Source: Verrucomicrobiota bacterium (GTDB lineage: Bacteria > Verrucomicrobiota > Verrucomicrobiia > Verrucomicrobiales > DEV007). From it: DNA of 64,000 nucleotides. Location of the stretch: the NCBI GenBank assembly GCA_045046875.1, contig JASFYY010000008.1, forward strand, positions 1 through 64,000, in the 5' to 3' direction. Below, in pieces: positions 1-64,000 of the stretch. Every line of letters starts with the position of its first letter. The stretch's first letter is position 1. Both the position numbers and the translations under genes were made by a program. The notes below the pieces were generated by a model. It saw only the letters and a program-made list of their open reading frames with translations, was not told the origin of the DNA and searched no databases.

Positions 1-116
1 AAAGCCTCCTTCTCATCATCCCCGAACAGCTTGTATTTCCCCGCCGTCCGGCTCACCACATGATAATAATTCGTCTGCCCCGCCTCACCCAACAAAAATT
101 CCCGCGTCTTTCTCAT
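1..116 (-). mobile_element. REP-associated tyrosine transposase (RAYT, Y1/HUH family), 5' end only; runs off the left edge of the window
   Basis: Not in the ORF track. Reverse complement from the ATG at 116 reads MRKTREFLLGEAGQTNYYHVVSRTAGKYKLFGDDEKEA, 29/38 identical to the N-terminus of the transposase at 27887-28948. Confidence 0.85.
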
Positions 117-231
117 AAAAACCACCCTATCAACCCCCTCCCCCTAACACAAGCATAAAACATAAATGAGGCCTGACCTATCACATATATTATTGCATGA
201 ACATGTAAATAGCCTTATTTTTTACGTATTC

Positions 232-1245
232 TTAATCTGTCAGTCCGCCAAAACAGCTGCCTTCAGGCATGGATTGGCCTCTTTGGAAAAGCCCCACATC
301 CATACGGGAGCGTCCTTCCAGCTGAACTTCTGACAGTTCCAAATAACCGTCACCTGTCATCACCCGCAATTGAGATCCCGAGCCTTCTTCACACGGCAAT
401 ATTGATCCGGGTTCAAAATCGACGAGCTTGTTACTCTGCCCATCATTGAAACCCCCTACCGTCACGGGAGGGAAAATTTTCAAGCGCTTAGCTCTCCCCT
501 TACTTTTACCCTTGCCCTCTTCTTGAAAAAATACAGTTCCGGTTCCCGGCCATGGGTCAAAAGCGCGTATTTTCCGCTCAATTTCAACTGCGGAGCGCGA
601 CCAGTCGATTACTCCATCTTCCCGGCTCAGTTTGCCGGTGTGACTCACCTTCTCCTCATTTTGCACTTCACGATCAGCTTCTCCGCTTTGCAGTAACGGC
701 AACGCCGAGGCCAAAGCCTTGGGACCCAATTGCGCCAAACGATCATGCAAAATCCCCCCGGTTTCATCCGCAGCAAGCTCTATCGTTTCTTTCCAAATCA
801 TATCGCCCGCATCCAATTTGCGCGCAATGTGCATCACGGTGATGCCGCTTTTTTCATCACCCGCTAGGATCGCAGCTTGAATCGGAGCTGCCCCACGGTG
901 TTTCGGCAACAAGGATGCATGCAAATTGATACAGGCAATCGAAGGCACCTCAATCACAACTTGCGGCAGCAAGCAGCCATAAGCCATCACCACGATCAAA
1001 TCTGGCTCCATATCTTGAAGCTGCTGCAAAATTGCAGGGTTCCGCCTCAAGCTTTCCGGCTGAAAAACCGGCACATCTCGTTCGAGAGCGAGTATCTTCG
1101 TCACCGTTGCCGTCAGCACCTGCTTACGCCCCACCGGACGATCCGGTTGAGTGAAAACCGCAAGCACTTCATGCTCCGGTTCATCAATCAGCCACTCCAG
1201 ACTGGGAAGACCAATCTCCCCTGCTCCCATCCATACAACGCGCAT
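232..1245 (-). CDS. fmt: Methionyl-tRNA formyltransferase
   Basis: Formyltransferase motifs VFTQPDRPVGR, MAYG, INLHASLLPKHRGAAPIQ, LDAGD; C-terminal IDW...IRAFDPWPG and QLEGR. Confidence 0.96.
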   Translation of the reverse strand: MRVVWMGAGEIGLPSLEWLIDEPEHEVLAVFTQPDRPVGRKQVLTATVTKILALERDVPVFQPESLRRNPAILQQLQDMEPDLIVVMAYGCLLPQVVIEVPSIACINLHASLLPKHRGAAPIQAAILAGDEKSGITVMHIARKLDAGDMIWKETIELAADETGGILHDRLAQLGPKALASALPLLQSGEADREVQNEEKVSHTGKLSREDGVIDWSRSAVEIERKIRAFDPWPGTGTVFFQEEGKGKSKGRAKRLKIFPPVTVGGFNDGQSNKLVDFEPGSILPCEEGSGSQLRVMTGDGYLELSEVQLEGRSRMDVGLFQRGQSMPEGSCFGGLTD

Positions 1246-1266
1246 ATATTTATTTACCGTAAAAAA

Positions 1267-1899
1267 TCAAACAACCACTTCCATGCTTTTTTCCCATTCC
1301 GGGAGTTTCATAATGCCTGATAAAATATCGGACAAAACTTGCACCGGCGGACGAGCCGCATCGATTTCCGTAATGATATCTTTCGAATAGTGCTTTAACA
1401 GTTCCTTGGACTCCTCTTCGTAAGTTTTTACCCGTCTGGCGATCACTTCGTCGCTGGCATCATCCAACCGATTATCCTTGAGCGCCCGTTTCCGTAAACG
1501 CCGCGTCAACTCTTCACGGTCAGGCACCGACAGGTGAAACAGCTGGATCACATTCAGATATTTCTCCATGATTCTGGCCTGCTCCACATTGCGGGGAATT
1601 CCATCGAGAATCAGAAAATCAATATCAGGCTTAAAAACATGCGCCTCCACCTGATTATCAATCTGAGCTTTCCAAAACCTTACCGTGACTTCATCCGGCA
1701 CCAATTTCCCCTCACTGGAATACTTTAGAAATTCCTGCCCGATCTCAGTTCGGGTATCCATCGAGCGAAACGCATCGCCGCAGGCAAAATGAAACATCCG
1801 GGGAATACTGCCGAGAGTCACCCCTTGAGTCCCTTTACCACTGCCAGGCGCCCCGAATATGAGGAAGGTGTTGTATTTTTCTGGAAATTTGTAACTCAT
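1267..1899 (-). CDS. adk: Adenylate kinase / nucleoside monophosphate kinase (short LID)
   Basis: P-loop GAPGSGKGTQ, GKLVPD, LDGIPRN, R-x-DD. Start moved to the ATG at 1899 (MSYKFPEKY) rather than 1995. Confidence 0.88.
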   Translation of the reverse strand: MSYKFPEKYNTFLIFGAPGSGKGTQGVTLGSIPRMFHFACGDAFRSMDTRTEIGQEFLKYSSEGKLVPDEVTVRFWKAQIDNQVEAHVFKPDIDFLILDGIPRNVEQARIMEKYLNVIQLFHLSVPDREELTRRLRKRALKDNRLDDASDEVIARRVKTYEEESKELLKHYSKDIITEIDAARPPVQVLSDILSGIMKLPEWEKSMEVVV

Positions 1900-2014
1900 G
1901 GTTTTTATAGGAATATGGCAGTCATCGCGTTCATTCCGAATTCGAATGCAGTTTCCACTGTCAGAATTAATAATCACAGTTAAACTGCCATGCAATCCTG
2001 AATCTCATTTTCCA

Positions 2015-3316
2015 TTGATTAAAAAATTTAGCCTATTCCTCGCTCTACGGTATTTAAAGCCCAAGAGAAGCTTTGTCTCGGTCATCACCCTGATTTCCAT
2101 CATGGGAGTTGCACTGGGCGTCACCTTGTTGCTTGTCGTGATTTCGGTCTTCACCGGATACGGAGAGCGCATCAAGGAAACCATCCTCGGTTTCGAACCG
2201 CACGTGATTGTCGACTCCGGCCAGATTATTTATGATTCCGACCTGCTCAGCGAACAAATAAGTGAAGTTCCCAGTGTCGTCTCGGTGACCCCTTTCATGC
2301 AGGGCGCCGTGATCCTCGACTTCAATGGCCAACGCCTCGCCCCTCAATTACGAGGCATCAGACCCGACCCCGGCCCCAATACGGAGCGAATGAAAAAAAT
2401 CGTAGCCAAAGGTTACGGAAAATATGATCTCGATCTCGATACCGCCATCATCGGCGATCAAATGGCCAACAGCCTCGGCATTCGTGTGGGTGATGTGATC
2501 ACCATCTACTCCCCCAATATCGACGCCGTATTGGATGCGGTCGATGCATTCAACGCCACCACCGATGAAAAAGAAAAAAGAAACGCCATCGAATCCATTC
2601 GCCAAATCAGCTTGCCTCAGGAATTAACGATCACCGGCATCTTTAATTCCGGCCACAATGACTTCGACAGCAACATCGTCTTTGTCCATCTCGAAACCGG
2701 CCAGGCATTATACAACCTGCGCGACGGCGTTCACGGCCTGGCCATCCAGACTGAAGACAGCTTCCTCGCCCACCAAACCCGTGACGCGATCGCCGAAGCC
2801 ACTGATTACCGTTACCGCGTGGTCAGCTGGATGGATCGCAATCAGCAAATATTTGACGCTGTCGCCACCGAACGACAAGCGATGTATTTCCTCCTGTTCA
2901 TGGTCATGATCGTCGCCGCCTTCTGCATCATGAACACCATGATCACCGTGGTGTATCAAAAACGAGCCGAAATCGGATTACTCAAAGCCATCGGCGCATC
3001 AGAACGACAAATTGCCTCTTTGTTTCTGTTCCAAGGAATCGTCGTAGGCGTGATTGGAGTCGTCGTCGGACTTGCTTTGGCTTTTTTGATCATCGCCTAC
3101 CGCAACCCCATCACCTCAACGATCGGGAAACTTTTTGGCATCGAAATATTTTCTTCCCAAGTCTACATGATTGAAGGCGGACTCCCCGCCGTGGTCACTC
3201 TCCATGACGTGATCGCCATCTCACTCGGAGCATTCATTTCCTGTGCAGTAGCCTCCCTGGCTCCAGCTTGGTTGGCCGCTCGATTAGAACCCGCCAAATC
3301 TTTGCGTTCCGAGTGA
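2015..3316 (+). CDS. LolC/LolE-family (FtsX/MacB-like) lipoprotein-releasing ABC transporter permease
   Basis: LALRYLKPKRSFVSVITLISIMGVALGV N-terminus, periplasmic domain, EIGLLKAIGA, C-terminal PAWLAARLEPAKSLR. Start uncertain (TTG at 2015). Confidence 0.9.
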   Translation: MIKKFSLFLALRYLKPKRSFVSVITLISIMGVALGVTLLLVVISVFTGYGERIKETILGFEPHVIVDSGQIIYDSDLLSEQISEVPSVVSVTPFMQGAVILDFNGQRLAPQLRGIRPDPGPNTERMKKIVAKGYGKYDLDLDTAIIGDQMANSLGIRVGDVITIYSPNIDAVLDAVDAFNATTDEKEKRNAIESIRQISLPQELTITGIFNSGHNDFDSNIVFVHLETGQALYNLRDGVHGLAIQTEDSFLAHQTRDAIAEATDYRYRVVSWMDRNQQIFDAVATERQAMYFLLFMVMIVAAFCIMNTMITVVYQKRAEIGLLKAIGASERQIASLFLFQGIVVGVIGVVVGLALAFLIIAYRNPITSTIGKLFGIEIFSSQVYMIEGGLPAVVTLHDVIAISLGAFISCAVASLAPAWLAARLEPAKSLRSE

Positions 3317-3345
3317 TAGGGAGCTACTAAAGTAATCATTTCCGG

Positions 3346-4191
3346 ATGCAAATTCACATCACAAAAGACGGCCAAAAACAGGGCCCATTCACCATCTACC
3401 GAATCAAAGAATTGATCGATGATGGCGACTTGTCCCCGGAAGACCTCGGCTGGCATGAAGGCCTCGACCAATGGTGTGCGCTGAAAGACATTCCCACAGT
3501 AGCCTCCACGCTAAAATCTCTCGGGAAAAAAAGTCCACAGACAAGTGATTTATCAGCGGATCAATCACCCAGGGACGAAACCGATCCCCAAACTTCCCTG
3601 CCCCTTCCTTCCCGCAATCCTAGCCCACAAAAAATTTCCAACTTGCTGCCCGCAAAAAATGTCCACCCTTTATTACGTTTCTGGGCAAGACTTTTTGATC
3701 TTCTTATCTTGAACCTACTGGTCAGTTTTGTATTTGGCCGCCCTCCCGTGCCCAAAGAAGGGGGCAACCTTCTCGAATTCTACAGTATGATCCCGAAGGA
3801 AGAGCAATTCCAATTGCTTCTAATCTGGGGTGGCTCATTTTTTGTTTGGAATTTTGTCGAAGCTCTGCTCATATCTTCATTTGCCACCACGCCTGGAAAA
3901 ATGTTGTTTAATATCAGAGTCACGCAAAAAAACGGAAAACTCCTCAGCTATTCACAAGCCATCGGACGTTCACTGCTCATCTGGTTTATCGGCGTCGGTT
4001 TCGGAATCTTTTTTCTACAGATCGTAGCGATGGCCTTCTCCCTTTTTTACCTACTCAACAAAGGCGAAACACTCTGGGATCGAAACTTGCAAACCCAAGT
4101 GCACCACCGCCCCCTCGGGCCGCAAAAAATCATTTTTGCGATTGGCGCCTACTTGGTTCTATTCTCCCTGCAATCACTTTTCCTGCCCTGA
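3346..4191 (+). CDS. RDD-family membrane protein with N-terminal GYF_2 (DUF4339)-like domain
   Basis: N-terminal GQKQGPF...LGWHEGLDQW; RDD core RFWARLFD...TPGKMLFNIRV...W-D. Confidence 0.85.
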   Translation: MQIHITKDGQKQGPFTIYRIKELIDDGDLSPEDLGWHEGLDQWCALKDIPTVASTLKSLGKKSPQTSDLSADQSPRDETDPQTSLPLPSRNPSPQKISNLLPAKNVHPLLRFWARLFDLLILNLLVSFVFGRPPVPKEGGNLLEFYSMIPKEEQFQLLLIWGGSFFVWNFVEALLISSFATTPGKMLFNIRVTQKNGKLLSYSQAIGRSLLIWFIGVGFGIFFLQIVAMAFSLFYLLNKGETLWDRNLQTQVHHRPLGPQKIIFAIGAYLVLFSLQSLFLP

Positions 4192-4198
4192 CTACCCG

Positions 4199-5803
4199 AT
4201 GCCCCAAGCCTGCCAAAATGCCCTGATTTTGCACTGCCATCTGCCATGGCTCAGGCATGCAGAGTCATTGCACTGCCCCGAAGAGGACTGGTATCTGGAT
4301 GTCATCAGCGAAAGCATTCTCCCCTTGTTGGAAATGCTACACCGCCTACGAGATGAAAGCGTGCCTTACAAGCTCACCTTGGCGATCACTCCCACTGTGT
4401 TAGCAATGATGCAGGATCCATTGCTACAAAAACGCACCGAAGCCCACCTCGACCGCAATCTCCATCTGGCTCTGACGGAAATCGAACGACGCACTCATCC
4501 TGAAAAAAGACCCCTCGCCCAGTGGTATGCGGATCACTATCACCGTTTACACTCTTATTACCGCGAACGCTGGAACCATGATCTGGTCGCCGCTCTTGCC
4601 GATTTGCGCAACAGCGGCCACTTAGAGATCCCCGCCAGTGCCGCCACCCATGCCCTGTTGCCACTGTTCTTAAAGTCTCCCGACGTCTTGCGCAGCCAGA
4701 TCAAAATAGGTTGCGACTTTTATCAAGATTGTTTTGGCGAAAAAAGCGAGCTTTTCTGGCTACCTGATTGCGCCTACTCCCCAGCCCTCGAACCTTTCCT
4801 GACAGCCGAAGGCATCCGGCACATCATCCTCGATGAGCACGCTCTGACCTACAGCAGACAAGCCTCCGCAGACTGCATCTACCATCCTGCGCAAAGCCCA
4901 AACGGAACCCGACTGACCTGCCGCAATGTCGCCAGTAGCCACGAGATTTTAAAACTAGAAGCAGGTTTGCTGCACGACACCCGCTACCGACAGGCTTACA
5001 AAATGTCCGGAAACGACACCCCGGTGAACGGCTTGCAAATCCACCTCGATGCCAGGCAACACAACCGGGTCGCCACCCTGAAAACCCTGTGCATGGATTC
5101 TGACCAGCTCTACGACCCTCAAGAAGGAAAAAAAGCCGCGATACAACACGCCACGCAGTTATTTAAATCCCAAACAACCCAATTTTCCAAACTCAAGGCG
5201 CAAGGTATCCTCCATCCTTCAGTGACCACGATTTATGAAGCCGAGCTGTTCGGCCATTGGCGCTTCGAAGGCATCCCTTTTCTCGAAGAGCTTCTCCGTC
5301 AGTTCACCAAACAGGATGAATTAGAACTCACCAGTGTTGCACAAATCAGCCAACCCAACCAAATCGAAACCGCGGCTACCATAAGCCCCGTGCCTAGTTC
5401 CTGGGGCGAAGGCGACTACTTCGAAAACTGGCTATCCCAGGAAAACGCCTGGATCTACCCCCACCTGTTGCGCCGGGCAGAACAACTGCAACGCACCATC
5501 GCCGCCTTGCAGCAGAACATTGAAGGCCTACCAGACCCACTTGCCGATCATCGCAGTCGTTGCGTCAGTCAAATGACCCGTGAATTGTTACTCGCTCAAT
5601 CCAGCGACTGGGCCTCCCTCATGCGCCAACCCACCACTCAGGCTTACGCCACCCACCGTTTCGAAAAACATCTGGAGAATTTTGACCAGGTGGCGGCGCT
5701 TTATTCCTCGAATGACGAATCGAACGCAAACCGATTACTTGCCATCGAAGAACAGAACCCTATTTTCCCTCATTTAAAATGGGACGCTTTTGCCAATTTT
5801 TAA
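4199..5803 (+). CDS. GH57-family 1,4-alpha-glucan branching enzyme-like protein (DUF1957 C-terminus) with substituted catalytic residues
   Basis: HCHLP, ATHALLP, WLPDCAY, YEAELFGHW, SSWG, LLAQSSDW motifs of GH57 branching enzymes. ATG at 4199. Confidence 0.85.
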   Translation: MPQACQNALILHCHLPWLRHAESLHCPEEDWYLDVISESILPLLEMLHRLRDESVPYKLTLAITPTVLAMMQDPLLQKRTEAHLDRNLHLALTEIERRTHPEKRPLAQWYADHYHRLHSYYRERWNHDLVAALADLRNSGHLEIPASAATHALLPLFLKSPDVLRSQIKIGCDFYQDCFGEKSELFWLPDCAYSPALEPFLTAEGIRHIILDEHALTYSRQASADCIYHPAQSPNGTRLTCRNVASSHEILKLEAGLLHDTRYRQAYKMSGNDTPVNGLQIHLDARQHNRVATLKTLCMDSDQLYDPQEGKKAAIQHATQLFKSQTTQFSKLKAQGILHPSVTTIYEAELFGHWRFEGIPFLEELLRQFTKQDELELTSVAQISQPNQIETAATISPVPSSWGEGDYFENWLSQENAWIYPHLLRRAEQLQRTIAALQQNIEGLPDPLADHRSRCVSQMTRELLLAQSSDWASLMRQPTTQAYATHRFEKHLENFDQVAALYSSNDESNANRLLAIEEQNPIFPHLKWDAFANF

Positions 5804-5907
5804 ATGCAAAAAATAAAACAAATCCTCTGGTAAAACCTTTGAATTTTTGCCAATTTTCGACAAACTCTTTATTCACATCCAAGCTCACATTCTGACTCCT
5901 GATTCCC

Positions 5908-6450
5908 ATGCCACAAGATATCGTCTATTTTGATCTCGAAACCCAAAAACTGGCCAACGATGTCGGCGGGTGGAATCACTTGGACAAAATGCGCATGTCA
6001 GTAGGCGTGACCTACAGCACCGCATTGGGCAAATACATTGTCTATGATGAGAGCAATGTCGATCAACTGATCGATCAACTTCTGAAAGCGGATCTGGTGG
6101 TCGGCTTCAATCACATATTTTTCGACTACGGAGTCTTGATGGGTTACACCGTGCTGGACCTTGCCGGCCAAACTAATAACCTGGACATGTTGCTCTACCT
6201 CGAAGAGAAACTCGGCCACCGAATGAAACTCGATGCCCTGGCTTCCGCTTCACTCGGAGCAGGAAAAAGCGCCGACGGTTTACAAGCTGTCAGATGGTGG
6301 CGTGAGGGAAAAATGAAAGAAATCGCCGAATATTGCTGTTTTGACGTGAAGGTCACATGGAAAGTCCACGCCTACGGCGTCGAGCATAACAAAGTCAAAT
6401 ACATCGGTCGCCACAGCCCCGAACCGTTGGAAGTCGAGGTCGATTGGTAG
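5908..6450 (+). CDS. Ribonuclease H-like (DEDD, YprB-like) exonuclease domain protein
   Basis: FDLETQ, VGFNHIFFDY, YCCFDV acidic motifs. Confidence 0.8.
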   Translation: MPQDIVYFDLETQKLANDVGGWNHLDKMRMSVGVTYSTALGKYIVYDESNVDQLIDQLLKADLVVGFNHIFFDYGVLMGYTVLDLAGQTNNLDMLLYLEEKLGHRMKLDALASASLGAGKSADGLQAVRWWREGKMKEIAEYCCFDVKVTWKVHAYGVEHNKVKYIGRHSPEPLEVEVDW

Positions 6451-6480
6451 GACATATTCATCACATTTCCTACGCAACTG

Positions 6481-7296
6481 CTACCAAGCCGCATCGCCTG
6501 CCCCCTCCCGCCGGTAAGTCGCAGGTGTTTTCCCTATTCGTTTACGAAAATGCTGAGTGAAACTACTGGCATCGACAAAACCGCACTGCAAAGCTATCTC
6601 GGAGGCACTGAGTGAACTTTCCTCCAACAGCCTTTGAGCAGTTACAATGCGCGTGACAATCAAAAATTCCTGCGGGCTGATCGCAAAGGTCGCCTTGAAT
6701 TGACGCTGTAATTGGCGCAACGATTGCCCCGCTGCCCTGGCTATATCCGTTATCGACACGGGCCGGGAAAAATCACGCCGGATAATCTCTACCGCTTTGG
6801 CAACACTTTGGTACACTGGCAATTTTCGGTCTGATTCATCCGGACTGCGCAACACCCCCATCACCCCTTGAACCTTTCCCTGCCGACTCAAAATGGGCAA
6901 TTTGGTGATCAGAAACCAATCAGGCAAACCTTGCCGATCCCACCACAATTCCATTCTCTCAATCCGTTGCCGCTCTCCCGAAAGTATTATTTTGTCGTCA
7001 TCCACATACGCACGAGCCATAATATCGGGATTCAAATCAAAATCAGTTCGGCCCAAAATCTCCGTATCATCCCGCATCTGATAACGATCAAGTAAACCCC
7101 GGCTAGCAAACATCAAATGACCTTCTTTGTCTTTAGCAAAGAAATGCAAACCTGGCAAATGATCAAACATCTCATGAAACCAAGCTGAGGGATCCAGTCC
7201 CTGCATCCACGATTCACGTTGCTCCCGCCAGCGCTCCACTTCCTCCTTTGATCGCTGCCGGCGAACCCGAGTTTGATAAGGTGTCGTATTTCGCAT
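6481..7296 (-). CDS. AraC-family transcriptional regulator with PAS domain
   Basis: FFAKDKEG...GRTDFD PAS region; C-terminal double HTH (SLRQLQRQF, IALQCGFVDASSFTQHFRK). Start uncertain. Confidence 0.9.
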   Translation of the reverse strand: MRNTTPYQTRVRRQRSKEEVERWREQRESWMQGLDPSAWFHEMFDHLPGLHFFAKDKEGHLMFASRGLLDRYQMRDDTEILGRTDFDLNPDIMARAYVDDDKIILSGERQRIERMELWWDRQGLPDWFLITKLPILSRQGKVQGVMGVLRSPDESDRKLPVYQSVAKAVEIIRRDFSRPVSITDIARAAGQSLRQLQRQFKATFAISPQEFLIVTRIVTAQRLLEESSLSASEIALQCGFVDASSFTQHFRKRIGKTPATYRREGAGDAAW

Positions 7297-7308
7297 ATTT
7301 TTTGTCGT
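7282..7308 (+). promoter_or_regulatory. Putative AraC-type tandem binding site (TGTCGT direct repeat, 21 bp apart)
   Basis: TGTCGT at 7282 and 7303, in the divergent region between the AraC gene and the HPS-like operon. Confidence 0.35.
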
Positions 7309-7334
7309 TGCATCATCGACCAATTCCCCCTCAT

Positions 7335-8048
7335 ATGTCAAGCATGCAAAAGTCCTCCGAAAAATCCATTGTCCAGATCTCTCTCGACCTCACCAACATC
7401 AAAGAAGCCCTCGAAACCGCCGAGATGGCACTACGTGCGGGGGTCGATTGGCTGGAAGCCGGCACGCCACTTATTCTGGCCGAAGGCCTGCATGGCGTGC
7501 GCGCCTTGCATGAACGTTTTCCCGACACCCCGATTGTTGCCGATCTCAAAACCATGGATGGCGGATACCTCGAAGCACAAATGATGGCTGAAGCCGGAGC
7601 CTCCCATGTAGTCGTGATGTCCCAGGCCCACGAAGAAACGATCAAGTGTGTGGTTCAGGCTGGTGCCGATTTTGGAGTGGGCGTCATGGGTGACAATCTG
7701 GCTTCGCAGGACATGATCGCCGGTGCTCGACGTCTAGAGGACCTTGGTTGTGGTTTTGTCATCCACCACATTGGTTATGATGAACGCCGGGGCATCGCAG
7801 CTCGCGGCGAGCGCATGCCCAACCCGCTCGACCAGCTACGCGAAGTTGTCGGCGCGGTTTCGGTACCGGTGCAAGCCGTTGGGGGGCTCAGTCTGGAACA
7901 AGCCATTCAGTGCCCGGCATACGGTGCCCCTTTGGTTGTTCTTGGAGCTCCGCTCACCGTCGATGCCGATGCGTTCAAAACCGCCGATGGGGATCTGGAA
8001 GGTTCCCTGCGTTTGATTTGCGACGCGATCCACGGCTCTAGCAAATAA
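7335..8048 (+). CDS. 3-hexulose-6-phosphate synthase / KGPDC-like protein (OMP decarboxylase superfamily)
   Basis: VQISLD, WLEAGTPLI, ADLKTMDGG (DxKxxD), HHIGYD, AVGGL. ATG at 7335 or 7344. Confidence 0.88.
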   Translation: MSSMQKSSEKSIVQISLDLTNIKEALETAEMALRAGVDWLEAGTPLILAEGLHGVRALHERFPDTPIVADLKTMDGGYLEAQMMAEAGASHVVVMSQAHEETIKCVVQAGADFGVGVMGDNLASQDMIAGARRLEDLGCGFVIHHIGYDERRGIAARGERMPNPLDQLREVVGAVSVPVQAVGGLSLEQAIQCPAYGAPLVVLGAPLTVDADAFKTADGDLEGSLRLICDAIHGSSK

Positions 8049-8078
8049 GTTTTTTCAATCGCAAAACCACCACAGACC

Positions 8079-9110
8079 ATGTCATCAGCAGCTGTCATCA
8101 ATTTTGCCCCCGAAGCGGGCAGTGTAGAACTAAGAGAACTCGAACGCCCGGAAATCGGAGACGACGATGTTTTGCTCGAAGTCGCCGCCGTTGGAGTATG
8201 CGGCTCCGATCTTCATCAGTGGACTTCAAACCATTCCTGGCCAGTGAATTACCCAGTGGTACTCGGTCATGAATTCGGCGGCCACATCGTCGAAACCGGT
8301 GACCGGGTAAACACTTGGTCGGAAGGCGATCGAGTGGTTTCCGAAACCGCTGCCATCATCAATGGCGACAGCCCGCTGACTCGACGCGGCCTTTATAATC
8401 TCGACCCGGATCGTAAAGGTTTTGGTTATGGAGTCAACGGAGCCATGACCAAACACGTGCGCGTGCCTGCGCGCTGCCTGCACCACGTACCAGCTAACCT
8501 GCAACTCACACAAGCCTGCCTCACCGAACCCTGTTGCGTCGCCTACAGTGCCGTAGTCACCAATAGCCGCATCGAACCCGGCGACCGTGTGCTGGTCATC
8601 GGCCCTGGAACCATCGGCATCCTCTGCGCCGCGGTCGCCTCCATCCGTGGAGCTGACGTAGCGATTCTCGGCTTGGAATCCGATCGTAATCGCCTCGACA
8701 TCGCAGCGAAATCCTACGGCTGCACCCCCCTCACCAGCAACGAAGAAGCAAAAAACTGGGCCAACGACCGCGATGGCATGGGCGCCGATGTGATCATCGA
8801 TGCCGCCGGTGTTTCACCCACCCTGAAACTCAGCCTCGACCTCGTTCGGCCGGCCGGCTGGATCACCAAAGTCGGGTGGGGGCCCAAACCCCTCAATTTT
8901 TCACTCGACCCACTGATCCAAAAAAACGTCACCCTGCAAGGCTCCTTCTCACACAACTGGCCTATCTGGGAGCGCGTGCTTGCTTTATTAAGCTCTGGAA
9001 AACTCGATGTCGCACCGATCATCGGTGGCAGCTGGCCGTTAGAAGACTGGCACACCGCTTTTGAAAAAATGCACCAAGGTGAAGTTGTCAAATCCGTGTT
9101 AATTCCTTAG
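8079..9110 (+). CDS. Zinc-binding MDR dehydrogenase (sorbitol/iditol dehydrogenase-like)
   Basis: GVCGSDLH, GHEFGG, EPCCVA, GPGTIG Rossmann motif; structural-Zn Cys cluster absent. Confidence 0.9.
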   Translation: MSSAAVINFAPEAGSVELRELERPEIGDDDVLLEVAAVGVCGSDLHQWTSNHSWPVNYPVVLGHEFGGHIVETGDRVNTWSEGDRVVSETAAIINGDSPLTRRGLYNLDPDRKGFGYGVNGAMTKHVRVPARCLHHVPANLQLTQACLTEPCCVAYSAVVTNSRIEPGDRVLVIGPGTIGILCAAVASIRGADVAILGLESDRNRLDIAAKSYGCTPLTSNEEAKNWANDRDGMGADVIIDAAGVSPTLKLSLDLVRPAGWITKVGWGPKPLNFSLDPLIQKNVTLQGSFSHNWPIWERVLALLSSGKLDVAPIIGGSWPLEDWHTAFEKMHQGEVVKSVLIP

Positions 9111-9132
9111 ATTAGCCATATCCAAGAATCAC

Positions 9133-9651
9133 ATGGCTAATAAAAAAATCCCCGCACCTGCCCTTATCGGACTGTTTTTGTTTTTTGTAACAAACAGTTT
9201 TGCCATCGATTCCGTCAAAAAGAAAGCCGCATCCCCTTACGTCGCCACCAATAAGGATATTCTCACTTACACCAAACAAGCCATCGGCACCAAGGTCGGT
9301 CGGGGCGAGTGTTGGGATCTCGCGCAACAAGCTCTCGATTTTTCCGGCAGCCTCTGGCGACGCCCCCACCAATTTGGCTTTCCTTTAAAAAAAGGCGAAG
9401 CTGTTCTAGCTGGCGACATTGTGCAATTCCAATCCACTCGTTTTGAATGGACTAAAGGCAATCAATCCGGCTGGAAACAACTTGGTTTTCCCAATCACAC
9501 ATCCATCGTCTACGCAGTGAAAGGTTCACAGATCCAACTTGCCCACCAAAACGTCAATGGGGTCAAAAAGGTGGTGCTGGAAGTGATCGATTTGAAACAC
9601 ATCGTTTCCGGCACTTACCAGATCTACCGCCCTTATAAAAAGAACCACTAA
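9133..9651 (+). CDS. Secreted NlpC/P60/CHAP-like (papain-fold) Cys-His protein
   Basis: Signal peptide; VGRGECWDLA, GDIVQF, PNHTSIV, HQNVNG. Confidence 0.6.
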   Translation: MANKKIPAPALIGLFLFFVTNSFAIDSVKKKAASPYVATNKDILTYTKQAIGTKVGRGECWDLAQQALDFSGSLWRRPHQFGFPLKKGEAVLAGDIVQFQSTRFEWTKGNQSGWKQLGFPNHTSIVYAVKGSQIQLAHQNVNGVKKVVLEVIDLKHIVSGTYQIYRPYKKNH

Positions 9652-9667
9652 GCTTCCTTTTTTTCCT

Positions 9668-10450
9668 ATGAGACTCAATAACAAAACCATCATCGTCACC
9701 GGATCGACTACCGGAATCGGCAAAGCCATCGCTCGATACTGCCTGAAGGAAGGCGCCCAAGTGCTCATCCACGGACTCGAAGCCGATCTCGCTGAACAGA
9801 CACAACAAGAACTTGATCCTGGAAAAAATAGAACGGCTACGCTCATCCAAGATCTGGCAGATTCTGACGCCGCCAAAAAAATCATCCAAGCCACCCTTGA
9901 TGCCTTCGGAAAAATCGATGCGCTGGTCAACAACGCCGCCATCGTTGGCACCGGAAATATCCAAGACACGGATGAAGAAAAATTTGATCGCTACATGTCC
10001 ATCAATGCGCGCGCGCCTTTTTTCCTCATCAAAGCTCTACTACCACACCTCGAAAAAACCAAGGGCAACATCGTCAACATTGGCTCGGTCAACGCCTACT
10101 GTGGTGAACCTGAATTACTCCCCTACTCGATGGCAAAAGGAGCCCTGCAGACGATGACGCGCAATCTCGGCGATACCCTGCACCGCGAAAACGGAGTTCG
10201 TGTCAACCAGATCAACCCCGGTTGGATCCTGACCGAAAACGAAAAACAACGCAAACAGGATCAGGGAATGGACGAAAACTGGCCAGCCGACTTGCCCGCC
10301 ATTTTTGCTCCCAGCAAACGCATCTTCAACGCCGATGAAATCGCATCTGCAGCGGTTTATTTTCTCAGTGATGAAGCAGGTCCGGTCTCCGGATCAGTGC
10401 TCGACATCGAACAATACCCGCTCATTGGTCGTAATCTCGCCAAGTGCTGA
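9668..10450 (+). CDS. Short-chain dehydrogenase/reductase (SDR)
   Basis: TGSTTGIG, VNNAA, YSMAK (YxxxK), NQINPG. Confidence 0.93.
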   Translation: MRLNNKTIIVTGSTTGIGKAIARYCLKEGAQVLIHGLEADLAEQTQQELDPGKNRTATLIQDLADSDAAKKIIQATLDAFGKIDALVNNAAIVGTGNIQDTDEEKFDRYMSINARAPFFLIKALLPHLEKTKGNIVNIGSVNAYCGEPELLPYSMAKGALQTMTRNLGDTLHRENGVRVNQINPGWILTENEKQRKQDQGMDENWPADLPAIFAPSKRIFNADEIASAAVYFLSDEAGPVSGSVLDIEQYPLIGRNLAKC

Positions 10451-10525
10451 CAGGGATTTTATTCCCGATCAAGCTTGCCTTATCGGGCTCTATTGCTCTA
10501 AACTCCCCCTTTTTCCTTATTTGTT

Positions 10526-11431
10526 ATGCCCAAACTTGCCGCTTTCCCCAAAGCCTACATGACCGCCCTCTGCAAAGACGGCACAATGAAACTCTCCGAG
10601 TGGATCGAGATCGCCTCACGCCTGGACATCGACGGCCTCGAATGGTACGCCGGCTTCCTCGAAATGCAGGATGAACAAAACTGGCCCGGTTTTCGCCAAC
10701 AAGTTGAAGACCAGGGCATGGTCATCCCAATGTTATGCTGCTCTCCTGATTTCACCCATCCCGACCGTGGATTCCGGGCCGACCAAGTGGTACAGCAAAA
10801 AAAATGGATCCGCATGATCGCCACTCTAGGCGGTTCTTATTGCCGTGTCCTGTCCGGTCAGAAACGTCCCTCCCTCACTCGTGAAGAAGGCATCATCTAC
10901 ACCACCGAATGCATCCAGGCGTGCCTGCCTTTTGCCGCTGACAACGGAATCACCCTGATTATCGAAAACCACTACAAAGACGATTTCTGGAAGTTCCCTG
11001 AGTTCGCCCAGCCCATGGACATATTCTGCGACATCGTCAACCGCATCGACCACCCTAACTTTGGAGTCAACTATGACCCCTCCAATACCTACCTCATTGG
11101 CGAAGATCCGCTCGAATTGCTGCGCCGCGTCGCCCCGCGAGTGGTGACCATGCACGCCAGCGACCGCTATCTCAAAGAAGGCAGCTTGGAAGATCTACGT
11201 GCCGAAGAAATGGGTGCCGAAGGTTACGCCCAACGCCTGTGCCATGGTGAAGTCGGTCAGGGACTCAACGATTTTGACTCCATTTTTCAAATTGCCAAAG
11301 ACTCCGGTTTTGGCAGTCCCGATCGCAAGCCGGAAAGCTGGATCAGCATCGAGGACGGCGTCGACGGCATCGAACAACTCGAACGCAGCGCCATCTTTCT
11401 ACGCCAAAAAATCGCCCAATACTGGCCTTAA
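10526..11431 (+). CDS. Sugar phosphate isomerase/epimerase (xylose isomerase-like TIM barrel)
   Basis: LIIENHYK, NYDPSN, TMHASD, GEVGQG, WISIED. Confidence 0.85.
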   Translation: MPKLAAFPKAYMTALCKDGTMKLSEWIEIASRLDIDGLEWYAGFLEMQDEQNWPGFRQQVEDQGMVIPMLCCSPDFTHPDRGFRADQVVQQKKWIRMIATLGGSYCRVLSGQKRPSLTREEGIIYTTECIQACLPFAADNGITLIIENHYKDDFWKFPEFAQPMDIFCDIVNRIDHPNFGVNYDPSNTYLIGEDPLELLRRVAPRVVTMHASDRYLKEGSLEDLRAEEMGAEGYAQRLCHGEVGQGLNDFDSIFQIAKDSGFGSPDRKPESWISIEDGVDGIEQLERSAIFLRQKIAQYWP

Positions 11432-11575
11432 CCAGGTGCAGAACCGCTTCGACTCCCACCTGCAGATATGCGTAAAAAAACCTGTAAATTGGTTGCCTGC
11501 CCCATACCACCACTGCACGACATTTTTCTACAACTTAAATATAGATTGTTTTCACGACTTAAATCTTCCCTCTTT

Positions 11576-11607
11576 ATCGGTGTTTATCAGTGAAATCAGT
11601 GGTTAAA
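11576..11607 (+). repeat. Dispersed intergenic repeat, copy 1 (ATCNGTG-type triple unit ending GGTTA)
   Basis: ATCGGTGTTT-ATCAGTGAA-ATCAGTGGTTAAA; related copies at 19745 and 20798. Confidence 0.75.
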
Positions 11608-11673
11608 TATTTTTTCGTCGTGTAGTGTGTTTCCAGATCTTAACCATCTAGTCCGCACCTAACGCTTTATCCC

Positions 11674-12198
11674 ATGGGACAAATCCGACAACTTCAGCTT
11701 TCCTACAACCCGAATCAAGATCGACTCTTGTTCCGCCTAAGCACCGCCTCGGGCCGGCATTTGGAGGAATACCGTTTCTCGCTGACCCGCCGTTACGTCC
11801 GCCTGTTGTGGAAAGCCCTGCTCGAAATTTTAAAAAACAATCTGCCCGACGAAGACAGACAAAAAAGTGAACCCACTCAGGCCGCATCGATGGCTCTCAA
11901 ACATCAGGAAGTCGTTGCCCAAGCCGACTTTAAAACCCCCTTCAAAGAAAGCCACACTTACCCGCTGGGCGAAAAACCCATCCTGGTAGGCAAGCTCAGC
12001 CTCAAAAAAGGCCCTCAGGGCGGCCAACTGCTCTCCATGCATGCACTGAAAGGTGCCGGACTGGATTTCCATTTGAATGACCAATTGCTTCACTCTTTTT
12101 GCCAATTGCTTACTCAAGCCACTCAGCGTGCCGAATGGAACCTCGACCTGGATTTTGCCCAGGCAGAAAGCCTCATCTCCAAACAAAATCTCAACTGA
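11674..12198 (+). CDS. Conserved-looking hypothetical protein
   Basis: 174-aa ORF with protein-like composition (QLSYNPNQDRLLFRL...LTRRYVRLLW; AEWNL); no function recognised. Confidence 0.7.
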   Translation: MGQIRQLQLSYNPNQDRLLFRLSTASGRHLEEYRFSLTRRYVRLLWKALLEILKNNLPDEDRQKSEPTQAASMALKHQEVVAQADFKTPFKESHTYPLGEKPILVGKLSLKKGPQGGQLLSMHALKGAGLDFHLNDQLLHSFCQLLTQATQRAEWNLDLDFAQAESLISKQNLN

Positions 12199-12285
12199 GC
12201 AAAAAGAAAGCTTGGCAGAACCACTCTTGGCATTTTAGATCAACTAACCCTTACAATTTTTTCATCAATTACGGCTACAAAGCAT

Positions 12286-12849
12286 ATGAGTAAAATCAGA
12301 ATACGGGTTCTACAGTTTTCCATGTTAGCAGTAGCTCTGCTTGGCCTGACCGGCTGCAGCCTGATCGGGCAAACTATTGGTGCCATCATCCCTCTGGCGG
12401 TTCGCTTGGCTCCGGTCAAATTGATGTTCCTCTGCATCCCGGAAAAAACACCCGTCGATACCCCCGACGGCCCGAAGGCCATCGAGTTGATCCGTCCCGG
12501 AGACCAAGTGATTGGTTTTGCCGGGCACCCTGTCCGGGTTCTGCAAATCCACGCCTATGCCGAAGACCCCACCCTCAAACGTTTTCTGCGCATCCAATTT
12601 AAAAACGGTGCCAAAGTGCAGCTCTGCGACATGCACCGCATCGATGGAACCCGTGCCCAGCATGTGAAAATTGGTGACCTTATTAATGAACAAAAAGTCA
12701 AATCCATTGAAAGCTTCGACGGAGTCATACGCTCCTACGACTTACTAACCGAAGATGAAGGCTACCAAATTTCCGGTTTACCAGTGAACAGCATGATCGA
12801 AGAAATGCTCGAAGCAGCGCGTAAAGGGCAGCAGCCCTCTCGTCATTGA
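12286..12849 (+). CDS. Lipoprotein containing a compact Hint (intein-like) domain
   Basis: Lipobox LLGLTG-C24; Hint block A C50-IPEKTPVDTPDGPKAIELIRPGDQV; block B CDMH; block F SYDL; C-terminal VN168-S169. Confidence 0.85.
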   Translation: MSKIRIRVLQFSMLAVALLGLTGCSLIGQTIGAIIPLAVRLAPVKLMFLCIPEKTPVDTPDGPKAIELIRPGDQVIGFAGHPVRVLQIHAYAEDPTLKRFLRIQFKNGAKVQLCDMHRIDGTRAQHVKIGDLINEQKVKSIESFDGVIRSYDLLTEDEGYQISGLPVNSMIEEMLEAARKGQQPSRH

Positions 12850-12908
12850 TTTACCTCTCTCAAGCAAACCTACCAGGTTACCTCCTTTTCTTTTTTAACA
12901 CTATCCCC

Positions 12909-14261
12909 ATGACCATCCACCGCCTCCCCCTGTTACTGCTCTCCGTCGTTTTTTTCAATCTGCTCGACACCCCCTTCCCCGTATTGGCAAAAGATGCTAT
13001 TCCCGCCCATCAATTTCAAATTCCGGCAAGTGACGAAGGGCTACCCGGCGCTGGCCCAATCCGTCGCTACGACTGGTTCAAAAACCTGTGGCAAAAAAGG
13101 CGCGAAACATGGTCTCAGCAAATCCAGCAGGATCAGCAAAGTCTAGTTTTTCTTGGTGATTCGATTACCCAGGGGTGGAAGTCTGATATGGGAGGTAGCT
13201 TTGGTGATGTCAAAGTCGCCAACCGTGGCATCAGCGGTGATACCACCCGCGGAGTCCTCATCCGATTAAAAGAAGACGTGCTCTCACTCAATCCTTCCGG
13301 TGTGGTCATCCTGATCGGCACCAACGATCTTGAAGAAGGAGCCAGCGCAGAAGTGATCACTGGCAACCTGAAGCTGATCATTGCCGCTCTCAAAAAGCAC
13401 AACCCAAACATGCCGATCATTCTCTGCGATGTATTCCCCAGCTCGGAAAGCAAAAAACGCCCCGCTGATCAGATTAAAAAAATCAACCAACTCTATGCGG
13501 CCGCCATCAAGGGCGATTCACAAATCACGCGCCTCGATACCTGGGCTCTGTTTGCGGATGAAAACGGCAATGCCAAAAAAGAAGAATTTCCCGATCTGCT
13601 ACATCCCAATCAAATAGGCTACCACAAATGGGCTGCCGCCCTGCGCCCCATCCTCGCCACCCATGACTTTCTCGAAACACAAGCCGATGACTTCACCCCG
13701 GAACCCGGATTCACTGCGCTATTCAACGGCAAGGATCTGACCGGTTGGGAATTCCACGCAACAGCAAAAGTTGCCAAACCTAAAAAACCCAACCCCAAGC
13801 GTCCAGCCAGACCCCTGATTAAAGTCGACATTGCCTTCGATGGAAAAACTTCCAGCAGTGATGGACGTTACTTGGCCAAAAACGGCCGCCTGATCGTCAC
13901 AACCCCAGCCGAAGGGCGCCGCATCCAGCAGTTATGGACAACTCGGGAATTCCCCAATAATTTCATCCTCAAACTCGAATTCCGTGCCACACCCAATGCC
14001 GACAGCGGTATTTTTATCCGCAAACCCCAGTTGCAGTGCCGCGACTTCCCCCTCGCCGGCCCTTACAAGGATCTGAAAAATTACAAAGCCCAGGATTGGA
14101 ATGAAATGGTGATCACCGTCAAAGACGGCCTGGCTCACTGCACCTGTAATGGTGAAGTGCTCGAAGCCGCGCTCAAAGTTCCCGCCACCGGCCCGATCGG
14201 ACTGGAAGGTGATCGCGGCCAAATGGAATACCGCCGTATTCGCTTGAAAGAGTTACCTTAA
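12909..14261 (+). CDS. Secreted SGNH/GDSL esterase fused to a DUF1080 (3-keto-disaccharide hydrolase-like) domain
   Basis: Signal peptide; GDSIT, NRGISGDT, GTND, DLLHP; then LFNGKDLTGW...DSGIF...GPIGLE...YRRIR. Confidence 0.88.
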   Translation: MTIHRLPLLLLSVVFFNLLDTPFPVLAKDAIPAHQFQIPASDEGLPGAGPIRRYDWFKNLWQKRRETWSQQIQQDQQSLVFLGDSITQGWKSDMGGSFGDVKVANRGISGDTTRGVLIRLKEDVLSLNPSGVVILIGTNDLEEGASAEVITGNLKLIIAALKKHNPNMPIILCDVFPSSESKKRPADQIKKINQLYAAAIKGDSQITRLDTWALFADENGNAKKEEFPDLLHPNQIGYHKWAAALRPILATHDFLETQADDFTPEPGFTALFNGKDLTGWEFHATAKVAKPKKPNPKRPARPLIKVDIAFDGKTSSSDGRYLAKNGRLIVTTPAEGRRIQQLWTTREFPNNFILKLEFRATPNADSGIFIRKPQLQCRDFPLAGPYKDLKNYKAQDWNEMVITVKDGLAHCTCNGEVLEAALKVPATGPIGLEGDRGQMEYRRIRLKELP

Positions 14262-14279
14262 GGGTTCTGGCACCAAAGC

Positions 14280-15293
14280 TCACTTCACCGCCACCACCAT
14301 GAAGTCGGGACCAAGCAAATGCTCGACTCTGGCCTCTTTAAACCCGGCAGCTTTCATCCAGCCTATGCAATCAGCTCCGGTGTAATCAAATCCACCCGGA
14401 GTTTCAATCAGCATATTAAGACTCATCAGTAAACCAAAGGTATTTTCCCGCCGCTCATCATCGATCAAGGAATCATAAACGACAAACATTCCTCCTTCAG
14501 GCAAAGCTTGCCAGGCCTTGGCAATCAAGACCTTTTTCTGCTCCAGATCCCAATCATGGAGGATATGCCCCATCAAAATCACATCCGCCTTGGGCAAGTC
14601 ATCGGTGAAAAAATCTCCTCCAACAAAGGACAAATTCTCGCTCAGCCCGTTAGCTTCGACATAATCTTCAAAAACAGGTTCCACCTGCGGCAGATCAAAA
14701 CCCATACCCTTTAAGTGAGGCTGCACTTTTGCTATCTGCACAGCCAAATCCCCTTGTGCGGTGCCGACATCAGCAAAAGTAGAATAATCCGACCAAGGCA
14801 ACTGTTGCGCCATCGTCATATTAGCTCCACGACTCACCCCGGTCATCGCCCCAAGGAACTCCTTCAACTTCGCCGGATCCGCATATAACTCGAGGAACAA
14901 ATCGTCGCCATCCTTCTCCTCACTCTGTGGTTGCCCGGTTTTCAAGGCGGTCGTCAGGTGAGCCCAAGTCGGGTAAAGCCGGTTATTGGCCATTTCCAGA
15001 ATACCTCCCATGTAAGACTCTTTATTTTTGTCCAAAAACAAATCCGTTTCAGGCGCATTGGAATAAATACCTTTTTCTCGATTGAGAAAACCGAGGGCCA
15101 CCAAGGTATCAAGGAAATCCTGAGCACCTCGCTCGTGCAATCCAAGACGGTTTTGCAAAGCTTGCAAATCTTCTGCTTGTTTTGCTAATTCAGTGAACAG
15201 TTCAATTTCAACCGCGCTCAATAGCGCTTTGGATGCCCAGAAGGCAGTGCCGGTTTGCAAAATATGGTCAGGAGTAAGTGGAGTATCAGACAT
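14280..15293 (-). CDS. SAM-dependent O-methyltransferase (Methyltransf_2 with dimerisation domain)
   Basis: FWASKAL, DVGTAQG, FDLP, GDFF, GHILHDW. ATG at 15293. Confidence 0.92.
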
Positions 15294-15412
15294 GTTGAAC
15301 AATGAACTTGAAAACCAAAATTTAAACAAGGGTTTTTCATAAAAAAATCACCAACAAATACAAAACCGCTCTAACAAAAGTTAACTTCCATCCACCACAA
15401 TGCCCTTTCAAC

Positions 15413-15766
15413 CTATACCAAATCCCCACCATCTCCATCGTGGAAATGTTTCATCAACTGGGCGTGGGATTGGATATTGTAGAAGCGGTATACTTCCTTG
15501 ATATACCCAGCTACTGTATTTTCGGAAATGCCGAGTTGCGCAGCAATCTGTTTGCGCCCAAGTCCCTCAAGGAGAAGATTCAATGTAGTTCTTTGCCGAG
15601 GCGATAACATTTGCCCTTTTATTTTTTTTGCCCGGGGCCAGGACTCAGCGTGAAGCCAAGGAACCTCCGAAAGCACAATATGGGCAATGCGCGCTTCTTT
15701 TTCAGTAAACAAACTATCGCTCTCCTTCTTATACATCGCAATCCATACAATTTGGTGGGTAGACAT
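15413..15766 (-). CDS. LuxR-family HTH regulator, short and possibly N-terminally truncated
   Basis: LSPRQRTTLNLLLEGLGRKQIAAQLGISENTVAGYIKEVY; in-frame stop 6 codons upstream of the ATG. Confidence 0.7.
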   Translation of the reverse strand: MSTHQIVWIAMYKKESDSLFTEKEARIAHIVLSEVPWLHAESWPRAKKIKGQMLSPRQRTTLNLLLEGLGRKQIAAQLGISENTVAGYIKEVYRFYNIQSHAQLMKHFHDGDGGDLV

Positions 15767-15961
15767 TTTAGGGAGAATGATTTAGCTCAGCTTTTATTAT
15801 CCTTGCCACTCTAACGAGCAGTAGGGTTTTTCGCTATACGTGAATATACGTATTTCCAACAAGAAAAATGTCCCCCAATTCGGGGGGGAGGGGGGGGGAG
15901 CCGTGTGGAAGATCTACTCAAAAAGCCCGCTTTACTATTTAACCCGCGTCCGCCTCTCTCG

Positions 15962-15984
15962 GCGGGTGGGGACACCCGCTCTAC
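15962..15984 (-). repeat. GTAG-type REP-like palindrome
   Basis: Minus strand reads GTAG-A-GCGGGTG-TCCC-CACCCGC: GTAG foot plus a perfect 7-bp hairpin, in an intergenic region. Confidence 0.6.
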
Positions 15985-16061
15985 ATCACTCCTCATTTTT
16001 CATCCTCACCTATTCACCTCCATTCGCACCTTCTTCCTCCCCCTCCTCACTTTCCGCATCC

Positions 16062-16565
16062 TTATTCAACATTCTTCTCCTCCACCACCTCGGCTTCGAT
16101 GATCACATCTTCTTGTGAGCGATTGCGCCCGGCTTCTGAAAAAACCCGATCCCTCTCCCCTTGCTCACCGCCCATGTTCATATCCATATCACTACCCACC
16201 ACTTGGATTTTTTCTTTTAGATATTTTCCCAAGTGTTTTTTCACTACCGCCCGAACACCAGGTATCAATAAAGAGAAGCCCACAGCATCAGTGAGAAATC
16301 CAGGCGTCAGCAAAACCGCACCAGCTACCAGAATGATTAAACCATCGATGATCTCCTCATGTGGCAAACGTCCTTCATTCAACGCCTGTTGGTAACTAAG
16401 CAATGCGCGCATGCCTTGCAATCGGGTCAACCAGGCTCCCAAAAAACCTGTCAGCAAAATAATTCCGAAAGTAGGAAAAATACCAATGCTCTTACCTAGA
16501 GTCATAAAAAGAACCAACTCAAGAACAGGAACGGTAATAAACAAAATGAGCAATCTCGCAAACAT
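16062..16565 (-). CDS. fxsA: FxsA family membrane protein
   Basis: LFITVPVLELVLF...GAVLLTPGFLTDAVG...IIEAEVVE. Confidence 0.92.
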   Translation of the reverse strand: MFARLLILFITVPVLELVLFMTLGKSIGIFPTFGIILLTGFLGAWLTRLQGMRALLSYQQALNEGRLPHEEIIDGLIILVAGAVLLTPGFLTDAVGFSLLIPGVRAVVKKHLGKYLKEKIQVVGSDMDMNMGGEQGERDRVFSEAGRNRSQEDVIIEAEVVEEKNVE

Positions 16566-16620
16566 AATCTGATATCAGTATAAGCCCAATTTTTCACTTG
16601 CGCGACCCACAGATGGGCAT

Positions 16621-16653
16621 AAAAAAACTCCGGATCTCTCGATCCGGAGTTTT
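16621..16653 (-). terminator. Rho-independent terminator downstream of glutamine synthetase
   Basis: AAAACTCCGGATC-tctc-GATCCGGAGTTTT hairpin with a T-run on the minus strand. Confidence 0.85.
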
Positions 16654-16684
16654 CCATTTTGTCCTTCCGAACAAATTTTCACAC

Positions 16685-18838
16685 CTAACGGAGGAACAAA
16701 AGTTCCTGATAGGTTGGCAAAGGCCAAAGATCATCAGCGACGACAGCCTCCAATTTATCGACCACCGAACGAACCTTGAGCATTGCAGGCAGGACATTTT
16801 TTACCCAATCCTGTGGATCTGCTCCTGCTGCTGCGTGAGCTTTTTCCAAAACCACAATCGTATCTTCCAGGTCAGAAACCAATCCCGCCAAAGCTGACGC
16901 AGTAGTGAGATCAGCAGCCATGCCAATTTCTTTCATCTTGGCAGCCGTGCTGGCCAACTCATTGAGATAACGAGTCGCTGCTGGGTAGATCATGGTTTTA
17001 GCCATCTCTGTCACCAGATTAGCTTCCACGTTCACATGCGCACAATATTGCTCGGAATAAACTTCCTGGCGACTGTGCAACTCCTGTTGGCTCAACACAT
17101 CGTATTTTTCGAACAACTCCACCACTTCCTTGCTGGTCAAAACCGGCAGAGAGTCAGCAGTCGTTTTCAGGTTTGGCAAACCGCGTTTGGCCGCTTCTTC
17201 ATGCCATTCAGTCGAATAACCGTCACCGTTGAAAATGATGTTACCATGTTTCACCATGATCTCCTGCAACACTTTCTGAATCGCTGCATTCAGGTCATCC
17301 GCCCCTTCAAGCTGGCTGGCGATGAAGTCGAGTGACTCCGCCACGATCGTATTCATCGCAACTAATGGGCCTGAGATCGATTGGTTCGATCCCACGGCAC
17401 GGAACTCAAAACGGTTACCTGTGAAAGCAAAAGGCGAAGTCCGGTTACGGTCACCTGCATCCTTAGGAAGGTCTGGCAAAGTATCCACCCCGATGTTGAG
17501 TATGCCTCTTTGTTTTGAGTTGGTAGCTCCGCCACCTTTGATTTGATCAAACACATCCGAGAGCTGCTCTCCGAGGAAAATAGAAATGATCGCCGGCGGC
17601 GCTTCATTCGCTCCCAAACGATGATCATTACCAGCAGAAGCCACCACCGCACGCAGCAGCGGAGCGTAAATGCTGACTGCACGAATCACAGCACCCGCAA
17701 AAACCAGGAACTGAGCGTTTTCGTGTGGTGTGTCACCGGGATCCATCAGGTTTTTCTGCGTCGAGTTTCCCATCGACCAGTTGACGTGTTTACCCGACCC
17801 ATTAAGACCAGCAAAAGGCTTTTCGTGCATCAGACACAACAGACCGTGTTTATCCGCAACCTTCTTGAGCGTCGTCATGATCAACTGCTGATGATCAGAT
17901 CCCACATTGGCTGATTCAAAAACCGGAGCGATTTCATACTGCCCGGGAGCCACTTCGTTGTGACGTGTTTTTGAAGGGATGCCCAACTTGAAAAGCTCAC
18001 GATCCACATCATACATGCAAGCCATGATGCGATCGGGGATCACACCAAAGTAGTGATCGTCAAACTCCTGCCCTTTTGGAGGCGCCGCACCAAAAACTGT
18101 GCGTCCGGCAGCCAACAAATCAGGACGGCCATAAGCGAGTCCTTTGTCGATCAAAAAATACTCTTGCTCAGGACCAGCACTGGCCGTGATGTTGGCAATC
18201 TTGTCGTGCCCGAACAATTCGAGAATTCGACGAGCCTGTTTATCCAAAGCCTGCATCGATTTCAATACGGGAGTCTTTTTATCCAAAGCCTCACCCGTCC
18301 ATGAGACAAACGAAGTTGGGATGTTCAAAGTGGTGCCATTCGGGTTCTCAACGAGATACGCCGGGCTGGTCACATCCCAAGCCGTGTATCCACGAGCCGT
18401 GTGAGTCGCGCGAATGCCCCCATTAGGAAAAGATGAAGCGTCCGGTTCGCCCTGAATCAAAGTCTTGCCTTTGAAGTTGGAGATAGCCGCCGTGCCGTCG
18501 GGAGACGGGTCATAAAAACTGTCATGTTTCTCTGCAGTGAATCCGGTCAGTGGATAAAACACGTGAGTGAAGTGAGTCGCGCCTTTGGCCATCGCCCAGT
18601 TTTTCATCGCTTCCGCGACTTCATCGGCAATCGATTCATCCAGTTTGACTCCTCCACTGATCGTTTTTTTGATCGAGGTGAAAGTCTCAGGACTGAGCAC
18701 CTTTTCCATCACCGTGAGGCTAAAGGTGTTAGCTCCAAAAATAGTTTCTGGAGATTCGTCTGAGAAATTGACGGTATTTTCTGTCGCACATCGATTAGCG
18801 ATATTTGACACGGCTTCCGAGCGGGCTGTTGTTTTCAT
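16685..18838 (-). CDS. glnA: Glutamine synthetase type III
   Basis: 717 aa; [73 protein letters not shown]. Confidence 0.96.
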
Positions 18839-18912
18839 TGGTTCTGTTTCTTGCTATTTAAAAGATGTCGCGCTAAAAACGATAGAATGTTTTGCTGTCG
18901 ACATCTTCTATA

Positions 18913-18930
18913 AAGCACGGATTGTGCCAA
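18913..18930 (-). promoter_or_regulatory. Sigma54 (-24/-12) promoter for glutamine synthetase
   Basis: Minus strand TTGGCACAATCCGTGCTT = GG-N10-GC, about 75 bp upstream of the GS start. Confidence 0.8.
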
Positions 18931-18943
18931 GTGGAAAATAGGA

Positions 18944-19735
18944 ATGATTGAATTATCACCATATCATCAAATTGAGCTGGCTCCCGCCTGGGAGGCTTTA
19001 CGCGACAATCCGCCTGATCGGGATCAAGTGATCCGCACCCTTTCCCGCAAAATGCTCAACGACCAACCCTTGATCCAAGGGGATTTGGTCTATGCCGGGC
19101 GGGATACTAAAGCCGAATTCCCACTGGCGGAAAAATATCCGGTGCACTTCCGCAAAACCTACTATCCAGGGGCATTTCACAAACCGCCACAGCAGGAATT
19201 TGATCATCATTTGCAGATTTCGCAGATCCTCGACGTGCCAGCCCCCATCGGAGCCACCAAAAAAGTCTTCCGCTCCTGCCTGATTCCCGGAATACCCCTG
19301 AACAAACTCTGCCCCTTTGGTGTAGAGCCCCTGGAACACAACATCGCTCTCGCCGAAGAGCAAAATACCACCTCGCTGATGGGATTGTGGCATCTGCTCG
19401 AAACCCTCGACCAACAAATCTCAAAACTGCATGCCGCCGGGCTGGCCCATGGCGACCTTTTTTTCCATAACGTCATCGTGCCCTCTTCTCCCATCGGCGT
19501 TTTCCTGATCGATTTTGAGCTCGCGGTGGAAAAAAACAAGGTCAGCGAAGAAATCTGGCAAAAAGCCTGCCAATCCGATCTCGAAGAATTGCAACGCAAC
19601 GCCGTTTATCTCCAATGCGTACTTGGCAAACAAACCGGCCCGCTGGCAGAAAAATCCCTTAGCCGACTGGATACGCTGTTTACCAACACCGCCTCCCGCT
19701 TCCAAAAAGCCGTGGACCGCCACTCTTTTTTGTAG
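18944..19735 (+). CDS. Protein kinase-like / phosphotransferase family protein
   Basis: LHAAGLAHGDLFFHN catalytic loop and FLIDFE metal-binding motif. Confidence 0.65.
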   Translation: MIELSPYHQIELAPAWEALRDNPPDRDQVIRTLSRKMLNDQPLIQGDLVYAGRDTKAEFPLAEKYPVHFRKTYYPGAFHKPPQQEFDHHLQISQILDVPAPIGATKKVFRSCLIPGIPLNKLCPFGVEPLEHNIALAEEQNTTSLMGLWHLLETLDQQISKLHAAGLAHGDLFFHNVIVPSSPIGVFLIDFELAVEKNKVSEEIWQKACQSDLEELQRNAVYLQCVLGKQTGPLAEKSLSRLDTLFTNTASRFQKAVDRHSFL

Positions 19736-19744
19736 ATCACCACC

Positions 19745-19776
19745 ATCAGTGTCCATCAATGAAATCGGTGGTTATA
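19745..19776 (+). repeat. Dispersed intergenic repeat, copy 2
   Basis: ATCAGTGTCC-ATCAATGAA-ATCGGTGGTTATA, followed by TTTCCTCGTGTAGT as in copy 1. Confidence 0.75.
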
Positions 19777-19805
19777 AAAAATTTCCTCGTGTAGTATCCC
19801 TCACC

Positions 19806-20792
19806 ATGAAAACCGCTCTGTTTGAAAATTTTGGCAAACCCGATGAGAATGTCGGAATACACAACATCCCGACTCCAGAACCCGGCCCCGACCAGTTGCG
19901 ACTACGCATCCACTTCTCTCCCATCCACCCCTCCGATCTGAATCTCATCGAGGGGATCTACGGCATCCTGCCCGAGCTCCCCGCTTGCCCCGGTGGCGAA
20001 GCCTGTGCCACCATCGATGCCGTGGGCGAGAAGTTACAAACCCAGTTCACTGTCGGCACAACCGTCATTTTGCCGCAACGACCAGCCGCAGGCACCTGGA
20101 GCGAACACCTCCTGGTGCATCCTCGGGAAATCCACCCCGTACCATCAGGCATCAATCTCGAACAAGCCTCCATGTTGGCGCTCAACCCCGCCACTGCCTG
20201 GGGACTGCTCGAGCTCTTTACTCCCCTCTCACCAGGCGATTGGATCGTCTTTAATGCCGCCAACTCAGCGGTTGGTTATGCATTGATCCAACTGGCGCAA
20301 CAGCGCGGATTAAAAACGCTCGCTTTTGTCCGCCGTGAAGAAGCCATGGCCGAACTCCAGGAACTTGGAGCCGACCTTGTCCTGCTCGATCACGCCGACT
20401 CCCTCGCCCAGGCTCGCGAAGCCTTTGGCGACAAACCTCCCCATCTGGCCCTCAACGCCGTCGGCGGTGACAGTGCCTTGCGTTTGATGGATTTGCTCGC
20501 CAACGAAGGCGTCCATGTGACCTACGGAGCCATGAGCCGGCGCAGCTTGAAAGTGCCCAACAAATTCCTCATTTTCAAACGTATCACCCTCACCGGATTC
20601 TGGGTCACCCGCTGGTTGCAGTCAGCCTCGACCGAAGAAGTCTCCACCATGCTCAATGAATTGGCCGAGCTGATGAAAAACCATCAACTCCACATGCCGG
20701 TCGCAGAAGTTTTCCCCATCGACGAAGTGCAAGCCGCCCTGCTCGCCGCCCAAGGCGACCGCCGCCAAGGAAAAATTCTACTGAAATTCTAA
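19806..20792 (+). CDS. MDR-family trans-2-enoyl thioester reductase (ETR1/MECR-like)
   Basis: PIHPSDLNLIEGIYG, NPATAW, NAANSAVG, NAVGG, TYGAMS, GFWVTRW. ATG at 19806. Confidence 0.88.
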   Translation: MKTALFENFGKPDENVGIHNIPTPEPGPDQLRLRIHFSPIHPSDLNLIEGIYGILPELPACPGGEACATIDAVGEKLQTQFTVGTTVILPQRPAAGTWSEHLLVHPREIHPVPSGINLEQASMLALNPATAWGLLELFTPLSPGDWIVFNAANSAVGYALIQLAQQRGLKTLAFVRREEAMAELQELGADLVLLDHADSLAQAREAFGDKPPHLALNAVGGDSALRLMDLLANEGVHVTYGAMSRRSLKVPNKFLIFKRITLTGFWVTRWLQSASTEEVSTMLNELAELMKNHQLHMPVAEVFPIDEVQAALLAAQGDRRQGKILLKF

Positions 20793-20797
20793 TTCTT

Positions 20798-20829
20798 ATC
20801 CGTGCCATCCGTAGAAATCCATGGTTAAA
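20798..20829 (+). repeat. Dispersed intergenic repeat, copy 3
   Basis: ATCCGTGCC-ATCCGTAGAA-ATCCATGGTTAAA. Confidence 0.7.
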
Positions 20830-20853
20830 TGAATTTCATCACCTAGCCCCTCC

Positions 20854-22221
20854 GTGCATCAAAATTCACCCAACGACACCAGCTACAGCGTCACCCAGAT
20901 CACTCGCGAAATTCGCGATCTTCTCGAGGGTCAACTAACCGGCGTCTGGATCGAAGGGGAGATCAGTAACTACCGCCACCATTCTTCCGGCCACCGCTAC
21001 TTCAACCTCAAGGATCAAAGCGCACAAATTTCCTGCGTATTTTTCCGCGGCCACGCCCGTGATCACCGGACAGCACTGGACAATGGTGATCAAGTACGGG
21101 CTTATGGAGACATCACGGTTTACGAAGCCCGCGGACAGTACCAACTAATGGTCAAGCTGCTGCAGCCCAAAGGCGCCGGAGAACTGCAAGCCCGTTTTGA
21201 AGCTTTGAAACAAAAGCTCAAAGACGAGGGACTGTTCGCCCAGGAGCTAAAAAAAGACATCCCCACTTTTCCCCAAACCATCGCCATCGTCACCTCCCCC
21301 ACTGGAGCCGCTATTCAAGATATGCTCAACATCCTCCAGCGCCGGGCTCCATGGGTAAGAGTATTGATTCATCCTGTAGCCGTGCAAGGCAAAGGCGCCG
21401 AGCATGGTATCGCTCAAGCCATCAACGAACTCTCCCATCCTGAAAACATAGGCCTGCCACCTATCGATACCATTGTGATCACTCGTGGTGGTGGCAGCAT
21501 AGAAGACTTGTGGAATTTCAACGAAGAGTGTGTCGCGCGAGCCATCACCGACTGTCCCATTCCAGTGGTTTCCGCAGTCGGTCATGAAATTGACTTCACC
21601 ATCGCGGACTTTGTCGCCGATTTGCGCGCCCCCACCCCGAGTGCCGCCGCCGAACTGATCGTCCCTGATTCAAGCGAGTTGAAACGCCACTCCCAAAGCC
21701 TCTTCAAATCCATCGAGAACCGTGTGCTCTCCCAATTGGATCAAAGTCGCGCCTTACTGCGTCTGACCCGCCAAACTCTGGAAGCCCGCGAGCCCGCACG
21801 GGTCTTACTGGGCCACGCCCAACATCTGGATCACCTTAACGAACGCTTAAGCCATGCAACCCAACGCCAGCTGAAAGAATGCCAGAACCGGCTGCACCAA
21901 AGTAGCCAAGGGTTGCAAGTTCGACAATTGGGACAAAAGCTAACCAGGGAAAACGAACATCTGACCTCGCTCAAGCAGCGTCTGAATACCTCCACTGCCC
22001 ACCACTTAGAAAACGCTCAGGCCTCCCTAACCCAACTGCAATCCGCCATCCGCCAACTCAGCCCGCAAAGCACTTTTGCCCGTGGTTTTTCCATGACTAC
22101 GACACCTGAAGGCGAAATCATCACCCGTCCAGAGCAGAGCCAAACCGGCGATACCATCGAAACCCGGATCGCCCACGGAAAAATCACATCCACCGTCAGC
22201 GGCACGCCGAGCACCCGTTGA
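20854..22221 (+). CDS. xseA: Exodeoxyribonuclease VII large subunit
   Basis: OB fold GEISN...SGHRYFNLKD; TSPTGAAIQD, RGGGSIEDLW, SAVGHEIDFT, APTPSAAAE. Confidence 0.97.
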   Translation: MHQNSPNDTSYSVTQITREIRDLLEGQLTGVWIEGEISNYRHHSSGHRYFNLKDQSAQISCVFFRGHARDHRTALDNGDQVRAYGDITVYEARGQYQLMVKLLQPKGAGELQARFEALKQKLKDEGLFAQELKKDIPTFPQTIAIVTSPTGAAIQDMLNILQRRAPWVRVLIHPVAVQGKGAEHGIAQAINELSHPENIGLPPIDTIVITRGGGSIEDLWNFNEECVARAITDCPIPVVSAVGHEIDFTIADFVADLRAPTPSAAAELIVPDSSELKRHSQSLFKSIENRVLSQLDQSRALLRLTRQTLEAREPARVLLGHAQHLDHLNERLSHATQRQLKECQNRLHQSSQGLQVRQLGQKLTRENEHLTSLKQRLNTSTAHHLENAQASLTQLQSAIRQLSPQSTFARGFSMTTTPEGEIITRPEQSQTGDTIETRIAHGKITSTVSGTPSTR

Positions 22222-22411
22222 GTCGAGCGACCCCTGCTCCCCCCAAGTTGAAACCTAAATGACAATTAGCCCTTACGCTGAACACGAAAACCCGCTGCCA
22301 ATAGACGGGTCTGCTCACCCTAACACTGGTGATCAGAATAATAAATAAATCGCAGTAGTTTGAGGAGCGTGACGAACAAGCAATTCTGGAGTCACGCTGC
22401 CAAAATGCACA

Positions 22412-22822
22412 GTGTCATACACTCTTTATTATGAACATGTGGATTCCGTTAATCCCTATAATGGAAAACGCACAAAAACCACTACGAATAAAACATTGAG
22501 AGACCGGGTCATATTAAATCCAATTGGAAACTCCAGGAGCTCAACTTTCGAAACCCGTAAAATTCAGCATGGCAAAACGAGATCCCAGAGGCATATCATT
22601 TTAGATGTCGTGATAGCCGGCGAAAGGAGAACACAAGCAGCTTACGATAAACTTGAGACAGACATCAATTTGGTTGGGATAACGGTAAGAGTGGAATTGG
22701 GTATCCAAAGTTTTGTCTACAAGGGGACAAAAGGCCGGCTTACTGGCACTTTTGAAGAAACACAAACTGGTTTCACCCTCAAATCAGGCTCTGTCATGAA
22801 CGCGCTTAGCATACGAATGTGA
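22412..22822 (+). CDS. Hypothetical protein (AT-rich, possibly a gene fragment)
   Basis: 136-aa ORF with GTG start in an AT-rich island; no recognisable motif. Confidence 0.4.
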   Translation: MSYTLYYEHVDSVNPYNGKRTKTTTNKTLRDRVILNPIGNSRSSTFETRKIQHGKTRSQRHIILDVVIAGERRTQAAYDKLETDINLVGITVRVELGIQSFVYKGTKGRLTGTFEETQTGFTLKSGSVMNALSIRM

Positions 22823-22947
22823 AAGGCTATAGCAGAAAAGGGTTCAGCTGAAATCAGTAGAATTAGCGCTCTTATAGAAAGCTATAAGCGAAAAGGAAAA
22901 GCAATAAAATAAAAAAGCTGAGAGAAGCCTGTAATGGATAAAAGCAA

Positions 22948-23238
22948 ATGGCTGGCAGGAGTGAAAAAAATCTAGCAGGAAAGACAGTGAACTCTGTGAT
23001 GCTAAAAATCGAAGCTGGTGACCTCCCTTACCCTAGGCGAAGTAGGCTCCATATTAAATTATTAGATAAAAAGTTTCCTGATTTAAAAGTAAATTTCAAT
23101 GCTACGGGAAACCCCTTGTTTGATACCGCTAACTTCGGAGGCAGGAGCATTGTAATAGGCACGGTTAAAAATAGTGATGGAAATGGTGACTTAATCAAGG
23201 GCAGTGGTGCGGTATGGGATAATCTCGAAAAAAACTGA
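22948..23238 (+). CDS. Hypothetical protein (AT-rich, possibly a gene fragment)
   Basis: 96-aa ORF with ATG start; no recognisable motif. Confidence 0.4.
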   Translation: MAGRSEKNLAGKTVNSVMLKIEAGDLPYPRRSRLHIKLLDKKFPDLKVNFNATGNPLFDTANFGGRSIVIGTVKNSDGNGDLIKGSGAVWDNLEKN

Positions 23239-23300
23239 ACTTATCTCCGGCGGAAACCTCAAAATTAGTGTTAAGACAGCAGTTCTATCATGACCGGGGG

Positions 23301-23341
23301 AAAAATAAAAAACTCCGACAAGGTCGAACCTTGCCGGAGTT
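23301..23341 (-). terminator. Rho-independent terminator downstream of the prepilin-like gene
   Basis: Minus strand AACTCCGGCAAGG-ttcga-CCTTGTCGGAGTT followed by a T-rich run. Confidence 0.8.
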
Positions 23342-23362
23342 GATTAAGGGTGTTTTTACGTC

Positions 23363-24058
23363 TTATGGGAGCAATATTCTACCGGGATCAACCGCCAGTA
23401 AACCACCGCTAGCACCACCACCACCACTACCACTACTACGCTTCTGGAAGATATCCTGAATCCGCCCATCAGCACTTCTCACCGTGGCACCGGCCTCTTT
23501 CTGCGACAGATTTTCTGCATTTGCATGGCCTCCCACATAACCCACAACAGCTTTCCCTTCCGAAAGCCATGGGTGGAATTCCCCATAAGTACCCGGCCCT
23601 GTCATTTCATCAGCAATCAAAGGTGACCGACTGAAAGTAGTATCAGTCTGACCTGACACATAGACAAAGGAGTTTTCCTGCTGGTTAAGAATGCCATCCT
23701 CTACAGGAGGTTGCAACTTATCTGGATTTTGAGAAGGAGTCCAAAATATGGATTCCGTATCAATATAATCGGGAATTAATACATTAAACGCCTCAGTGGA
23801 GGTCGAGAAATTAGAATTACTTGAACCACCCCCAGTAGCATTAGGATCAAATGAGGGATAAGATCCATTCCAATCCGAAGCAAACGTTCGGCAGGCCAAA
23901 ATGATCTGCTTAACATTACTAATATCTTTAGTGATCTTTGCACGTATTTGAATCCCTTTAAAAGCAGGCATAGCCATACTCGCCAGGAGCGCAATAATGG
24001 TGATCACCACCAATAGTTCGATCAGGGTAAAGCCCTGATTCTTTCTTTTTACTTTCAT
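23363..24058 (-). CDS. Prepilin-type N-terminal cleavage/methylation domain protein (type II secretion / type IV pilin-like)
   Basis: KRKNQG|FTLIELLVVITIIALLASM class III signal peptide. Confidence 0.9.
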   Translation of the reverse strand: MKVKRKNQGFTLIELLVVITIIALLASMAMPAFKGIQIRAKITKDISNVKQIILACRTFASDWNGSYPSFDPNATGGGSSNSNFSTSTEAFNVLIPDYIDTESIFWTPSQNPDKLQPPVEDGILNQQENSFVYVSGQTDTTFSRSPLIADEMTGPGTYGEFHPWLSEGKAVVGYVGGHANAENLSQKEAGATVRSADGRIQDIFQKRSSGSGGGGASGGLLAVDPGRILLP

Positions 24059-24171
24059 TGTTTTCTTAGTTTTAGTTTGTTTTATTAACGCAGTATTATG
24101 TTTATTATGTGGCCTTTCGGCCTATGACTGCAGGTTGAAAACGTCACCTTTCCTACTCACTCAAGCAGTTC

Positions 24172-24201
24172 AATGTAACGACTTCGTGTTTACTTTGTCA
24201 A
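24172..24201 (-). promoter_or_regulatory. Putative sigma70 promoter of the prepilin-like gene
   Basis: Minus strand TTGACA-N18-TACATT, about 115 bp upstream of the ATG. Confidence 0.55.
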
Positions 24202-24238
24202 AAACGACTGGGCAAGGCAAGAAAATAGCAAAAAAATA

Positions 24239-26482
24239 CTATTTTTTTCTGAAATAAACCACCGCCAAAGGGGGCAATTCAATTAACAGTGAGTGATTTC
24301 TCCCATGACAGGCAATGGCCTCACTGGCCACCCCGCCTCCACTGCCCAGATTGCTGCCACCGTAGCGCTCAGCATCCGTATTGAGAATCTCCTCATAAAA
24401 CCCGCCTTCTCCCGGCACGCCCACCCGGAAATCCGGTCGCGGCACTGGGGTGGCATTCACCACCACCAGCACTTCTGCCCCGTCACCACTGCGACGCACA
24501 AAGCTGAAACCGCTGTTCTCGCTGTCCTCGTGATCGATCCATTCAAAACCACTCGAATCATGATCTTTTTCATGCAAAGGCCGCTCATCTTTATAGAGCT
24601 GGTTCAAATCCGCCACCAGATTTCTCACCCCGGCGTGTTCGCTGTGCTCCAGCAAATGCCAGTCCAGACTCTGATTGTAGTTCCACTCTGTCGGCGGAGC
24701 GATTTCAGCTCCTTGAAATAACAATTTCTTGCCTGGGTGCGCATACATCCAGGCATAAAACAAACGCAGATTGGCAAACTGCTGCCAACGATCACCTGGC
24801 ATTTTTTCCAGCAGGGATTTTTTTCCATGCACCACTTCGTCATGACTCAGCACTAGGAAAAAATTCTCATCATAAGCGTAAATCATCGAAAAAGTCGCCT
24901 CACCGTGATGGTGTTTGCGGTGCACCGGTTCACGTTCCATGTACTGCAGATAGTCGTGCATCCAGCCCATGTTCCATTTAAAACCAAAACCCAATCCGCC
25001 CTGATCCACCGGACGCGAAACTCCAGGAAAAGCAGTCGACTCTTCGGCAATCGTCATGATGCCTGGAAAGCCTTCGTAACACGCCCCGTTCAATTCTTTC
25101 AAAAACTCGATGGCTTCCAGGTTCTCGCGGCCTCCATGTTCATTCGGCAGCCACTGCCCCTCTTCACGTGAATAATCGAGATACAACATCGACGCCACCG
25201 CATCAACCCGCAGACCATCGATGTGGTATTGATCGAGCCAGAACAAAGCGTTCGAGATCAAAAAGTTACGCACCTCGTCCCGACCGAAATTAAAAATCAA
25301 AGTGCCCCAGTCCATATGCTCCCCCTGTCGAGGGTCATCGTGCTCATACAAGGCCGTGCCGTCAAAACGCGCCAAACCATGAGAGTCTTTAGGGAAATGT
25401 GCCGGCACCCAGTCGAGAATCACCCCAATGCCCCGCTGATGGCAACGATCGACAAAATACCGAAAATCATCCGGTGACCCAAAACGGCTGGTCGGAGCAA
25501 AAAAACCGCAAATCTGATAACCCCACGAACCGTCAAAAGGAAACTCCGCCACCGGCATCAACTCGATATGGGTGAACCCCAGCGCCACCACATGCTCCAC
25601 CAAACGATCCGCCAACTCACGATAAGTCAAAAAACGATCCCCCTCTTCCGGCACCCGCGCCCATGAACCCAAATGCACCTCGTACACACTGACCGGTGCG
25701 CTGTAAAGATCTCCCTTGGCTCGATCCTCCATCCATTGACCATCTTCCCAATCATACGAGTTCAAATCACAAGTGATCGACGCCGTTTCCGGGCCGTGTT
25801 GAGAGAAAAAAGCAAAAGGGTCGCTCTTGTTGAATAAAGACCCGTCTGCTCCCACCAACTCAAATTTATAATGTGCTCCCAAGCCCACTCCCGGCACAAA
25901 CAATTCCCAAACCCCTGCCCCGATGAGCTTGCGCATCACATGCACCCGCCCGTCCCATCCATTAAAATCCCCCACCACACTGACCCGCCTCGCATTAGGC
26001 GCCCAGACCACAAAAGCCATGCCTTCGACTCCGTCTATTTCACGCCGATGAGCGCCAAAAATATTGTAGAGCTGACGGTGTTTGCCCTCACCCAGATAAT
26101 GCAAATCCTGCTCCCCCAATAAACTCCCGAAAGCATAAGGATCTCCCACCGCCTCTTCTTCATGTCCCTCCAAGGTTTTCCACTTCAATTGATACAAAAA
26201 CCGCTGTTTTTCACCGGTAAGCACCAATTCGAAAAATCCTGCCGGATGCACCCGAGCCATTTCATATTCCTTCGATTCCTGTGCGGAGTCACCGCTACGC
26301 TGCACCGTCATCTGCTGCGCCCCCGGCCGCCACACCCGAATCACCAATCCATCGGCAAACTCGTGCATACCAAGCACCGCAAAGGGATCCGAATGATCCG
26401 CACAAACAAATCGCTCGATATCCTCAAGTTGAGTCGCTTTAGCTTTCACCTTTTTGTTATTGTCAGCTTTCGCTTTTTTCAT
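24239..26482 (-). CDS. glgB: 1,4-alpha-glucan branching enzyme (GH13)
   Basis: [57 protein letters not shown]. Confidence 0.97.
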
Positions 26483-26649
26483 ATCGCTTCAATCAGAGTC
26501 GAAAAATTACAGATGAACAAAACGAAGCTCTGTCATCGGATGTTTCACCAAAGCTCAATCTACGCTCTCCCGCTACGTCTTTCTTGCTCTTATCCAAAAA
26601 CCGGAATTATGTTGTCATAACCCTCACCAGCTCTCATAATGACTTCATC

Positions 26650-27759
26650 ATGAAGAACAAAGGCCTTCAAACCACCATCCTTTTATGCTTCATCCTGATC
26701 GGTGCGCTGCCCGGCCTACTTCGCCCTCTTAGCGCCGCCGACATCTCATCTCCAAGCAAAACCACCAGCGCCAGCAAGCCCCAAGCCAAGGGCATGATCC
26801 AGGTCGACCTGCCATTGGGACACGCCGATCTCACCCAAATCAAAGCCCTGTTGCCCGATTTGCTCTCCAAACAAGCCCGTCACGTTATCCTCGCCAGTCA
26901 ACGCATCGTGCGAATCACTGACTACCCCGACAACATCGAAGCCCTGCGAGGTTTTCTCAAAGCCATGGATGTCGCCCCCCGCAATGTCCGCATCGAGGTC
27001 ACCCAACGATCCACCAATCAGATGAATACCACAGGTGGCCGGATCAATGGCCAAGTCCTCACTCCGCTAGGCAAGCGGGTGTTCGTCAACGGTCAAGCCC
27101 GCAACACCCCGGGAGTGATTCGCCAGGTCACCTCACCCGGAGGCAATTCACGACTCCCCGTTCGCACCAATTCCGGCCGCATCATCCTGCCCAACAACGG
27201 CAGCTTCGACGTGAACCTCATCAATCAAAAAAAATCCACTGACAGCCTCAACCGTATGTTCACCTTGGTCAAAAGTGGCGGAGAGGGCGTTCTCGAAGTG
27301 GTCAGGGAAATCCCCATGATCGACTACTTCACCCGTTATAAAGTCGGCAATGTCGGTTTTAATGTTCGTGGACCCGGCACCATCAACCAGAACTTCATCG
27401 CTGGAGGAACCTTCGAAGTGCCCGAATTCCGTTGGGAAAAAGCCGGCGCCCAACTGCTGGTCCGCCCCACCGTTCAAGGCAACCTCATCACCATCGAAGT
27501 CATCCCGCGCATCTCCGCAGTGGTTATCGCCAATCCGCAAAAACTCAACGAACGCCGCCTCAACGACTTCCTCACCGGCGAAGACCAATACGTCACCTAC
27601 ACTGGACTGAAAACCACCGTAACCGTGCAAAGCGGCCAGACCATCACCATCGGCAGTTTTCCCGCCGCCACTTCAGAATTCAATTCCTACTTCTGGGGTG
27701 GCACCCGCAGCAGCGCCGCCGGAGGCGGCTCGATCACTCTGAAAGCAACCGTTCAGTAA
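26650..27759 (+). CDS. Secretin-like protein (NolW-type N domain plus short type II/III secretion C domain)
   Basis: Signal peptide; ITDYPDNIEAL...MDVAPRNVRIEV; LLVRPTV, TTVTVQSGQTITIG. Confidence 0.6.
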   Translation: MKNKGLQTTILLCFILIGALPGLLRPLSAADISSPSKTTSASKPQAKGMIQVDLPLGHADLTQIKALLPDLLSKQARHVILASQRIVRITDYPDNIEALRGFLKAMDVAPRNVRIEVTQRSTNQMNTTGGRINGQVLTPLGKRVFVNGQARNTPGVIRQVTSPGGNSRLPVRTNSGRIILPNNGSFDVNLINQKKSTDSLNRMFTLVKSGGEGVLEVVREIPMIDYFTRYKVGNVGFNVRGPGTINQNFIAGGTFEVPEFRWEKAGAQLLVRPTVQGNLITIEVIPRISAVVIANPQKLNERRLNDFLTGEDQYVTYTGLKTTVTVQSGQTITIGSFPAATSEFNSYFWGGTRSSAAGGGSITLKATVQ

Positions 27760-27886
27760 CTGGAGCCGCATTGCAACTCGACACCTCGCAGTTTATCCAA
27801 CCTAAAATGGAATCCCTCCTCCCCTCTACTTGCTTATCCGCCCTATAAAGCTAAGCAAACTATTTCCCACGCTTCTTTCATGTCTC

Positions 27887-28948
27887 CTAGCGCCCTTCGT
27901 GGATTACATTCATTTTCAAATCTCGCAACACCCGCAAATCCCCCCACTGCGCCCCGCGCATCTTCCGCCCCCCATCCTTGCGCCGTGTACCAAAGCACTC
28001 CCTCTTGCTCTCAAAAAAATCATCCACATATCTCTGGCTCCCCAGCACCGCCCCATCGGTGAAATACCTCACCCGACAGCGCAAAGCCTCCGCCACTGGC
28101 AATCGCCCGCCTGATTCCAGCACCTCCTTTATCTCCGTCCTGCTGAAACCTCCCTTACCTTTGTTGTAACCATCCACCGTCGCATCCGCTTTCACCTGCT
28201 CCCCTTTCGCATAAAGCAAACTTCGATACTCCTGCGCCACCTTCTTCCACGCCACCCGACTGCGCCCCGTCACCGCATAACACAGGCCCTGACGTGCGCC
28301 TCGCACCCCAGCCACCGCTGCCGCATACGAACACCAGCGATAACCCTCCGGCTCCTGTGCCAAGCCCGCCCGAATCGGATTCAGATCAATATAAGCCGCC
28401 ACCATCCGCAACGCATCACTGCTCTCCCCACTCTCACCATCTACCCCCTGTAAAAGAACACTCTTAAACGGCCCCTCCCACAAAGTCCCCACCCGGCCGT
28501 GTTTTTTATTGTAAGCCAATGTCATTTTCAGCTTCAGCTCCTTCATAAACATCGAAAGATCAAACAACCGAGCTTTCACTGATCCCGCAATCTCCTTCAC
28601 CTTTTCCGTCGCCCCATTCTCCCTAAACATCTCCACCTCATCCAACACCAACTTACTCGACCGCTCATCCTTAAACACCTCCAAACGCTTGATATAATCC
28701 TCATCCATCCACCCCTCCGTCGCCAGCTCCCTGTCCGGCACCTCCAACAATAAATGAAAATGATTCCCCATAAAACACCACGCCAGCGCCCGCAGCCCAC
28801 TGAACTTCAACTGCTTGAGCATCAAAATCCGAAAAGTTTCCTTCTCATCATCCTCAAACAAAATATCCCGCCCCGTCGTCCGACTCACCACATGATAATA
28901 ATTCGTCTGCCCCTCCGCCCCCAATAAAAATTCCCGTATTTTCCTCAT
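27887..28948 (-). mobile_element. REP-associated tyrosine transposase (RAYT, IS200/Y1 HUH family)
   Basis: YYHVVSR, MGNHFHLL (HUH), GTLWEGPFKS, AYIDLNPIRAG (catalytic Tyr), YRWCS. ATG at 28948. Confidence 0.9.
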
Positions 28949-29052
28949 AATGCATCCCTTTCCTAAGCTCTTCGATTTCCCCGAACAATTTCCTCCCTCC
29001 CATAATACAACACCCCCCCACCACACACAAGAACTTTTTCGCATGGGTATCC

Positions 29053-29093
29053 TCCCCTAAAATATCCCTTCCCCTAAAATATCCCCTAAAATA
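29053..29093. repeat. Three direct copies of TCCCCTAAAATA upstream of the transposase
   Basis: Copies at 29053-29064, 29070-29081 and 29082-29093. Confidence 0.85.
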
Positions 29094-29264
29094 CGCCCGA
29101 TGATGAAGATCCAGTAGGGGATGGGATTGTTCGAAGCAGGTTTAACAACCTCTGCCTTGGCGGGTTTTTCTTCAGGAGATAGGGGGTTTCTCGGCAAAGG
29201 TTGGTTCTGGGGTTAACTTAATTATCCCAGACATAACTTCTGGTGAAAGATCAAATGGCGCATC

Positions 29265-29786
29265 TTACATTTCACCTCTTCCACGCTTATTTATCCTTTG
29301 AATCGCCAACTTCACTAATATGGGTATTCCCTGACTGTTATGATTATTAAAAGATTCAAGAAGTTGGATATCTGCTTGAGTTCCATGATTCCCGAGATAA
29401 TCGATACTCCTAATTAATACTGACGGATTTAGATTATCTAATTCTTGAGAAAGCGCCATTTTTTTTACAGCAGACAAAATTTTGCCATTGACTAAATTTC
29501 CTTGGTCTAAAAAAAGAATAATATCTGTTTTACGACGGGAACTTGGGTTGGAAGCCATTTCGCTCAAAAGAACATCAACACCTTGATTCCCATACTCAAT
29601 GAGCTCCGATCTAACTTTTTTAATCTTTACTGTATAACTCGCCACATCATCAGGTGCTGCGTCATTTCTAGAGGATTTTAGATCAATATATCTATCAAAC
29701 TTAGAAAGAATCACTTCGCTGTCAGATGCAACGACTATCTGAAACCAACTTAAAAAAAATATTAAAAGCAAATTGGGGGGTTTCAT
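29265..29786 (-). CDS. AT-rich secreted helical (HEAT-like) hypothetical protein, likely with a decayed C-terminal tail
   Basis: Signal peptide MKPPNLLLIFFLSWFQIVVA. Past the stop, the sequence reads on as a Pro-rich linker and, after a frameshift, PYWIFIIG. Confidence 0.6.
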   Translation of the reverse strand: MKPPNLLLIFFLSWFQIVVASDSEVILSKFDRYIDLKSSRNDAAPDDVASYTVKIKKVRSELIEYGNQGVDVLLSEMASNPSSRRKTDIILFLDQGNLVNGKILSAVKKMALSQELDNLNPSVLIRSIDYLGNHGTQADIQLLESFNNHNSQGIPILVKLAIQRINKRGRGEM

Positions 29787-30098
29787 TTAACCGTTACAGA
29801 ATATTTAGATTTTAGTGCCTGATTTTCAATCCCCCCATTAGAAATCCGTTTGACGTCCATCCATTCGTCTCATCCCCGGTTTGCATCCAGTTTCGGCTGT
29901 AATATCTCCACAGGCAGGAGTTACTGTGTTTCTGAGGTAACAGTTCAAAAGTAGATGGAACTCTTATAAAAAACACACGCTCTTTCAAATGCGCCCTCTG
30001 GATGCAATCCCCCCCCCTATGTTGCACTACTGATCGTAGTGCAACATAGGATCTTAAATAGGATTAGCAGGAGGCATCCCCCGCTCCTCACTCCCAGC

Positions 30099-33000
30099 TC
30101 ACTGGCAAGCTTCGCATTCTTCGCCATTCCGCATCGCTTCAATGCTGCAGGCCATTTTTTCTTCTTCGCTGTATTGCTTCTCGCCCATCACTCCACGCAC
30201 ATCTTTTTGCACTTTGGTGGTGGCTTTCTCGACATTGGACGCTTGCAGGGTGCGCAAGTAATACGTCGTTTTCAAACCCTGGTGCCATGCGGCACGATAC
30301 ATGTGAGACATGCTTTTAAGGTCTGGAGTATTCAAGAATAAATTCACCGACTGCGATTGATCGATCCATTTCTGACGGCGAGCCGCCGAGTCAATAAACC
30401 AAGAGTATTCAATGGAAAATGCCGTGGCGTATTTTTTCTTCAAATCCGCAGGGATCTCATCGATGTCAGCAAGCTCTCCATCATAATACTTCAAGCGCTC
30501 AACCATTTCCTCACCCCACAAACCCAGCTCCTTCAAATCACGCGCCAAGTATTGATTCAGTACGATAAAGTCTCCGGACAAGTTGCCTTTAACAAACAAA
30601 TTTTTGAAGGTCGGCTCGATGCAAGGCGTGCTACCCATGATATTAGAGATAGTCGCCGTAGGCGCAATCGCCAACACATTGCTGTTGCGCATGCCTTGTG
30701 AGGCGATTTTTTTCCGCAAGGCATCCCAGTCCATCTTGCTGTCACGCGGCACATCGATCACCTGTCCACGTTCTTCCTCCAACAAAGCCAGCGTATCCAA
30801 CGGCATCAGGCCACGTTGCCATTTTGAACCTTCAAAAGAAGAATAACTACCACGCTCGCCGGCCAAATCCGAAGATGCTTCGTAAGCGTAATAAGCAATC
30901 GCCTCCATGAACTCATCATTAAACTCAACCGCTTCTTGCGAGGAAAATGACGTATCACGCTGATACAGAGCATTTTGCACACCCATCACGCCGAGTCCTA
31001 TCGGGCGGTGACGACCGTTAGCCGTGCGCGCCGCTTCGGTGGGGTAAAAATTAATCCCAATCACATTATCCAAAGCACGAACAGCGATCCTCACCGTCTC
31101 CCGCAACTTGTCATGATCAAGGTTACCCTCCTCATCAAGATGCGAATCGAGCACCACCGAACCGAGATTACAAACCGCTGTCTCTTCTTCATTGGTATTC
31201 AGAGTGATCTCAGTGCACAAGTTTGAACTGTGAATAATACCCGCGTGATCCTGAGGACTGCGCACGTTGCAAGGATCCTTGAAAGTGATCCATGGATGCC
31301 CGGTTTCAAACAGCATCTTCAGCATCTTTTTCCACAAATCCACGGCCGGTATCTCACGCCCGAATATCTCACCAGCTTTGGCTTTTTCTTCATACTCCGC
31401 ATAACGCGTTTCAAAGGCTGCTCCATACAATTCATGCAAATCAGGTGTTTCGTTAGCGCGGAACAAAGTCCAGTTTTCGCGTTTTTCGAGACGCTTCATG
31501 AACAAATCGGGAATCCAGTTCGCGGTGTTCATGTCGTGCGTGCGACGACGCTCGTCACCGGTGTTTTTACGCAACTCCAAAAAGTCTTCGATGTCGTTGT
31601 GCCAGGTTTCCAAATAAGCGCAACCCGATCCACGCCGTTTACCACCTTGGTTGACTGCCACCAACTGGTCATTGTGCAACTTTAAGAACGGGATCACTCC
31701 CTGACTCTCGCCATTGGTGCCTTTGATGTATCCACCAGTGCCGCGAACAGCTGTCCAGCTTCCGCCCAAACCACCTGCCCACTTGGAAAGATAGGCATTT
31801 TCGGAAATACCACGCTGCATGATCGACTCGATGCTGTCCTCCACTTTATAGAGGTAACAAGACGACAACTGCGAATGCAAAGTGCCTGAGTTGAACAAAG
31901 TCGGTGTGGACGAACAGAAACGACGACTGCGATAGAGGTTATAAAGATCGATGATCTTGTCCTCGGCATTCTCTTCCTCGGCGATGAAAAGTCCCATCGA
32001 TACCCGCATCCAGAAAAGCTGGGGAGTTTCGATCCGGCGATGTTTGTCACCGGTTTTATCAACCACCAGATAACGATCATACAACGTCTGAATACCGAGG
32101 TAATCAAAATCCATGTCCGCTGCCGGATCAATCGCTGCTGACAACTTATCAAGATTGTAATGCGTCAGGCGCTCGCTCAAACGCTCGATCTGAATGCCTC
32201 GTGCCAGATTCGCTTTGAATGCACGGCGATGAAACATCGGCAGTTTTTCGACGCCATCCTTGATGATATCCCAACCCAAAACCTCTTCGTAAATATAAGT
32301 CAGCAGAATTCGTCCGGCGAACTTAGCAAAGTCCGCATCTTTTTCGATCAGGCTCTTGGCATTCAGCACCACCGTTTTTTGCAAGTCCTCGGTGGTCATT
32401 TCCGGAAACAAAGCCCGGCGTAGCTCATGATCAATTTCCTCAGCGCTCAAACACAAGTCGAGCCCCATCCTACCAAAGTCGATGCGCTTTTTGAGATCCG
32501 CTCCGTCCCACAAAAAAGTTTCACCATCCGGTTTTTTGACCAGAATCATCGAATCCTGTGCGTCATCGTCGATTTCCTGGGATGAAATTTCCTGCTCTTC
32601 CTGCAAGCGCTGGGCAAAACGATGCGCGCGATAAAGAATGAACGCTTCGGCTACTTTATAATGCCCTAGTTTCATCAAAGTCTCCTGCACCCGGTCCTGC
32701 AAATCCTCGATATGAATGTATTCCTGATTGTTCTTCTTGATCTGAGTCGTCAGCGCGTTCGCCACTTCGGTCGCCGCTCCTGAATCCATGTGCAGTGACA
32801 AAAAAGCACTGCGCACTGCAATCTCAATCTTGTTATGATTCCATGCCACCACTTCCCCGCTGCGACGTATCACCCGTGTTTTCACTTTACCACGTTCATT
32901 ACTGGAAGCTCCTCCTGTGATGCTCAATCCCCCGTTCGTGCCCGCACCATTTTCAGGTTTGCTCTTGCGCCGAATCACCAGACTTTTTGCCACGTCATGG

Positions 33001-33392
33001 GCGTTCTGACGGATCAACGCCCGCTCGATGATCGCCATCATTTCCTCAGCACTGGTGGTATGATCGCTAGCTTTCCCTTCCACACTTTTCACCAACTCCT
33101 TAGCCACTGACTTGGCGATGCCTGCCACCAACTGGCGATTTTCATCGCTGAAAATATTTTCCTCGTTGCGGGACAAAGCCAGATCGGTCAGCGCATTGCC
33201 CACCGTTTCTGCGATCTCAGCAATATCAAAAGCTTTGGTCTGTCCACCCACATTGACCTGCAAAAGATTGGTCGAATCATCATCCAGATCTCCGGTCACT
33301 TCACCCCATTCGAAACGAGGTTTATTTTCTTTGGGAGTCGCAGCGTAGCGCTGCAATTCAAGATCTTCTTCTACAAAATTCCGGGTAATCAT
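30099..33392 (-). CDS. nrdA: Ribonucleoside-diphosphate reductase alpha subunit with multiple N-terminal ATP cones
   Basis: SSTPTLFNSG, LSSCYL, NQGGKRRG, SSNLCTEI, VCNLGS, IAPTATIS, TTYYLRT, C-terminal CEACQ. ATG at 33392. Confidence 0.97.
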   Translation of the reverse strand: MITRNFVEEDLELQRYAATPKENKPRFEWGEVTGDLDDDSTNLLQVNVGGQTKAFDIAEIAETVGNALTDLALSRNEENIFSDENRQLVAGIAKSVAKELVKSVEGKASDHTTSAEEMMAIIERALIRQNAHDVAKSLVIRRKSKPENGAGTNGGLSITGGASSNERGKVKTRVIRRSGEVVAWNHNKIEIAVRSAFLSLHMDSGAATEVANALTTQIKKNNQEYIHIEDLQDRVQETLMKLGHYKVAEAFILYRAHRFAQRLQEEQEISSQEIDDDAQDSMILVKKPDGETFLWDGADLKKRIDFGRMGLDLCLSAEEIDHELRRALFPEMTTEDLQKTVVLNAKSLIEKDADFAKFAGRILLTYIYEEVLGWDIIKDGVEKLPMFHRRAFKANLARGIQIERLSERLTHYNLDKLSAAIDPAADMDFDYLGIQTLYDRYLVVDKTGDKHRRIETPQLFWMRVSMGLFIAEEENAEDKIIDLYNLYRSRRFCSSTPTLFNSGTLHSQLSSCYLYKVEDSIESIMQRGISENAYLSKWAGGLGGSWTAVRGTGGYIKGTNGESQGVIPFLKLHNDQLVAVNQGGKRRGSGCAYLETWHNDIEDFLELRKNTGDERRRTHDMNTANWIPDLFMKRLEKRENWTLFRANETPDLHELYGAAFETRYAEYEEKAKAGEIFGREIPAVDLWKKMLKMLFETGHPWITFKDPCNVRSPQDHAGIIHSSNLCTEITLNTNEEETAVCNLGSVVLDSHLDEEGNLDHDKLRETVRIAVRALDNVIGINFYPTEAARTANGRHRPIGLGVMGVQNALYQRDTSFSSQEAVEFNDEFMEAIAYYAYEASSDLAGERGSYSSFEGSKWQRGLMPLDTLALLEEERGQVIDVPRDSKMDWDALRKKIASQGMRNSNVLAIAPTATISNIMGSTPCIEPTFKNLFVKGNLSGDFIVLNQYLARDLKELGLWGEEMVERLKYYDGELADIDEIPADLKKKYATAFSIEYSWFIDSAARRQKWIDQSQSVNLFLNTPDLKSMSHMYRAAWHQGLKTTYYLRTLQASNVEKATTKVQKDVRGVMGEKQYSEEEKMACSIEAMRNGEECEACQ

Positions 33393-33477
33393 GATTTGAA
33401 TTAGGGTTACAGGTTGGGAGAGGGGCAATAAAAGGTTTAAATAAAAATGCTGGTATTAAAAATTCTGCTAATGCGGT

Positions 33478-34560
33478 TTACAATTCGTCATCGTCTACCA
33501 TGCCAAGAGCCGAGGATTTCTGATATTCGGTGACCGTTTTCTCAAAAAAGTTATTCTCTTTTTTAAGATCCATGGTTTCGGACAACCAGGGAAAAGGATT
33601 TTTCAAACCAGGATTCAGAGGTTTGAGTCCAACCCCTTCCAAGCGGCGATCCGCATTAAAATCAATATACTGACAAAATTCCTCAGCATTCAGGCCAACC
33701 GAACTGACCGGCAGGCAGTCATTGATGAAATCTTTTTCCAGATTCACCGCTTCGATCATCAGATTGGTCAATTCCCGTTTAAAATCCTCCGTCCAGATCT
33801 CTTTGTTCTCACCGATCAGATCCATCAACAGGTTTCTCAACAGCTCAATGTGATTGGACTCGTCACGCAAAGTGTAGCTAAACATCTGGCCGATACCGGG
33901 GAATTTATTCTGCCGATAAAGACTCAAGATCATTCCAAACAAGCCATAAAACTGGGTGCCCTCCATGCACTGACCGAACACAAAAATATTCTTCGCCAAC
34001 AAACGGATATTATCCGGATCCTTCATGTCCAGATCCCTACGCAAAACATGGGAAGTGCGGGTCACAAATTCATTTTTCCGACGAATCGTTTCGATCTGCT
34101 CGAACATCGCCTCACATTCATGCGGATTGATGCCCAGGCTGCTGATCATATACAGCAAACTGTCCGCATGGATATTTTCCTCATGCGCGTGACGCCCTAA
34201 TACCAGCTTCAACTCAGGAGCGGTCACCAATTCGCGGATCACATGCAAAACATTATCGCCCACGATGCCTTCCGCCGCCGAAAAATACCCGATCCCCATA
34301 CGAATGATCCAACGCTCGGCATCACTCAAGTCATCCGACTGCCACTGCTCGATATCCTTCTGCATCGGAATGTCCTCAGGCTCCCAGTGATTGGCCTTCA
34401 TCGCACTGTACAAATCATACGCCCATTGATACTTCAAAGGCAGCAAATTAAAGGTCATAGTCTTGCGGCCATTGATCACCTGCTTGGCGGCAAAAGCCTC
34501 CTCCGCCTTGGTCTGATCCAATACAAAACTCCGGTCACCAATCGTAAACGTCTTTTCCAT
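33478..34560 (-). CDS. nrdB: Ribonucleotide reductase beta subunit, class Ic (Mn/Fe)-type signature
   Basis: FSAAEG, EENIHADSL, MEGTQFY, RDESNH, NFFEKTVTEY. Confidence 0.93.
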   Translation of the reverse strand: MEKTFTIGDRSFVLDQTKAEEAFAAKQVINGRKTMTFNLLPLKYQWAYDLYSAMKANHWEPEDIPMQKDIEQWQSDDLSDAERWIIRMGIGYFSAAEGIVGDNVLHVIRELVTAPELKLVLGRHAHEENIHADSLLYMISSLGINPHECEAMFEQIETIRRKNEFVTRTSHVLRRDLDMKDPDNIRLLAKNIFVFGQCMEGTQFYGLFGMILSLYRQNKFPGIGQMFSYTLRDESNHIELLRNLLMDLIGENKEIWTEDFKRELTNLMIEAVNLEKDFINDCLPVSSVGLNAEEFCQYIDFNADRRLEGVGLKPLNPGLKNPFPWLSETMDLKKENNFFEKTVTEYQKSSALGMVDDDEL

Positions 34561-34736
34561 GTAAAAATGCTGATTTAAAACTTAACTTCGTGAAATTTGC
34601 TTACTGATTTTCAGACTGAATATTATTTTCAAAAATTCTACTAATTTCCAGAATCTAATACTGCCAAAAACATCTAATAATTACATTTTTTGATCCTGAC
34701 TATAGAATATCGTCCTTTTTGTCAGTTTCACCCAAA

Positions 34737-34784
34737 ACACCATATATGGGTGTCTGGCACAGTTTGTAACCCAACATGTAGTGG
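34737..34784. promoter_or_regulatory. Tandem NrdR boxes
   Basis: ACACCATATATGGGTG (34737-34752) and ACCCAACATGTAGTGG (34769-34784), 32 bp apart, upstream of nrdB-nrdA; resemble acaCwAtATaTwGtg. Confidence 0.82.
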
Positions 34785-34983
34785 GTCGACAAGGAAAAAG
34801 TGTAGTTTTATTGAACTTTTTTTCTCCCAAAGCCGTAAATCCCTATAGGACGGCAATTTTTGCTAAGAGGTGCTCAAAATAAAGTGAGCTTAATACTCAA
34901 TTTATCCGAAATACCTGCCTCAAACAGACCTGCAAGCAGACAAATACCCGTCCAATCAGATCACCATTGAAATTCAGGAAAAA

Positions 34984-36195
34984 TCACCTGATTTTGGTCA
35001 TTCTAGGCTCCGAATTTGGATTATTGATCCTAGCCAGCTGCCCCTTTAGCCAATGCAACAGCGCCAGAAAATTCAAAGCCTGTAAAACAACAAACCCTCC
35101 CGCTGCCTTCGATAGGAAAGAGGCGAATGCCCAGGGAAAGGTCACCTTGAAACAACCTGACGCCGCCAGCCCATACGCCGCCAGCTGCAGTAAAAAAACA
35201 AGCCAATAAAACCAGGAGGTATTGAGCAGCAGCATATTGCTCAATAACAACACCAGCAACAGCACCGGCCCCAACAAGCGCAGGTAAACATGCGAGATCA
35301 ACTGCCAGGCCAGACGGTTCACCCACGGAAACATCCAGATCGGATAACGAAACATCACCTGCCATTGACCCGCCACCAGCGGAGCCTCTTTTTTGATCTC
35401 CTCCATTTGCGACCCGCTGTCCACTGCTTCCAATTGATACGCTTTAGCCGACGGAGCAAACAGCACCCGGTGGCCACCCAGAATAATTTTCATTGGTACG
35501 ATCAGTCCATCGTCCAAAACATCCTCGTCAATCGCCTCGTATGCATCACCACGCACCGCATACACCACACGCTGACAAAAAACCGTCGAAGCCAAATCGG
35601 ATTCTTTTTCCAAAACTATCTTTTCCAACTCACGAAAAACATCCAACGACACAGCAGACTCAGCTGCCCCCCCGTCCGCCTGTCCCTGTTCAAGCCAGCC
35701 GGTCACCGCGCCCACTTTTTTGTCCACAAAAGGAGCCACCAAATGGGAAACCGTATCGCTCGCAAAGCGCTGGCCCACATCAGCAAAAACCACCACCTCC
35801 CCTTTGGCTATAGCCACCGCTTGATTCAAAGCCGCCGCCCTGCCATCCTTGCCTCGCTCCAATTCAACCTCCCTCACCCACTGTCCAATACCGCCGTCTT
35901 TCACATCACCATCGGCTTCAGATTTTTCCGTAGAACCACGACCAGTGATCACCAGCACCTCAACCACTTTTTCGTAATCAGATTGCAGCAGATTTTCAAT
36001 CCGCTCCAGCACTCGTGGCTCGTCATGATCCACCACCAGCACCAAGGAAACCGACACCCTGTCGGGCACCTTTTTTGGTACCCGCGGCTTGCCTGACAGC
36101 AATTTATTGAAAAAAGAGAGGACCGCCAATAAAAACGGATAAAGCGCGTAGCTATATATAATCAGAATCAAGCTCAACCAAAATACCCACTGCAT
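34984..36195 (-). CDS. Glycosyltransferase family 2 membrane protein (degenerate motifs)
   Basis: N-terminal TM with YALYPFL, AALNQAV...VVFAD, VGAVTG, C-terminal TM bundle. Confidence 0.8.
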   Translation of the reverse strand: MQWVFWLSLILIIYSYALYPFLLAVLSFFNKLLSGKPRVPKKVPDRVSVSLVLVVDHDEPRVLERIENLLQSDYEKVVEVLVITGRGSTEKSEADGDVKDGGIGQWVREVELERGKDGRAAALNQAVAIAKGEVVVFADVGQRFASDTVSHLVAPFVDKKVGAVTGWLEQGQADGGAAESAVSLDVFRELEKIVLEKESDLASTVFCQRVVYAVRGDAYEAIDEDVLDDGLIVPMKIILGGHRVLFAPSAKAYQLEAVDSGSQMEEIKKEAPLVAGQWQVMFRYPIWMFPWVNRLAWQLISHVYLRLLGPVLLLVLLLSNMLLLNTSWFYWLVFLLQLAAYGLAASGCFKVTFPWAFASFLSKAAGGFVVLQALNFLALLHWLKGQLARINNPNSEPRMTKIR

Positions 36196-36224
36196 AGTTT
36201 ATTTCCTTACTTCGCTGTATTTAA

Positions 36225-37334
36225 TCAAGATAACTCCATACCTGTCAAGACTGTTTCCAATCCATGCGCTTCGCCCACCTCTTTACTAGTCAATTTTCCG
36301 GCCAGGCAATTGATGCCTCCTACCAATTCCGGACGTTGCTGACACGCCTGCTGCAAACCCTGCGTCGCCAGCAACTGAATGTAGGGCAAAGTCACATTGG
36401 TCAAAGCCTGGGTCGAAGTTCGCGCATAAGCTCCCGGCATATTCGCCACACAGTAGTGGATCACTCCCTCTTCTTCAAAAACCGGACTCTCATGCGTCGT
36501 CGGACGGGTGGTCTCCACACAGCCTCCTTGATCCACCGCGATATCCACCAACACCGTGCCTTGCCTCATACTGCGTAACATATCACGAGTCACCAGTTTG
36601 GGTGCCTTGGCTCCGGGAACCAACACCGCTCCAATCAGCAAATCTGTACGCGGCAGCAACTCCATCAAAGCGCCTTCACTCGAATACAAAGTCCGCGCAT
36701 GGGGCATCGCCGTATCCAGCCAGGTCATGCGCTGCGAATCCAATTCCAAAATAGTCGTCTCCGCTCCAATGCCCGTCGCCACTTTGGCCGCATTCACCCC
36801 GCTGGTTCCCCCACCGATGATCGTCACCCGCCCCGGCAGCACACCCGGCACGCCCCCCAGCAAAGTCCCCCGTCCGCCTTCGTGTTTGGCGAGAAAATAG
36901 GCCCCCACCATCACACTCATGCGACCCGCCACCTCACTCATCGGCTCCAGCAAAGGCAGCCGATTACCCACTTGAACCGTTTCATAAGCAATGCCCGTCA
37001 CTCCACTGGCCAGCAAAGTTTCAGTCAGTTTTTTATCCGCCGCCAAATGCAAATAAGTGAACAACATCTGCCCCTCACGCAACATTGCCACTTCCGCAGG
37101 CTGCGGCTCCTTCACTTTCACAATCAAATCCGCCCGCGCAAAAACCTCCGTCGCCGACGCCACCAACTCGGCCCCCGCAGCGACAAATTCCTCATCCAGA
37201 TAATCCGATCCCAAACCCGCACCACTTTCCACCAATACCTCCACCCCGCGCCGCGCCAACTGCCTCGCTCCAAGCGGAACCATGCCCACTCGGCTTTCTT
37301 GTTTTTTGATTTCCCTGGGAATACCGACAATCAT
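36225..37334 (-). CDS. ald: Alanine dehydrogenase
   Basis: GIPREIK, KVKEP, FTYLHLA, PMSEVAGR, GGVPGV, DIAVDQGG, YCVANMPGA. Confidence 0.96.
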   Translation of the reverse strand: MIVGIPREIKKQESRVGMVPLGARQLARRGVEVLVESGAGLGSDYLDEEFVAAGAELVASATEVFARADLIVKVKEPQPAEVAMLREGQMLFTYLHLAADKKLTETLLASGVTGIAYETVQVGNRLPLLEPMSEVAGRMSVMVGAYFLAKHEGGRGTLLGGVPGVLPGRVTIIGGGTSGVNAAKVATGIGAETTILELDSQRMTWLDTAMPHARTLYSSEGALMELLPRTDLLIGAVLVPGAKAPKLVTRDMLRSMRQGTVLVDIAVDQGGCVETTRPTTHESPVFEEEGVIHYCVANMPGAYARTSTQALTNVTLPYIQLLATQGLQQACQQRPELVGGINCLAGKLTSKEVGEAHGLETVLTGMELS

Positions 37335-37338
37335 TGGA

Positions 37339-37373
37339 TTAGGAGTTAGGAGTTAGAATTCAGAAGTTAGGAG
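37339..37373. repeat. Degenerate heptamer tandem repeat (TTAGGAG x5)
   Basis: TTAGGAG TTAGGAG TTAGAAT TCAGAAG TTAGGAG between the VOC gene and ald. Confidence 0.7.
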
Positions 37374-37390
37374 ATAAAATGTTATTTTTC

Positions 37391-37771
37391 CTATCTTTCG
37401 AGGATTTCCACCTCGTAGCCGTCCGGATCGGTAACAAAGGCCATTTTGTTTTTGGCTCCACTAGGAAAAGCCTCGCGCCAATCCTCCGGCCAGATTTCAA
37501 TCCCGTCTTTTTCGAGCTGGTCGCAATAAACCATAATGTCCTCCACCCCGACTGCCGTATGCATCAAATCCTCCGGCACCTCCACTTTGTAATCCGGCGA
37601 ATAACACAGCTCGAGAAAATGCTCATTGCCCTCCAGTTCCAAAAAAGCCAACTGGTTGCCAGCCGGAGATTTATCCGTGCGACGAGTGCATTCAAAACCC
37701 AGCTTGGCATAAAAAGCAATCGTCACCTCCAGATCACTGACCCGAACCCGCGTATGTAAAAATTTGATCAT
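37391..37771 (-). CDS. VOC family protein (glyoxalase I / lactoylglutathione lyase-like)
   Basis: LHTRVRVSDLE, LELCY, HTAVGVED, FVTDPDGYEVEI. Confidence 0.88.
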   Translation of the reverse strand: MIKFLHTRVRVSDLEVTIAFYAKLGFECTRRTDKSPAGNQLAFLELEGNEHFLELCYSPDYKVEVPEDLMHTAVGVEDIMVYCDQLEKDGIEIWPEDWREAFPSGAKNKMAFVTDPDGYEVEILER

Positions 37772-37885
37772 AAACCATCATTTGCCTTGCCAGGGGAAAT
37801 TGCAAGATCAGAAGCACTGAAATTCCATAATCATCCTTCCCCCCTTCATAATTTCTTGTTCAACACTCAACATTCCCAACTCCCC

Positions 37886-39046
37886 TCACTCTCCGCCCAC
37901 CTTCAGCCCACTCGGCACCCTTTCCGGCACTCTTTTATCCCAGGTCTCATCATTCAAGGCATCGAGAAAAGCCAGCACATCCTCAAAATCCTCGGCCTCC
38001 AGATGCAGATGTTTCAGCAGCGGATCAAAAGGAGGATCGGTCTCCGCACCTCCATCAATCACCTCCGCCGCCGCATCCATCAGCTTCTCATAAAAAACCA
38101 TCACTTCATCCAATGTTCGTTTTCTACCATGATGCAGGTAGGGGGCGGTATAACGCAAATTGCGTAGCGTCGGCGTTCGCATCGCTTGACGATCATCCCT
38201 GCCCGTGCCTGTCACATCAATGAAGTGCAATTTGAAATCCGAAAACATCGGCCCACCATGGCAATGCACACAACCCGCCTTCTCATAAGTCTTCAACCCT
38301 CGCAACTGTTGCGCAGTCAAGGCCATTTTGTCACCACGCATGAAGCGATCGAAAGGTGCGTTATTTGCCAATAAACTACGCTCAAAAGCAGCGATCACTG
38401 CCGCCACTTTTCCAGCTGTCACTTCACCTTCTTTTCCCTCCGGTTTCTCTTCAAAAAAAACCTTGGCAAACTTCTTTCGATACTCGTCCACCCCGCTCAC
38501 CCTTGCCACCATCCGCTCAACCGCCTGTGATTCCGGACAGTCATTGCCACGCATCTCCGCCTGCATGCGAATCGGATGAAACAGCTGCGCTTCCAGACCA
38601 CTTTCCCGTGTATCCAAAAACATCGGCGCTTTTTTTGGATCATAATCCTGACCGCTCACCAAGCCATTAAAAGCCACATTCAACAATCCCGGAGTATTCC
38701 GCACCAAGATCCCTATGCCCTCCGTTTTCACCGGTAATCGTCTTGGCCCGATCCCCTTACCACCCACGCCAAGCGGAGTCGCCCGTCCATCCGCCCAACC
38801 ATAATCCGGATGATGACAAGTCGCACAGGCCACCTTTTTTGTTGCCGATAAAATCGGATCAAAAAACAACAACCGCCCCAGTTCTACTTTTGCAGGCGTA
38901 GAAACATTATCATCCGGATCAACTGAGCGAAGCGGCAATGCCTCCAATTTCATCTCCGGCGGCGGTGGAACTTTCTGCGCCAGAACAGTCTGCGCCGTCA
39001 CCAACATAATCAGCGAGAATATTGATCCTGTTTTATGAACTCCCAT
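37886..39046 (-). CDS. Di-heme cytochrome c peroxidase (CCP/MauG family)
   Basis: LGRLLFFDPILS, CATCH, RNTP, CVHCH, TPTLRN, APYLHHG. Confidence 0.9.
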   Translation of the reverse strand: MGVHKTGSIFSLIMLVTAQTVLAQKVPPPPEMKLEALPLRSVDPDDNVSTPAKVELGRLLFFDPILSATKKVACATCHHPDYGWADGRATPLGVGGKGIGPRRLPVKTEGIGILVRNTPGLLNVAFNGLVSGQDYDPKKAPMFLDTRESGLEAQLFHPIRMQAEMRGNDCPESQAVERMVARVSGVDEYRKKFAKVFFEEKPEGKEGEVTAGKVAAVIAAFERSLLANNAPFDRFMRGDKMALTAQQLRGLKTYEKAGCVHCHGGPMFSDFKLHFIDVTGTGRDDRQAMRTPTLRNLRYTAPYLHHGRKRTLDEVMVFYEKLMDAAAEVIDGGAETDPPFDPLLKHLHLEAEDFEDVLAFLDALNDETWDKRVPERVPSGLKVGGE

Positions 39047-39271
39047 CGCATGACCACCTTACACCGAAATGCAGCTATTCAGAATCTAATAAATCAGCAT
39101 GGATCGACAGGGTGAAAACTACATTGTGGAAACTCACCCTTTTAAAACCCTGTAGATCCGGTCCATCCATGCCAATTCTTCCTGTTTGCCGGGCCCCACA
39201 ACATAAAACCCGGACCCTTATTTTAAAATACCCTTGAATGACAGCAAATCCCCATCGACACTGCCAGCCTC

Positions 39272-40705
39272 ATGAAAAAAATCCCCCCCTTCTCAAAAAT
39301 CATCCTCCCCCTGTTAGTTTTATGGTTCACCTCGATCAGCACGCTCACTCGAGCCGATGAGCGCCCTTTTTATATCGAAGGATACGCCGGTGACATCAGT
39401 GTCGTAGCAGGTGATGAAATCGGCTTCCATGTTTCATCCAGCACCCCTAAATTTGCAGTAGAAATCACCCGCCTGGGAGCCAAACCCCAAGTGGTATGGA
39501 ATAAAAAAAATCTGCCAGGCCAGCTGCATCCGGTGCCAGAAGATGCCTCCGCCAATGGTTGTCACTGGCCGGAAACTTTCCGCGTGCCCATTGATCCCAA
39601 ATGGAAAAGCGGATATTACAGAGTCCAATTCAGCATCTCCGACCGGGGAGGGAAATGGACACAGCGCAGCAGCCGCAGCGCCAGCTCGGAAGCTTTTTTC
39701 ATCGTCCGCTCCGCCAATCCCGGCAAAAATACTAAAATCCTCCTCCAGCTCTGCACCAATACTTACAACGCATACAATAACTGGGGAGGCTTCAGCGTTT
39801 ATGCCTACAGCGGACTTTCCAAAAACCAGGGGCACAAAGTTTCCTTCGAGCGACCTGTCAGAACCCAGTTTTCCCGTTGGGAACTTCCTTTTGTCATCTG
39901 GTGTGAAAACAATGGTTACGAACTGGACTACGCCGCCAACGGAGACCTCGAATCCCGGCCGGAGCTTCTCGAAAACTACAATCTGGTTCTCAGCGTCGGC
40001 CACGATGAATACTGGTCCACCCCAATGCGAGATAACCTCGAAGCTTGGATCGCCAAAGGTGGCAACGTCGCTTTTTTCAGCGGCAACTCTGTCTGCTGGC
40101 AGACCCGCACCGAAGACGGCGGCAAGTCCTTCACCTGTTATAAAAACAACTACCATGGCGACCCTGTTTTCCAGACCCGTGATTTCAAATTACTCACCAC
40201 AGCGTGGAGCCACCATCTGCTCAAACGCCCGGAAAACGAGCTGACCGGTGTCGGTTTCATCTATGGAGGATACCGTGGCAGCCATGGTCAATTCATAGGC
40301 GAAAAAGCAGCCTACAAAGTGCATCGACCCGAACACTGGGTTTTCAAAGGCACCGAGCTGAAACGTGATGAGGAATTCGGCGGCAAAGACACCATCGTTG
40401 GATACGAAGCCGACGGCTGTGAGCTAACCTGGAAAGACGGCCTGCCCATTCCCACCTACAAAGACGGCACCCCGAAATCTTTTCAAATCCTGGCATCCTG
40501 CCCGGTCAAATGGCATCCCGATGACGTCGAATGGTATGAGCGCTGGGAAATCGACCACACTGGCAACGCCTGCATGGGCATTTACACCCAAGGCGGAACC
40601 GTCTTCACCGCCGCCACCACCGACTGGGCTCACGGCCTGAAAGGAAAAGACAAAAAGGTCGAACAAATCACCCGCAATGTATTGGATCGTTTGTCGAAAA
40701 AATAA
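39272..40705 (+). CDS. N,N-dimethylformamidase large-subunit-like secreted protein
   Basis: Signal peptide; TNTYNAYNNWGG, VSFERP, SVGHDEYWS, FFSGN, VGYEAD, VFTAATTDW. Confidence 0.78.
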   Translation: MKKIPPFSKIILPLLVLWFTSISTLTRADERPFYIEGYAGDISVVAGDEIGFHVSSSTPKFAVEITRLGAKPQVVWNKKNLPGQLHPVPEDASANGCHWPETFRVPIDPKWKSGYYRVQFSISDRGGKWTQRSSRSASSEAFFIVRSANPGKNTKILLQLCTNTYNAYNNWGGFSVYAYSGLSKNQGHKVSFERPVRTQFSRWELPFVIWCENNGYELDYAANGDLESRPELLENYNLVLSVGHDEYWSTPMRDNLEAWIAKGGNVAFFSGNSVCWQTRTEDGGKSFTCYKNNYHGDPVFQTRDFKLLTTAWSHHLLKRPENELTGVGFIYGGYRGSHGQFIGEKAAYKVHRPEHWVFKGTELKRDEEFGGKDTIVGYEADGCELTWKDGLPIPTYKDGTPKSFQILASCPVKWHPDDVEWYERWEIDHTGNACMGIYTQGGTVFTAATTDWAHGLKGKDKKVEQITRNVLDRLSKK

Positions 40706-40709
40706 GACC

Positions 40710-40745
40710 TGCACTTTAGATGTCCGGCCGGACACAACAAGTGCA
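40710..40745. terminator. Hairpin between convergent genes
   Basis: TGCACTT...TGTCCGGCCGGACA...AAGTGCA; no clear T-run, so terminator function is uncertain. Confidence 0.4.
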
Positions 40746-40817
40746 CGTTTGATTAGCTGACCTACCGTTTATTATAAAAAATTATGGCCTTCGGCGCGAG
40801 CCTTCTCGGTATCAGCT

Positions 40818-42650
40818 TCAATCCATCTTTTCCAATATCAGCGAATGCAGATCGATGCTGCTTTCCCCGGTTGGCTTGACCAACTCAATCATCGTTTTGG
40901 TTTCCCCCGCCTTCAACTCGATCTCGCCCAGTTCCTCAACCACAAAGGTCTGAACAAAACGCGGTTTTTTGATCCGTGTAGGACGCTGAACCGGGTTGGG
41001 AGTGTGAGCCGTCTTGATTTTCCCGGTGACAGAAACCCCGCCAGCGCTCACCTTCAACTGACTGCCCACCATGTCCTGCGCGCAGGCGTAGCGTAAGCTC
41101 ACCCGATATCGCCCGTCGGTCACCACCTTGGTTTGCCACCAGATTTTCTGCCCGGATTTTTTCCAGTCCGTGATCCAGTCATGGGCAAATCCCCATTTAT
41201 TATACCAACGCAAATCCTCGCTTTTAAAAGCTTCCGCAACCGTCAACTTGGTCTCCGGCCACTGCACATGCCCCACATCGATCACCGGTCGCACAATGGG
41301 CACCTTCCTCGCATCGACAAACCAATCATCATAAGCCTTGGATAAATCCCCTGTCACTTCAGGGTGCAAAGATGCCACATCCTTCTTCTGACCCGGATCT
41401 GCTTGCATATCAAAAAGTTGCCAGCTTTCGCCTTCGTTCACCGCCCGCCAACGCTGCGTGCGCACCGCGCCCGGATAGGGCATATCAATACTGGCCACCA
41501 CCGGTTCCTTCACTCCTTTGAGTGCCCACCAGCGAATCGCCCTAGAATACACCTTGCGCTCAATCGGCCCATCCGCCTGCTGCCCCAACAACAGTGGGGC
41601 CAAGCTATGCCCATCCAACGGTTTGGTTTTAGCCTTTTTTAAATCCAAACCACACAGCTCGACAATCGTCGGCAACATGTCGAGATGAGCGGCCAGTTGC
41701 TCGACATTACGATTCGCCGCAATCTTTCCCGGCCAACGCACAAAACACGGCACCCGCATTCCGCCTTCGTGAACCGATCCTTTCATGCCGCGCATGCCTG
41801 CATTAAAACGACTGCCCTGCGCACCTTCCGCTCCGTTATCTGACATATAAATGACAATCGTATCGTCAGCGATTTGCAAATCATCCAGCAGCTTGAACAC
41901 ACGTCCCAGATTCTCGTCAATGTTCTGCACCATGCCGTAAATTCCGGCAACCTTATTATCATCTATCCCGCGCGCCTTGTATTTGTCGAAATATTTATCC
42001 GCCACCTGTATCGGCGTATGCGGAGCGTTGAAAGGCAGGTAACAAAAAAAAGGCTGCTCACGGTTTTTCTCAATAAACTTCATCGCCGCATCGGTCAACA
42101 CATCGGAAATGTAACCCTTGGTCTGCACCATCTTGCCATTGTGCTCCAATTCCGGATCAAAGTAGTTATCCCAATGCCCCTGCGGCATGCCCAAAAATTC
42201 ATCAAAACCCTGCCCGCGCGGATGACTGGGAAAATACTCGCCAATGTGCCACTTGCCAAACATCCCGGTCGCATAACCCGCCTGCTTGAGAACTTCCGGG
42301 ATCATCACTTCCTCCGGTCGCACCGTCTCCATCCCCCGGGTGACCGAACCACAACCCGTGCGCAAATTATAACGCCCGGTCATCAAACTCGCGCGGGTCA
42401 TCGAACATAAGGGTGATACCATGAAGTGCTCAAAACGCGTCGATTCTTTTGCCAACTGATCCAACACCGGAGTGTCGATCAAGTCATTACCGTGAAAACG
42501 CAGGTCGCCATAACCCTGGTCATCTGTCACGATCAACAGAACATTGGGCCGCTCTTTTGCGTTGGCCTCAGCACTGACAAAACAATGGCAAAGCAACAAC
42601 CCTATTACCAATCGGGTGAAATTAAAATTCTTCATATTTTTCATCATCAT
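40818..42650 (-). CDS. Arylsulfatase (S1 family) with C-terminal beta-sandwich domain
   Basis: PNVLLIVTDDQGYGD, CSMTRASLMTGRY, GKWH, PHTP, SDNG. Confidence 0.93.
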   Translation of the reverse strand: MMMKNMKNFNFTRLVIGLLLCHCFVSAEANAKERPNVLLIVTDDQGYGDLRFHGNDLIDTPVLDQLAKESTRFEHFMVSPLCSMTRASLMTGRYNLRTGCGSVTRGMETVRPEEVMIPEVLKQAGYATGMFGKWHIGEYFPSHPRGQGFDEFLGMPQGHWDNYFDPELEHNGKMVQTKGYISDVLTDAAMKFIEKNREQPFFCYLPFNAPHTPIQVADKYFDKYKARGIDDNKVAGIYGMVQNIDENLGRVFKLLDDLQIADDTIVIYMSDNGAEGAQGSRFNAGMRGMKGSVHEGGMRVPCFVRWPGKIAANRNVEQLAAHLDMLPTIVELCGLDLKKAKTKPLDGHSLAPLLLGQQADGPIERKVYSRAIRWWALKGVKEPVVASIDMPYPGAVRTQRWRAVNEGESWQLFDMQADPGQKKDVASLHPEVTGDLSKAYDDWFVDARKVPIVRPVIDVGHVQWPETKLTVAEAFKSEDLRWYNKWGFAHDWITDWKKSGQKIWWQTKVVTDGRYRVSLRYACAQDMVGSQLKVSAGGVSVTGKIKTAHTPNPVQRPTRIKKPRFVQTFVVEELGEIELKAGETKTMIELVKPTGESSIDLHSLILEKMD

Positions 42651-42656
42651 AATTTT

Positions 42657-44486
42657 TTATTTTTCGATATAACGAATACGCGCTTCCTTCAACACAAACG
42701 CTTCTTCACCAGGAATTTCAAGCGCCCGCACCCGCAACTTCGTCAACCCTTTCTCCAAGCTCACTTTTCCAAAACCCAAAGGCGCATAAGTTCGGAACCA
42801 CACCGGGCCACTTGTCGCAAGCCGGTTATGATCCAGTTCCGCAGCCGTGGCAGGCTGGGGGTCATACGCCTTCACCACCTTTCGCCTCAATTGCTGCCCA
42901 GCCGCTTCAACCTCAATCTCAGCACCCGTATAACGCTCGGGACAGCTATACATCAAAGTGATTTCGTAACTGCCCGCGCGCAGGACATCCAGATCCCACT
43001 CCACCGTCGCTTGGGTATTTTTCCAATCAATTACCACATCGTGTGCCCAACCAAATCTCCCCCGAAATTTCAGACCTCCCTGCAACTTGGCATCTTCCGC
43101 CTGCAAAGCGACCTCGTCAGTTCCCTCAAACCCCACCGGAGCCGGTGGCGCCGATGTGCCGGCAGCGGTCACCTCACGGTACCAATCCTCATAAGCTTTG
43201 CCCAATCGAGCACTCAGTTCCGGATGCTCAGAAATCACATTTTTTTCCTGCCCGGGATCATTGATCATATCATAGAGCTCATATTTTTTTCCATGATTAA
43301 CCAACCTGAAACCCTGCGTACGCACTCCTCCAGGGAAGATCAAATTATCCCCAAAAACATTCTGATGAGTAAAAATCATTCGCTCCGGCCAGACATCCTG
43401 CCCATCATCACCAGCCCCCATCAGCAGCGGCACCAGACTGCGCCCATCCAGGGGCGATGTTTTGGGCATGGCCACACCCGTCAACTCAAGCAAAGTCGGA
43501 AACAGATCCATATGAGCTGCGATCGGCTTGATCTGCAAACCCGCTTTGATATGCCCCGGCCAACGAATAAACAAAGGAACCCGCACCCCACCTTCATCCA
43601 CCTGCGCCTTCCTCCCCTTCATTCCTCCGTTGTAACGCCAATCCTTCGACTTCTTGGAGGTGGGCATCGACGGCCCGTTATCGCTCAAAAAAACGACGAT
43701 GGTATCATTGCTCAAATTCAAATCATCCAGCTTCTTGAAAATCCGCGCCATATTGTCATCGATATTTTCCACCATGCCGTAAACCGCCGCCACTTTTTCT
43801 GAAAACCCACGCTGCTTGTATTTCTCATAATAAGCAGGCGGCAACTGAAAGGGGTGATGCGGAGCGTTGTAGGGCAAATAACAAAAAAACGGCCGATCTT
43901 TGTTTTTCTCGATAAAGGAAATCGCCTGATCGGTCAGCACATCAGTTATGTAGCCTTTCGTTTCCACCGGCTCTCCATTACGCTCGATTTTGGCATCAAA
44001 ATAATTCTCCCAGGCACCACGGCAAAAACCGAAGAACTCATCAAAACCGCGTTGATTAGGATGGTAAGGGCCATGCTCCCCACTATGCCATTTACCAAAG
44101 GCCCCCGTTGTGTAACCTCCCGCTTTAAAAGCATCGCCCAAGGTCACTTCATTCAAACGCAAAGTCTCCAATCCATGCGACACCCAGGAAACTCCGGTGC
44201 GCAGATCATAACGCCCTGTCAACAAACTGGCACGGGTCGGTCCACACATCGGACTCACATAAAAATGCTCAAAGCGTGCACCCTCGGTAGCCAGACGATC
44301 CATAGTCGGCGTATCAATTTTAGCGTTACCATTAAAACGCATATCCCCCCAACCCTGGTCATCTGTCATGATCAGCAGGACATTCGGCGGCTCTTTTGCG
44401 CTGACATTGGCATTGGCAAGGCAAAAACAGCCCAGCAACAGGATCCCTAAACGAGTAAAATAGAAAACTTTTAAATCTTTCATCAT
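42657..44486 (-). CDS. Arylsulfatase (S1 family), tandem paralogue
   Basis: PNVLLIMTDDQGWGD, CGPTRASLLTGRY, GKWH, PHHP, SDNG. Confidence 0.94.
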   Translation of the reverse strand: MMKDLKVFYFTRLGILLLGCFCLANANVSAKEPPNVLLIMTDDQGWGDMRFNGNAKIDTPTMDRLATEGARFEHFYVSPMCGPTRASLLTGRYDLRTGVSWVSHGLETLRLNEVTLGDAFKAGGYTTGAFGKWHSGEHGPYHPNQRGFDEFFGFCRGAWENYFDAKIERNGEPVETKGYITDVLTDQAISFIEKNKDRPFFCYLPYNAPHHPFQLPPAYYEKYKQRGFSEKVAAVYGMVENIDDNMARIFKKLDDLNLSNDTIVVFLSDNGPSMPTSKKSKDWRYNGGMKGRKAQVDEGGVRVPLFIRWPGHIKAGLQIKPIAAHMDLFPTLLELTGVAMPKTSPLDGRSLVPLLMGAGDDGQDVWPERMIFTHQNVFGDNLIFPGGVRTQGFRLVNHGKKYELYDMINDPGQEKNVISEHPELSARLGKAYEDWYREVTAAGTSAPPAPVGFEGTDEVALQAEDAKLQGGLKFRGRFGWAHDVVIDWKNTQATVEWDLDVLRAGSYEITLMYSCPERYTGAEIEVEAAGQQLRRKVVKAYDPQPATAAELDHNRLATSGPVWFRTYAPLGFGKVSLEKGLTKLRVRALEIPGEEAFVLKEARIRYIEK

Positions 44487-46648
44487 GGTGTTTTTTTATT
44501 TTGAACCGGTTCTCTCAAAACCCAGTTTCCATAATCGGTTCCCAGCCACACGCTGCTGTCGTGGGGACTAACGCTGATCGCCCAGACGGTAAGCCCAGGC
44601 CCCAGATTAGCGCTGATATTCTTCCAACTGTGCCCGGAATCAGTGGAACGAAAAATACCCCGCGCGATACCGCGCCAGCTATGATTTTGCCCCGCATAGA
44701 TCACCTCGGGGCGACGAGGATCAACCGCCACCGTCGAGAAACTGGTCTGGCCAAAAAAGTCTCGCTCAAGACCGTTTTTCTCATCACGCTTCAGCCAGTT
44801 CTTGCCATCGTATATCCAAACCCCCGAGGAAGTGGCCGCGTAGACTCGCGCGGGATTTTTCGGATCAATAGCGATCGCCTTGATCGTATGAGCTAGTTCC
44901 GGTCCCAGAGGCTTCCAGCTTTTGCCTCGATCCATAGACCGCTCAACTTGGGAGCGGCGATTACCCGGTTGGGTCAAAGCATAAATCATATCCCCATCTG
45001 CGGAGAACATCTGACGCAGTGGTTTATCAATCCTCTGCCAGGTTTTTCCTGCATCGTCGCTACGCAAACCCGCGGTTTTTGTTCCCACATAAACCACCTT
45101 GGCGTCCTGCGGATGCCAGGCGAAAAAAAGGTAGTCATCCTCCTTGTCCGAAAGCACTTCCCAGGTATGCCCATCATCATAAGTCAGGCACAAGCGCTGC
45201 CGCACCCATCCGCCTACGGCCGATACCATGGTTTGACTTCCAGTCGTCGGATCATAGGCTCCGCCCGGCATACTCATCGAACCGAGGTCTTTCTGTCTCG
45301 GAGCAGGGACATAGTCCCAAGTGTCACCGCCATCTTTGGTCAGTGACGAACCGTGATCGGTGTGGAAAAAAACCATCTTCTTAGAGTCATCAGGTCGAAA
45401 GGCAATTGCACTCTGACTGCTGAGCCGGGAACCGCTCACTCCGCTACCAAAGAGTTGCCAGGTCTTGCCTCCGTCATTGGTGATACGTGGCGGGTAGAGA
45501 TGAAAAGCCGTCATGGCTTTAGTCGGATGCGGCACCAGACCTTCCGCGAAATAAACCGACGAACCGTAAAAACCGGCCTCCCGCGATTCGACTTTGTGCC
45601 AGTCCAATCCCCCATTATGACTGTAACAGGGCAAAGGCCCGCCCGCCTCAGTGGCTTCGGCGTAAAGCACCTGCGGATTAACCGGACTCATCGCCAATCG
45701 CGACCATTTGCTTTGCAACCAGATCCCCCGGTTGCGCTGCTGCCAACTCTTACCCGCATCGCCACTGCGCCAGATACCCGCCTTGCCAAGAGCCAGATAT
45801 ATGATCTCCGGTTTTCCCTGCTGAACAACCATGCCCTTGACCGGAAGTGCAGGGGTTTCGATCCGAACCCATGTAGCAGCATCGTCCCGACTCAGCCACA
45901 AACCCTGATCAGCGGCGAGCCACAACCAACCTTTCTCCGGGTCACGATTAATCGCGTTACCGATGATACCTTTCGGCCCGACAGGCTTCCATGATTGACC
46001 GCCGTCGCCACTTCGCAGCAGTCCCTGGTCGTGGGTCAGGGCAAAAATAATCCGGCTACCCGCAGTCGTCGCACCCGCAGAGTCGAAGGCAAAATATTCA
46101 TTCTGTGCCTGTCCACGCAGAAAAGCGGCATGATGCAGCAGCCTCCAGGTTTTTCCCAGATCGTCACTGCGATAGATGCCATCAGCCTGTTTGTCATAAT
46201 AACGTTCGTCAGGCGGGAATGAGCGCTCGGTACCAGCGCTTGATCGCAACCCAGCTGCCCAGAGCACCTTTTTGTTACTCGGATCAAATGCTACCGACTG
46301 CACTCCGTTCGAATGAATCCCCGCACGCCGACGCTGCCAGTTTTTCCCGCCATCCTCACTCACATAAGTCGCAGCAGTATCAATGCCCAGCGCCAGGAAA
46401 TTCGGGTCTTGTTTGCAGATCGCCAGGGAAAAGGCCATTTGACCCATCTCGCCTCCCCTCATGCCACGGGCTTTTTGTCCGGCAGTGCGCAGTGGCACCG
46501 GTTCCCACACCACAGGCTCGGCTCCACGAGCGACTGACAAGGTGACTGCCAGCCCACAGAAGCACAGCAATATCCCTACTTTAAAATTTGATCGCACTTG
46601 GATATTATTTCTTATAATGTTAAGATTATTTAATGACTTGTAAAACAT
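44483..46648 (-). CDS. Secreted BNR/Asp-box beta-propeller protein (GH74/sortilin-like)
   Basis: Many S/T-x-D-x-G-x-x-W Asp-box repeats (SEDGGKNW, SDDLGKTW, SGDGGQSW, TKDGGDTW and others). Stop overlaps the sulfatase start. Confidence 0.8.
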   Translation of the reverse strand: MFYKSLNNLNIIRNNIQVRSNFKVGILLCFCGLAVTLSVARGAEPVVWEPVPLRTAGQKARGMRGGEMGQMAFSLAICKQDPNFLALGIDTAATYVSEDGGKNWQRRRAGIHSNGVQSVAFDPSNKKVLWAAGLRSSAGTERSFPPDERYYDKQADGIYRSDDLGKTWRLLHHAAFLRGQAQNEYFAFDSAGATTAGSRIIFALTHDQGLLRSGDGGQSWKPVGPKGIIGNAINRDPEKGWLWLAADQGLWLSRDDAATWVRIETPALPVKGMVVQQGKPEIIYLALGKAGIWRSGDAGKSWQQRNRGIWLQSKWSRLAMSPVNPQVLYAEATEAGGPLPCYSHNGGLDWHKVESREAGFYGSSVYFAEGLVPHPTKAMTAFHLYPPRITNDGGKTWQLFGSGVSGSRLSSQSAIAFRPDDSKKMVFFHTDHGSSLTKDGGDTWDYVPAPRQKDLGSMSMPGGAYDPTTGSQTMVSAVGGWVRQRLCLTYDDGHTWEVLSDKEDDYLFFAWHPQDAKVVYVGTKTAGLRSDDAGKTWQRIDKPLRQMFSADGDMIYALTQPGNRRSQVERSMDRGKSWKPLGPELAHTIKAIAIDPKNPARVYAATSSGVWIYDGKNWLKRDEKNGLERDFFGQTSFSTVAVDPRRPEVIYAGQNHSWRGIARGIFRSTDSGHSWKNISANLGPGLTVWAISVSPHDSSVWLGTDYGNWVLREPVQNKKTP

Positions 46649-46658
46649 TTTCGCCCTA

Positions 46659-49600
46659 TCACTTGATATCAAATTGCAACGGATAGTCGGAAATCAATGT
46701 TGTAACCAACCGGGTGCCGGACTGACCGCCACCAACACGAATGACAAGGCGATTTTTACCTGCTTCCAGGTTCAATGAAGCTTGCTGCAGCCCTTTGAAT
46801 ATACCGGCTTCAAGTGGATTTAATTTCACCTGACGGCCATTATGCCACAGAGCCAGCGGAGCGATACTGGTAAAAATAACCTTCGCTTTTTGTACCCGAT
46901 CAGAAACCAGCGGGGTGAACACAAAAACCTCTCGTTCCAGTTCCGAGCCAAGACTCGCTGAAAGATCGAGCAAATTTTCACGATTGGCAGATAACAAACG
47001 CCAACTGACCTCCGTCGCTTCAGCTCCCTTCACTTTTGCACCGAGATCAATTTCACCCCCTCCCTCGTAAGCTCCCTTTGCGAGTGGCCCAAGCACATAA
47101 TATTGACCGACTTCAGAAACAGGTTGGCGCAAAGTGGTGAGGTATTCCAAAAGGTCCGCCAAATCCTGCTCGCTCAGAGCCGCGACCAAACCTTCGGGCA
47201 TAAGAGACATGGTTTGAGCCTGCTTCTTCTCGATCTCAGACGCCGCGATTTCAATGCGCTGGCCTTGTGCCGTTTTCAACACCACTTGGCGCTTGTTTTC
47301 GCTGACAATCAACCCGCTCAAGATGCGCCCGTCACTCAGGCTCAAAACATCCGAAACATAAGCATAACTGATCGTGCCACTTGGATTGATGATATGATAA
47401 AGCAATTCCCGTTTGCCGTATTTGGTGCCGATGGTGGATAAGTCAGGCCCCACCCAGTTTCCCACTCCCTGAACCCGATGACAAATTCCACAAGCCGTCG
47501 CTCGATTGAACACCTCCTGCCCTCGTTTGGCATCAGCAGGCGCGGTTAATGCCGCGCTGAGAGCTTCCATACTCATGGCTCCTCCCGTTTCGGGCATGGG
47601 CATCTCCTTTTCCGCCTTGCGGCGAATGCCCTTATCCGGGTGACTGTGCAACAAGGCAAGCACTTCTTTGTAAAGATCTTCAGGCAAACGTTCACTGCGC
47701 TGCATGCCAAGAAGAATCTGCGCCCCGGCAGGTGACGCGGATAAAGTCTGAACCGCCCGACGGCGAAAATCCAGCGGATACGTTTGGTCGCCGGTTATGC
47801 TGTCGAGTGAAGGTTTTTGTTTATCCCTCGAAAAACGACTCAAAGCGCTCAGTGCGGCAAAATCAAGTGCTCCGGCACGAGTCTTGCCTTTACACTGATT
47901 AACTAATGTCTCAAGCACAGGTCGCAGCGGTTCAAATTGCAGGCGCCCAAGAGCTTCGATAGCAGCCACCCGCACCGATTCCTGTTCATTATCTGCAGTG
48001 ACTAAAAGAAGCAATTGATCATTGAATCCCGATATTCCACTGCGGGCAATGGCATCGATGGCGCTCACCCGCAGATCCTTAACGGACAAAGCGGTTTCAA
48101 ACATTTTACCTGTCTCTTCAGAGTCACGCGCCGCCGCCCATGATGCATTCAATTTTGTGCCTAGCATATTAAGAATATCACACCGGCGTTGACTGTTGGG
48201 GTTTTCAAAAAAACGTGCAACTAAAAGCTCACCCGCCTCGGGGCTGTCGATCTGATCAAGCGCGAGATCGACACCCCTTAACAATGAGGCTGATTCACCT
48301 TCCTCCAGCATTTCACGTAAAGAGCCCAGAGCTTCAACTCGTCCCAACGCCCAAGCCAGACCGATCAATTTAGAGCCCGCTGTGGCAGGCGGAGAGGGAT
48401 CGTCCACCCTCGGAAAAGCATCATTGGTCGTGACCGGATAATAGGGAGGAAGCGCCGTCGACTGGTAAGCAGCTTGTTTTTTGCTTTTTTGACCAAGCAC
48501 CGATTTCCGCCAACGATCACCCAATCTGTCAAATAAGTCAGTGAGCAGGTGCTTTTGACGATCAATAAAAGCCGCGCGAAGAGCCTCAAGGTAATAACGA
48601 TCTTGCCCATCCCATGCCTCGGCGAGATCCAACAGCGCCGCTGCCGATTTCTCACTCTCCACATGACGCAGGGCGAGGATCAACTCCCGCCGCACTCCCG
48701 CGTCAGGATCTTTTACCAAAGGCAAAATCTGATCCAATACGGCAATCGCAGGCGGTTCTGCGTTGAGAGCACTCTCGGGACCGACCAGCAAAACACGATT
48801 CAGATCTCGCGCCAAAATACTCAATGCCAATTCCCGGATGCGGGCATCATCATCCTTCAAGGCGCTTAGCAAATCAGCTTTGCTGCTTTGGGGTAATGCG
48901 GCTAATACAAACAAAGCGCGAGCCCGTTCGCGGGGACGACCAGAGACAAACAAATCCATCACCTGCTCATGGGCTGCCGCCCCGTGCTCAAGCAATCCTT
49001 TGCGAGCCACCACCCGGGTGGCCACATTCGGAGATTTGAGCGCCTCGATCAAACCGCTCAGCGTTTTAAAATCGTTTCCCTTTACCTCCTTCTTATTCTC
49101 CTTTTCCCGAGCCGGATAAGTGATGCGATAAATACGCCCGGTATCCCGATCAGAAAAACGATTGCCACCCGAAGCGGCGTCATACCAATCGCAAATGAAT
49201 ACCGAACCGTCGGGTGCAACCGCAACATCAGCAGGACGGAACCAACTGTCTTCACCCTGCAAGAGCACACGATAATCTCCACGAAACGCAGCCCCCTTAC
49301 GCTGCAGAGGCATGAAATTCACTTGATGCGTGCCTGCGTCCAACTGCAGCACCGCCCCCCGATATTCGTCAGGAAACAAATCCCCCTCGTAAACCAACAA
49401 ACCCGCAGGAGCCCCGTTTCCTGTGCCAACAATTTTTGGAATGATACCCGGCATCTCTTCCGCCGAATGACGATTCGAACCCGGGGTGCGGTAACCATAA
49501 TTACCGCCGTCCATCAACCAGATCATCCGGCAACCCCTTTGCCCGTCGTCATCGTTGTCGGAAGTGAAAACCTTGCCAAACGAATCCGCAAAAGTACCGT

Positions 49601-50363
49601 AATTATTTCGCTGGCGAAAACCCAATACCTCCAGTCCCGTGCCATCGAGGTTTACTCGCAAGGTCGATCCACGCTGAGTTCCCTGCAAACGCCTTCCCGA
49701 TTTATCAGTGACATCAAAACTGGCATCACCCTCCTTGAGATGATCACTACCATAACGCGCATCCCCTACCGTGAAATATAGCTTGCCATCAGGGCCAAGC
49801 ATCATCCCGTGAATCCCATGATCACTGTCCGTTCCTTTGAATCCACTCAATAGCGGATAACGTCGATCCACCTGATCGTCACCATCACTGTCCTCCAAAA
49901 CCAGCAGATCCGAACCATTGCCAAGATAGACCCGCGCTCCCGCGTACTTGCCATCTTTCCATATTTCCTCTACTGCCAGACCTAGCGGCGGCGGAAAAAT
50001 ATTGTCCGCAAAAACAATCACCTCATCCGCCTTACCATCACCATTGCTATCGCGCAGGATTTTTATTTTATCCGCGTCTTTAGCCCGTTCGAGCCCCTCC
50101 TGCGGTTTGGCAAAAAGCCGATAATTCAAACCCTCGGCAATCCAAACCCTGCCCCGCGAATCGATATCCATACTGGTCGGATTGGCCAGCATAGGTTCAC
50201 TTGCCCACAGTGATACCGCAAAACCCTGCGCAGGTTTCAGCGTGGCCAGCGACTTTTCAGCAGACAACTGCGCCTTGCCCCAGGGAGATGGCAACAACAG
50301 CGCAAATAGAACTGCCACAAAAAATGAATGTTTAGTCCTGATATCAAAAATCAATGTATTCAT
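46659..50363 (-). CDS. PVC-type heme-binding CxxCH protein (membrane-bound dehydrogenase-like beta-propeller + HEAT repeats + cytochrome c)
   Basis: WASEPMLANP...DSRGRVW, FRPADV..PDGS, HEAT region, CGICH...GPDLS...SLMPEGL. ATG at 50363. Confidence 0.9.
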   Translation of the reverse strand: MNTLIFDIRTKHSFFVAVLFALLLPSPWGKAQLSAEKSLATLKPAQGFAVSLWASEPMLANPTSMDIDSRGRVWIAEGLNYRLFAKPQEGLERAKDADKIKILRDSNGDGKADEVIVFADNIFPPPLGLAVEEIWKDGKYAGARVYLGNGSDLLVLEDSDGDDQVDRRYPLLSGFKGTDSDHGIHGMMLGPDGKLYFTVGDARYGSDHLKEGDASFDVTDKSGRRLQGTQRGSTLRVNLDGTGLEVLGFRQRNNYGTFADSFGKVFTSDNDDDGQRGCRMIWLMDGGNYGYRTPGSNRHSAEEMPGIIPKIVGTGNGAPAGLLVYEGDLFPDEYRGAVLQLDAGTHQVNFMPLQRKGAAFRGDYRVLLQGEDSWFRPADVAVAPDGSVFICDWYDAASGGNRFSDRDTGRIYRITYPAREKENKKEVKGNDFKTLSGLIEALKSPNVATRVVARKGLLEHGAAAHEQVMDLFVSGRPRERARALFVLAALPQSSKADLLSALKDDDARIRELALSILARDLNRVLLVGPESALNAEPPAIAVLDQILPLVKDPDAGVRRELILALRHVESEKSAAALLDLAEAWDGQDRYYLEALRAAFIDRQKHLLTDLFDRLGDRWRKSVLGQKSKKQAAYQSTALPPYYPVTTNDAFPRVDDPSPPATAGSKLIGLAWALGRVEALGSLREMLEEGESASLLRGVDLALDQIDSPEAGELLVARFFENPNSQRRCDILNMLGTKLNASWAAARDSEETGKMFETALSVKDLRVSAIDAIARSGISGFNDQLLLLVTADNEQESVRVAAIEALGRLQFEPLRPVLETLVNQCKGKTRAGALDFAALSALSRFSRDKQKPSLDSITGDQTYPLDFRRRAVQTLSASPAGAQILLGMQRSERLPEDLYKEVLALLHSHPDKGIRRKAEKEMPMPETGGAMSMEALSAALTAPADAKRGQEVFNRATACGICHRVQGVGNWVGPDLSTIGTKYGKRELLYHIINPSGTISYAYVSDVLSLSDGRILSGLIVSENKRQVVLKTAQGQRIEIAASEIEKKQAQTMSLMPEGLVAALSEQDLADLLEYLTTLRQPVSEVGQYYVLGPLAKGAYEGGGEIDLGAKVKGAEATEVSWRLLSANRENLLDLSASLGSELEREVFVFTPLVSDRVQKAKVIFTSIAPLALWHNGRQVKLNPLEAGIFKGLQQASLNLEAGKNRLVIRVGGGQSGTRLVTTLISDYPLQFDIK

Positions 50364-50470
50364 AAAAAGTCCTATTAAATGCGTATTGATAACCGTGATC
50401 AGCGCCAAATCTGCAATGGGTAATTTCCACCACCCACAAGGTAAGTATAGAGCTCAATGTCATCATTTTA

Positions 50471-51271
50471 TTGAAATTCAGACATAAAGAGCCACAGTAT
50501 CCAGACGTGGTAAAAAATCAGCACAGCTCCCAGCAAGAGGCTCTGGCTTATCAGACCTCTTTCCTAGAGAACCTGCAAGGTCAGCCTTTTCGAGAGCTTT
50601 TTGAGCACTTGCCCGGAGTGTATTTTTTCATCAAAGATGCGCAGTCCCGAATGGTATGCGCCAGCCGCCCGATCCTTGATCGCTTTGGATTAGAAAAAGA
50701 AACCGACATCGTCGGCACCAGCGACTACGACTATTTCCCCGAACACATCGCCGCCGCTTTTGTGCGTGACGATCAATGGGTTTTAAAAAGTGGCCAGGCA
50801 CTGCTCAATCGCGTCGAAGTTTGGTATAACGCTCAACGTCTGCTCGACTGGTACCTCACCAACAAACTTCCCTTGCGTGACCACCAGGGCAAAGTGGTCG
50901 GCATCATGGGAACCGTGCAGAGCTACGAAGACAAAAAGCGCATGGTCTTGCCGGTGTCTCAAATAGAACAAGCCGTCGCTTATATTCAGAGCAACCTGGG
51001 TAGCCAGATCAAAGTTGATGATATCGCCCGACAACTGGGGTTTTCATCCCGTCAATTACACCGGCGCTTCCAAGAAGTTTTTGGCATGAACGTGCGCGAC
51101 TTCATCATGCGCAGCCGAATCAATGAAGCCACCGAAAAACTCAGCTCAAGCGCCCAGACTCTAAGCGATATCGCCATCGACTGCGGTTTCTGCGACCAGA
51201 GTGCTTTCACCGCCCAATTCAAAAAAATCACCGGAATGACCCCACTTAAATTTCGCCAACGCTACCAATAA
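50471..51271 (+). CDS. AraC-family transcriptional regulator with PAS domain
   Basis: FFIKD...GTSDYDYFP PAS region; IAIDCGFCDQSAFTAQFKK HTH; paralogue of 6481-7296. Start uncertain. Confidence 0.92.
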   Translation: MKFRHKEPQYPDVVKNQHSSQQEALAYQTSFLENLQGQPFRELFEHLPGVYFFIKDAQSRMVCASRPILDRFGLEKETDIVGTSDYDYFPEHIAAAFVRDDQWVLKSGQALLNRVEVWYNAQRLLDWYLTNKLPLRDHQGKVVGIMGTVQSYEDKKRMVLPVSQIEQAVAYIQSNLGSQIKVDDIARQLGFSSRQLHRRFQEVFGMNVRDFIMRSRINEATEKLSSSAQTLSDIAIDCGFCDQSAFTAQFKKITGMTPLKFRQRYQ

Positions 51272-51362
51272 TCGCAGTATGAAAAACGATAACTGAGGTT
51301 TTCAGTGATACTGACTCAACCCCATGTTTATATTTTCGATATGCTGTCCCTTTGCTCCCCCC

Positions 51363-52817
51363 TCACGCAATGATCCCCTTCACCACCTCTCCCGCCACAT
51401 CGGTCAGGCGAAAATCCCTTCCAGCATAACGATAAGTCAGGCGTTCATGATCCAGCCCCATCAGGTGCAACACGGTTGCGTGCAGATCGTGAATATGCAC
51501 GCGGTCATACACGGCCTTGAATCCAAAATCATCGGTGGATCCGTGCACATGCCCGCCCTTCACTCCGCCGCCGGCCAGCCACATGCTGAAGCCATGATTG
51601 TTATGATCGCGCCCCTTGCCCAATCCCTTGTTAGTTCCCGGCGCTGGCAATTCGATCGTCGGGGTGCGGCCAAATTCCCCGCCCCACATCACCAGCGTTT
51701 CATCCAACAGACCACGCTCTTTCAAATCCTTCAACAAAGCCGCCATCGGCTGATCCCACATGTCCGCCTTTTTCTGATGCAACATGATATCATCATGATC
51801 ATCCCAGGGAATACCTTTGCCTGTCCAAGCCTGCACAAAACGCACCCCGCGCTCGATCAAACGACGCGCGATCAACAATTGCCGTCCATGCGGAGTATCG
51901 CCATACATCTGACGAATCGATTCCGGTTCGGTGGAAACATCAAACACATCCGCTGCTTCCATCTGCATGCGGTAAGCCAGATCAAAAGACTGGATCCGCG
52001 CTTCCAGCGGCCCGTCGTCCACCACCTTTTCCGCCTGCTCTTCATGCAAGGCCTTCAACAAATCCAACTGCTTGCGCTGCTGCGAAAAACTGATGCTATT
52101 GTTTTTGATGTTGTCGATCAACTGCTCGATCTTGGTGTATTCGGTATTGATAAAAGTGCCCTGATAAGCCGCCGGCAAAAAAGCCGACTGCCAATTACGC
52201 GGGCCAAAACGACTGGGATAACCACCGGGGCAAAGTGAAACAAAACCCGGCAGATTCTCATTCTCCGTGCCCAAACCATAATTGATCCACGACCCCATGC
52301 TCGGTCGTGACTGAATCGGGTCGCCGCAGTTCATCTCCATGAACGAAGGGGGATGGTTCGGCACCGAACAGTGCATCGAACGTATGATGCACATATCATC
52401 CACATGCTCAGCCGTGCGCTTGAAAAGATCGCTCACCTCGATTCCACTTTGGCCATATTTTCGGAATTTCCAGCGCGACTTATAACCCATACCCGTCTTG
52501 CGCTCGGTTTTGTAGTGCAGCGGCAAGATCTTGCCATCAAAACGATCCAATTCCGGCTTGGGATCAAAGGTATCCACCTGGGATGGCGCTCCGTTCATGA
52601 ACAAATGAATCACATGTTTGGCAGTCGCTGGAAAATGAGGCTTTTTCGGCGCCAGCGGAGATCTCGAAATGGCCGCTTCAACCGATTCACTCAACAACCC
52701 TTCTTCCGCCATCAAAGCTCCCAGAGCCAATGCACCAAAACCCGTGCCTGAACGATTCAAGAACTCTCGCCGAGAAGGGAAATTTTCAATATTTGATTGT
52801 GGTTCTTCTGGACTCAT
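51363..52817 (-). CDS. DUF1501 domain protein (Tat-exported)
   Basis: SRREFL Tat motif; HLFMNGAPSQVDTFDPK, ARRLIERGVRFV, GGEFGRTP, GRDHN. Confidence 0.93.
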   Translation of the reverse strand: MSPEEPQSNIENFPSRREFLNRSGTGFGALALGALMAEEGLLSESVEAAISRSPLAPKKPHFPATAKHVIHLFMNGAPSQVDTFDPKPELDRFDGKILPLHYKTERKTGMGYKSRWKFRKYGQSGIEVSDLFKRTAEHVDDMCIIRSMHCSVPNHPPSFMEMNCGDPIQSRPSMGSWINYGLGTENENLPGFVSLCPGGYPSRFGPRNWQSAFLPAAYQGTFINTEYTKIEQLIDNIKNNSISFSQQRKQLDLLKALHEEQAEKVVDDGPLEARIQSFDLAYRMQMEAADVFDVSTEPESIRQMYGDTPHGRQLLIARRLIERGVRFVQAWTGKGIPWDDHDDIMLHQKKADMWDQPMAALLKDLKERGLLDETLVMWGGEFGRTPTIELPAPGTNKGLGKGRDHNNHGFSMWLAGGGVKGGHVHGSTDDFGFKAVYDRVHIHDLHATVLHLMGLDHERLTYRYAGRDFRLTDVAGEVVKGIIA

Positions 52818-52822
52818 AACTC

Positions 52823-55800
52823 TTATTGGATAAATACAAACTCGTTCGACATCAGCAGCACATGCGCATAACTCTGCCATGGCCCAAACTCACCGGGCTG
52901 AATTTTGCCAGCGATGGATTTTACCGGTTTTGGAAAAGCGCGTTTTGCCGACCAAAGAATCTTGCGCTCCCCCTCCTTGACCACCACCGGGATCCACTGG
53001 AAAGCATCGTAATAACCATCGCCCATCGCATCGACGATAAAATCCAACACATCCCCCTTTTTCACCTCAATCGATTGCAGGGAAGTCTCAACCTTTGTGT
53101 TATGCGCCACCCATTGTTTGATTTTACCCTTCGCCCCGTAAAGCGTGGCGCGGATGCCATTGCCCTGTTCAACTCCATGACTCAAGTTACCAATAATGTT
53201 CACCCTACCGGTCACCGGACTGGTCCAACGACGGACGAGCGCGTGCCTGCCCCCGCCCGCATGCCCTCCGGCAGGAGTCAAACGCGTCCAGCCCAAGCCA
53301 TTCTTTTTGTCCGGATAGTCAACATCTCCCTGCATCTTGCTTGACGTGTGATAGGGAAAGCTTTTCATCGCCTTATGATCATAGGCCTGCTTAACGCTGT
53401 CATAAACCACGTAACCATAAGACCACGGTGACGGTCCCTTCATTTTGGCCTTTTCACTTTTTGACTTGTCAGCGTCCGGCTGATTATAGTTATTGATAAA
53501 TTCCGCAGCGGCACGCAGTTCTCCCTCGCTAGGATCACGGTTAAAAGCCAACTGATAGATGCGCCGAACTCGTGCCTGCTGATCTTTGATCGCTGCAACA
53601 TCCTTGCGCTCAACCAAAGCCGCCGCAAGTTCCATCACAAAAGGGTTATTCATCATGTAGAGCCCCTGGGTCGGCACCGTGGTGCTATTACGCTTCTCAT
53701 TCGTCTCATCGGGATTGGCAAAATCGAAGGTCAACAAAAGGGACGGCAATTTGTCCCGTGACACCGCCCCATAAACCGCCCGCCGATAAGGATTAAACCC
53801 CCAGGTCACACTGGCACCTCCCTGATTAATGGTAGGATCTTTTATCAGCGTCACCGCCGGGCCACCCACTTTCGAATCCAGTTTACCCGACACCGCCAAC
53901 ATGCTGTCGTGAATCGCTTCGAATTCCAAACGCCTACGATTAAAACGCCAGAGCAAATTATTATCCGGATCGACCGCAAATTTCTTCGGATCTCCGTGAC
54001 TCGACTGCTGGTAAGTTGCCGAATTCATGATCAAACGATGCATGTGTTTGATCGACCAGCCTTTAGCCATGAACTCCCGCGCCAACCAGTTGAGCAAATC
54101 AACCTGCAGCGGCTCTTCGCAACGCAAACCAAAGTCACTCGGCGTATTGACCAGTCCCTGGCCAAAATGATAATTCCAGATCCGGTTCACCATCACCCGG
54201 GCGGTAAGAGGGTTGTCCTCAGACGCAATAGCCTGAGCGAGTTCGAGGCGCCCTGCCCCTTTGCTGAAAGGTTTACGTGCATCCCCTTCGATGATTTTGA
54301 GAAACTGACGAGGCACGGCATCGCCTGGTCGTTTGTCGTTGCCACGAATAAAAATATGCGGATCGTAAAGTTCTTTTTTGTCGCGTACTACCATCGCCCG
54401 CCGTGGCGATCCCGGATGCATCGCCAAACGCAAAGTATAGTTTGCGTTCAGTTTGAGTAACTCAAGGTAAACTTTCCGCTCCAACTGCTTAAAATCCCCT
54501 GCCGGCAAAACCCCGGGAGCATCACTGCTATACAATAACTGACGTAATTGCTCACGCGAGGTATCAGCCAGCAATTTTGATTTTGCATCTTTTTTGAGAG
54601 CCTCCTGCCACTGCTTGTCGATAGATGAAAAAACCTGCTGATAAATATTCGCCACCTCTTTAAGTGAAGCCGGCGACTTACCTTTAAACGCCCCGACCAC
54701 CAGCGGATTCAATTGCACTCCCGGCAAATTATTTCCAGCAATCGCCAATACCAGTTTTTTTGCTTCTTGCGCAAAACCCGATTCTTCCAAAGCCACAAAA
54801 GCCTGCCACGCCCCAAAAACCGGATCATTGGGATGTTCCGCCAAATAATCCCTATAGCGAAGCGCAATATAAGGGCTCAACTTGCGCCTGCCAGCCAATA
54901 CCCGTAGCGCGTTATCTTTTTCTCCACGACCATCGGCAAGCACCATCAGGAAATCCCCGACTTGTTCACGGTACTGTTTCAATAACCTGACATGATTTTT
55001 GTCCTTATAGTCCTTGAGCTTTTTATCCTCTTCAGCTTTGAATTTTATAAATTCTTTATCCTGGTAGGAACCCGGTATAGGACGCCCGATCACTGGTAAC
55101 TCTTTGGGTTCCTCACAAGAGGCAAAAACTCCCAGCAGAGAATAAAAATCAGCGGTTGGAATGGGATCATACTTGTGGTCGTGGCAACGCGCGCAGGCAA
55201 TCGTCAAACCCAGCATTCCCCTACCCAGAGTATCCACCCGATCCGCCCATTGCTCCACCTCCCCGCCGCCATTGGAGCGACGGTTCACCGTGATGAATCC
55301 CAGTGCCGCCAGCGAGGGATCGTTCGCTTTCCTGCCCAACTGATCCGCTGCAAGTTGCTCGATCAAAAACTGGTCAAAGGGTTTGTCACGATTGAAAGAA
55401 CGAATCACATAATCACGGTATGTGTAAGCATAAGGGTATTCCCGGGTCTCGCCAAAAATCGCCCCTTTCGAGTCCCCGTATCGCGCCACGTCCAGCCAGT
55501 GCCTGCCCCAACGTTCACCATAACGGCGATCTCTCAATAAGTTCTCAACCACCTTGGCAAAGGCCTCGTTGGACTTGTCCGCTAGAAAAACCTTCACTTC
55601 ATCCGGGCTGGGAGGAAGACCAATCAAATCAAAATAAGCTCGACGCAGCAAAGTGATTTTGTCCGATTTCGGAGAGGGTTCGAGTCCACCCTCGATCATA
55701 TTTTTAATGACAAAACGATCGATGATATTTTTTCCCCAGGCTGTTTTTTCAGCTTTGGGAACAACCGTATGTCCTACTGCTTGAAAAGCCCAATGGTCTC

Positions 55801-56308
55801 CCGCCTCCATCCAAATCCCGGCACGAGGATCCTTTTGTTCTTTTTTGCTATTGGCAATATCTGCCTCCGACTGCGGCCAAGGCGCGCCCATTTCGATCCA
55901 CTTGGTCAACAGATCCACCTGCTCCTGAGTCAGTTTCTTTTTAGGCGGCATCTCCAGCGTTTCCTCGGCATACTCCCCCGCCTGCCAGCGAATCGCTTTC
56001 ACCAGTAAACTGCCCTTCACGTTACCGGGAATAATAGCAGCGCCCAGATCCCCACCTTTCAAAATACGATGAATCGAATCGAGGCGTAATCCACCCTTCT
56101 GTTTTTTCTCGCCATGACATTTAAAACAATTCTCTGACAGCAAGGGCCTGATCTTGGTTTCGAAAAACAACTCATTACCAACCGTTTTCAGCTTACCTGC
56201 GTTTTGCCCGTGACTCTCTCCCGCAAAAGATATAATCGCTACAAGTGCAAACACAGCTTTGATGCTCCGGATGGCTGGCCCGCCATTATTTTCAACCTTG
56301 TATTTCAT
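52823..56308 (-). CDS. PSD1/planctomycete cytochrome c domain protein (DUF1549 + DUF1553)
   Basis: CFKCH, HWAF, YGERWGRHWLDVARY, CARCHDHKYDP, NPLTARVMVNRIW, RRLEFE. Confidence 0.93.
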   Translation of the reverse strand: MKYKVENNGGPAIRSIKAVFALVAIISFAGESHGQNAGKLKTVGNELFFETKIRPLLSENCFKCHGEKKQKGGLRLDSIHRILKGGDLGAAIIPGNVKGSLLVKAIRWQAGEYAEETLEMPPKKKLTQEQVDLLTKWIEMGAPWPQSEADIANSKKEQKDPRAGIWMEAGDHWAFQAVGHTVVPKAEKTAWGKNIIDRFVIKNMIEGGLEPSPKSDKITLLRRAYFDLIGLPPSPDEVKVFLADKSNEAFAKVVENLLRDRRYGERWGRHWLDVARYGDSKGAIFGETREYPYAYTYRDYVIRSFNRDKPFDQFLIEQLAADQLGRKANDPSLAALGFITVNRRSNGGGEVEQWADRVDTLGRGMLGLTIACARCHDHKYDPIPTADFYSLLGVFASCEEPKELPVIGRPIPGSYQDKEFIKFKAEEDKKLKDYKDKNHVRLLKQYREQVGDFLMVLADGRGEKDNALRVLAGRRKLSPYIALRYRDYLAEHPNDPVFGAWQAFVALEESGFAQEAKKLVLAIAGNNLPGVQLNPLVVGAFKGKSPASLKEVANIYQQVFSSIDKQWQEALKKDAKSKLLADTSREQLRQLLYSSDAPGVLPAGDFKQLERKVYLELLKLNANYTLRLAMHPGSPRRAMVVRDKKELYDPHIFIRGNDKRPGDAVPRQFLKIIEGDARKPFSKGAGRLELAQAIASEDNPLTARVMVNRIWNYHFGQGLVNTPSDFGLRCEEPLQVDLLNWLAREFMAKGWSIKHMHRLIMNSATYQQSSHGDPKKFAVDPDNNLLWRFNRRRLEFEAIHDSMLAVSGKLDSKVGGPAVTLIKDPTINQGGASVTWGFNPYRRAVYGAVSRDKLPSLLLTFDFANPDETNEKRNSTTVPTQGLYMMNNPFVMELAAALVERKDVAAIKDQQARVRRIYQLAFNRDPSEGELRAAAEFINNYNQPDADKSKSEKAKMKGPSPWSYGYVVYDSVKQAYDHKAMKSFPYHTSSKMQGDVDYPDKKNGLGWTRLTPAGGHAGGGRHALVRRWTSPVTGRVNIIGNLSHGVEQGNGIRATLYGAKGKIKQWVAHNTKVETSLQSIEVKKGDVLDFIVDAMGDGYYDAFQWIPVVVKEGERKILWSAKRAFPKPVKSIAGKIQPGEFGPWQSYAHVLLMSNEFVFIQ

Positions 56309-56318
56309 AACTTATTTA

Positions 56319-57554
56319 TCAAGCCGCTCCCTTCTCATTGATAACACCGCGTTGATTCGAAACCGATTGAGTGAGCTTCTCAATGATCGCTGCCGCTGCT
56401 CCGATTTGCTGACACTCATGCGGATCCCGCGCGGGCTGGTATATCTCACACTGCGCAGAACTAAGCTTTAGTGAACGTTCATCGGTCCAAACCACCACCC
56501 GTTCAAATAGCCCGTCTTGAGCGGCGAGAAATTTCCCGTATATAAAAATCGCCTGCGGATTAAAAATATTCACCGCCGCCGCCAAGCCAATAGCGAGATA
56601 GCGTCCCGCATGTTCAAAGATATCATCAAATTCTCTGTCACCAGATCGAACCCGTTCGATCAGCTCGGAAAGCGTCACCGAGTTGCCCATCCGTTTCGAA
56701 ACCGCGTTCAGGACAGCTCGATCGGACGCAATCGTTTCGAGACAGCCACGGTTGCCACAGCCGCAAAGTTCCCCTTCCGCATCCACCGTGATATGTCCTA
56801 ACTCTCCCGCCAGCCCGCCTCGCCCATCCACCAGTCGACCGCCATTGCAAGCCGCGATGCCCAAGCCTCCGGCATAATTCACCACCACAAAATCCTCCAT
56901 GCCACGAGCCCCGCCGTGTCGTGACTCAAAAAGATAATGCGCCGCCATCGCCGGAACCAACACCGCAGGAAAACCTAGATTTTTTTCCAGATCCAAGCCC
57001 ACCTGTTTTCCCTCCAACCAAAGTAAATTCGGACTCAATAATACGGTTTCATTTTCCGCGTCCAGCAAACCCGGCAGGCAGATGCCCAAACCCAGCACCC
57101 GGGCGGAATTATTCGAAATCCGATCCTTTAAAATCCCAGTCACTTTTTTCAGCAAACCCGCATAGGTGTTCGGCGTAGAAAAAACTTCTATTTCGCCTTG
57201 TTGTAAAACCCCATCCAAACCCGATGGGATCAGACTGCACCGATGCGCGCCGATCACCAGACTGAACACCCGTGACTCGCGATTCGCCAAGGCGACCGTT
57301 TTGCCCGGCCTGCCAAGATCCGGCTGTTTCAACTCCCCCTCCTCCACCATCGAGGCTTCAAACAACTCTCCAACAATTTTGCTGACAGTCGGGTGACTCA
57401 GTCCCGTCCTCCTGACAATTTCCGCCCGCGTCAGGGCTCCTTCACCTCTCAATACACTAATCACCTTCTCTTCATTCAAGCGACGCAACAAGCTTGGTTC
57501 CGCTTTGGCGGGCGAATCCGATGAGCTTGAGACTTGTGACGAAGGCGATGCCAT
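56319..57554 (-). CDS. ROK family transcriptional repressor
   Basis: N-terminal HTH (TRAEIVRRTGLSHPTVSKIV, GRP); GELGH...CGCGNRGCLE. Confidence 0.93.
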   Translation of the reverse strand: MASPSSQVSSSSDSPAKAEPSLLRRLNEEKVISVLRGEGALTRAEIVRRTGLSHPTVSKIVGELFEASMVEEGELKQPDLGRPGKTVALANRESRVFSLVIGAHRCSLIPSGLDGVLQQGEIEVFSTPNTYAGLLKKVTGILKDRISNNSARVLGLGICLPGLLDAENETVLLSPNLLWLEGKQVGLDLEKNLGFPAVLVPAMAAHYLFESRHGGARGMEDFVVVNYAGGLGIAACNGGRLVDGRGGLAGELGHITVDAEGELCGCGNRGCLETIASDRAVLNAVSKRMGNSVTLSELIERVRSGDREFDDIFEHAGRYLAIGLAAAVNIFNPQAIFIYGKFLAAQDGLFERVVVWTDERSLKLSSAQCEIYQPARDPHECQQIGAAAAIIEKLTQSVSNQRGVINEKGAA

Positions 57555-57557
57555 ACC

Positions 57558-57586
57558 CTACTTATTAAATGTCATTTAATAAGTAG
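57558..57586. promoter_or_regulatory. Perfect 14-bp inverted repeat, putative ROK operator
   Basis: CTACTTATTAAATG-T-CATTTAATAAGTAG, 3 bp upstream of the ROK start codon. Confidence 0.75.
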
Positions 57587-57678
57587 CAAATGCTTTTTTT
57601 ATTAATTTGCAAGAGCCTCCCCCTCCTTGGAGGCGTAAAACGATGTTCCTGCATCGTTTCTTACGGAAAACCGCCTAT

Positions 57679-58794
57679 TCAACGGGCAGCCCCGGATATC
57701 AGATCCGAAACCGGATTGAGCAACAGCTCTCCAGACACATTAAAGGGAAGCGATGTCAGGATCACGCAGGACCAAGCCTTTTTTGGATCCGCCCAGGCCA
57801 GAGTTCCGGTCGCTCCCCGATGACCAAAAGTTCGCTTGGAACACGACTTGCCAAAACTACCGGGCGACAGATCAAAACCAAGGCCACGTGGCGTGAATCC
57901 AGGCGGATTTTGATTTCGAACCATCCTCAGGGCGGTTTCTCTTTTTAGAACCTTACCATCAGGATGGAGAAAACTACGCAGAAATATCGTTACATCCAAA
58001 GCCGTGCAATGCGCCCCTCCCCAAGGAGCTGCAAAGTCTCTCCAGTAAGGACTGTTCCAGTCCCAGTCCTTAGTATTGGCCGCCCCAGCTCCCGATTCTT
58101 TGGCAGCATTCTCAATCTGCCCACGAACCACATCAGCCATTTCAAATTCACCCATCCCCAGTGCACTGTGTTTCATGCCTAGAGGAATAAATAATTCCTG
58201 CTTAAGGAAATCCCGGAAAGGTGTTTTTGTGATCCGCTCAGCAATTTCCGATGCCAATAAAATTCCCATACTTTGATAAGAATATTTTGTTCCCGGCTTA
58301 AAAAGCAGCGGCGTGCGCACTGCACCTTTCACAAATTCTTTCAGCGGAGCATGAGCTGCTCTCAGCGTAGCATTTTCTTCAAGTTGATCCGGAAGACCTG
58401 ATGTGTGAGTGAGCAATTGTTTGATAGTAATATCCTTGCGGTCCCCTTGCGAAAATTCCGGTATGAATTTGCGGACAGGATCAGACAATTTCAACTCCCC
58501 TCTATCGGCAAGAATCATGATCCCTGCCGCTGACATTGGCTTGGTGATCGACGCGATAAGAAATATCGCCCCTGTTGCATCCAGTACAGCCGCTTTACCC
58601 AGAGATGCACCATAAGTCTCTGATTCACTTCGAATCAATATCTCAGCTGATTCCAGCTTGCCTGAATCTATCTGATCCTGGATGAGTTGAACGGCAGCAT
58701 CAAAAGCATCATCCATAAGCGCAGCGGCGTTTGCGATTCGCATGCCGGAGAAAACCCCAGCTGCTGTTGTGCTCATGAATCGCCGCCGCTTCAT
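57679..58794 (-). CDS. Serine hydrolase (class C beta-lactamase-related), Tat-exported
   Basis: MKRRRF Tat-like leader; ASITK (SxxK), LLTHTSGL, PGTKYSY, GHRGATG. Confidence 0.88.
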   Translation of the reverse strand: MKRRRFMSTTAAGVFSGMRIANAAALMDDAFDAAVQLIQDQIDSGKLESAEILIRSESETYGASLGKAAVLDATGAIFLIASITKPMSAAGIMILADRGELKLSDPVRKFIPEFSQGDRKDITIKQLLTHTSGLPDQLEENATLRAAHAPLKEFVKGAVRTPLLFKPGTKYSYQSMGILLASEIAERITKTPFRDFLKQELFIPLGMKHSALGMGEFEMADVVRGQIENAAKESGAGAANTKDWDWNSPYWRDFAAPWGGAHCTALDVTIFLRSFLHPDGKVLKRETALRMVRNQNPPGFTPRGLGFDLSPGSFGKSCSKRTFGHRGATGTLAWADPKKAWSCVILTSLPFNVSGELLLNPVSDLISGAAR

Positions 58795-58813
58795 TTCCCT
58801 GTCTAAAAAATTA

Positions 58814-59857
58814 TTATCCCAACTCAGCAAAAACCTTCTCTAGCAATTTCTGTGTCGCTTTGATACCGTCCGGCTCGGACAATTCCTTGCCTTCATATTC
58901 AATGCCCACATAACCACGATACCCCGAGTCTTTCACGATCTTCATCGCCTTGTGAAAATCTGTATGCATTTCCTCACCCTCAGCGTCAAAATCATGACTC
59001 TTGGCGCTGACCCCTTTAGCGTAAGGCATCAAATCTTTAATCCCCTGATAACGATCATACTCAAGCCCCAGTTCACTTTCCGTATAAGCCCCGTCCTTCT
59101 CATAAGGCTTTTTAGCTGCCTGGTATTTCTTGTCATCACCACGATTTTTCACGATATAAAAATTACCAAAATCGGGCAGTGTGCCGCAGTTGTTTCTGCC
59201 GGTTTTTTCCATCACCGAAGCCAACCACGCACCATCCGAAGACAAACCTCCGTGATTCTCAACAATCACCCCGATTTCATGCTGTTTGGCAAAATCACAC
59301 AAACGACTCAAACCGTCCGCGCAGAGACTGGCCTGTTCTTCTGGACTAAGCTTCGCATCCGAGGACGCATTCACCCGGATCGAATGACAACCTAACAGTT
59401 TGGCCGTCTCCACCCAGGCATAATGCCCTTCAACCGTATTTTTTCGTTTCTCCACATTCGAATCCCCTATCTTGCCCACCCCGTCACACATGATCAGCAC
59501 ATTATCCATGCCTAGGTCCTCGGTGCGTTGTTTCAGCTCCAACAGATACTCACGTTTGTTCGGCTGAAGACCAAATTTATCAGTCTTTCTAGCAAAAAAC
59601 TGATTCACATGCTCCAAGGCTGTGATCCCAAAATTATCCTTAGTAAATTTTGGAAAGTCTAAATGCTCCATCTCACCCGCTTTCAAAGCCTTGTGCAAAG
59701 ACCACTCAGCCAACGAAATTTTGAACTGCGGCCCTTTTTCCTCGGGTTTAACTGGAGCCGAAGGTTTGCACGCGGTGGACAAACCAAAAGCGGCTGCTCC
59801 AAGGGACTGACTTCCTACTCTGAGAAATTGACGACGGGAAAATGATGTTACTTTCAT
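58814..59857 (-). CDS. Tat-exported sugar phosphate isomerase/epimerase (TIM barrel)
   Basis: SRRQFL; ISLAEWSLH, VENHGG, GTLPDFGNF, VSAKS, GIEYEG. Confidence 0.9.
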   Translation of the reverse strand: MKVTSFSRRQFLRVGSQSLGAAAFGLSTACKPSAPVKPEEKGPQFKISLAEWSLHKALKAGEMEHLDFPKFTKDNFGITALEHVNQFFARKTDKFGLQPNKREYLLELKQRTEDLGMDNVLIMCDGVGKIGDSNVEKRKNTVEGHYAWVETAKLLGCHSIRVNASSDAKLSPEEQASLCADGLSRLCDFAKQHEIGVIVENHGGLSSDGAWLASVMEKTGRNNCGTLPDFGNFYIVKNRGDDKKYQAAKKPYEKDGAYTESELGLEYDRYQGIKDLMPYAKGVSAKSHDFDAEGEEMHTDFHKAMKIVKDSGYRGYVGIEYEGKELSEPDGIKATQKLLEKVFAELG

Positions 59858-59969
59858 AAAATTAATTGATGAAACTGAGTCTACAGAGCCCCGTTGAAAA
59901 TTCAAGCGCCGCATTCACGTCACTGCCGTCTGCGATCCAGCTGGCAAAACCAGCAAACCCGGCTCACCT

Positions 59970-61544
59970 CTAATCCCGCTTACGAATCTCTGAAAAATAC
60001 AAACCCCGGGGTTTTCGTTTCCACCAGTGCCCCGATTCACGGCGTTCTTGCATCGTCGTGAACTCATACAGATACAACTTAGCCCGCACATACTTTGGCG
60101 GACGATCCCTGAATGGTTGATACTCGAAAAAATCCAACACTTGCGGCGATCCCTGCAACAAACCCAACATCAGGGCATTCATCCACCCTGCATTGCGACT
60201 CTGCGGATGATACTGACGCTCCAGTGCAGCAAACCATAATTGCCAATCCAAACGAGGTTGATGAGGGGCAACAAAACGCGGGCGTTTGTCCAACTTACCC
60301 GGCTTGTATTTCAATCGATATTCCTCCCAACGCCGGCCATCACGACTGCCCTCGAATATGATCTCCGGACGCTGTTTGGTCATCACTCGAAACAAACCAT
60401 AAGCACCCATAGAGCGAAAAGGAGCTAGCTTGGAATAAAGCTGTGACGTCCACTCTGGCAGCGGATTTTTTTTCAAAGTCTTGCCATCCACCAACTGTCC
60501 TGCCACCACCTCCAGCGACAGCAACAACAATATAACCCCCACCAGTCCCCGCAAACCCATTACCGACCAGACCCAGCCAGACTTCGGCAGATCACTGCGC
60601 ACACCTTGCACCGGCTGCTGCATACGGATTTTTTTCAAAAACCAGGACGGCCAAAACTGATCCGCCACCAAAGGCAAACACAGCACGATGGTTAATCCGT
60701 TAAAATACGTGTAATTTCCCGTCGCTATAATCAACATCATCAACCCAGATATCCCAATGGCAGCCACCAGGCGCGGGTATTTTCCCATGAAAATAAAAAA
60801 GGGAAATATCAACTCCACCACCAACATCGGCCAACAAGTGAATTGATTAAAACCATCTGGCAACTGCTGCATCCACCAAGCCGTCCACGGCGGCAACGGT
60901 TGGGTTTCATAGTGAAACAACATCGCGGTGCCATCCCACCAGGAGGGATCCCCACTGGTCAATTTCACATAACCGGCAAAAAACATCAGCCGGAATAACA
61001 ACCACCTCACCAACCACCAGGACCAACGCGGCACATTCGGATCAGGCACTCGCCATGATGTTTTCAGTTTCCACGGCGCAAGCCAAATAGCCAGAAACCC
61101 CACTTCCAGCAACAACATGTCCCACTGAAAACTCATGAAAGCACCTCCCGTGGTCACCAAGGACAAATACAACAACCACAACAATGCCAAACCCTGCCCC
61201 TGTAAAAAACCTGCCGCCACCATCACTGCTAGCACCAGCGCCAACAAACAAGCCGCGTGCAAAACAAAGTCGCTGCTCGATATCAGGAAAACACTCGGTG
61301 CCAGCAAAAATGCGCTTTTGCCTTTGTTACTGGCATAACTTTTAACCTGCTCCAGATAATCCGCCGCCGGTAGCAAGCCGTCCGAACCCACCAATCCCTG
61401 CATTTGCACCCACCAGGACAGCACCGCTACAAAATAAACCAGCGCCAAACCCCTGACCAACAAAGACCGGGAAATCGCACATCCCGAAAGAGGAGCCCTG
61501 AGCCAGCAAAACAACCTTTTTGTCCTCGATGCCTGCTCAATCAT
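59970..61544 (-). CDS. Lipase maturation factor family membrane protein
   Basis: FQWDMLLLEVG, WLLFRLMFFAGYVK, HYETQPLP, GNYTYFN, YGLFRVMT, PHQPRLDWQLWFA. Confidence 0.92.
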   Translation of the reverse strand: MIEQASRTKRLFCWLRAPLSGCAISRSLLVRGLALVYFVAVLSWWVQMQGLVGSDGLLPAADYLEQVKSYASNKGKSAFLLAPSVFLISSSDFVLHAACLLALVLAVMVAAGFLQGQGLALLWLLYLSLVTTGGAFMSFQWDMLLLEVGFLAIWLAPWKLKTSWRVPDPNVPRWSWWLVRWLLFRLMFFAGYVKLTSGDPSWWDGTAMLFHYETQPLPPWTAWWMQQLPDGFNQFTCWPMLVVELIFPFFIFMGKYPRLVAAIGISGLMMLIIATGNYTYFNGLTIVLCLPLVADQFWPSWFLKKIRMQQPVQGVRSDLPKSGWVWSVMGLRGLVGVILLLLSLEVVAGQLVDGKTLKKNPLPEWTSQLYSKLAPFRSMGAYGLFRVMTKQRPEIIFEGSRDGRRWEEYRLKYKPGKLDKRPRFVAPHQPRLDWQLWFAALERQYHPQSRNAGWMNALMLGLLQGSPQVLDFFEYQPFRDRPPKYVRAKLYLYEFTTMQERRESGHWWKRKPRGLYFSEIRKRD

Positions 61545-61565
61545 TCTCCCACCCCTCGCTTCTGC

Positions 61566-63473
61566 CTATTCGGATGCCGCTTTGATCGCCCCCAATTCCT
61601 CCCAGCGCTCATACAGTTCAAGCACTTTCTTTTTGCCGTCGGCCAGTTTGTCCTCCAACTCCTTCCAATCCTCACTGTGATTTTCGTAAAAATCCGGCGC
61701 CGCAAAATCCGCTTCCAAAGACTCCACTTCCTCTTCCGCAGTCAGGATGACTTGCTCGATCTCCTCCAACTCTTTTTCTTCCTTCCACTTCAGCTTGCGC
61801 CCGACCGGCTTCACCTCCTCCTTCACTGGCTCCACGGCAGGCTGACCACCTTTCCCAGCCTTGGACTTCTGCGCCCGCTTCTCAAGGTAATAATCATAAT
61901 TACCGACGTTGTATTTGACCACCCCTTCTCCCTCGAAAGCCAGAATCCCATTACATACCCGATTCAAAAAGTAGCGATCATGACTCACCGCGATCACACA
62001 GCCCTTAAATCCAGTCAAAGCCTCTTCTAACATGCGTAAAGTGCCAAGATCCAAATCATTGGTAGGCTCATCCAATACAATCACGTTGCCACCTCGCTTT
62101 AATATCTTAGCAAGCAAAACCCGGCTGCGTTCGCCACCGCTCAGCAGTTCTATTTTAGTATTGATCCGGTCATCGGTGAATAAAAACCGTTTCAAATAAG
62201 AGCGCAAACTAATATTCTCATCACCTAAGCGCACATACTCGCTACCCTCACCCACATCCTCCCAAACTGATTTGGAGTCATCCAGTGCCAATCGATTCTG
62301 GTCGACATAGTTGATCTGCGTGCGTTTGCCTATCTCTACCGTGCCACTGTCCGCCTGCAACTCACCCAGCATGATTTTGATCAAAGTAGATTTGCCCAAA
62401 CCATTGCGCCCGACAATGCCAATTCGCTGTCCCTCCTCCAGATCAAGGTCCAGGTGATCGAACAATCTTCTGCCGTCAAAACCCATACCCACATCACGCA
62501 ACTCGATGATTTTGTTCGCCAATCGCGCCGCCGGAGGAATGATCAAATCCACATCCAAGTCCTGCTCCGGCGCATCTTTGTCCGCCACTTCAAAATACGC
62601 ATCGATGCGGCTCTTAGCCTTACTGCCACGCGCCTTCGGTGCCCGTCTGACCCAATCGAGCTCTTTTTTCAAAAAACGTTGTCGCTTGTGCTCTTGTAAT
62701 TCTTCAGTCGCCATCCGCTCTGCACGAGCCAACAGATAATCAGTGTAATTACCCTGATAACTAATAAACTCACCTCGAAACAACTCGACCATCCGGGTAG
62801 CGATACGGTCTAAAAAATAACGATCATGAGTCACAAACAAACAAGCCCCTTTGTAGCGGGACAAAAATACCTCCAGCCACTCAATCGCCTCTGTGTCCAG
62901 GTGGTTAGTCGGCTCATCGAGAATCAAAAAGTCCGGACGCGCCAACAAAGCGCGGCACAAAGCCACCCGCCTTTTTTCTCCACCAGAAAGATTCGCCACC
63001 TCTTTGTCCTGCGGCGGAGCATGCAAGTGATTGATCAGACTCTCCGCCCTCTGCTCTAAATTCCAGCCGTCCAAATGAGTGATCTTGTCGAGCAGTTCGG
63101 TGCTGATATGGCTATCGGCATCCAAATTCTCATACTGCTCGATCAGATCCGAAATGTGCTGGGCGCCGGAAAGCACATTGTCCATCACCGTGGCAGACTC
63201 GTCCAACTCGAAAGTCTGGGGCAAATAACCCGTGATCATATCTTTGCGATGAGCCAGCTTACCCGAGTCAGGTTTCAAATCCCCCGCTATGATTCTAAGG
63301 AAAGTCGATTTCCCACAACCATTTCGCCCGACCAAACCGATTCGCTCCCCCTCGTGAATAGCCAAAGTCGCCCCGTCGAGCAGCACTTGATCGCCGTAAC
63401 GCATCGTGAGTTCACTGGCACTCGCAATGGATGCGGTTTGGATGGAATTGGAAGACGTATTTTTCTTGGCCAT
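61566..63473 (-). CDS. uup: ABC-F family ATPase, Uup-like
   Basis: Two NBDs (GRNGCGKST/LSGGE/DEPTN; GRNGLGKST/LSGGE/DEPTN) and a C-terminal coiled coil ending ERWEEL. Confidence 0.88.
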   Translation of the reverse strand: MAKKNTSSNSIQTASIASASELTMRYGDQVLLDGATLAIHEGERIGLVGRNGCGKSTFLRIIAGDLKPDSGKLAHRKDMITGYLPQTFELDESATVMDNVLSGAQHISDLIEQYENLDADSHISTELLDKITHLDGWNLEQRAESLINHLHAPPQDKEVANLSGGEKRRVALCRALLARPDFLILDEPTNHLDTEAIEWLEVFLSRYKGACLFVTHDRYFLDRIATRMVELFRGEFISYQGNYTDYLLARAERMATEELQEHKRQRFLKKELDWVRRAPKARGSKAKSRIDAYFEVADKDAPEQDLDVDLIIPPAARLANKIIELRDVGMGFDGRRLFDHLDLDLEEGQRIGIVGRNGLGKSTLIKIMLGELQADSGTVEIGKRTQINYVDQNRLALDDSKSVWEDVGEGSEYVRLGDENISLRSYLKRFLFTDDRINTKIELLSGGERSRVLLAKILKRGGNVIVLDEPTNDLDLGTLRMLEEALTGFKGCVIAVSHDRYFLNRVCNGILAFEGEGVVKYNVGNYDYYLEKRAQKSKAGKGGQPAVEPVKEEVKPVGRKLKWKEEKELEEIEQVILTAEEEVESLEADFAAPDFYENHSEDWKELEDKLADGKKKVLELYERWEELGAIKAASE

Positions 63474-63565
63474 AAAATTACCCGCACGATGCCAGCTAAA
63501 CCGCACTTTTCAAGCTCCGCTCGCCTTTCCACACAATTATCAATTGATAGCCGCCGCCGATACAC

Positions 63566-63608
63566 AAAAAGCCGGCCAGGGGAACATTTCCCCGACCGGC
63601 TTCTTTTC
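63566..63608 (-). terminator. Rho-independent terminator after the HhH gene
   Basis: Minus strand GCCGGTCGGGGAA-atg-TTCCCCTGGCCGGC-TTTTT. Confidence 0.75.
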
Positions 63609-63646
63609 CAGCTCTAAGGGTCGCGACCCCTTGCTGGATCTGGCAA

Positions 63647-64000
63647 TTAAGAAGATTTATTCTTTGTTTTGCTTTTGCTCGTTTTAGTTTTCGCTTTGGC
63701 GGTGGAACTGCCCGTCAAGGTTTTGCCATGTGCCACCACATCACTGAACACCGACGGCCCCACCCCACTGACTTCCCGGATTCCTTCGATCGATTTGAAC
63801 GGTCGCGCCTTAATCATCGCTTTCGCCCGGACTTCCCCCACTCCGGAAATCGCCGCCAAGGCCTCCGCATCACCGTCATTCAGCAACGCCAACAGTTTTT
63901 TCTTTTGCGTTGGGGTCAATTTCGCTACCAATTTTTCCGCTTCGACATCCGCCTTGCTGGGCTTCGCCACCACCTTGCTTTTGCCCTTGTCCGCTTTAGT
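63647..64000 (-). CDS. Helix-hairpin-helix (ComEA-like) DNA-binding protein, 5' end outside the window
   Basis: LNDGDAEALAAISGVGEVRAKAMIKARPFKSIEGIREVSGVG; frame is open to the right edge. Confidence 0.82.
   Translation of the reverse strand, partial: TKADKGKSKVVAKPSKADVEAEKLVAKLTPTQKKKLLALLNDGDAEALAAISGVGEVRAKAMIKARPFKSIEGIREVSGVGPSVFSDVVAHGKTLTGSSTAKAKTKTSKSKTKNKSS

Follow-up and report, generated by a model that had tools for sequence, protein, structure and literature searches.

Hint domains are known to splice, to cleave or to add cholesterol. The C-type BIL domains of predatory bacteria, said to go back to Dori-Bachash in 2009, reportedly close secreted or lipoprotein precursors with a non-splicing Hint behind large cargo domains; we know of no lysine at -5 and no phage link in them. 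Further bacterial secreted proteins that carry a Hint at the C-terminus are on record (PMC2362128), so the architecture class, a secreted protein ending in Hint, is not new. Class 1 inteins are described by Cys1, His B:10, Asp F:4 and a block G end, and Asn, Asp and Gln all occur as intein end residues (PMC4031507). Type A BILs are defined by a C-terminal His-Asn (PMC4031507, PMC7765530), and type B BILs reportedly cleave without splicing (PMC4031507). In Tetrahymena BIL2, a lysine epsilon-amine resolves the Hint thioester to an isopeptide bond (PMC8616854), the only Lys isopeptide product of a Hint in the literature examined. On the phage side, the C-terminal helices of P22 gp7 form an outer-membrane pore with paired subunits (bioRxiv 10.64898/2026.09.03.749273). 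Neither "Hint" nor "intein" occurs in that preprint or in a review of ejection proteins (PMC8954989). Full-text searches, mostly of papers outside subscription, returned no description of the family reported here.

The gene analysed here encodes a lipoprotein-Hint precursor of 187 aa (12286..12849, plus strand) in a stretch of 64,000 nucleotides (the window), and is single copy in its genome. The ORF of the original prediction was confirmed, with C24 at nucleotide 12355, C50 at 12433, H117 at 12634, D152 at 12739, N168 at 12787 and S169 at 12790; that it is a whole protein, not a fragment of a larger one, agrees with the identical 187-aa length at the related loci L001-L003. Residues 1-23 (12286..12354, +) form, from the sequence, a signal peptide II with a basic N-region, a hydrophobic core and a lipobox, which in the window protein was judged by eye and by pattern (Pfam LPAM_1 gave E 0.57 only). 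The claimed lipoprotein signal is borne out by the relatives, as the lipobox Cys is present in 189 of 190 lipoprotein-class forms, Gly, Ser or Ala precedes it in 187, and the lipobox pattern is passed by 78/80 genome loci, the remaining two ORF calls beginning within the signal. The predicted product, C24-L49 (12355..12432, +), would be a lipidated hydrophobic helix of 26 aa, acid-free and cationic, with a calculated mass of the peptide part of 2738 Da, or 2720 Da as a lactam. It is followed by the 120-aa Hint domain C50-S169 (12433..12792, +) and the C-terminal helix M170-H187 (12793..12846, +). An NCBIfam search with the window protein gave nothing meaningful and a PHROGs search no match. 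A scan of 11400-14400 called no sigma-70-type promoter and no plus-strand terminator, and the G+C of the locus shows no anomaly.

The Hint domain proposed behind the lipoprotein signal is well supported by structure prediction. An AlphaFold2 model built on an alignment of 101 relatives has a pLDDT of 93-98 across residues 51-170, and VIA-align places 117-119 residues on the MchDnaB-1 intein (6riy) and Hedgehog (1at0) at Z 17.1 and an rmsd of 1.7-1.8 A; the first non-Hint row in the structural comparison has Z 4.5. Foldseek against the PDB returned 50 matches at E<=0.001, and among the matches listed all are Hint proteins. At the sequence level, identity to the solved Hint structures compared is at most about 23% across the whole domain, a PDB sequence search gave weak intein matches only (best E 0.00034, with a profile), and all Pfam hits of the window protein to Hint families are sub-threshold. 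On the predicted model, the Hint fold call for C50-S169 is secure, and the superfamily features (fold, N-terminal Cys nucleophile and block B His) are present.

The N-terminal catalytic set is intact, comprising C50 as Cys1, C114-x-x-H117 in block B and D152 in block F. Among 399 unique full cores (from 447 full cores among 489 examined), C50 is found in 399, H117 in 398 and D152 in 398, and all three are invariant in the 190 lipoprotein forms (190/190 each). The homologue test suggested at the outset bears out the expected conservation of the lipobox Cys, C50, H117, D152, N168 and S169, present in 115-120 of 120 aligned relatives: C24 in 115 (5 gaps), H117 in 119, and C50, D152, N168 and S169, together with M170, in all 120. 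The Thr slot of block B holds C114 (12625-12627, +), the second cysteine of the Hint domain, which is Cys in 366/399 and Ser in 27/399 cores. This position is strongly coupled to the residue at -1 (z 10.3; couplings computed on 399 rows, effective 233), and Gly at -1 is paired with Ser114 in 22/24 cases. A C50-C114 disulfide could act as a redox brake in the periplasm. Carried further, such a disulfide could mean that processing never takes place in vivo and that the product is the whole lipid-anchored dimeric Hint-fold protein, a reading that would fit the -1 coupling, the presence of C114 in 175/190 lipoprotein forms and the predicted dimer. We consider it highly improbable: C114 is replaced by Ser in 15/190 of these forms while C50, H117 and D152 never vary, phage forms, which are made in the cytoplasm, conserve C114 to the same degree, and cap-less phage relatives stop at the cut.

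At its C-terminus, the domain is a different matter. The original prediction assigned N168 as the terminal Asn, S169 as the +1 Ser and a Val in place of the penultimate His, a register that proved to be off by one residue. Structural alignments of two models, read by the end points of the aligned ranges only, match the last residue of excised inteins with residue 169 and not with 168. Model residues 50..169 align to 1..145 of 6rix (a companion entry is titled N145AA) and to 1..159 of 1zd7, a post-splicing form; the model end at 169 aligns to the last residue of 1..440 in 2in0, and 45..171 to -4..145 in BIL2 N143A. We take the last residues of the aligned inteins to be the terminal Asn, from the entry titles for three of them and presumably for the others. 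A gap-free sequence comparison with the intein end in P0265 gives the same register as the structures. N168 therefore occupies the penultimate-His slot, S169 the terminal-Asn slot and M170 the +1 position, where Met is found in 398/399 cores and Ile in 1. With these occupants, the complete canonical splicing set that had been claimed is absent in register, and canonical splicing is therefore unlikely. Measured against class 1 inteins, Cys1, His B:10 and Asp F:4 are present, the penultimate His G:6 and terminal Asn G:7 are absent, their slots holding N168 and S169, and no Cys, Ser or Thr occurs at +1 in 399 sequences. The C-terminal His-Asn of type A BILs is absent as well. Loss of the intein block G end with the N-terminal motifs kept is a type B-like state, and the Hint end is of the non-splicing kind described for type B BILs, belonging neither to class 1 inteins nor to type A BILs. 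Intein-like interruption, i.e., intein-free relatives with both flanks joined, was not seen among 52 cap-less relatives in one phage family.

Splicing in a shifted register, with S169 taking the acyl group and N168 cyclising to give a lipopeptide of ~45 residues (peptide part 4919 Da), would account for N168 in 190/190 lipoprotein forms, for Ser, Thr or Cys at position 169 in 399/399 cores and for Asn, Asp or Gln at position 168 in 181/188 long forms. We nonetheless rate it as very unlikely, as the register is one residue off that of the solved inteins compared, the penultimate His is absent, position 168 is Ala, Glu, Lys or Ser in 7/188 long forms, couplings link the tail with the core of the Hint, and cap-less relatives have no tail. 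Given the conserved residues 168 and 169, a relay via S169 may still operate. The 19-aa tail had been taken for an extein, a view that does not hold: it is kept in phage proteins with unrelated N-terminal parts, it is coupled to the Hint core (L154-I171, z 6.5; R118-E173, z 6.0), and phage relatives without the cap stop at the cut and have no such tail. E173 is conserved in 382/399 cores, beside the nearly invariant M170, and residues 171-180 have a pLDDT of 82-87 in two AlphaFold2 models. The tail is a docked part of the Hint module rather than an extein.

Thus, of the proposal that the gene exists to make a lipidated peptide, the part that stands is a Hint domain behind a lipobox, releasing the peptide most likely via a thioester, and the part that falls, on the register and the +1 Met, is the spliced form. 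The mature peptides of the 190 lipoprotein forms are mostly 22 (109 forms), 26 (28), 29 (14), 18 (14) or 33 (6) residues long, with a few other lengths. An acidic residue occurs in only 2 of 190, and Asp at +2 of the lipidated Cys in none of the 189 lipobox-bearing forms. The lengths 18, 22, 26, 29 and 33 hold the lipid and K45 in one helical phase. The 35 dereplicated non-22 lengths cluster with R 0.56 at period 3.6, compared with 0.13-0.40 at periods 3.0, 3.3, 4.0, 4.5 and 5, in rows related by descent and under a lenient jitter control (p 0.0001). A Pfam scan of 101 members (E<=0.1) gave no match of the cargo to an Entericidin-like or other named lipopeptide family.

A word-free search found the same Hint and tail at the C-terminal end of proteins of 340-1357 aa, and a profile search gave 286 matches of more than 388 residues. 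In all 31 viral loci the Hint module ends a long protein. In the 10 listed viral layouts of these 31, a tail-type gene lies ahead of the Hint gene and at least one large gene in the same orientation follows it, with neighbours assigned mostly by size and position; ejection-protein genes are described as lying after tail genes and before other ejection genes (PMC8954989). The long relatives occupy the first-ejection-protein gene slot of podophages, and both this slot and a hydrophobic C-terminal helix are present. PHROG matches to the N-terminal parts of 77 long forms comprise "DNA ejection protein" 4287 in 2 and "virion structural protein" 6121/8003 in 6, with neither in 69. A GNAT-like gene precedes the Hint-capped gene in 5/31 viral loci. 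As an obligate partner it was rejected, since a GNAT profile, which may miss divergent GNATs, recovered just its 5 seed genes from the 31 viral loci and gave no match in the 80 bacterial ones. Very long Hint-capped phage proteins (820-1260 aa; L086-L108, P0318-P0378) also occur, many with decapeptide repeats (PF25296), and in some of this group a glycine-zipper protein is encoded just upstream (L087:1238-2077).

A search with the N-terminal part of one long form, P0136 (residues 20-299), gave 295 matches, 120 of them listed. With caps assigned by patterns, and the start of the S74 cap recognised by a motif that we take to mark it, the C-terminal ends of these 120 are this Hint in 8, Peptidase S74 in 51, other caps in 9 and no cap in 52. 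The N-terminal parts have nearly equal medians (297 residues in Hint-capped, 309 in S74-capped, 288 in otherwise capped and 302 in cap-less forms), and the cap-less relatives finish on a hydrophobic helix at about the cut, without the tail. The 8 Hint-capped proteins are close kin, and the cap swap therefore amounts to about one event. Because the Hint is swapped for a self-cleaving S74 cap or absent in proteins that end at about the same place, the Hint cap is, on this comparison of sequences, most likely removed. Caps seen in the P0136 family include this Hint, canonical S74, a Cys-Ser-starting S74 variant and at least one cap without a Pfam match (P0473), or there is none (example locus L113:5989-6969). 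A cultured relative, Brucella phage Pr gp23, lies downstream of a GNAT gene and carries an S74 cap. Among cultured phages there is no record with this Hint, only 11 weak mycobacteriophage intein matches; searches for cultured-phage relatives gave none for P0134 and one partial match for P0191.

In a quick tree of the Hint core (166 rows), lipoprotein and long labels need 2 changes compared with about 51 when shuffled, and an AU test does not reject a single origin for the lipoprotein clade (p 0.62, on a 58-row subset from which 8 long-branch rows were left out). Most likely the gene is a domesticated C-terminal piece of a podophage first ejection protein, namely its membrane-inserting helix together with the Hint cap, to which a lipoprotein signal was added. 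Since the tree is unrooted, we infer the direction from phage to bacterium from the phage forms being the more diverse. The window peptide matches the last helix of gp7 by position only.

On the bacterial side, 162 near-length relatives were found, and the full set holds 190 lipoprotein-class forms. A GTDB scan confirmed 116 stretches, of which 80 loci were kept: 76 in Verrucomicrobiota, 1 in Planctomycetota and 3 unassigned. Within Verrucomicrobiales, 69/401 genomes are carriers, 66 of them with one match each, and the gene is present in 4/4 genomes of the same genus; among 401 genomes drawn from the whole phylum, 2 have a full-length match and 6 further ones weak partial matches. Synonymous changes exceed non-synonymous changes in both the peptide and the Hint when compared with three close loci (29 vs 9 for the Hint). 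The gene is stand-alone, patchy, intact and chromosomal, and it is under purifying selection. A stop codon inside the match was seen in 2/69 carriers (G700:C283:2141-2659 and G667:C276:19-333), which are possible pseudogenes or assembly errors.

The neighbourhood offers no partner. No neighbour cluster is present in more than 10/80 loci, and the upstream hypothetical gene and the SGNH gene, which the original prediction thought might belong to the system, each adjoin it in just 3/80 loci, all close relatives, so an operon with the flanking genes was rejected. In a scan of 100 of the 101 dereplicated nearest neighbours (E<=1e-8), the genes that match Pfam have mainly metabolic, transport or housekeeping functions. 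No phage structural or GNAT family was found among these 100, which argues against a prophage or defence-island setting, and the only mobile or defence-like matches were one IS200 transposase, one PIN and one PD-(D/E)XK domain. Three other genes in the window were also noted. A 172-aa, probably secreted protein with an AIM3/BBC1 cysteine-proteinase-fold domain (PF25459, E 4e-21) is encoded at 9133-9651 (+) within a sugar-catabolism gene run. The hypothetical protein at 11674-12198 (+) has no Pfam or NCBIfam match and adjoins the Hint gene in close relatives only; similar structures in the ESM Atlas (score 0.93) belong to clusters without a name, most often from Pseudomonadota. The gene at 12846-14261 (+) encodes an SGNH hydrolase in fusion with a DUF1080 domain (3-keto-disaccharide hydrolase); its likely start is the ATG at 12909 (450 aa, as called in L003), so that it probably does not overlap the Hint gene.

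The Hint cap probably forms a two-fold dimer according to complex prediction. Two copies of residues 24-187 scored 0.72 compared with 0.02 for the best of 3 controls, and the runs agree in at least 63% of contacts with pLDDT of at least 79. The mark was reached by 20/30 solved pairs and 1/23 single chains; these counts hold only roughly for the present case, which used its own alignment. The predicted interface pairs strand 84-93 (12535..12564, +), which carries the conserved family motif Q87-x-H89-x-Y91-x-E93, with its copy across the two-fold axis, and includes residues 70-72, 148-149 and tail residues. K45 is absent from the confident contacts.

The lysine five residues before the cut, K45 (12418..12420, +), is a candidate acyl acceptor or catalytic amine. 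The original prediction includes neither this lysine nor the phage link, the helical-turn spacing of the peptide lengths or the dimer. Among the 399 unique cores, Lys at -5 is found in 190/190 lipoprotein, 149/163 long, 25/25 viral-locus and 18/21 unassigned forms, which gives 174/188 for the long or virion forms; the searches began from a lysine-bearing query, and these counts may be inflated. The -5 register is fixed, and Arg occurs there in 0/378 sequences; the codons in 80 genomes are AAA in 41 and AAG in 39. Because the lysine is never replaced by Arg, its pattern of conservation points to amine chemistry more than to charge. In the 120 listed P0136 relatives, K-5 is present in 8/8 Hint-capped proteins and nearly nowhere else (S74 0/51, other caps 0/9, cap-less 2/52); the lysine therefore travels with the Hint cap. 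Its couplings are weak (K45-M174, K45-E93 and K45-I171 at z about 3), and residues 41-50 have a pLDDT of just 65-66 in both models, with no gain from a deeper alignment. The 14/163 long forms that lack the lysine still keep Cys1 and the block B His. Two pairings of K45 were set aside. K-5 and E93 are lost together in raw counts (174/183 vs 7/17), but a tree-aware test found no significant association (p 0.5 on 5 pairs), and conservation is loosened in several further columns as well. A K45-N168 isopeptide of the HK97/pilin type is disfavoured, as N168 stays in 16/17 K-less forms and position 168 is Ala, Glu, Lys or Gln in 10 K-bearing forms.

Taken together, these data suggest the following course of events. 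The precursor would be exported by Sec and, along the established pathway, receive a diacylglyceryl group at C24, lose its signal and be sorted to the outer membrane. Once in the periplasm, the Hint cap is predicted to fold and probably to form a two-fold dimer, which would pair two peptides. By established chemistry, C50 would then form a thioester at L49|C50, aided by H117, C114 and D152; cleavage at this bond is very probable. The epsilon-amine of K45 may attack the thioester in cis, closing a five-residue lactam ring K45-L49, or alternatively in trans across the dimer, giving an isopeptide cross-link; the 15.5-kDa Hint-plus-tail would be released in the process. The product would be a lipid-anchored helix of 18-33 residues with a capped, uncharged C-terminus. 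That K45 takes the acyl group, in cis or in trans, as a lactam or as a cross-link, is the favoured outcome, but a tentative one that falls somewhat short of an even chance.

A competing explanation is a plain self-removing cap, in which export, dimerisation and the N-S shift are followed by attack of water to leave a linear lipopeptide, and K45 only docks the helix or helps catalysis. Such a cap would be a chaperone for solubility, pairing or timing, as would the S74 cap whose place it takes in phages. The Hint is exchangeable with S74 and dispensable in 112 of 120 listed ejection-protein relatives, and the cultured relative Brucella phage Pr gp23 has an S74 cap; plain release suffices in the ejection family, judging from the S74-capped and cap-less phage forms without a lysine at that position. 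Type B BILs reportedly cleave without splicing (PMC4031507), the weak couplings of K45 to M174, I171 and E93 fit docking, and 14/163 long forms manage without K-5. The lack of any Arg among 378 sequences at a fixed -5 speaks against it, as a docking charge would usually tolerate Arg, and we regard a plain cap as possible, though not probable. In a Hedgehog- or sortase-like transfer, by comparison, the thioester would be attacked from outside, by the hydroxyl of a lipid, an amine of peptidoglycan or some other protein, with the tail helix as the adduct-recognition region and K45 as a helper. The Hedgehog Hint ties for the best structural match and has a C-terminus of the same type, the Hint of this family has a conserved helix behind it like the SRR/ARR of Hog domains (PMC2362128), and the product would be exposed to the periplasm. 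Yet phage proteins, made in the cytoplasm, and a lipoprotein of the periplasm have the same tail and lysine and would have to share a single acceptor, no partner gene is conserved, and cap-less phage relatives need no adduct. Transfer is unlikely, and an outside nucleophile ranks below the peptide's own invariant lysine as acyl acceptor.

By origin, the peptide would imitate the helix with which an ejection protein forms its outer-membrane pore, and the leading guesses for its cellular role are that it jams phage ejection channels or that it is a membrane-active lipopeptide. The gene neighbourhoods (100 nearest neighbours scanned) support neither guess and give no sign of a role in defence, and a domesticated decoy that jams ejection channels seems decidedly improbable. 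The broader reading is that a single gene, without any separate enzyme, yields a cyclic or cross-linked lipopeptide by means of a phage-derived dimerising Hint with K-5, and that the same chemistry would mature the pore protein of many uncultured podophages; it is possible but speculative. If true, it would mean that one class of cyclic lipopeptides makes itself, that a compact tag can cyclise or cross-link itself, and that the maturation of phage ejection proteins includes a step so far unrecognised. The protein is a readily expressed test case of 164 residues, for which the lysine reading predicts a loss of 18 Da or a covalent dimer, either of them lost in K45R. Even with mere self-cutting, a phage virion module has been retained as an intact single-copy envelope gene in 69/401 Verrucomicrobiales genomes, and the interchange of Hint and S74 caps is documented.

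Compared with described systems, the podophage first ejection proteins (P22 gp7, T7 gp14) share the corresponding gene slot with the long relatives and have a Gly/Ala-rich hydrophobic helix at the end, this Hint and Peptidase_S74 (PF13884) caps replace each other on one family, and the C-terminal helices of P22 gp7 are inserted in the outer membrane (10.64898/2026.09.03.749273). Unlike these proteins, the product of the gene analysed here retains the last helix only and has gained a lipid anchor, and the gene is not part of a prophage. Hint_2 (PF13403), the profile for type B BILs, is the best Pfam match in 101/101 members scanned, and Cys1, the block B His, the block F Asp and the absence of the intein-type His-Asn end are shared with it. 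However, the window protein scores 21.8 bits compared with a cut-off of 28.4 and matches profile positions 2-41 of 147 only, and the gathering score is reached by 0/77 long forms (best 28.3). The family also differs from type B BILs in its compact 120 aa, its own motifs (K-5, QxHxYxE, CxxH and the docked tail helix), its constant place at the protein C-terminal end and, in the lipoproteins, a cargo of 18-33 residues. The Hedgehog Hog domain resembles it in structure (1at0 at Z 17.1 and rmsd 1.8 A over 119 residues), in the order of signal, lipidated Cys, cargo, Hint and helical tail, and in the cleavage, predicted here, at the Hint N-terminus only. In contrast, identity is 14%, PF01079 gives 14.2 bits against 29.7, the tail has about 19 aa, the Gly-Cys junction is not kept (Leu-Cys in the window protein, Gly in only 24/399 cores), and a sterol or other outside acceptor is not indicated. 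Tetrahymena BIL2 (BUBL1 locus, PDB 6Y75/6TMM) matches at Z 14.7-15.8 and has its Hint thioester resolved by a Lys epsilon-amine (PMC8616854), for which the present family has a candidate only. BIL2 ends in Asn143 and joins ubiquitin-like domains, whereas the slot here holds Ser and the lysine in question is part of the cargo, at position -5 from the cut. Standing outside the tested features of inteins, type A BILs and Hog domains and below the PF13403 cut-off, the family would work like Hedgehog and a type B BIL, and possibly like BIL2.
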